In this document: positions 1 to 11,121 of the stretch, piece by piece | How positions within the stretch are numbered: the first letter of the stretch is position 1 | Layout: each line of letters opens with the position of its first letter | Assembly (NCBI GenBank): GCA_041694835.1 | Contig: JBGFRZ010000078.1 | Coordinates: forward strand, 1-11,121 | DNA from: Ignavibacteria bacterium | GTDB lineage: Bacteria; Elusimicrobiota; Endomicrobiia; PHAN01 | DNA: 11,121 nt | Direction of reading: 5' to 3' | The notes under the pieces: generated by a model | What the model was told of the DNA's origin: nothing | The model's database searches: none | Seen by the model: only the letters and a program-made list of their open reading frames with translations | Translations under genes and position numbers: made by a program

Positions 1-5
1 TTTGT

Positions 6-118
6 TTTCGTCAGAAATATTATAGCAATTCCGGAGAGAAAATGCAAATGTTTTATCGTCGGATTTACCGACGAGAATTATTTCAAAGAACTAAAGAGGG
101 TTTTTCAACGCTCTCATT
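6..118 (-). repeat. Left copy of a perfect 113-bp inverted repeat bracketing the window
   Basis: 6-118 is the exact reverse complement of 11009-11121 by base-by-base comparison. Identity breaks at 119 vs 11008. The repeat may continue beyond the window. Confidence 0.98.
19..47 (-). promoter_or_regulatory. Outward-facing sigma70 promoter P2 (left copy)
   Basis: Minus strand TTGCAT (47-42), 17-nt spacer, TATAAT (24-19), with an extended -10 TGn (TGCTATAAT). Confidence 0.75.
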
Positions 119-144
119 TTACTAAAATAATCGCATAAAGTCAA
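116..144 (-). promoter_or_regulatory. Outward-facing sigma70 promoter P1 (left)
   Basis: Minus strand TTGACT (144-139), 17-nt spacer, TAAAAT (121-116). The -10 sits at the position equivalent to the TATAAT of the right copy. Confidence 0.7.
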
Positions 145-156
145 ATAACGAAATTT

Positions 157-185
157 TTGCAAAAAAGAGCAAAAATATATATAAT
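157..185 (+). promoter_or_regulatory. sigma70 promoter for the + strand gene cluster
   Basis: TTGCAA (157-162), 17-nt spacer, TATAAT (180-185), about 70 nt upstream of the ATG at 254. Confidence 0.7.
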
Positions 186-253
186 GTAAGCAAGGTTGTC
201 GGTGGAAGTAAAACACAGACGCTGCTATGCTTGATAAAGAAGCGGAAATTAAA

Positions 254-3200
254 ATGTCGTCATCAAAATTTTTTATTCTTTTATCGTTAATCTTTTCACA
301 CATTTCACTTTTTGCGGCGCCGCAAAGTGTAACCAATCTTACCGCGCTGGCCGGAAATGCTACCATAAATTTAACATGGTCGCCTAACACTGACATAAAT
401 ACTGGCGATAAATATGAAATAGAATTTTCCTCGTGGTCGGCGTCGAGTTTTACCTTTCTAACCAACATACTCCATCCCGGCAACACACATCAGGTCTTAA
501 ATCTCATAAACGGAAATACATACTTCTTCAGGGTGAGGGCATCTACCGGGGCGGGAACATTCATAGGTCCATGGAGCGATGTCCGAAGCACGGCCCCGTG
601 GGTTAATTTGGGCATCCCACAATGGTCACTCGCCGATACAAGAGCGGTTTCCACAACTACTATCAACTGGTCGTGGTTATTGGCAGCAAATGCCAGTGGT
701 TATAGAGTAATTAATTCCACTTCCGGAGAAAATTTTTCAGGCAATTTATCGGCATCTGCAACATTCTGGCAACGGACAGGACTTACTCCCAACACATCGG
801 CCGCTTTTTATATTCAGGCATTCAACGGACTGCTGACGGCTAACTCATCAGATAGAAGGATTTTTTCCTGGGCGAATCCACCGTCAAACTTCATGTCTCC
901 ACTTCAGCCGGGAACAACCATAGTCAACCTCGACTGGTCCCCTAATAACAATCCTTCGTCGGTGAGTTACTCCCTCGAGCGCTCATCTACCGATGTGTCA
1001 AACTGGCAGTTGATTGCTTCTTTCTTAACCTCAACTACGCATCAAGATCCGGGGTTGCTTGAAAAAACGACTTATCATTACAGGGTTTGGGCTATAAATT
1101 CCGACTCTATTGAAACGGATAAAGTTTCGGTGTCCACAAGAACGGGCAGTATAAATCCTCAGCCGCCGACATTGATGCTCGCCGAAAGTTGGACATTGGA
1201 CGGCGAAGTGCGTCTGACATTTACTGCACCATACGATGACTCTCCCGATGAATCTGTCAAAGGATACATTATAAAATACGCGACTTACGCATTAACCGAG
1301 CCAAACTGGTCGGCGCCCTCATCGTCGACAGCGCCTCAAAATATAACGCCCTCCGCACCGGGAACCGGACAGACGCATGTCATAACAGGACTTTATCCCG
1401 GAACGACTTTTTTCTTCGCGATGAAGTCAGTTGATGAGGTGGAAAATGAGTCGGGCATCTCCGTGGTGCAATCCACCGTAGCCAGAGACAATCTTCCAAG
1501 TTTACCGACGAACATATCGGCTTTGGCCATTTCTGAAACAGGCATTACGATTTCGTGGACGCTTCCGGCATTTTTGGGTTTTGACGACCGCAGCAGATAT
1601 TATGTCTACCGCGCAACTTTCCCTTTTACATTGACAACACAAGCGACTTTTTTCACATGGCAATCTCATCCCAACGCTTCCCTTACAGATTCTTCTATCG
1701 ATAATCCATTAAGAAGAGAAACGACATACTGGTATCGTGTCGCCTCCGAAGACCTCGGAAACGGCCCCGCCGGAAGCGGTCTTTTTTCAATTCCGCTTGG
1801 CTCAACGACGCTTTCAGAGATGGTTTCTGCACGAACACCCGATTTAACCCCGCCGCCAGCCATAACAACTTTATCTGCTCTAACTGGGAATATAGAAGGA
1901 AGAATAAATCTTTCGTGGACTTCTCCGACGGACAACTCGATAAGACTAGGTGAAGGCGCAGGCGAAAATATCACGGGCGGTCGTTTCAGAATCAGATGGA
2001 CGACAGACGCCGCTGAAATTTTCAGCACAGCGACATTCAAGGTTGAAATTCCGACAAACACTTTTCCGGGCGCGATGAACAATTATTTGATAACGGGTCT
2101 TGCAGTCGGCGATACATATTACATAAGAATATGGACGGCGGACGAATCGGGGAACTGGTCGTTGGTCTCAAACGGAGCGACGACTTGGGCACAGTGGGAT
2201 GTCACTGCGCCCGGGGCGATAACTTCGATAACTGCCTCGGCAAACTGGAGAAGAATAAATCTTTCATGGACAGCCCCGGGAGACGACGGATATTTGGGAG
2301 TGATGACAGGCAAATTTGAAATACGACTTTCGACAGTCGCCACAATAACGAATGAGACAATATGGAACGCCGTTCCGGATTTTGAACCCTACAGAATAAT
2401 TGTTTCCACATCGGGGGTTTCGCCGGGGAGCATTCGCTATTTTGTCATCACGGGACTTACCAATTCAGCGACATACTTTGTCGCCATAAAATCCGCGGAT
2501 GAAAGAGACAATTGGTCGGCAATTTCTTCAACTTCTCCGGCATCTATGCCGCTAAATTTGCCGCCCGGAAATTTTAATCTTTCATCGCCGCCTGACGGCT
2601 CGCAACTTCAGACGCTCACACCTCAACTCACGTGGGAAGCCGCCTCAGACGGCGATATACCGTTCGGGGACTCCATCAGATATAATGTTTTATATTCTAC
2701 CAGCGTCAATTTTGAAGTCGCTATAACAACTATTTCGCCGGATTTGTCGGGCGCAACATACATCGTCCCGAGCGGACATTTTCTCGAGGACAGACGATAT
2801 TTCTGGAGAGTCGTGGCAAGTGACCTCGATAATTCCACAAGGTTTTCGGCACAAACATTTTCCGCAGTAATAAATGTCATGAATTCAACACCGACGGCGC
2901 CCGTCTTGTCGTCACCACCGACAAATACAAGAATAAATACGGCAACGCCACAATTAAACTGGGTGGCTTCAACCGACAGCGATTTGCCTGACATTTTAAG
3001 TTATAGAGTCGATTATTCGCTGACGCCCGACTTTTCGGTATTTGTATCTTCACTCAATATTTCCACAACCTTCTACACAACTCCGCAACTGCTTGAAAAC
3101 ACAACATACTGGTGGCGGGTCTTTGTTAGCGATGGACAACTGACAGTTCAAAGCGGCGCTACATTTTATTTCCGTGTAAATGCCGTCGCCGAGGCACCGA

Positions 3201-5164
3201 GTTCATTTAATCTTTTAACGCCGACCGACAATGTCAGGTTCGCCACAACCACAATTAATTTCACATGGGAGACAACTACCGACCCTGACCCCGACGAAAG
3301 CGTCAGATACGATTTAATATGGTCTCAGTTCGCAACGTTCTCGACAAGCACAACAGTAAGCGGACTAACCAACACGACGGCACAAATAGTTCTTCCGCAC
3401 GATAATTCTTATTATTACTGGAAAGTGGAAGCCGTTGGAACAGACGGATTAAAACGTCCGTCCAATCAGTCGTTCCTAAAATTTTACACCGACATCGTAA
3501 AAGAACTTCCCTTGGCTTTCAATCTTATCGAGCCGGGATTTGGTGTCATCATTTCAACGACACTAAGACCTATTTTTATATGGAGTGATGCTATTGACCC
3601 TGACCCCGCCGATATTGTCCGGTATTACATTGAGATGTCACCAAACAGCGATTTTGCAGGCGCCATAGCGATACCTACGGGCAGTGATACTTTTTATCGG
3701 CCACTGTCAAATTTGTCGGATCAAACCACATACTTCTGGCGCGTCAGAGCGGCGGGACATCAAGGAAGCCCTGCCGACAATGTCGACGGCGGTTGGACAT
3801 TTTCAACAACAGGGTTTTTTGTAATCTCCATGGTCAACTATCCACCCGGCCCATTCGAACTCATCTCCCCCAATAACGGGGAAATAATAAATACGAAATC
3901 TCCGACTTTCAAATGGCAGGCCTCCGTTGACAGCGATGTCGGTTCTTCGGTGAGTTATTCAATATATATTTCGACTTCGTCCGATTTTTCAACTCTTTCT
4001 TATTCAAGCCGCAACATTACATCTACGCAAATTGCAATCGCTCAAAAACTTTTTGAAAACAAAGCCTATTTCTGGCGCATCGTAGCCAGGGACAACAGAG
4101 ATGCTTTAACCGCTTCAACGACATTTAGTTTTTTTATACCCGTATTGACAATACCCCAGAGAGTCGCCGGCATCAGAGCATATTTGAGCCCAGCGGCGAC
4201 ATCTTATACTCTGATGTGGTCGGAGACAATCTATAATGCCGACGGCTCAATCATAGATGACTTGAAGGGGTATAACATTTATAAGTCTCTGTCCATAGCA
4301 GAATTAAAAACGTCGCCATTACATATTTTTGTTGAAAAAAACACTCCTACATTTACCGATATTGTGAGCGGCAATTTTTTCTATAAGGTTCTTTCAGTTG
4401 ATACATCCGGCATAGAAAGCGAAGATTCTCTGATTACAAGAACCCTCAATCCGGAGGAAGTCGTCGTTAAGTCCCCCGACGGATTGTTGACGGCGGAAAT
4501 CCCTCCATCAACGGTAAAACAACTTCATTCTGAAAACAATCAATTCAAAAACAATTTAATATTGTTTATTTCCACTCACCCCACAGACACCGCATTGAGG
4601 CAGTTTGCCGTCGAAATCATCAAGCCAAACGGCGACAAAATCGGACGTCATACTTTTCCCGAAGCAGTCAAACTACGATTCGAAAATAAAAAACTCAAAG
4701 CATCGTCAAGAAATGTCTCCGCGCTTGGCGACAATGACGTCGGTCTATATTGGTACAACGGCATTGAGTTCATGAAAATGCCTTCTCATATAGAAAGCGG
4801 TGGCACAATTTCAAACATAGCCAACACGGGGACATACCAGATAAGGCAAGTCAAAAAAACTTCGACTCAAGACTTGATATCAATTTCTCCGCCGAAGGTC
4901 TTTACTCCCGATATAGCCCCTTATGAAAAAATCCAATTCTTCGTAGAAAATGCCGCGGGTGATAAGGTAAAAGGCGAAGTATTTGACATCAGAGGCAGAA
5001 AAATCGCCGCTCTGAAAATATTGGGCGATTCTTCAGCCACTACAGTCAATCTTGTCTGGGACGGAAAAGATGACGAAAACCGGATTGTTTCAAAAGGAAT
5101 ATACATTTATCAAATCTCTATCGGTGAAAAAATCATTAACGGCACAATAGTGGCGGCAAGATGA
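254..5164 (+). CDS. Large secreted fibronectin type III / Ig-like repeat surface protein with C-terminal FlgD_ig / T9SS type-B-like (gliding-motility-associated) sorting domain
   Basis: ORF 227-5164. The ATG at 254 gives a clean signal peptide (MSSSKFFILLSLIFSHISLFA|AP). Repeated FN3 signatures (LxW...Y...L...TxYxFRVxA; DxTxPxAITxLxA; LSWTAPGDDG) are followed by five ~100-aa Ig-like modules. The C-terminus reads PKVFTPD...VFDIRGRKI...VWDGKD...GIYIYQI...GTIVAAR. Confidence 0.85.
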   Translation: MSSSKFFILLSLIFSHISLFAAPQSVTNLTALAGNATINLTWSPNTDINTGDKYEIEFSSWSASSFTFLTNILHPGNTHQVLNLINGNTYFFRVRASTGAGTFIGPWSDVRSTAPWVNLGIPQWSLADTRAVSTTTINWSWLLAANASGYRVINSTSGENFSGNLSASATFWQRTGLTPNTSAAFYIQAFNGLLTANSSDRRIFSWANPPSNFMSPLQPGTTIVNLDWSPNNNPSSVSYSLERSSTDVSNWQLIASFLTSTTHQDPGLLEKTTYHYRVWAINSDSIETDKVSVSTRTGSINPQPPTLMLAESWTLDGEVRLTFTAPYDDSPDESVKGYIIKYATYALTEPNWSAPSSSTAPQNITPSAPGTGQTHVITGLYPGTTFFFAMKSVDEVENESGISVVQSTVARDNLPSLPTNISALAISETGITISWTLPAFLGFDDRSRYYVYRATFPFTLTTQATFFTWQSHPNASLTDSSIDNPLRRETTYWYRVASEDLGNGPAGSGLFSIPLGSTTLSEMVSARTPDLTPPPAITTLSALTGNIEGRINLSWTSPTDNSIRLGEGAGENITGGRFRIRWTTDAAEIFSTATFKVEIPTNTFPGAMNNYLITGLAVGDTYYIRIWTADESGNWSLVSNGATTWAQWDVTAPGAITSITASANWRRINLSWTAPGDDGYLGVMTGKFEIRLSTVATITNETIWNAVPDFEPYRIIVSTSGVSPGSIRYFVITGLTNSATYFVAIKSADERDNWSAISSTSPASMPLNLPPGNFNLSSPPDGSQLQTLTPQLTWEAASDGDIPFGDSIRYNVLYSTSVNFEVAITTISPDLSGATYIVPSGHFLEDRRYFWRVVASDLDNSTRFSAQTFSAVINVMNSTPTAPVLSSPPTNTRINTATPQLNWVASTDSDLPDILSYRVDYSLTPDFSVFVSSLNISTTFYTTPQLLENTTYWWRVFVSDGQLTVQSGATFYFRVNAVAEAPSSFNLLTPTDNVRFATTTINFTWETTTDPDPDESVRYDLIWSQFATFSTSTTVSGLTNTTAQIVLPHDNSYYYWKVEAVGTDGLKRPSNQSFLKFYTDIVKELPLAFNLIEPGFGVIISTTLRPIFIWSDAIDPDPADIVRYYIEMSPNSDFAGAIAIPTGSDTFYRPLSNLSDQTTYFWRVRAAGHQGSPADNVDGGWTFSTTGFFVISMVNYPPGPFELISPNNGEIINTKSPTFKWQASVDSDVGSSVSYSIYISTSSDFSTLSYSSRNITSTQIAIAQKLFENKAYFWRIVARDNRDALTASTTFSFFIPVLTIPQRVAGIRAYLSPAATSYTLMWSETIYNADGSIIDDLKGYNIYKSLSIAELKTSPLHIFVEKNTPTFTDIVSGNFFYKVLSVDTSGIESEDSLITRTLNPEEVVVKSPDGLLTAEIPPSTVKQLHSENNQFKNNLILFISTHPTDTALRQFAVEIIKPNGDKIGRHTFPEAVKLRFENKKLKASSRNVSALGDNDVGLYWYNGIEFMKMPSHIESGGTISNIANTGTYQIRQVKKTSTQDLISISPPKVFTPDIAPYEKIQFFVENAAGDKVKGEVFDIRGRKIAALKILGDSSATTVNLVWDGKDDENRIVSKGIYIYQISIGEKIINGTIVAAR

Positions 5165-7185
5165 GAAAAACAGGCAATAGGGGACAGGGGACAGAGAACA
5201 GAGAACAGAGAACAGGGGACAGAGAACAGAAAACGGGAAGCGGGAAGCGGGAAGCGGGAAGAGTTTTAAACCCTTCACCCTTTACGCTTTCCGCTTTACG
5301 GCATTTTATTCTCTCATCTCTGACCTCTCGCCTCTCACCTCTGACCTCTCATCTCTATTTGCTATTTGTTATTTGCTATTTACTATCCCCTATCCCCTAT
5401 CCCCTATCCCCTATCCCCTACCTTTATGCTTCTTTCGACAACTTCGGCGCGGGAGCAAGAACAATCGGCATAGGCGGAGCTTATACCGCCGTCGGAGACG
5501 ACGCTTTCGGAGCTCTTTACAATCCCGCGGCCATTTCATATCTTAAAAGGGGTCAGTTGGCGGTAGAATACGGGAGTCTCCATCTCAATCTAACAGACCG
5601 CTCCAATTTATACAACGGATACATTGGCTTCGCATATCCTTTTATAAAAGAAGAAATTATAGAAACAAAAGTTGTTGAGACCGGAGAGTTGGAAGGGGGG
5701 ACGACATCTGAGACAACGACCCCGGTCGAGCAAAAAGTCACCGTTGAAACAACTATAAAAAGAACGCTGACAAGCGCCGTTATGATTGGGTATAAAACAC
5801 TCTCTTTAAGCGGGACATACAGCGAAAATTTTTATCATATTACTTACGGAAGATTTATCAATAAATTCATTGCTTTGGGTATGACGGTGAAAGCACTCCA
5901 TGACAAATTTATAATCGATGACTATCTGAGAAACTCGCCTGTTTTTAAGTACGGCGCAACGGACTCTAAAAACAACGTATCCTTCGACCTTGGCGCCGCC
6001 ATAAATCCTCTCCCAAACTTTTATATAGGTTTATCCGCCCTCAATATAAATGAGCCGGACATGGGATTTCTGAGAGAGGACCGCGTTTCGAGTGTTTACA
6101 GACTCGGCGCCGGAATGAGAAAGACCGACTCCAGATTCGCGCTTGACCTTTCATATCACAGCAGAAAAAAATATCTGGAGATTTTGGGTGGATTCGAAAG
6201 ATACTTTGGGATTTTGGGTCTCCGTGGAGGCATCGGATACGGCGAGCGGAAACACAGCAGAAACGCGCAAATATCAACAGGTGTGTCATTCAACATCAGT
6301 AAATCGATTTCGCTCGACTACGCCTTGAACTACCCGCTTACGCATCTGAAAAACACATACGGCTCTCACTGGCTCTCATTTATGTTTCAGTTTGGAGAGC
6401 GGCCTGCGGAAGACATGGAACCCGGCAGCATTGAAAGAGCATACACAACTTTGTGGGGAGAAAAACTTCAACTTGAAAGCAGGGTTTCACAACTTGAACA
6501 AGAGAAAAGAAAACTAGAAGAGGTTTTAATCGAAGAAGCAACTGCGAGAATAAGAGAAAGAATAAGAAAGACGAAGGAAGAAGCCATAACCCCGACGTCC
6601 GTCAGAATAACCGAGAAAAAAGAAATGTTTGTTTCAAAAGCGGTAACGGTAACGAGAACACACATTGTAAAAAAGGGCGACACTTTGCAGTCACTGGCTG
6701 AGAAATACTACAAAAACTCTAAACTCTGGATTGAAATATACAACGCCAATAAAGATGAGATAGGCCGAGGAGGAGCGTTGAGGGTTAATCAGGTAATAGT
6801 GATACCCCCGCTTGCAAGAGCGGTCGAACCCGCTGAAACACCGAAAGAAAAAATTGAAATTACTCCGGCGTCGCCAATAATAACACCGACGGAACCGCAG
6901 ATACAAAAGGCGGAAGAGCCAAAAATCGAACTCATTACTCCTGTCACCGAAAAAACAAAGAAAGACGAATCTAATGTTGAGGCTGCCCCACCCCCTAAAC
7001 AAGAAAAACAAAAATCGGCGGTTGTAAAACGCAAAACTCACATTGTGATGGCAGGAGAAAATTTGCGTATAATAGCCGAAAAATACTATAATAACCCGGA
7101 AAAGTGGAAAGATATACTTGACGCGAATAAAGATAAAATAATTCGCGGCCAGATAAAGCCCGGCTTGGAGTTAGTTATTCCGTAA
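5161..7185 (+). CDS. PorP/SprF-like (PorV/PorQ-related) outer-membrane beta-barrel fused to a coiled coil and two LysM domains
   Basis: ATGA overlap with the upstream stop. The barrel (~5431-6396) starts with GARTIGIGGAYTAVGDDAFGALYNPAA, contains GLSALNINEP and ends YGSHWLSFMFQFG. Coiled coil ~6430-6585. LysM1 6658-6807 (HIVKKGDTLQSLAEKYY...IYNAN...VIP). P/E/K/T-rich linker. LysM2 7036-7182 (HIVMAGENLRIIAEKYY...ILDAN...LVIP). The start is less certain because the N-terminus is repeat-encoded. Confidence 0.8.
   Translation: MRKTGNRGQGTENREQRTGDREQKTGSGKREAGRVLNPSPFTLSALRHFILSSLTSRLSPLTSHLYLLFVICYLLSPIPYPLSPIPYLYASFDNFGAGARTIGIGGAYTAVGDDAFGALYNPAAISYLKRGQLAVEYGSLHLNLTDRSNLYNGYIGFAYPFIKEEIIETKVVETGELEGGTTSETTTPVEQKVTVETTIKRTLTSAVMIGYKTLSLSGTYSENFYHITYGRFINKFIALGMTVKALHDKFIIDDYLRNSPVFKYGATDSKNNVSFDLGAAINPLPNFYIGLSALNINEPDMGFLREDRVSSVYRLGAGMRKTDSRFALDLSYHSRKKYLEILGGFERYFGILGLRGGIGYGERKHSRNAQISTGVSFNISKSISLDYALNYPLTHLKNTYGSHWLSFMFQFGERPAEDMEPGSIERAYTTLWGEKLQLESRVSQLEQEKRKLEEVLIEEATARIRERIRKTKEEAITPTSVRITEKKEMFVSKAVTVTRTHIVKKGDTLQSLAEKYYKNSKLWIEIYNANKDEIGRGGALRVNQVIVIPPLARAVEPAETPKEKIEITPASPIITPTEPQIQKAEEPKIELITPVTEKTKKDESNVEAAPPPKQEKQKSAVVKRKTHIVMAGENLRIIAEKYYNNPEKWKDILDANKDKIIRGQIKPGLELVIP
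5171..5424. repeat. Composite heptamer tandem array with purine arm 5171-5261 and pyrimidine arm 5271-5424
   Basis: 13 in-phase 7-mers (CAGGCAA, TAGGGGA, CAGGGGA x2, CAGAGAA x4, CAGAAAA, CGGGAAG x4), a 9-nt spacer, then 22 in-phase 7-mers (CCCTTYA/CGCTTTM, CTSRYCT x6, YTATTTR x4, CTATCCC x5, plus degenerate units). Confidence 0.95.
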
Positions 7186-7186
7186 A

Positions 7187-7373
7187 TAGAAGATAGTGGT
7201 TAGCAAATAGCAAATAGTGAATAACAAAAAGTAGATAGTAGATGGTAGCGAGCAGACAGTAGATAGTAGCGGGTAGATAGTAGACAGGGGGAACAACCCT
7301 CGCTACTCCCTACTACGCTGATGCTCTGCTGTTCTTATGCACTTATGCACTTATGCACTTATGCACTAGTGCT
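7187..7373. repeat. Intergenic heptamer plus octamer tandem array
   Basis: 15 in-phase degenerate 7-mers at 7187-7291 (TAGCAAA, TAGTAGA types), a complementary CTCGCTACTCCCTACTA stretch at 7299-7315, then CTTATGCA x4 (7334-7365) and CTAGTGCT. Confidence 0.9.
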
Positions 7374-7383
7374 CTGCTAAATT

Positions 7384-8748
7384 ATGAACGACTCCTGGGA
7401 TTGGATACAATCCGAACTAAAAAAACTCGAGGAAGAGCTGCCGTCGGACTCACAAATGCTTGAAGTTGTCGACGCTATAAGCGTGGCGGACTTCTGGAAA
7501 AGGCGATACGACGAAGAAAGGCTCCTCTGGGAGAGAAAAATCCAACTTAAGGAAGATGAAAAATCCCAGTTGAAGGAAAAAACACAGACGCACGAATTGG
7601 CACTAAAAGAACTCGACTGGAAACTCAAAGAGCTCGACCGTCGATGGCATCAAGAAAAACTCCTGTTGGAAGACCGCATAAAAACGAAAGAACTCGAGGC
7701 CGAGAGGCAGAAAGACAAACTTCAGTGGGAAACGAGGCTAAAAATCCTTGAAGAAGAAAACAAAAATCTCAAGACAAAACTCTCCGGTATAACGGGCGTG
7801 CCTTTTGTTGCTGGCGAAGCCGCAACCCTTGAAATATCGTCTCACGAAAAAGATGTAAGCGACGCCAAAGTGCAGGAACTCAAGGAGCGATTGAAAATTT
7901 CCGAAGAGGAGCGCAAACATTCGCTCGGAAAATTGGATGAAGAAAAAAACTCGCTCCTCAGACAACTTGCCGAAAGGGAAAAATCATTCGTCGAAGAAAA
8001 ATCTCAGTGGGAAAAGCTTGAGAAAGATGTCACCTCAATAAACCAGCAGATGACCGAACGGCTGAAACTTCTGCATGAAAGGGAACAGGACCATTTCACG
8101 GTTCTCGAGGATTTGGCGCGCGGCTTCGCGCACAGGGTTAGAAATTATCTCGGAATAATTTCGGGAACAGTCCAACTTTGCATCGCAAACTACAAGATGG
8201 AGGAAGAGCTCAAAAACCAGCTCGGCCTTGTCGATCAGAATGTCGCAGACATGCTTAAGTCCATAGAAGAGTTTCTATCTCTTGCCAGAATTCCACAGAT
8301 GAATTTACAAAAGCTTTCCATTGAACAGGTTGTGGAAAAACTCCTTTTGAATCTGGATGATAAATTCAAAACGGCCAGAATCACGGTAGAAAAAAATCTC
8401 TCGCAGACACATCCTCTCGAAATAGACGAAAAACTCCTATCTGACGCTATCTCCAACATACTAAACAACTCAATCGAGGCTATGGGAGGCGGCGGAACAA
8501 TCGTAGTATCAACTGAGTATCTCCCACAAAAATCTAATATAACGCTCAAAATATCCGACACCGGTGCCGGAATATCTGAAATACAACTCAAAAAGATATT
8601 CCAGCCATACTTCACCACAAAGAAAAATAAAAAGGGGCTGGGTCTGACCGCCGCAAAAAGAATCGCCGATCTTCACGGAGCAAAACTCTCGGTTGAAAGT
8701 GAAAAATCAAAAGGAACAACCGTTACTATGAACTTTATGGTGAAATAG
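7384..8748 (+). CDS. Soluble histidine kinase-like protein (long N-terminal coiled coil, HisKA, HATPase_c)
   Basis: E/K/L-rich coiled coil of ~240 aa with no TM segment. H-box-like LARGFAHRVRNYLGIISG, N box SNILNNSIEAM, G1 ISDTGAGI, F box IFQPYFTTK, G2 GLGLTAAKRI. Confidence 0.9.
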   Translation: MNDSWDWIQSELKKLEEELPSDSQMLEVVDAISVADFWKRRYDEERLLWERKIQLKEDEKSQLKEKTQTHELALKELDWKLKELDRRWHQEKLLLEDRIKTKELEAERQKDKLQWETRLKILEEENKNLKTKLSGITGVPFVAGEAATLEISSHEKDVSDAKVQELKERLKISEEERKHSLGKLDEEKNSLLRQLAEREKSFVEEKSQWEKLEKDVTSINQQMTERLKLLHEREQDHFTVLEDLARGFAHRVRNYLGIISGTVQLCIANYKMEEELKNQLGLVDQNVADMLKSIEEFLSLARIPQMNLQKLSIEQVVEKLLLNLDDKFKTARITVEKNLSQTHPLEIDEKLLSDAISNILNNSIEAMGGGGTIVVSTEYLPQKSNITLKISDTGAGISEIQLKKIFQPYFTTKKNKKGLGLTAAKRIADLHGAKLSVESEKSKGTTVTMNFMVK

Positions 8749-9291
8749 ATGACTGCATTCCGCAACATTGTCAAAATAAGCGCTCCAATCGATGAAAAAA
8801 AACTTTCGAAACTTAAATGCTCGGACGCTGTGGCGATGACGGGGACGATATATACAATAAGGGACATGTCGCTAAAAAAATTAAGAACTCAAAAAAAAGC
8901 GGTTTTAAACTTTAAAAACGCCGCGGTATATTTCTGCGCCCCGACGGATTCAAAAAAACCGGGTATACCCATCGGAGCATTCGGTCCTACGACAACCGCA
9001 AGGATGGAAAGCGGCATACCTTTCCTTTTAGGTGCCGGCGCGAAGACCATTATCGGCAAGGGTCCGATATCGGAAGGATTAAAAAGACTTTTTTCGAAAA
9101 ATAACTGCGTTTATCTTTTGGCGACGGGTGGATGCGGGGCATACTACTCGAAATTCGCGAAGTCCTCAAAAATAATTCTCTTCCCGGAACTCGGGCCGGA
9201 AGCCGTGCGGGTTGTCGAGGTAAAAGATTTTCCTCTCGTTGTAGCTGTCGATTTGAAAGGAAAAAATATTTTTCATGCTTCTAACAATTGA
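8749..9291 (+). CDS. Fe-S hydro-lyase beta subunit (class I fumarate hydratase C-terminal domain / TtdB family)
   Basis: Motifs GTIYTIRD, GPTTTARM, IIGKG, GGCGA, ELGPEAVRVVEVKDFPLVVAVDLKG. 180 aa. The ATG directly follows the upstream TAG. Confidence 0.92.
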   Translation: MTAFRNIVKISAPIDEKKLSKLKCSDAVAMTGTIYTIRDMSLKKLRTQKKAVLNFKNAAVYFCAPTDSKKPGIPIGAFGPTTTARMESGIPFLLGAGAKTIIGKGPISEGLKRLFSKNNCVYLLATGGCGAYYSKFAKSSKIILFPELGPEAVRVVEVKDFPLVVAVDLKGKNIFHASNN

Positions 9292-10111
9292 TATTGGTAA
9301 TACAAACATAACTTTCGGCATATTCAAAATGGAGGGCGGCAAAGCCTCAAAATCTCCGCTTCAGATGTGGAGGATGGCAACTAATTCGAACCAAACCTCC
9401 GACGAATATGGAACAAAAATGCTCGATTTCCTGCATTATGCTCTTTTAAACAAGGAAGATTTGACCGGCGTAATTGTGGCAAGCGTCGTGCCCGCTTTAA
9501 ACTCGACGATTCGAAACGCATGTTCTTCTTATCTGAAAAAATCTCCCATTATAGTAGAAAATGAAAGATTCTACGGGACAAAGTTGAAGATAAATGTTGA
9601 AAATCCGTCAGAAGTAGGTGCCGACAGGATTGTCAATTCTCTGGCTGCGATTGAATTTTTCGGCGGACCTGTTATAGTGATAGACTTCGGAACGGCGCTG
9701 ACATTCGACTGCATCAATGTCAAAAACGAGTATATCGGCGGGGTGATAATGCCAGGCCCGGCGATCAACATCAACGCTCTATCCAATAATACCGCTAAAC
9801 TCCCTCGGGTAGAGCTTAAAAAAACAAAAAAGGTGATAGGAAGAAACACTGTGGAGTGCATACAATCAGGCGTCTATTTCGGATATATCGGTTCGATTAA
9901 AAAGATGATAAAAGATATTAAAAAAGAGCTCGGCGCAAGGACAAAGGTTGTCGCCACCGGAGGGCTTGCTTCGGTTTTTGCCGAAGATTTAAAAGAGATA
10001 AAATCCATAATGCCGGAGCTCACGCTTGAAGGATTAAGAATACTCTGGAACACCGTTCTAGAACACAAGAGCACAAGAGCACAAGGCACAAGAGCACAAG
10101 TTTTGACTTAA
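9275..10111 (+). CDS. coaX: Type III pantothenate kinase
   Basis: Motifs DIGNTN, SVVP, GADRIVN, DFGTALTFD, GGVIMPG, GRNTVECIQSG, TGGLA, LTLEGL. Overlaps the upstream gene by 17 nt. Confidence 0.96.
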   Translation: MLLTIDIGNTNITFGIFKMEGGKASKSPLQMWRMATNSNQTSDEYGTKMLDFLHYALLNKEDLTGVIVASVVPALNSTIRNACSSYLKKSPIIVENERFYGTKLKINVENPSEVGADRIVNSLAAIEFFGGPVIVIDFGTALTFDCINVKNEYIGGVIMPGPAININALSNNTAKLPRVELKKTKKVIGRNTVECIQSGVYFGYIGSIKKMIKDIKKELGARTKVVATGGLASVFAEDLKEIKSIMPELTLEGLRILWNTVLEHKSTRAQGTRAQVLT

Positions 10112-10170
10112 GCACTTAAGCACTTATGCACTTATGCACTTATGCACTTATGCACTTATGCACTTGTGCA
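10062..10170. repeat. Quasi-palindromic octamer tandem array
   Basis: AGCACAAG-type x5 (10062-10100, one unit missing a base), TTTTGA, then CTTAAGCA x2, CTTATGCA x5 and CTTGTGCA (10107-10170). The reverse complement of AGCACAAG is CTTGTGCT. Confidence 0.95.
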
Positions 10171-10180
10171 CTACTATATC

Positions 10181-10186
10181 AGGAGG
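10181..10186 (+). promoter_or_regulatory. Shine-Dalgarno sequence
   Basis: AGGAGG 4 nt upstream of the ATG at 10191. Confidence 0.85.
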
Positions 10187-10190
10187 GTTT

Positions 10191-10934
10191 ATGAAAAAGT
10201 TGTCTGTATTTGCCTTGTTATTGATTTTCTCAACCGCAAACGCCGGGATGTTCGATGAATTTAAAAAACGATTGTCGGGGGTGGCCGACGATGTCGTTCA
10301 GAAAAGACTTGACGCCCTTTGCGAGGACGTCGGGGCGGTTATGGTTATGACAGGATTCCATCAGGCAGGGAATCTTGCCGGCACACTGCCCGGCTTTGAC
10401 ATCGGCCTCCATGCCGGATACAAAAAGACGTCTGATAAAAACGATATAATCAAGGCGGTGGGAATAGACGCCCTTCTGCTTCCCGTCTTGCAGGCAGAGC
10501 TCGGCATACCTTACATAAACACGGATTTAATACTGCGATATACCAGCTATGAAAACTCTTCTCTTCTTGGAGGGGGCGCAAGATATGGTCTACTCAAAAC
10601 CATACCTTTTGATCTGACTTTTCTGATAATATACAACAAACTCAATGTCTCGGCGGGTGAAAATAAATTCACCGCGACGTCAATGACGGGAAGCGTCGGA
10701 CTCAACATCAACATGCCGGTTATTTCACCCTATCTGGCTTTAAGCGTAGATTCAGCCGAGATAGAGCCAGACTCCTCAATCACGACGAAAAAAAGCAAGA
10801 CAACACTAACAAGACTTGATACTGGAATGAATGTGAGTCTTATGCCTTTCACATATCTAAACGTCGGAGCATCTTACCTCATTTCTTCTGAAGCGGGTCT
10901 GGGTTTCAGAACAGGTATTGGCGTAAAATTTTAG
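10191..10934 (+). CDS. Secreted probable outer-membrane beta-barrel protein (possibly DUF6588-like), 247 aa
   Basis: AGGAGG RBS, signal peptide MKKLSVFALLLIFSTANA|G, amphipathic beta strands and a C-terminal aromatic BAM-type ending (RTGIGVKF). The family assignment is tentative. Confidence 0.75.
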   Translation: MKKLSVFALLLIFSTANAGMFDEFKKRLSGVADDVVQKRLDALCEDVGAVMVMTGFHQAGNLAGTLPGFDIGLHAGYKKTSDKNDIIKAVGIDALLLPVLQAELGIPYINTDLILRYTSYENSSLLGGGARYGLLKTIPFDLTFLIIYNKLNVSAGENKFTATSMTGSVGLNINMPVISPYLALSVDSAEIEPDSSITTKKSKTTLTRLDTGMNVSLMPFTYLNVGASYLISSEAGLGFRTGIGVKF

Positions 10935-10939
10935 TTTTT

Positions 10940-10985
10940 TGTATAGCGGAACTCTCGTCGCTTCACAAGCTATACATTTAATTTT
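10940..10985 (+). terminator. Possible weak intrinsic terminator or operator
   Basis: TGTATAGC (10940-10947) and GCTATACA (10969-10976) form a perfect 8-bp inverted repeat followed by TTTAATTTT. The 21-nt loop is large for a terminator. Confidence 0.35.
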
Positions 10986-11011
10986 GCCAACTTTGAATTT
11001 TTTTGTATAAT
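10984..11011 (+). promoter_or_regulatory. Outward-facing sigma70 promoter P1 (right)
   Basis: TTGCCA (10984-10989), 16-nt spacer, TATAAT (11006-11011). Confidence 0.7.
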
Positions 11012-11012
11012 G

Positions 11013-11046
11013 AGAGCGTTGAAAAACCCTCTTTAGTTCTTTGAAA
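11013..11046 (+). promoter_or_regulatory. boxB-like GAAA hairpin followed by boxA-like motif (mirrored at 81-114 on the minus strand)
   Basis: AGAGCGTT-GAAA-AACCCTCT (11013-11032, 7 of 8 pairs) then GTTCTTTGAAA (11036-11046), directly downstream of P1. Confidence 0.5.
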
Positions 11047-11079
11047 TAATTCTCGTCGGTAAATCCGACGATAAAACAT

Positions 11080-11108
11080 TTGCATTTTCTCTCCGGAATT
11101 GCTATAAT
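11080..11108 (+). promoter_or_regulatory. Outward-facing sigma70 promoter P2 (right copy)
   Basis: TTGCAT (11080-11085), 17-nt spacer, TATAAT (11103-11108), extended -10 TG. Confidence 0.75.
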
Positions 11109-11121
11109 ATTTCTGACGAAA

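Follow-up and report, generated by a model that had tools for sequence, protein, structure and literature searches.

Both tips of the window, the 11,121-nt stretch of DNA analysed here, are almost certainly the outermost ~116 bp from the left end of an insertion sequence (IS) of the IS5 family, flanking syntenic chromosome in opposite orientations. The window is the entire contig C53 of a draft genome of 89 contigs, which holds roughly 20-21 near-identical copies of the IS. What looks like an 11-kb invertible or bracketed unit is a routine signature of a high-copy IS fragmenting a draft assembly. The finding is ordinary overall. In the mechanism we propose, two independent IS copies would flank the 11-kb block, their left ends facing it and their transposase genes reading away from it. 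The IS accounts for 41 of the 178 contig ends and orders at least two contigs (C53 and C19); contig-tip repeats of this kind should not be taken for biology. In this genome, from an uncultured member of the Elusimicrobiota and just 1.9 Mb in size, about 20 IS copies have spread in a recent burst, alongside several MITE families that have the same termini.

The repeat at the contig tips and the element it belongs to

The 113-bp inverted repeat described in the earlier note is real, positions 6-118 being the exact reverse complement of 11009-11121 (0 mismatches); with mismatches allowed the similarity widens to 6-132 / 10995-11121 (97%). Chance cannot account for an exact match of 113 nt, yet the sequence is not peculiar to C53. 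A copy-number check by BLAST of the repeat against the genome gave 24 matches, 20 of them at most 49 nt from a contig end, while the corresponding search in relatives, also proposed earlier, came back empty for the 118-nt end among the 40 relatives searched. The same sequence stands at 20 contig ends, which confirms the supposition that the repeat explains the assembly break at both tips. Its length of 113 bp is an artefact of assembly with an inferred k of about 119-121. A de Bruijn assembler would have stopped at the repeat and left about one k-mer of it on each unique contig; because the contigs keep about one k-mer, the "repeat" appears 113-118 bp long. The smallest contig in the assembly is 2519 bp and the interior of the IS is missing from it.

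The IS features at the two tips are as follows.

1..116, minus strand: IS left end, copy 1; same sequence at 20 contig ends; truncated by the contig end
Reverse complement of about 100-116: IRL of copy 1; starts TGAGAGCGTTGAAAAA
19..48, minus strand: the element's own predicted sigma-70-like promoter, TTTGCA-18-TATAAT with upstream TG
56..74, no strand: hairpin in the IS leader; 7-bp stem, terminator-like in the direction leaving the element
11011..11121, plus strand: IS left end, copy 2, with IRL, hairpin and own promoter; truncated by the contig end
11053-11071: mirrored hairpin of copy 2, matching 56..74
11079-11108, plus strand: the element's own promoter, copy 2

The transposase of copy 1 would read leftwards off the contig and that of copy 2 rightwards. 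The element's own promoter can also be read as TTGCAT-17-TATAAT and sits upstream of the transposase RBS.

The left end (class A) was found at 20 contig ends and a second end (class B) at 21, the flank differing from one end to the next. Identity among the contig-end copies is 97-100%, and such multiple near-identical copies at different sites are a mark of recent mobility. Both classes share ATGAGAG-Y-GTTGAAAAA, a terminal motif of ~17 nt in which 16 of 17 positions agree (one mismatch), as expected for the IRL and IRR of one element. A ~275-bp miniature copy on C30 has the two end classes joined, so that class A and class B belong to one element. It might be suspected that the same sequence was wrongly joined to both contig ends during assembly, given that both copies lie exactly at the tips and that their length is set by the assembler. 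Such an error is extremely improbable: the same end is joined to 20 unique flanks, the join falling at one fixed base and following one target consensus every time, internal copies away from contig tips are present in C39, C30 and C46, and homologous elements occur in unrelated metagenome contigs.

Beyond the sequence at which the window ends, contigs C22 and C39 read RBS, ATG, MYKEQSKQTSFFGN... (ORF start MYKEQSKQTS...); in the two flanking copies the rest of the 5' leader, the RBS and the ATG would lie past the contig end. The earlier reading of a duplicated unit read outward at both tips is thus borne out, with the left end at 20 contig ends and the transposase ORF beyond, and so is its view that the identical part includes a promoter and a transcribed leader, which are those of the transposase gene (promoter predicted, RBS-ATG beyond). 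Among the options it had listed, a mobile element was the right one, namely an IS with its transposase ORF beyond the window, whereas the leader of an rrn or other operon has to be abandoned: Rfam at gathering threshold gave 0 matches in the window, ARAGORN 0 tRNA genes, and a transposase ORF opens beyond the tip. The statement that no recombinase or transposase is encoded in the window held for the six long plus-strand ORFs (out of 28 listed ORFs) that the Pfam scan covered, none of which contains such a domain.

A database search with the ORF stub returned one protein, P0002 (345 aa), which agrees with the stub at every one of its first 19 residues; it is encoded by a relative, and the left end there is ~79% identical to that of the IS at the DNA level. 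P0002 contains the domains DUF772 (78 bits), DDE_Tnp_1 (67.8 bits) and DDE_Tnp_1_6 (30.5 bits), and passes the NCBIfam IS5 model NF033581 with 175 bits against a cut-off of 140. The IS1182 model NF033551 was its top-scoring model at 232.6 bits, under the cut-off of 270, and assignment to that family was rejected. A decayed copy on C46, with an end 90% identical and DUF772 and DDE fragments 69% identical to P0002, matches the same models with scores under their cut-offs. The terminal inverted repeats are imperfect at both ends, as in the IS5 family, between classes A and B as well as in the C30 miniature and in L037. L036 and L037, two metagenome loci, have the same layout as the IS; the promoter layout of L036 matches that of 19..48, and L037 is a complete element of ~1.31 kb with inverted termini TGAGACYGTTGAAAAA and one 345-aa ORF, although it has no matching duplication at its flanks. 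A 22-nt exact pattern across the transposase start had 0 matches in the genome-contig and metagenome-contig collections, and no relatives of P0002 were found in the genome-contig collection. Among the results listed by a full-text literature search, no paper dealt with this element or with a TATAAT-like target in the case of IS5-type elements, and the element has no name in the sources examined.

The IS is estimated at ~1.3 kb with one DDE transposase gene, by adding a 135-nt leader, an ORF of 345 codons (taking P0002 as the model) and a 3' part of ~140 nt, and we infer that both flanking copies are full length. One or both might instead be non-autonomous, MITE-like derivatives without a transposase gene, a reading to which we give a low probability. 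Derivatives of that kind do exist in the genome. The C30 miniature is a precise ORF deletion of the IS between two CAAAATG repeats, and on C62 a class-B end runs into the 3' end of the transposase gene (as judged from L036) and diverges about 45 nt further in, the remainder of the gene being absent. The IS interior is also missing from the assembly. Against this, the two miniatures are diverged (about 95-98% identical) compared with the 97-100% of the contig-end copies, and a left-end SNP lets C22 run 49 nt further before merging with other copies, so that its shared stretch extends beyond the miniature's deletion junction and takes in 16 ORF codons.

Short elements (~100-300 bp) that share these termini and the TWA flanks form several families in this genome and in two relatives of the same family. 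Where both ends of a related MITE are visible in relatives (4 cases), the triplets match in 3. In the more distant genomes G009 and G037, nine loci with motif sites were inspected: 4 had no partner end or transposase within 3 kb, and one more, L028, is cut by a contig end. As judged from shared termini only, the MITEs may be mobilised by the IS transposase.

Insertion sites and the chromosome between them

Six genes, all on the plus strand, occupy the block between the IS ends.

227..5164: Fn3-rich surface-type protein, 1645 aa (Pfam; 54% identity over 1659 aa, syntenic in G001)
5161..7185: PorP/SprF-like and LysM protein (Pfam; homology)
7384..8748: histidine kinase (Pfam and homology)
8749..9291: fumarase C-terminal (beta) type protein (Pfam and homology)
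9275..10111: type III pantothenate kinase (Pfam and homology)
10134..10934: DUF6588 protein (Pfam and homology)

The true start of the second gene is probably downstream of repeat arrays, homology to relatives beginning near residue 54-67. All six are syntenic with contig C3 of the relative G001, with order and orientation kept, and the block is therefore chromosome and not cargo. The next genes in G001 map to C19 and are read from its class-B end, which suggests the contig order C53, then the IS, then C19 reversed.

The following sites lie at or near the two junctions.

116..144, minus strand: left outward promoter-like site, TTGACT-17-TAAAAT; putative as a host promoter
117..119: target triplet TTT of the left junction; putative 3-bp target-site duplication
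157..185, plus strand: promoter-like site facing the giant Fn3 gene, TTGCAA-17-TATAAT; consensus match only
10984..11011, plus strand: right outward promoter, TTGCCA-16-TATAAT; split in its -10 box by the insertion
11008..11010: target-site duplication of the right IS copy, TAA; also present next to the C19 class-B end

After ...TCTC the flanks follow the consensus A-T-W-A-T-A, the class A counts being 22/22, 22/22, 21/22, 18/22, 20/22 and 15/22 at successive positions. The target is an AT-rich palindrome, about GTA-TWA-TAC, of which TWA is duplicated. The duplication can be read as 3 bp (TWA) or as 5 bp (ATWAT), both of which predict the same empty site. It is seen in one reconstructed pair, TAA/TAA on C53 and C19, which is backed by synteny. 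Comparison of G001, where one such site is filled, with G002, where it is empty, places the insertion of a related MITE exactly at TATAAT.

For the left junction, the complementary AAA triplet stands at two class-B ends, those of C55 and C88, and both contigs were rejected as the left partner: the orthologue of the C55 response regulator lies on a different G001 contig, and the matches of the gene nearest the C88 end are elsewhere and only 21-28% identical. On the left side synteny leads to C25, whose end is not an IS end but falls at a homopolymer within feoB. A short piece between the left junction and C25 was probably lost with the contigs below 2.5 kb.

A further reading, that the block is a composite transposon or a segment that inverts between its IS copies and thereby swaps host promoters into the flanks, had been raised in part by the earlier note. 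The geometry does resemble a composite transposon, a segment being enclosed by two copies of one IS in inverted orientation. Recombination can occur between any two copies so placed; inversion by homologous recombination with a promoter swap is possible in principle for any inverted IS pair. IS-bounded contigs also show all end arrangements, A/A (C53, C20), B/B (C19) and B/A (C34, C69). We nevertheless regard this reading as very improbable. The six genes have housekeeping or surface functions and keep the order and orientation of G001, the right neighbour is syntenic too, and the right IS copy has its own matching duplication (TAA/TAA), as expected for simple insertion in place. No second copy of the block turned up.

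Promoter-like sites at the junctions

Both promoter-like hexamer pairs named in the earlier note, TTGACT-17-TAAAAT and TTGCCA-16-TATAAT, were recovered by a consensus scan. Their interpretation as two different promoters at the same register did not stand: they do not belong to the repeated unit, and the -10-like hexamer, which serves as the target of insertion, turns up again at most junctions. Duplication of TWA together with the terminal T of the element regenerates TATAAT or TAAAAT at the junction, and a hexamer regenerated in this way accounts for the "-10 box" at the repeat edge on both sides. In the left site the final base of the -10 is the terminal T of the element and the remainder is target DNA. 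The right site is, on the reconstructed sequence, the native promoter of the next syntenic gene, a 116-aa ORF at the right end of C19: the rebuilt empty site reads -35, N16, TATAAT, about 30 nt, GAGGAGG and ATG. Because the target happens to resemble a -10 box, some insertions, for example that at the right end of the window, split real promoters, and host promoters would now read into the element.

One may ask whether the element seeks promoters, targeting real -10 boxes and rebuilding them so that host promoters drive the transposase. We hold this to be unlikely, though several observations speak for it: TATWAT forms the core of the target, the right junction falls in what looks like a real promoter of the next gene, G001 has a related MITE within a TATAAT just upstream of a gene, and on C39 a C-type MITE sits inside the -10 hexamer of the IS's own promoter. 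However, a -35 (at least 5/6 matches) at the proper register is no commoner than in the intergenic background (5/44 junctions, compared with a rate of 8.1% among 556 TATWAT sites between genes; P = 0.28). The same test without the two junctions of the window gave 3/42 (P = 0.67) and with all end classes 13/121 (P = 0.18). An apparent excess over all genomic TATWAT sites (5/44 against 2.7%) vanished with the intergenic control, and the promoter register was rejected as a general feature. In a crude tally of the genes flanking 41 ends, 18 read away, 20 toward and 3 were absent, so there is no bias to positions upstream of genes; the tally is noisy, as a spurious 131-aa ORF makes it miscall the left flank of the window. 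Plain sequence preference for an AT-rich palindrome accounts for these data.

A related proposal is that a lineage-specific IS5-type element and its MITEs have evolved termini and a target preference that hit and rebuild sigma-70 -10 hexamers, which we consider distinctly doubtful. If true, each insertion into a promoter would put that promoter at the element's disposal, in sense with the transposase where the left end is concerned. The host gene so displaced, for example the 116-aa gene on C19, would need transcription to read through the element. Since the genome of 1.9 Mb has about 70 ends of this type, promoters would then have been rewired on a large scale.

Comparison with known systems

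The element resembles the IS5 group in its single DDE transposase, with DUF772 and DDE_Tnp_1 and a score that passes NF033581, and in its imperfect ~16-17-bp terminal inverted repeats, its short target duplication and the length of about 1.3 kb of the complete relative. Table 2 of one survey gives 1282-1485 bp, inverted repeats of 16-18 bp and direct repeats of 4-6 bp for its IS5-group members, and the survey states a single ORF for most of the ISs it covers (PMC3281130). Here the duplication reads as 3 bp (TWA), or as 5 bp (ATWAT) when the outermost A and T are assigned to the target. The TGAGAG... termini and the long palindromic AT-rich target are, compared with the IS5 group, this lineage's own.

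With IS1182 the element shares the N-terminal DUF772 region, P0002 aligning to positions 2-152 of NF033551, but P0002 has 345 aa against 488 model positions and its score stays under the cut-off; the sole IS1182 member in the same survey measures 1653 bp (PMC3281130).

The short elements that share the IS termini and the TWA flanks are like MITEs mobilised in trans by a resident IS, and they are neighbours of the contig-tip repeat rather than the repeat itself.

Composite transposons of the Tn10 / Tn5 type consist of inverted IS arms around a DNA segment. The window is like them in having two inverted copies of one IS around a segment, and unlike them in that the segment is syntenic core chromosome, the right IS has its own duplication and there is no sign that the unit moves.

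The repeat at the window tips

The window is the complete contig C53, one of 89 that make up a draft genome of 1.9 Mb. As an earlier note had observed, its positions 6-118 match the reverse complement of 11009-11121 exactly (113 nt, zero mismatches), and a looser similarity of 97% between the two tips extends to 132 and 10995. The note read this repeat as the outward-transcribed leader of a duplicated unit, beginning at the -10 boxes of two promoters, and described the window as free of transposase and recombinase genes. Both promoter-like sites were recovered by a consensus scanner, and a domain scan of the six long plus-strand ORFs identified neither type of enzyme.

144->116, minus strand: promoter-like site TTGACT-17-TAAAAT (consensus scanner)
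10984-11011, plus strand: promoter-like site TTGCCA-16-TATAAT (consensus scanner)
Six long ORFs, plus strand: Fn3-rich 1645-aa protein; PorP/SprF-LysM; histidine kinase; fumarase C-terminal type; type III pantothenate kinase; DUF6588

The window's first 135 nt gave 24 BLAST matches in the genome, so the repeat is multicopy. Twenty of these are no more than 49 nt away from a contig end and all are oriented alike, the same base being outermost; the internal ones are on contigs C39 (two), C30 and C46. By clustering all 178 contig ends by similarity a second class of ends, B, was recognised, comprising 21 contig ends and two internal copies. The terminus of the window's own class, A, reads ...GGGTTTTTCAACGCTCTCAT and that of class B ...GACTTTTTCAACACTCTCAT. 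Apart from one position their final 17 nt are identical, a pattern characteristic of the two ends of a single transposable element with imperfect terminal inverted repeats. Since a ~275-bp miniature on C30 joins a class A end to a class B end, both belong to one element, an IS with A as its left and B as its right end.

Unique contigs extend 110-121 nt into the element, at class A and class B ends alike, as expected of de Bruijn assembly with a k of ~119-121 at a collapsed repeat. Contig C22 reaches 49 nt further because of a SNP inside its class A end: its 166 nt correspond to 119-120 nt past the SNP. The 113 bp taken as the extent of the repeat are artefactual, a product of the assembly; what is repeated is the entire IS element. 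Its interior is not in this assembly, the smallest contig of which has 2519 bp, and copies of the element fragment the draft.

Leader and transposase gene

On the transposase-sense strand the retained end carries, in this order:

Reverse complement of ~100-116: terminal repeat
56-74: hairpin with a 7-bp stem
48->19, mirrored at 11079-11108: sigma-70-like promoter with upstream TG
After the promoter: start of the leader

What lies past the tips is seen in C22 and in C39, which carries an internal, truncated copy: on the strand leaving the window AGGAGG is followed by ATG and MYKEQSKQTSFFGN.... When the 48-aa stub from C39 was compared with a large protein collection a single protein was matched, the 345-aa transposase P0002, whose residues 1-19 are identical to the stub. 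P0002 contains DUF772 (78 bits), DDE_Tnp_1 (67.8 bits) and DDE_Tnp_1_6 (30.5 bits) and passes the NCBIfam IS5 model NF033581 (175 bits, cut-off 140). Assignment to IS1182 was rejected, as the score of 232.6 bits is under that model's cut-off of 270. The proposed outward-read leader holds in substance, promoter and leader start both lying in the repeat, and the unit is the transposase gene.

A decayed copy on C46 has an end 90% identical to the window's and retains DUF772 and DDE fragments, the latter with 69% identity to P0002. At L036, the metagenome locus that encodes P0002, the element's left end shares 79% identity with that in the window and has the same order of terminal repeat, hairpin, TATAAT, GGAGG and ATG. 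By means of L036 the class-B-joined sequence in C62 and C30 was recognised as the 3' end of the transposase gene, and the C30 miniature as a copy from which the ORF has been precisely deleted between two CAAAATG repeats. In another metagenome locus, L037, a related element is complete (L037:1363-2679): it spans ~1.31 kb, contains a single 345-aa ORF and is bounded by good inverted termini, TGAGACYGTTGAAAAA. Its flanking triplets, GTG and ACA, do not form a matching duplication, and this copy may be old or have arisen by recombination between copies. For the element studied here we infer a length of ~1.3 kb, which would consist of a 135-nt leader, a 345-codon ORF and a 3' part of ~140 nt.

Target site and flanking genes

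We collected 121 ends that carry the family's terminal motif and 45 nt or more of flank. After ...TCTC the consensus of the flank is A-T-W-A-T-A, with class A counts of 22/22, 22/22, 21/22, 18/22, 20/22 and 15/22, and counts of 113, 103, 107, 97, 103 and 74 over all 121 ends. Judged from these sequences, the target is palindromic and AT-rich, approximately GTA-TWA-TAC, with duplication of TWA. At most junctions the target and the element's terminal T together form TATAAT, TATTAT or TAAAAT in the direction toward the element. A related MITE (miniature non-autonomous element) in the same-family relative G001 has its insertion point precisely at a TATAAT, and the orthologous site in G002 has this hexamer intact. 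In this comparison a 3-bp duplication, with the element ending T...A, and a 5-bp ATWAT duplication predict the identical empty site; the difference is one of definition.

The -10 box at the repeat edge is therefore systematic, as a result of the IS target, whereas the -35 box that the earlier note had paired with it is not general. Among the 44 junctions of classes A and B, five have a -35 at register (at least 5/6 matches, spacing 16-18), the window's two included, versus a background rate of 8.1% at 556 intergenic TATWAT sites (P = 0.28). Without the window's junctions it was found in 3/42 (P = 0.67), and over all end classes in 13/121 (P = 0.18). By a rough count (n = 41), the nearest flanking gene reads away in 18 cases and toward in 20, and in 3 there is none.

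Abutting elements read CTCTCA-TWA-TGAGA, one TWA triplet being common to both, an indication that a good target is formed anew beside element ends. End-to-end elements are frequent (C34:15784-15816, C68:8592-8624, C39:988-1020, C15:4597-4630, C45:11011-11040). At the contig end C39:62872-63083 a C-type MITE (one of the further short classes) with IS termini is inserted in the TATAAT -10 of the IS's transposase promoter and cuts off that copy's left end, which clearly illustrates the family's preferred target.

The six genes of the block keep order and orientation relative to contig C3 of G001, with 46-65% protein identity, and the G001 genes that follow map to C19, where they run inward from the class B end on its right. 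The right junction reads ...GTA-TAA-TGAGAGCG on the window's plus strand and that of C19 ...CTCTCA-TAA-TGTCTGCG, with identical TAA triplets. The rebuilt empty site has TTGCCA, 16 nt, TATAAT, ~30 nt, GAGGAGG and the ATG of a 116-aa ORF on C19 (66% identity to its G001 counterpart). On the grounds of synteny, matching triplets and this rebuilt promoter-RBS-ATG site we read the note's right-hand promoter as the native promoter of the next gene, its -10 box split by a simple insertion. The corresponding local order is C53, IS (left end to right end), C19 reversed. As transposase and displaced gene have the same direction, read-through is possible, and the 116-aa gene may now be transcribed in this way.

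On the left side synteny indicates C25 (feoB), which was rejected as IS partner since it ends within feoB at a homopolymer and not at an IS end. C55 and C88 have class B ends with complementary AAA but lack synteny support, and were rejected as well. At C55:48748-48762 a single-domain response-regulator ORF begins 7 nt past the AAA beside the class B end; this insertion is directly at the gene start, with no room for a leader. In locus L027 (G001:C3:11812-14831) the gene homologous to and syntenic with the window's giant Fn3 gene has a MITE of ~180 bp, with the family's terminal repeats, immediately upstream of it (~1330-1520), so that different family members struck the same intergenic region in two genera.

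Contigs with the IS at both ends are A/A (C53, C20), B/B (C19) or B/A (C34, C69), the mix expected for random IS orientation. A composite transposon, in which the block between two copies moved as one unit, is argued against by the syntenic, housekeeping content of the block and by the right-hand copy having its own target duplication. As to the putative inversion of the block, recombination between inverted copies could invert any such segment.

Three intergenic spacers of the block (5184-5420, 7184-7367, 10060-10172) contain back-to-back tandem arrays of 7- and 8-nt units, among them ACAGAGA, CTATCCC and CTTATGCA. Genome-wide, TRF reported 403 arrays, with 151 of period 7, 54 of period 8 and, at longer periods, 46 (14), 42 (16) and 37 (21). 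In the 674-aa ORF the initial ~54-66 codons overlap such arrays (5161-5400) and are absent from the homologues in the relatives; the true start codon probably lies further downstream.

Distribution and known elements

A search of 40 relatives for the 118-nt end gave no match. Of the 20-nt terminal motif this genome has 69 occurrences; the two same-family relatives have 6 and 9, the more distant G009 three and G037 one, and in the other 36 genomes no match was found; the reversed motif, used as control, gave 0 in every genome. Four inspected sites with both ends visible in the same-family relatives are MITE-like elements of 130-190 bp, three of them with matching triplets (TAA/TAA, TAA/TAA, TTA/TTA); at the inspected sites of G009 and G037 a partner end was not seen. 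The genome under study has at least four other short element classes with the common terminus TTTTTCAAYNNTCTC (32 C-type, 20 D-type, 4 E-type and 21 other ends). Several are complete, MITE-like, ~100-300 bp long and inside contigs; examples of short elements are C6:23270-23445, C42:2789-2964 and C30:14448-14707.

The element at the window tips is an unnamed, ordinary IS5-family element, on which a full-text literature search found no paper. Passages of one survey (PMC3281130) state a single ORF for most of its ISs and describe the IS427 group as ~830-865 bp with mostly 2-bp repeats, the IS903 group as ~1050 bp with 9-bp repeats, the survey's sole IS1182 member as 1653 bp, and the IS5 group as 1282-1485 bp with 16-18-bp inverted repeats and 4-6-bp direct repeats. 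The closest known kind for the window's element is this IS5 group of the IS5 family.

Follow-up and report, generated by a model that had tools for sequence, protein, structure and literature searches.

The open frame of a PorP/SprF-like β-barrel gene begins with a long array of seven-base repeats, which we read as probably one copy of an invasive family of hairpin-forming repeats. The family resembles the Rickettsia palindromic elements (RPEs) and would be retained wherever its copies stay in frame, as tolerated and reused repeat DNA and not as a dedicated switch. At this locus, the export signal of the barrel protein most likely comes from the repeats, judging from the peptide that they specify. 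The locus lies within a window of 11,121 nucleotides, the whole stretch of DNA analysed here, and the features below are on its plus strand, except for the hairpin-apex block, which has no assigned strand.

Organization of the array and its gene

The array (5171-5422) keeps a single register from position 5171 across 36 seven-base slots. A purine-rich arm of 13 heptamers (5171..5261), encoding a charged stretch, forms the 5' side of a predicted hairpin; the linker slot AGTTTTA (5262..5268) occupies the apex, with no cargo gene between the arms; and a pyrimidine-rich arm of 22 slots (5269..5422) forms the 3' side, two of its slots, around 5297-5310, not being repeat-like. Perfect tracts are limited to CAGAGAA x3 (5192..5212), CGGGAAG x4.0 in the inner stem (5234..5261) and CTATCCC x5.4 (5383..5420), the last being the third longest perfect run among the 310 lag-7 tracts of the genome. 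This layout bears out the initial annotation, which had reported 13 purine-rich and 22 pyrimidine-rich 7-mers read through from an ATG at 5161, had listed the same three tracts (counting CTATCCC as five units) and had quoted a leader translation that we reproduced as given. The array and ATG 5161 lie in one open frame. However, there are just four stop triplets within the array, all in the two other frames, and by our own arithmetic a given frame would miss the array stops with a chance of about 0.2-0.3; the open frame alone is therefore weak evidence of coding.

The predicted 674-aa protein (5161..7185) comprises the repeat-encoded 90-aa leader, the β-barrel, a coiled-coil-like stretch and a LysM domain. 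The barrel was assigned through a match to PF11751 (PorP_SprF; residues 234-408, 5860..6384), which exceeds the curated cut-off (28.2 against 22.3 bits) yet is weak and confined to a single stretch. The LysM domain matches PF01476 (residues 501-549, 6661..6807), and a second LysM-like stretch was spotted by eye at the C-terminus of the protein. An AlphaFold model of residues 1-420 from the single sequence was uninformative (mean pLDDT 35), and the protein and two neighbours formed singleton clusters in the collection searched.

Upstream lies a gene for a 1645-aa protein with fibronectin-type-III/Ig-like repeats (227..5164), whose C-terminal tail (...NGT.VVAR*) also precedes the barrel gene in relatives (upstream DNA of L003-L008). 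Its TGA overlaps the ATG of the barrel gene in an ATGA (5161..5164), a probable translationally coupled start. Such overlaps are common in this genome, since 131 of the 1027 genes having a close upstream gene show one in frame. As had been proposed, ATG 5161 is the sole in-frame ATG before the barrel, the open frame containing no other in its first 600 nt. No Shine-Dalgarno-like motif was found at 5161. The sequence showed no terminator-like site, and two promoter-like sites against an expectation of 0.7 +/- 0.9.

A probable repeat-encoded leader

The 90 residues encoded by 5161..5430 have the features of a leader for the Sec pathway and signal peptidase I (SPase I): a positively charged n-region (10 K/R and 5 D/E in residues 1-35); a hydrophobic core, LYLLFVICYLL (residues 65-75, 5353..5385; mean Kyte-Doolittle hydropathy 2.76), specified by CTATTTG-type units; and L-Y-A (5422..5430) at the predicted -3 to -1 positions, with the Ala at -1 and the following Ser in register with orthologues bearing plain signals of 22-35 aa. 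Leu at -3 is atypical for an SPase I cleavage site, the core has just 11 residues, and 15 more separate it from the cleavage site. Sec signals usually measure 20-30 aa, which this leader exceeds, and sister leaders extend up to about 100-150 aa. The earlier proposal that the repeats supply the n- and h-regions thus fits the charged stretch, the core and the cleavage register here, but the purine arm is not an n-region in general: in the G001 orthologue, the start codon falls inside the array and most of the purine arm lies upstream of it.

Long signals of 52-55 aa are known from autotransporters, in which the extension is reported to be a conserved protein domain (PMC2805444). They share with the present leader a charged N-terminal extension before the h- and c-regions. 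They differ in that the extension here is repeat-derived, belongs to a leader of 90 aa in all and is not conserved in orthologues.

A genome-wide family of quasi-palindromic arrays

The genome (1,907,665 bases; probably Endomicrobiia) contains 310 lag-7 and 87 lag-8 tracts, whereas 1 Mb of simulated order-2 Markov sequence had none of either; other lags (4, 5, 6, 9, 10, 11 and 13) yielded 0-7 tracts each, and no perfect run in the genome reaches 7 units. About half of the lag-7 tracts (152/310) were classed as intergenic or other, and the remainder lie in open frames according to a home-made gene caller. In the 128 pairs of neighbouring tracts no more than 120 nt apart, the purine-then-pyrimidine order occurs 56 times and the reverse once. 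Arrays share blocks: the 53-nt hairpin apex of the present one (5245..5297) is copied exactly, in the opposite orientation, in two arrays lying outside called genes (C81 and C87 in this genome, G000), and a 35-nt block recurs in another leader in a different frame. The best full-length look-alikes in the genome are gapped mosaics of 67-79% identity, and lengths vary widely.

The arms of the present array are reverse-complementary and nest into a single hairpin (-97.6 kcal/mol, z -4.8, 0/200 shuffles). Hence, the array as a whole is quasi-palindromic, contrary to its earlier description as strand-asymmetric. The centroid structure retains the inner stem only, and an Rfam search gave nine matches, all far under gathering scores. 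Native unit order folds better than unit-shuffled arms (-93.0 vs -75.8 +/- 5.3, 0/200), although cutting the arms into 7-base pieces can weaken folding whatever the order. A similar shuffle test on two-armed elements gave z < 0 for 52 of 55 and z < -2 for 27 of 55.

Entire hairpins also lie in frame inside valS, gltX, hisF, thrC and deoB, so the repeats extend beyond dispensable contingency genes. Both valS and gltX are single-copy, with one tblastn match each in the genome, and valS has the block TLSALRHFILS in common with the present leader. Pyrimidine tracts are more hydrophobic in leaders (median hydropathy 1.12, n = 37) than inside domains (0.24, n = 38; p = 3.5 × 10−7) or elsewhere (0.84, n = 140; p = 0.015), as expected if context filters the arrays. 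Perfect runs are longer in translated arrays than in others (median 2.86 vs 2.57 units, p = 2 × 10−10). Thus, no selection against slippage-prone tracts can be seen, and a candidate selection that would keep perfect runs short in coding arrays was rejected on this opposite result. Locus-specific template switching from one arm of a hairpin to the other was likewise rejected because arms pair no better with their own partner than with a foreign one (arm-swap tests null; own partner in the better half in 22/50 and 22/53).

The genome is also rich in PF05635, the four-helix-bundle protein of 23S rRNA intervening sequences, with 15 matches compared with 0-5 across 40 relatives. Short repeat arms drawn from the array vocabulary flank these genes, once at a paralogous junction before a barrel gene (C52); at the present locus, there is no gene between the arms.

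Taken together, we favour the following course of events. Arrays would grow through slippage of units and copying of blocks among arrays, building up between genes and in coding stretches tolerant of extra residues; within coding stretches, purifying selection would leave only in-frame lengths. Here, an array would have replaced and lengthened the signal peptide of the barrel gene. A 7-base unit encodes the same 7-residue cycle in all three frames; purine-rich codons specify charged residues and pyrimidine-rich ones hydrophobic residues; and the reverse complement of a purine-then-pyrimidine order is again purine-then-pyrimidine. It is by virtue of the genetic code, the frame-invariant 7-mers and the strand-invariant arm order that an array could work as an export signal. 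The arm order reads as charged-then-hydrophobic in any frame, and signal peptides would therefore absorb arrays. Translation, coupled to that of the upstream gene, would most likely start at ATG 5161, with the 90-aa leader cleaved after LYA.

An alternative, which we consider unlikely, is that the mRNA hairpin is the maintained function, as a long stem heading a downstream gene of an operon and acting in translational coupling, ribosome pausing or as a site for a double-strand RNase, with the peptide a tolerated by-product. The strong bias in arm order, the shuffle results at this locus and among the two-armed elements, and the prediction of a long hairpin for the corresponding gene junction of G001 (z -5.5) despite differing purine-arm units are all consistent with it. 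However, the stem encloses the start codon in G001 and lies 3' of it here, and the same hairpins occur mid-enzyme, where control of a start site would be senseless. Furthermore, the leaders of orthologues P0005-P0007 and G039 lack such a repeat peptide. The folding argument is itself weakened by the effect of 7-base chopping, the null arm-swap tests and the restriction of the centroid to the inner stem.

In-frame state of the arrays

An envelope gene with a 7-base unit in its 5' coding region has what a slipped-strand frameshift switch of the opa or neuO type would need, and the initial annotation had proposed one toggling this surface protein. Its arithmetic held: in silico, gain or loss of one or two units truncates the product to 33-130 aa, while three units leave 667 or 681 aa. 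The dedicated switch itself appears improbable to us, for none of the arrays examined breaks a gene.

We listed 23 barrel paralogues at E <= 1e-4, of which 19 carry a leader array. An in-frame ATG precedes all 19, against 2 of 38 in their two shifted frames, which argues that the upstream ATGs are not due to chance as a class; the control rises to 19/38 when GTG and TTG count as starts. If one third of the genes were ON, with 5% false ON, a 19/19 outcome would have a chance of about 6 × 10−9 by our arithmetic, or about 5 × 10−4 under the laxer control, these in-frame counts resting on the assembly consensus, which hides minority alleles. An orphan test found an ATG for 157 of 161 genes near arrays; the four exceptions are gltX, which has a later ATG, two genes with GTG/TTG candidates and one spurious frame. 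As this test is blind to mid-gene frameshifts, we also considered arrays across which homology to open frames of G001 extends: 52 of 55 are in frame without a stop, the other three lie at gene ends and none breaks its gene, with 14 of the 55 belonging to one giant gene and 24 further query splits without an array standing outside the count. Excision of the hairpin at the RNA level was rejected because the coding arrays kept frame in all cases examined, which excision would not require.

The orthologues have leaders of 22, 22, 35, at least 36, 38, 41 and 48 aa, whose content is plain, 8-mer-like or made of other 7-mers. None of the seven is OFF, four of them being intact by ascertainment since they are known as predicted proteins; L032, from the genome scan, was left out of this count, and the family and order are covered by two other genomes only. 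A search for close alleles gave one locus in the metagenome scan (28% identity) and five in the genome scan (25-49%), and no same-species allele. In G001 and G002, two genomes from a different genus, six diverged units align gap-free with the CTATCCC stretch. If the leader works, such repeat-derived leaders would turn over completely between genera.

By the standard of proven heptamer switches, the perfect tracts here are short. Heptamer tracts that frameshift in Haemophilus have 8-14 perfect units, and no tract here reaches 7. In neuO of E. coli K1, which likewise has a heptanucleotide tandem repeat in its 5' coding region that keeps frame only in multiples of three units, there is reportedly (PMC13001214) one pure tract of 3-53 units, most commonly 20, OFF in 42 of 64 genomes. 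The present array is a mosaic with at most 5.4 perfect units, inside the neuO range, and is one of hundreds, with no OFF case. The opa genes of Neisseria are a multi-paralogue outer-membrane family in which a portion of the signal sequence is encoded by pentamer repeats. The majority of opa genes are out of frame, with a mean of 1.7 in frame at 9-12 loci (PMC13183285), whereas here 19/19 are in frame and the repeats extend beyond the barrel family to essential single-copy aminoacyl-tRNA synthetase genes. On the other side, CTATCCC x5.4 ranks third among the perfect runs, neuO tracts start at three units, and an ON consensus is compatible with switching since a neuO ON strain was 93% ON (PMC13001214). 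A paralogous leader (C52) has three units in place of the six in G001 and G002, a frame-keeping difference. Incidental slippage at the CTATCCC tract is likely; under the favoured reading of tolerated repeat DNA, a shift by one or two units would be an ordinary loss-of-function mutation and not part of a maintained switch.

We hold it comparably improbable that the long leader is not the true N-terminus, with a start instead at TTG 5359 (5359..5361), the sole other common start codon in the leader, or at a near-cognate codon of the pyrimidine arm, a 5161 frame that is open by chance, or an uncleaved membrane anchor. Any gene whose end reads ...A TGA produces an ATGA, and the missing Shine-Dalgarno-like motif, the 0.2-0.3 chance of an open frame and the G001 start within the array are compatible with these options. 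However, the region upstream of TTG 5359 is pyrimidine-only and offers no purine-rich ribosome site, and a protein begun there would lack a charged n-region. In addition, the paralogue ATG counts argue for the upstream start, and several sister leaders open with M-R-K. Finally, mis-joining of repeat reads is hardly credible even for a metagenome-type assembly of 89 contigs and a singleton protein, since mis-joined 7-base units would break frame in two thirds of cases, none is broken among those examined, and related repeats stand at the same position in independent genomes.

Relation to known repeat families

One close likeness is to the RPEs, which a review (PMC10969869) describes as elements of about 150 bp with a conserved peptide. 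As with the RPEs, hairpin repeats are dispersed here both intergenically and, with the frame kept, in unrelated genes, among them metabolic enzymes. The present arrays differ in being variable-length mosaics of tandem 7- and 8-mers, with no fixed length of ~150 bp or conserved peptide, and in replacing signal peptides on a large scale.

Our arrays also recall the over-represented heptamer repeats of bacteria (LSSR/STRR). They reportedly include the cyanobacterial STRR, and Mrazek (2007) is cited on such repeats. Others are TAACTGA of Beggiatoaceae (PMC4679880) and GGGAATC of Xanthomonas, which forms convergent inverted pairs (PMC4692102). As here, their 7-base units are far more frequent than expected by chance and are dispersed through the genome, sometimes placed in inverted pairs or at protein ends. 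The known repeats, though, are mostly of a single unit type, short and intergenic, whereas here many unit types are nested within one long hairpin, and open frames hold about half of the tracts, which spell export signals. In the literature searched, which included few subscription papers, we found no description of signal peptides encoded by heptamer hairpins.

Implications

A bolder version of the favoured reading, to which we give little credence, would make the arrays a class of self-propagating hairpin elements, perhaps an empty form of the four-helix-bundle cassette with repeat arms. Whatever the frame or strand, their purine-then-pyrimidine geometry would write a peptide that is first charged and then hydrophobic. 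They might then act as a standing generator of export signals, overwriting signal peptides genome-wide and possibly equipping non-exported proteins, with the mRNA stem pacing translation at the start of exported proteins.

On the tolerated-repeat reading itself, the locus carries a caution: in such genomes, a non-triplet repeat in a signal peptide is insufficient to call phase variation, and gene callers and signal-peptide predictors may misplace the starts of array-bearing genes. The finding also bears on the reasons for the over-representation of heptamer repeats in bacteria. Should the leader be functional, this lineage would export dozens of envelope proteins via simple-repeat signals of up to 90-150 residues. 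This would constitute a natural test of the minimal sequence information needed for Sec targeting, and a simple path by which non-coding repeats become functional protein sequence.

The Heptamer Array and Its Gene

The array at positions 5171–5422 was confirmed as described in the initial annotation: in the register of 5171 it comprises 13 purine-rich slots, one linker and 22 pyrimidine-rich slots, with perfect tracts of CAGAGAA (×3), CGGGAAG (×4.0) and CTATCCC (×5.4). It lies in the 90-aa leader (5161–5430) of a gene coding for a 674-aa protein, which combines a weak but above cut-off match to the PorP/SprF barrel with a LysM domain. ATG 5161, the proposed start, is the sole in-frame ATG over the initial 600 nt of the open frame; it overlaps the stop of the upstream gene, which codes for a 1645-aa protein with fibronectin-III repeats. 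A point absent from that annotation is that the two arms are mutually complementary. The region is predicted to fold into a single long imperfect hairpin (z −4.8; 0/200 shuffles), with a folding energy of −93.0 kcal/mol versus −75.8 ± 5.3 for unit-shuffled and −68.3 ± 5.3 for base-shuffled arms, and the centroid structure retains its inner stem only.

Two further elements are found in the window. The first (7184–7375), which separates the barrel gene from a histidine kinase, is untranslated and features a 7-mer purine arm that contains stops in all three frames, followed by an 8-mer CTTATGCA arm. The second (10060–10172) is an 8-mer hairpin. Its purine arm is read in a type III pantothenate kinase, where it forms the C-terminal tail, and its ACTTATGC arm creates false upstream ATGs for a DUF6588 gene; the true start of the latter is probably ATG 10191, preceded by a GGAGG motif.

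A Genome-Wide Repeat Family

Across the 1.9 Mb of the genome carrying the window (G000), we found 310 tracts with a repeat period of 7 (lag-7) and 87 with a period of 8, as against 0–7 at every other lag tried; an order-2 Markov simulation of 1 Mb yielded none at lag 7 or 8. Once merged, the tracts amount to 269 elements. Among 128 neighboring tract pairs, the purine-then-pyrimidine order occurs 56 times and the opposite order once. Exact opposite-strand copies of the 53-nt block 5245–5297 occur in two arrays that do not fall within called genes, while exact copies of 5273–5316 and 5287–5321 occur in other leaders, in the identical and in a different frame, respectively. The sharing of these blocks by several loci indicates that the middle of the leader is shared repeat DNA rather than peptide design. 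Class counts here are approximate because the gene calls (1537 genes, 85% coding) come from our own hexamer-scored caller. The array is genuine, is not a product of chance and belongs to an unusual system that extends across the genome. Two contigs of this genome, C66 (2–24671) and C89, contain giant open frames of more than 8200 and 6300 codons, respectively, in which numerous short tracts of 7- and 8-mers, all in frame, lie between repeated domains.

The Leader as a Probable Export Signal

Residues 1–35 of the leader include 10 K/R and 5 D/E, and residues 65–75 form a core with a mean hydropathy of 2.76. The LYA|SF junction at its end (LYA|S in the initial annotation) matches the position in the orthologues at which a small residue followed by (A/D/S)-F/Y closes plain 22–35-aa signals; the alternative start, TTG 5359, would give a leader lacking the n-region. 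In seven orthologues (35–55% identity), the leader measures 22, 22, 35, at least 36 (contig end), 38, 41 and 48 aa; these leaders are plain other than in G001 and G002, two genomes from another genus, and in the protein P0004. In G001 and G002, the c-region is made from related heptamers: the final ~73 nt of the leader align to both without gaps, with six units and a closing unit in all three. The purine arm of the G001 orthologue lies mostly 5′ of the ATG, and the start codon is located within the hairpin predicted there (z −5.5). P0004 is the closest orthologue (55%), and its leader differs, being 8-mer-hairpin-like by eye, which points to wholesale leader replacement between relatives.

In G000, 41 genes, including a few cytoplasmic ones classed wrongly, have an array after an ATG and no further ATG within the next 120 nt. 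Among 160 reciprocal pairs with a 323-kb sample of G001 (26 pairs listed), many array leaders stand opposite short plain signals. A barrel paralogue at C62+27480 (script coordinates) has an in-frame repeat leader of ~150 residues. Many leaders of unrelated exported proteins in G000, and also in G001 and G002, terminate in a C-L-Y-A/G motif, as if the cleavage site were carried along by the repeat arm.

Arrays in Frame and the Question of a Switch

The array had been proposed to be a candidate frameshift phase-variation switch. Its arithmetic stands: gain or loss of one or two units would leave a product of 33–130 aa, and three units would leave it intact. Also in favor of a switch, the 5.4-unit CTATCCC run ranks third longest among the 310 tracts, perfect runs are longer in translated arrays than in others (p = 2 × 10−10), the shortest tracts of the phase-variable gene neuO have three units (PMC13001214), and an assembly consensus would conceal minority alleles. 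However, a switch predicts OFF copies. An iterated profile recovered 24 barrel paralogues, all but one of them at E ≤ 1e-4. A leader array is present in 19, and in all 19 it is in frame with an ATG, compared to 2/38 shifted frames (19/38 if GTG and TTG count as starts). Using 1.5 of the ~2.1 Mb of G001 as queries, with 1232 open frames giving matches, 52 of 55 homology-spanned arrays (14 of the 55 from a single giant gene) were in frame without a stop; the remaining three fall where a gene terminates or within the leader of the gene that follows, which is in frame. Whole hairpins are likewise in frame within valS, gltX, hisF, thrC and deoB, of which valS and gltX have a single tblastn match apiece in G000; the TLSALRHFILS block of the leader is also present in valS. 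Hence, with no OFF copies among the array-bearing paralogues and with arrays in frame in enzymes, a dedicated switch is unlikely. We found no same-species allele of the locus in the genome, metagenome and protein-cluster collections searched, and we expect that frameshifts occasionally occur at the CTATCCC tract and are purged by selection.

The valS frame (C49:18959–22120) spans 1053 aa versus 860 positions in the family model. It contains three or more repeat insertions, all in frame, including two whole hairpins that are almost identical to each other. The gltX frame (C6:7683–9491) has an in-frame whole hairpin of ~64 residues, and a second array directly 5′ of its start.

In its position, the array is similar to the repeats of opa and neuO, yet it lacks their OFF states and their restriction to contingency genes. 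By contrast, neuO is OFF in 42/64 genomes, and its tracts most often have 20 units (PMC13001214), gonococci have a mean of 1.7 in-frame opa genes over 9–12 loci (PMC13183285), and the frameshifting heptamer tracts of Haemophilus have 8–14 units (PMC2651432). The array behaves like the Rickettsia palindromic element, as far as the available text of PMC10969869 describes it, without its fixed length and conserved peptide. The heptamer repeats of Beggiatoaceae and Xanthomonas (PMC4679880, PMC4692102) include inverted pairs and tracts at protein ends, but, unlike the array, show no export signals in the accessible parts of these reports. In the open literature, we found no description of heptamer-hairpin-encoded signal peptides.

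Origin of the Arrays

Unit slippage combined with block copying fits the exact blocks common to different loci. Two arm-swap tests gave no sign that, at a given locus, one arm is repaired from its partner: own-arm pairing is no better than foreign (own arm in the better-pairing half in 22/50 and 22/53 cases). In a possibly biased test, 52/55 elements folded better than they did after shuffling of their units.

The studied locus may be the empty form of a four-helix-bundle (PF05635) cassette. This domain has 15 matches in G000 versus 0–5 in 40 relatives; G001 has two, with 41 lag-7 tracts in 1.5 Mb, so that the correlation with array load is one between two genomes. Of the 15 matches in G000, the 12 listed with their flanks have for the most part short repeat arms, as judged by eye; a downstream tract was detected in nine, and one is located at a paralogous junction, 5′ of a barrel gene. 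At this junction (C52:44972–45420), which reads ...VVAR, stop and then the barrel gene, the four-helix-bundle gene sits between repeat arms; the barrel leader there is closely similar to the G001 and G002 leaders of the studied gene's orthologues.

Why Signal Peptides Absorb Arrays

Each 7-mer unit specifies an identical seven-residue cycle in all three frames (e.g., CTATTTG gives LFAICYL and ACAGAGA gives TENREQR), and the purine-then-pyrimidine order is identical on either strand. It is these properties of the genetic code and of the arms that allow signal peptides to absorb arrays. The median hydrophobicity of pyrimidine tracts is 1.12 in leaders (n = 37), 0.24 inside domains (n = 38) and 0.84 elsewhere (n = 140). 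Leader tracts are thus the most hydrophobic, which suggests that the tracts are filtered by context.
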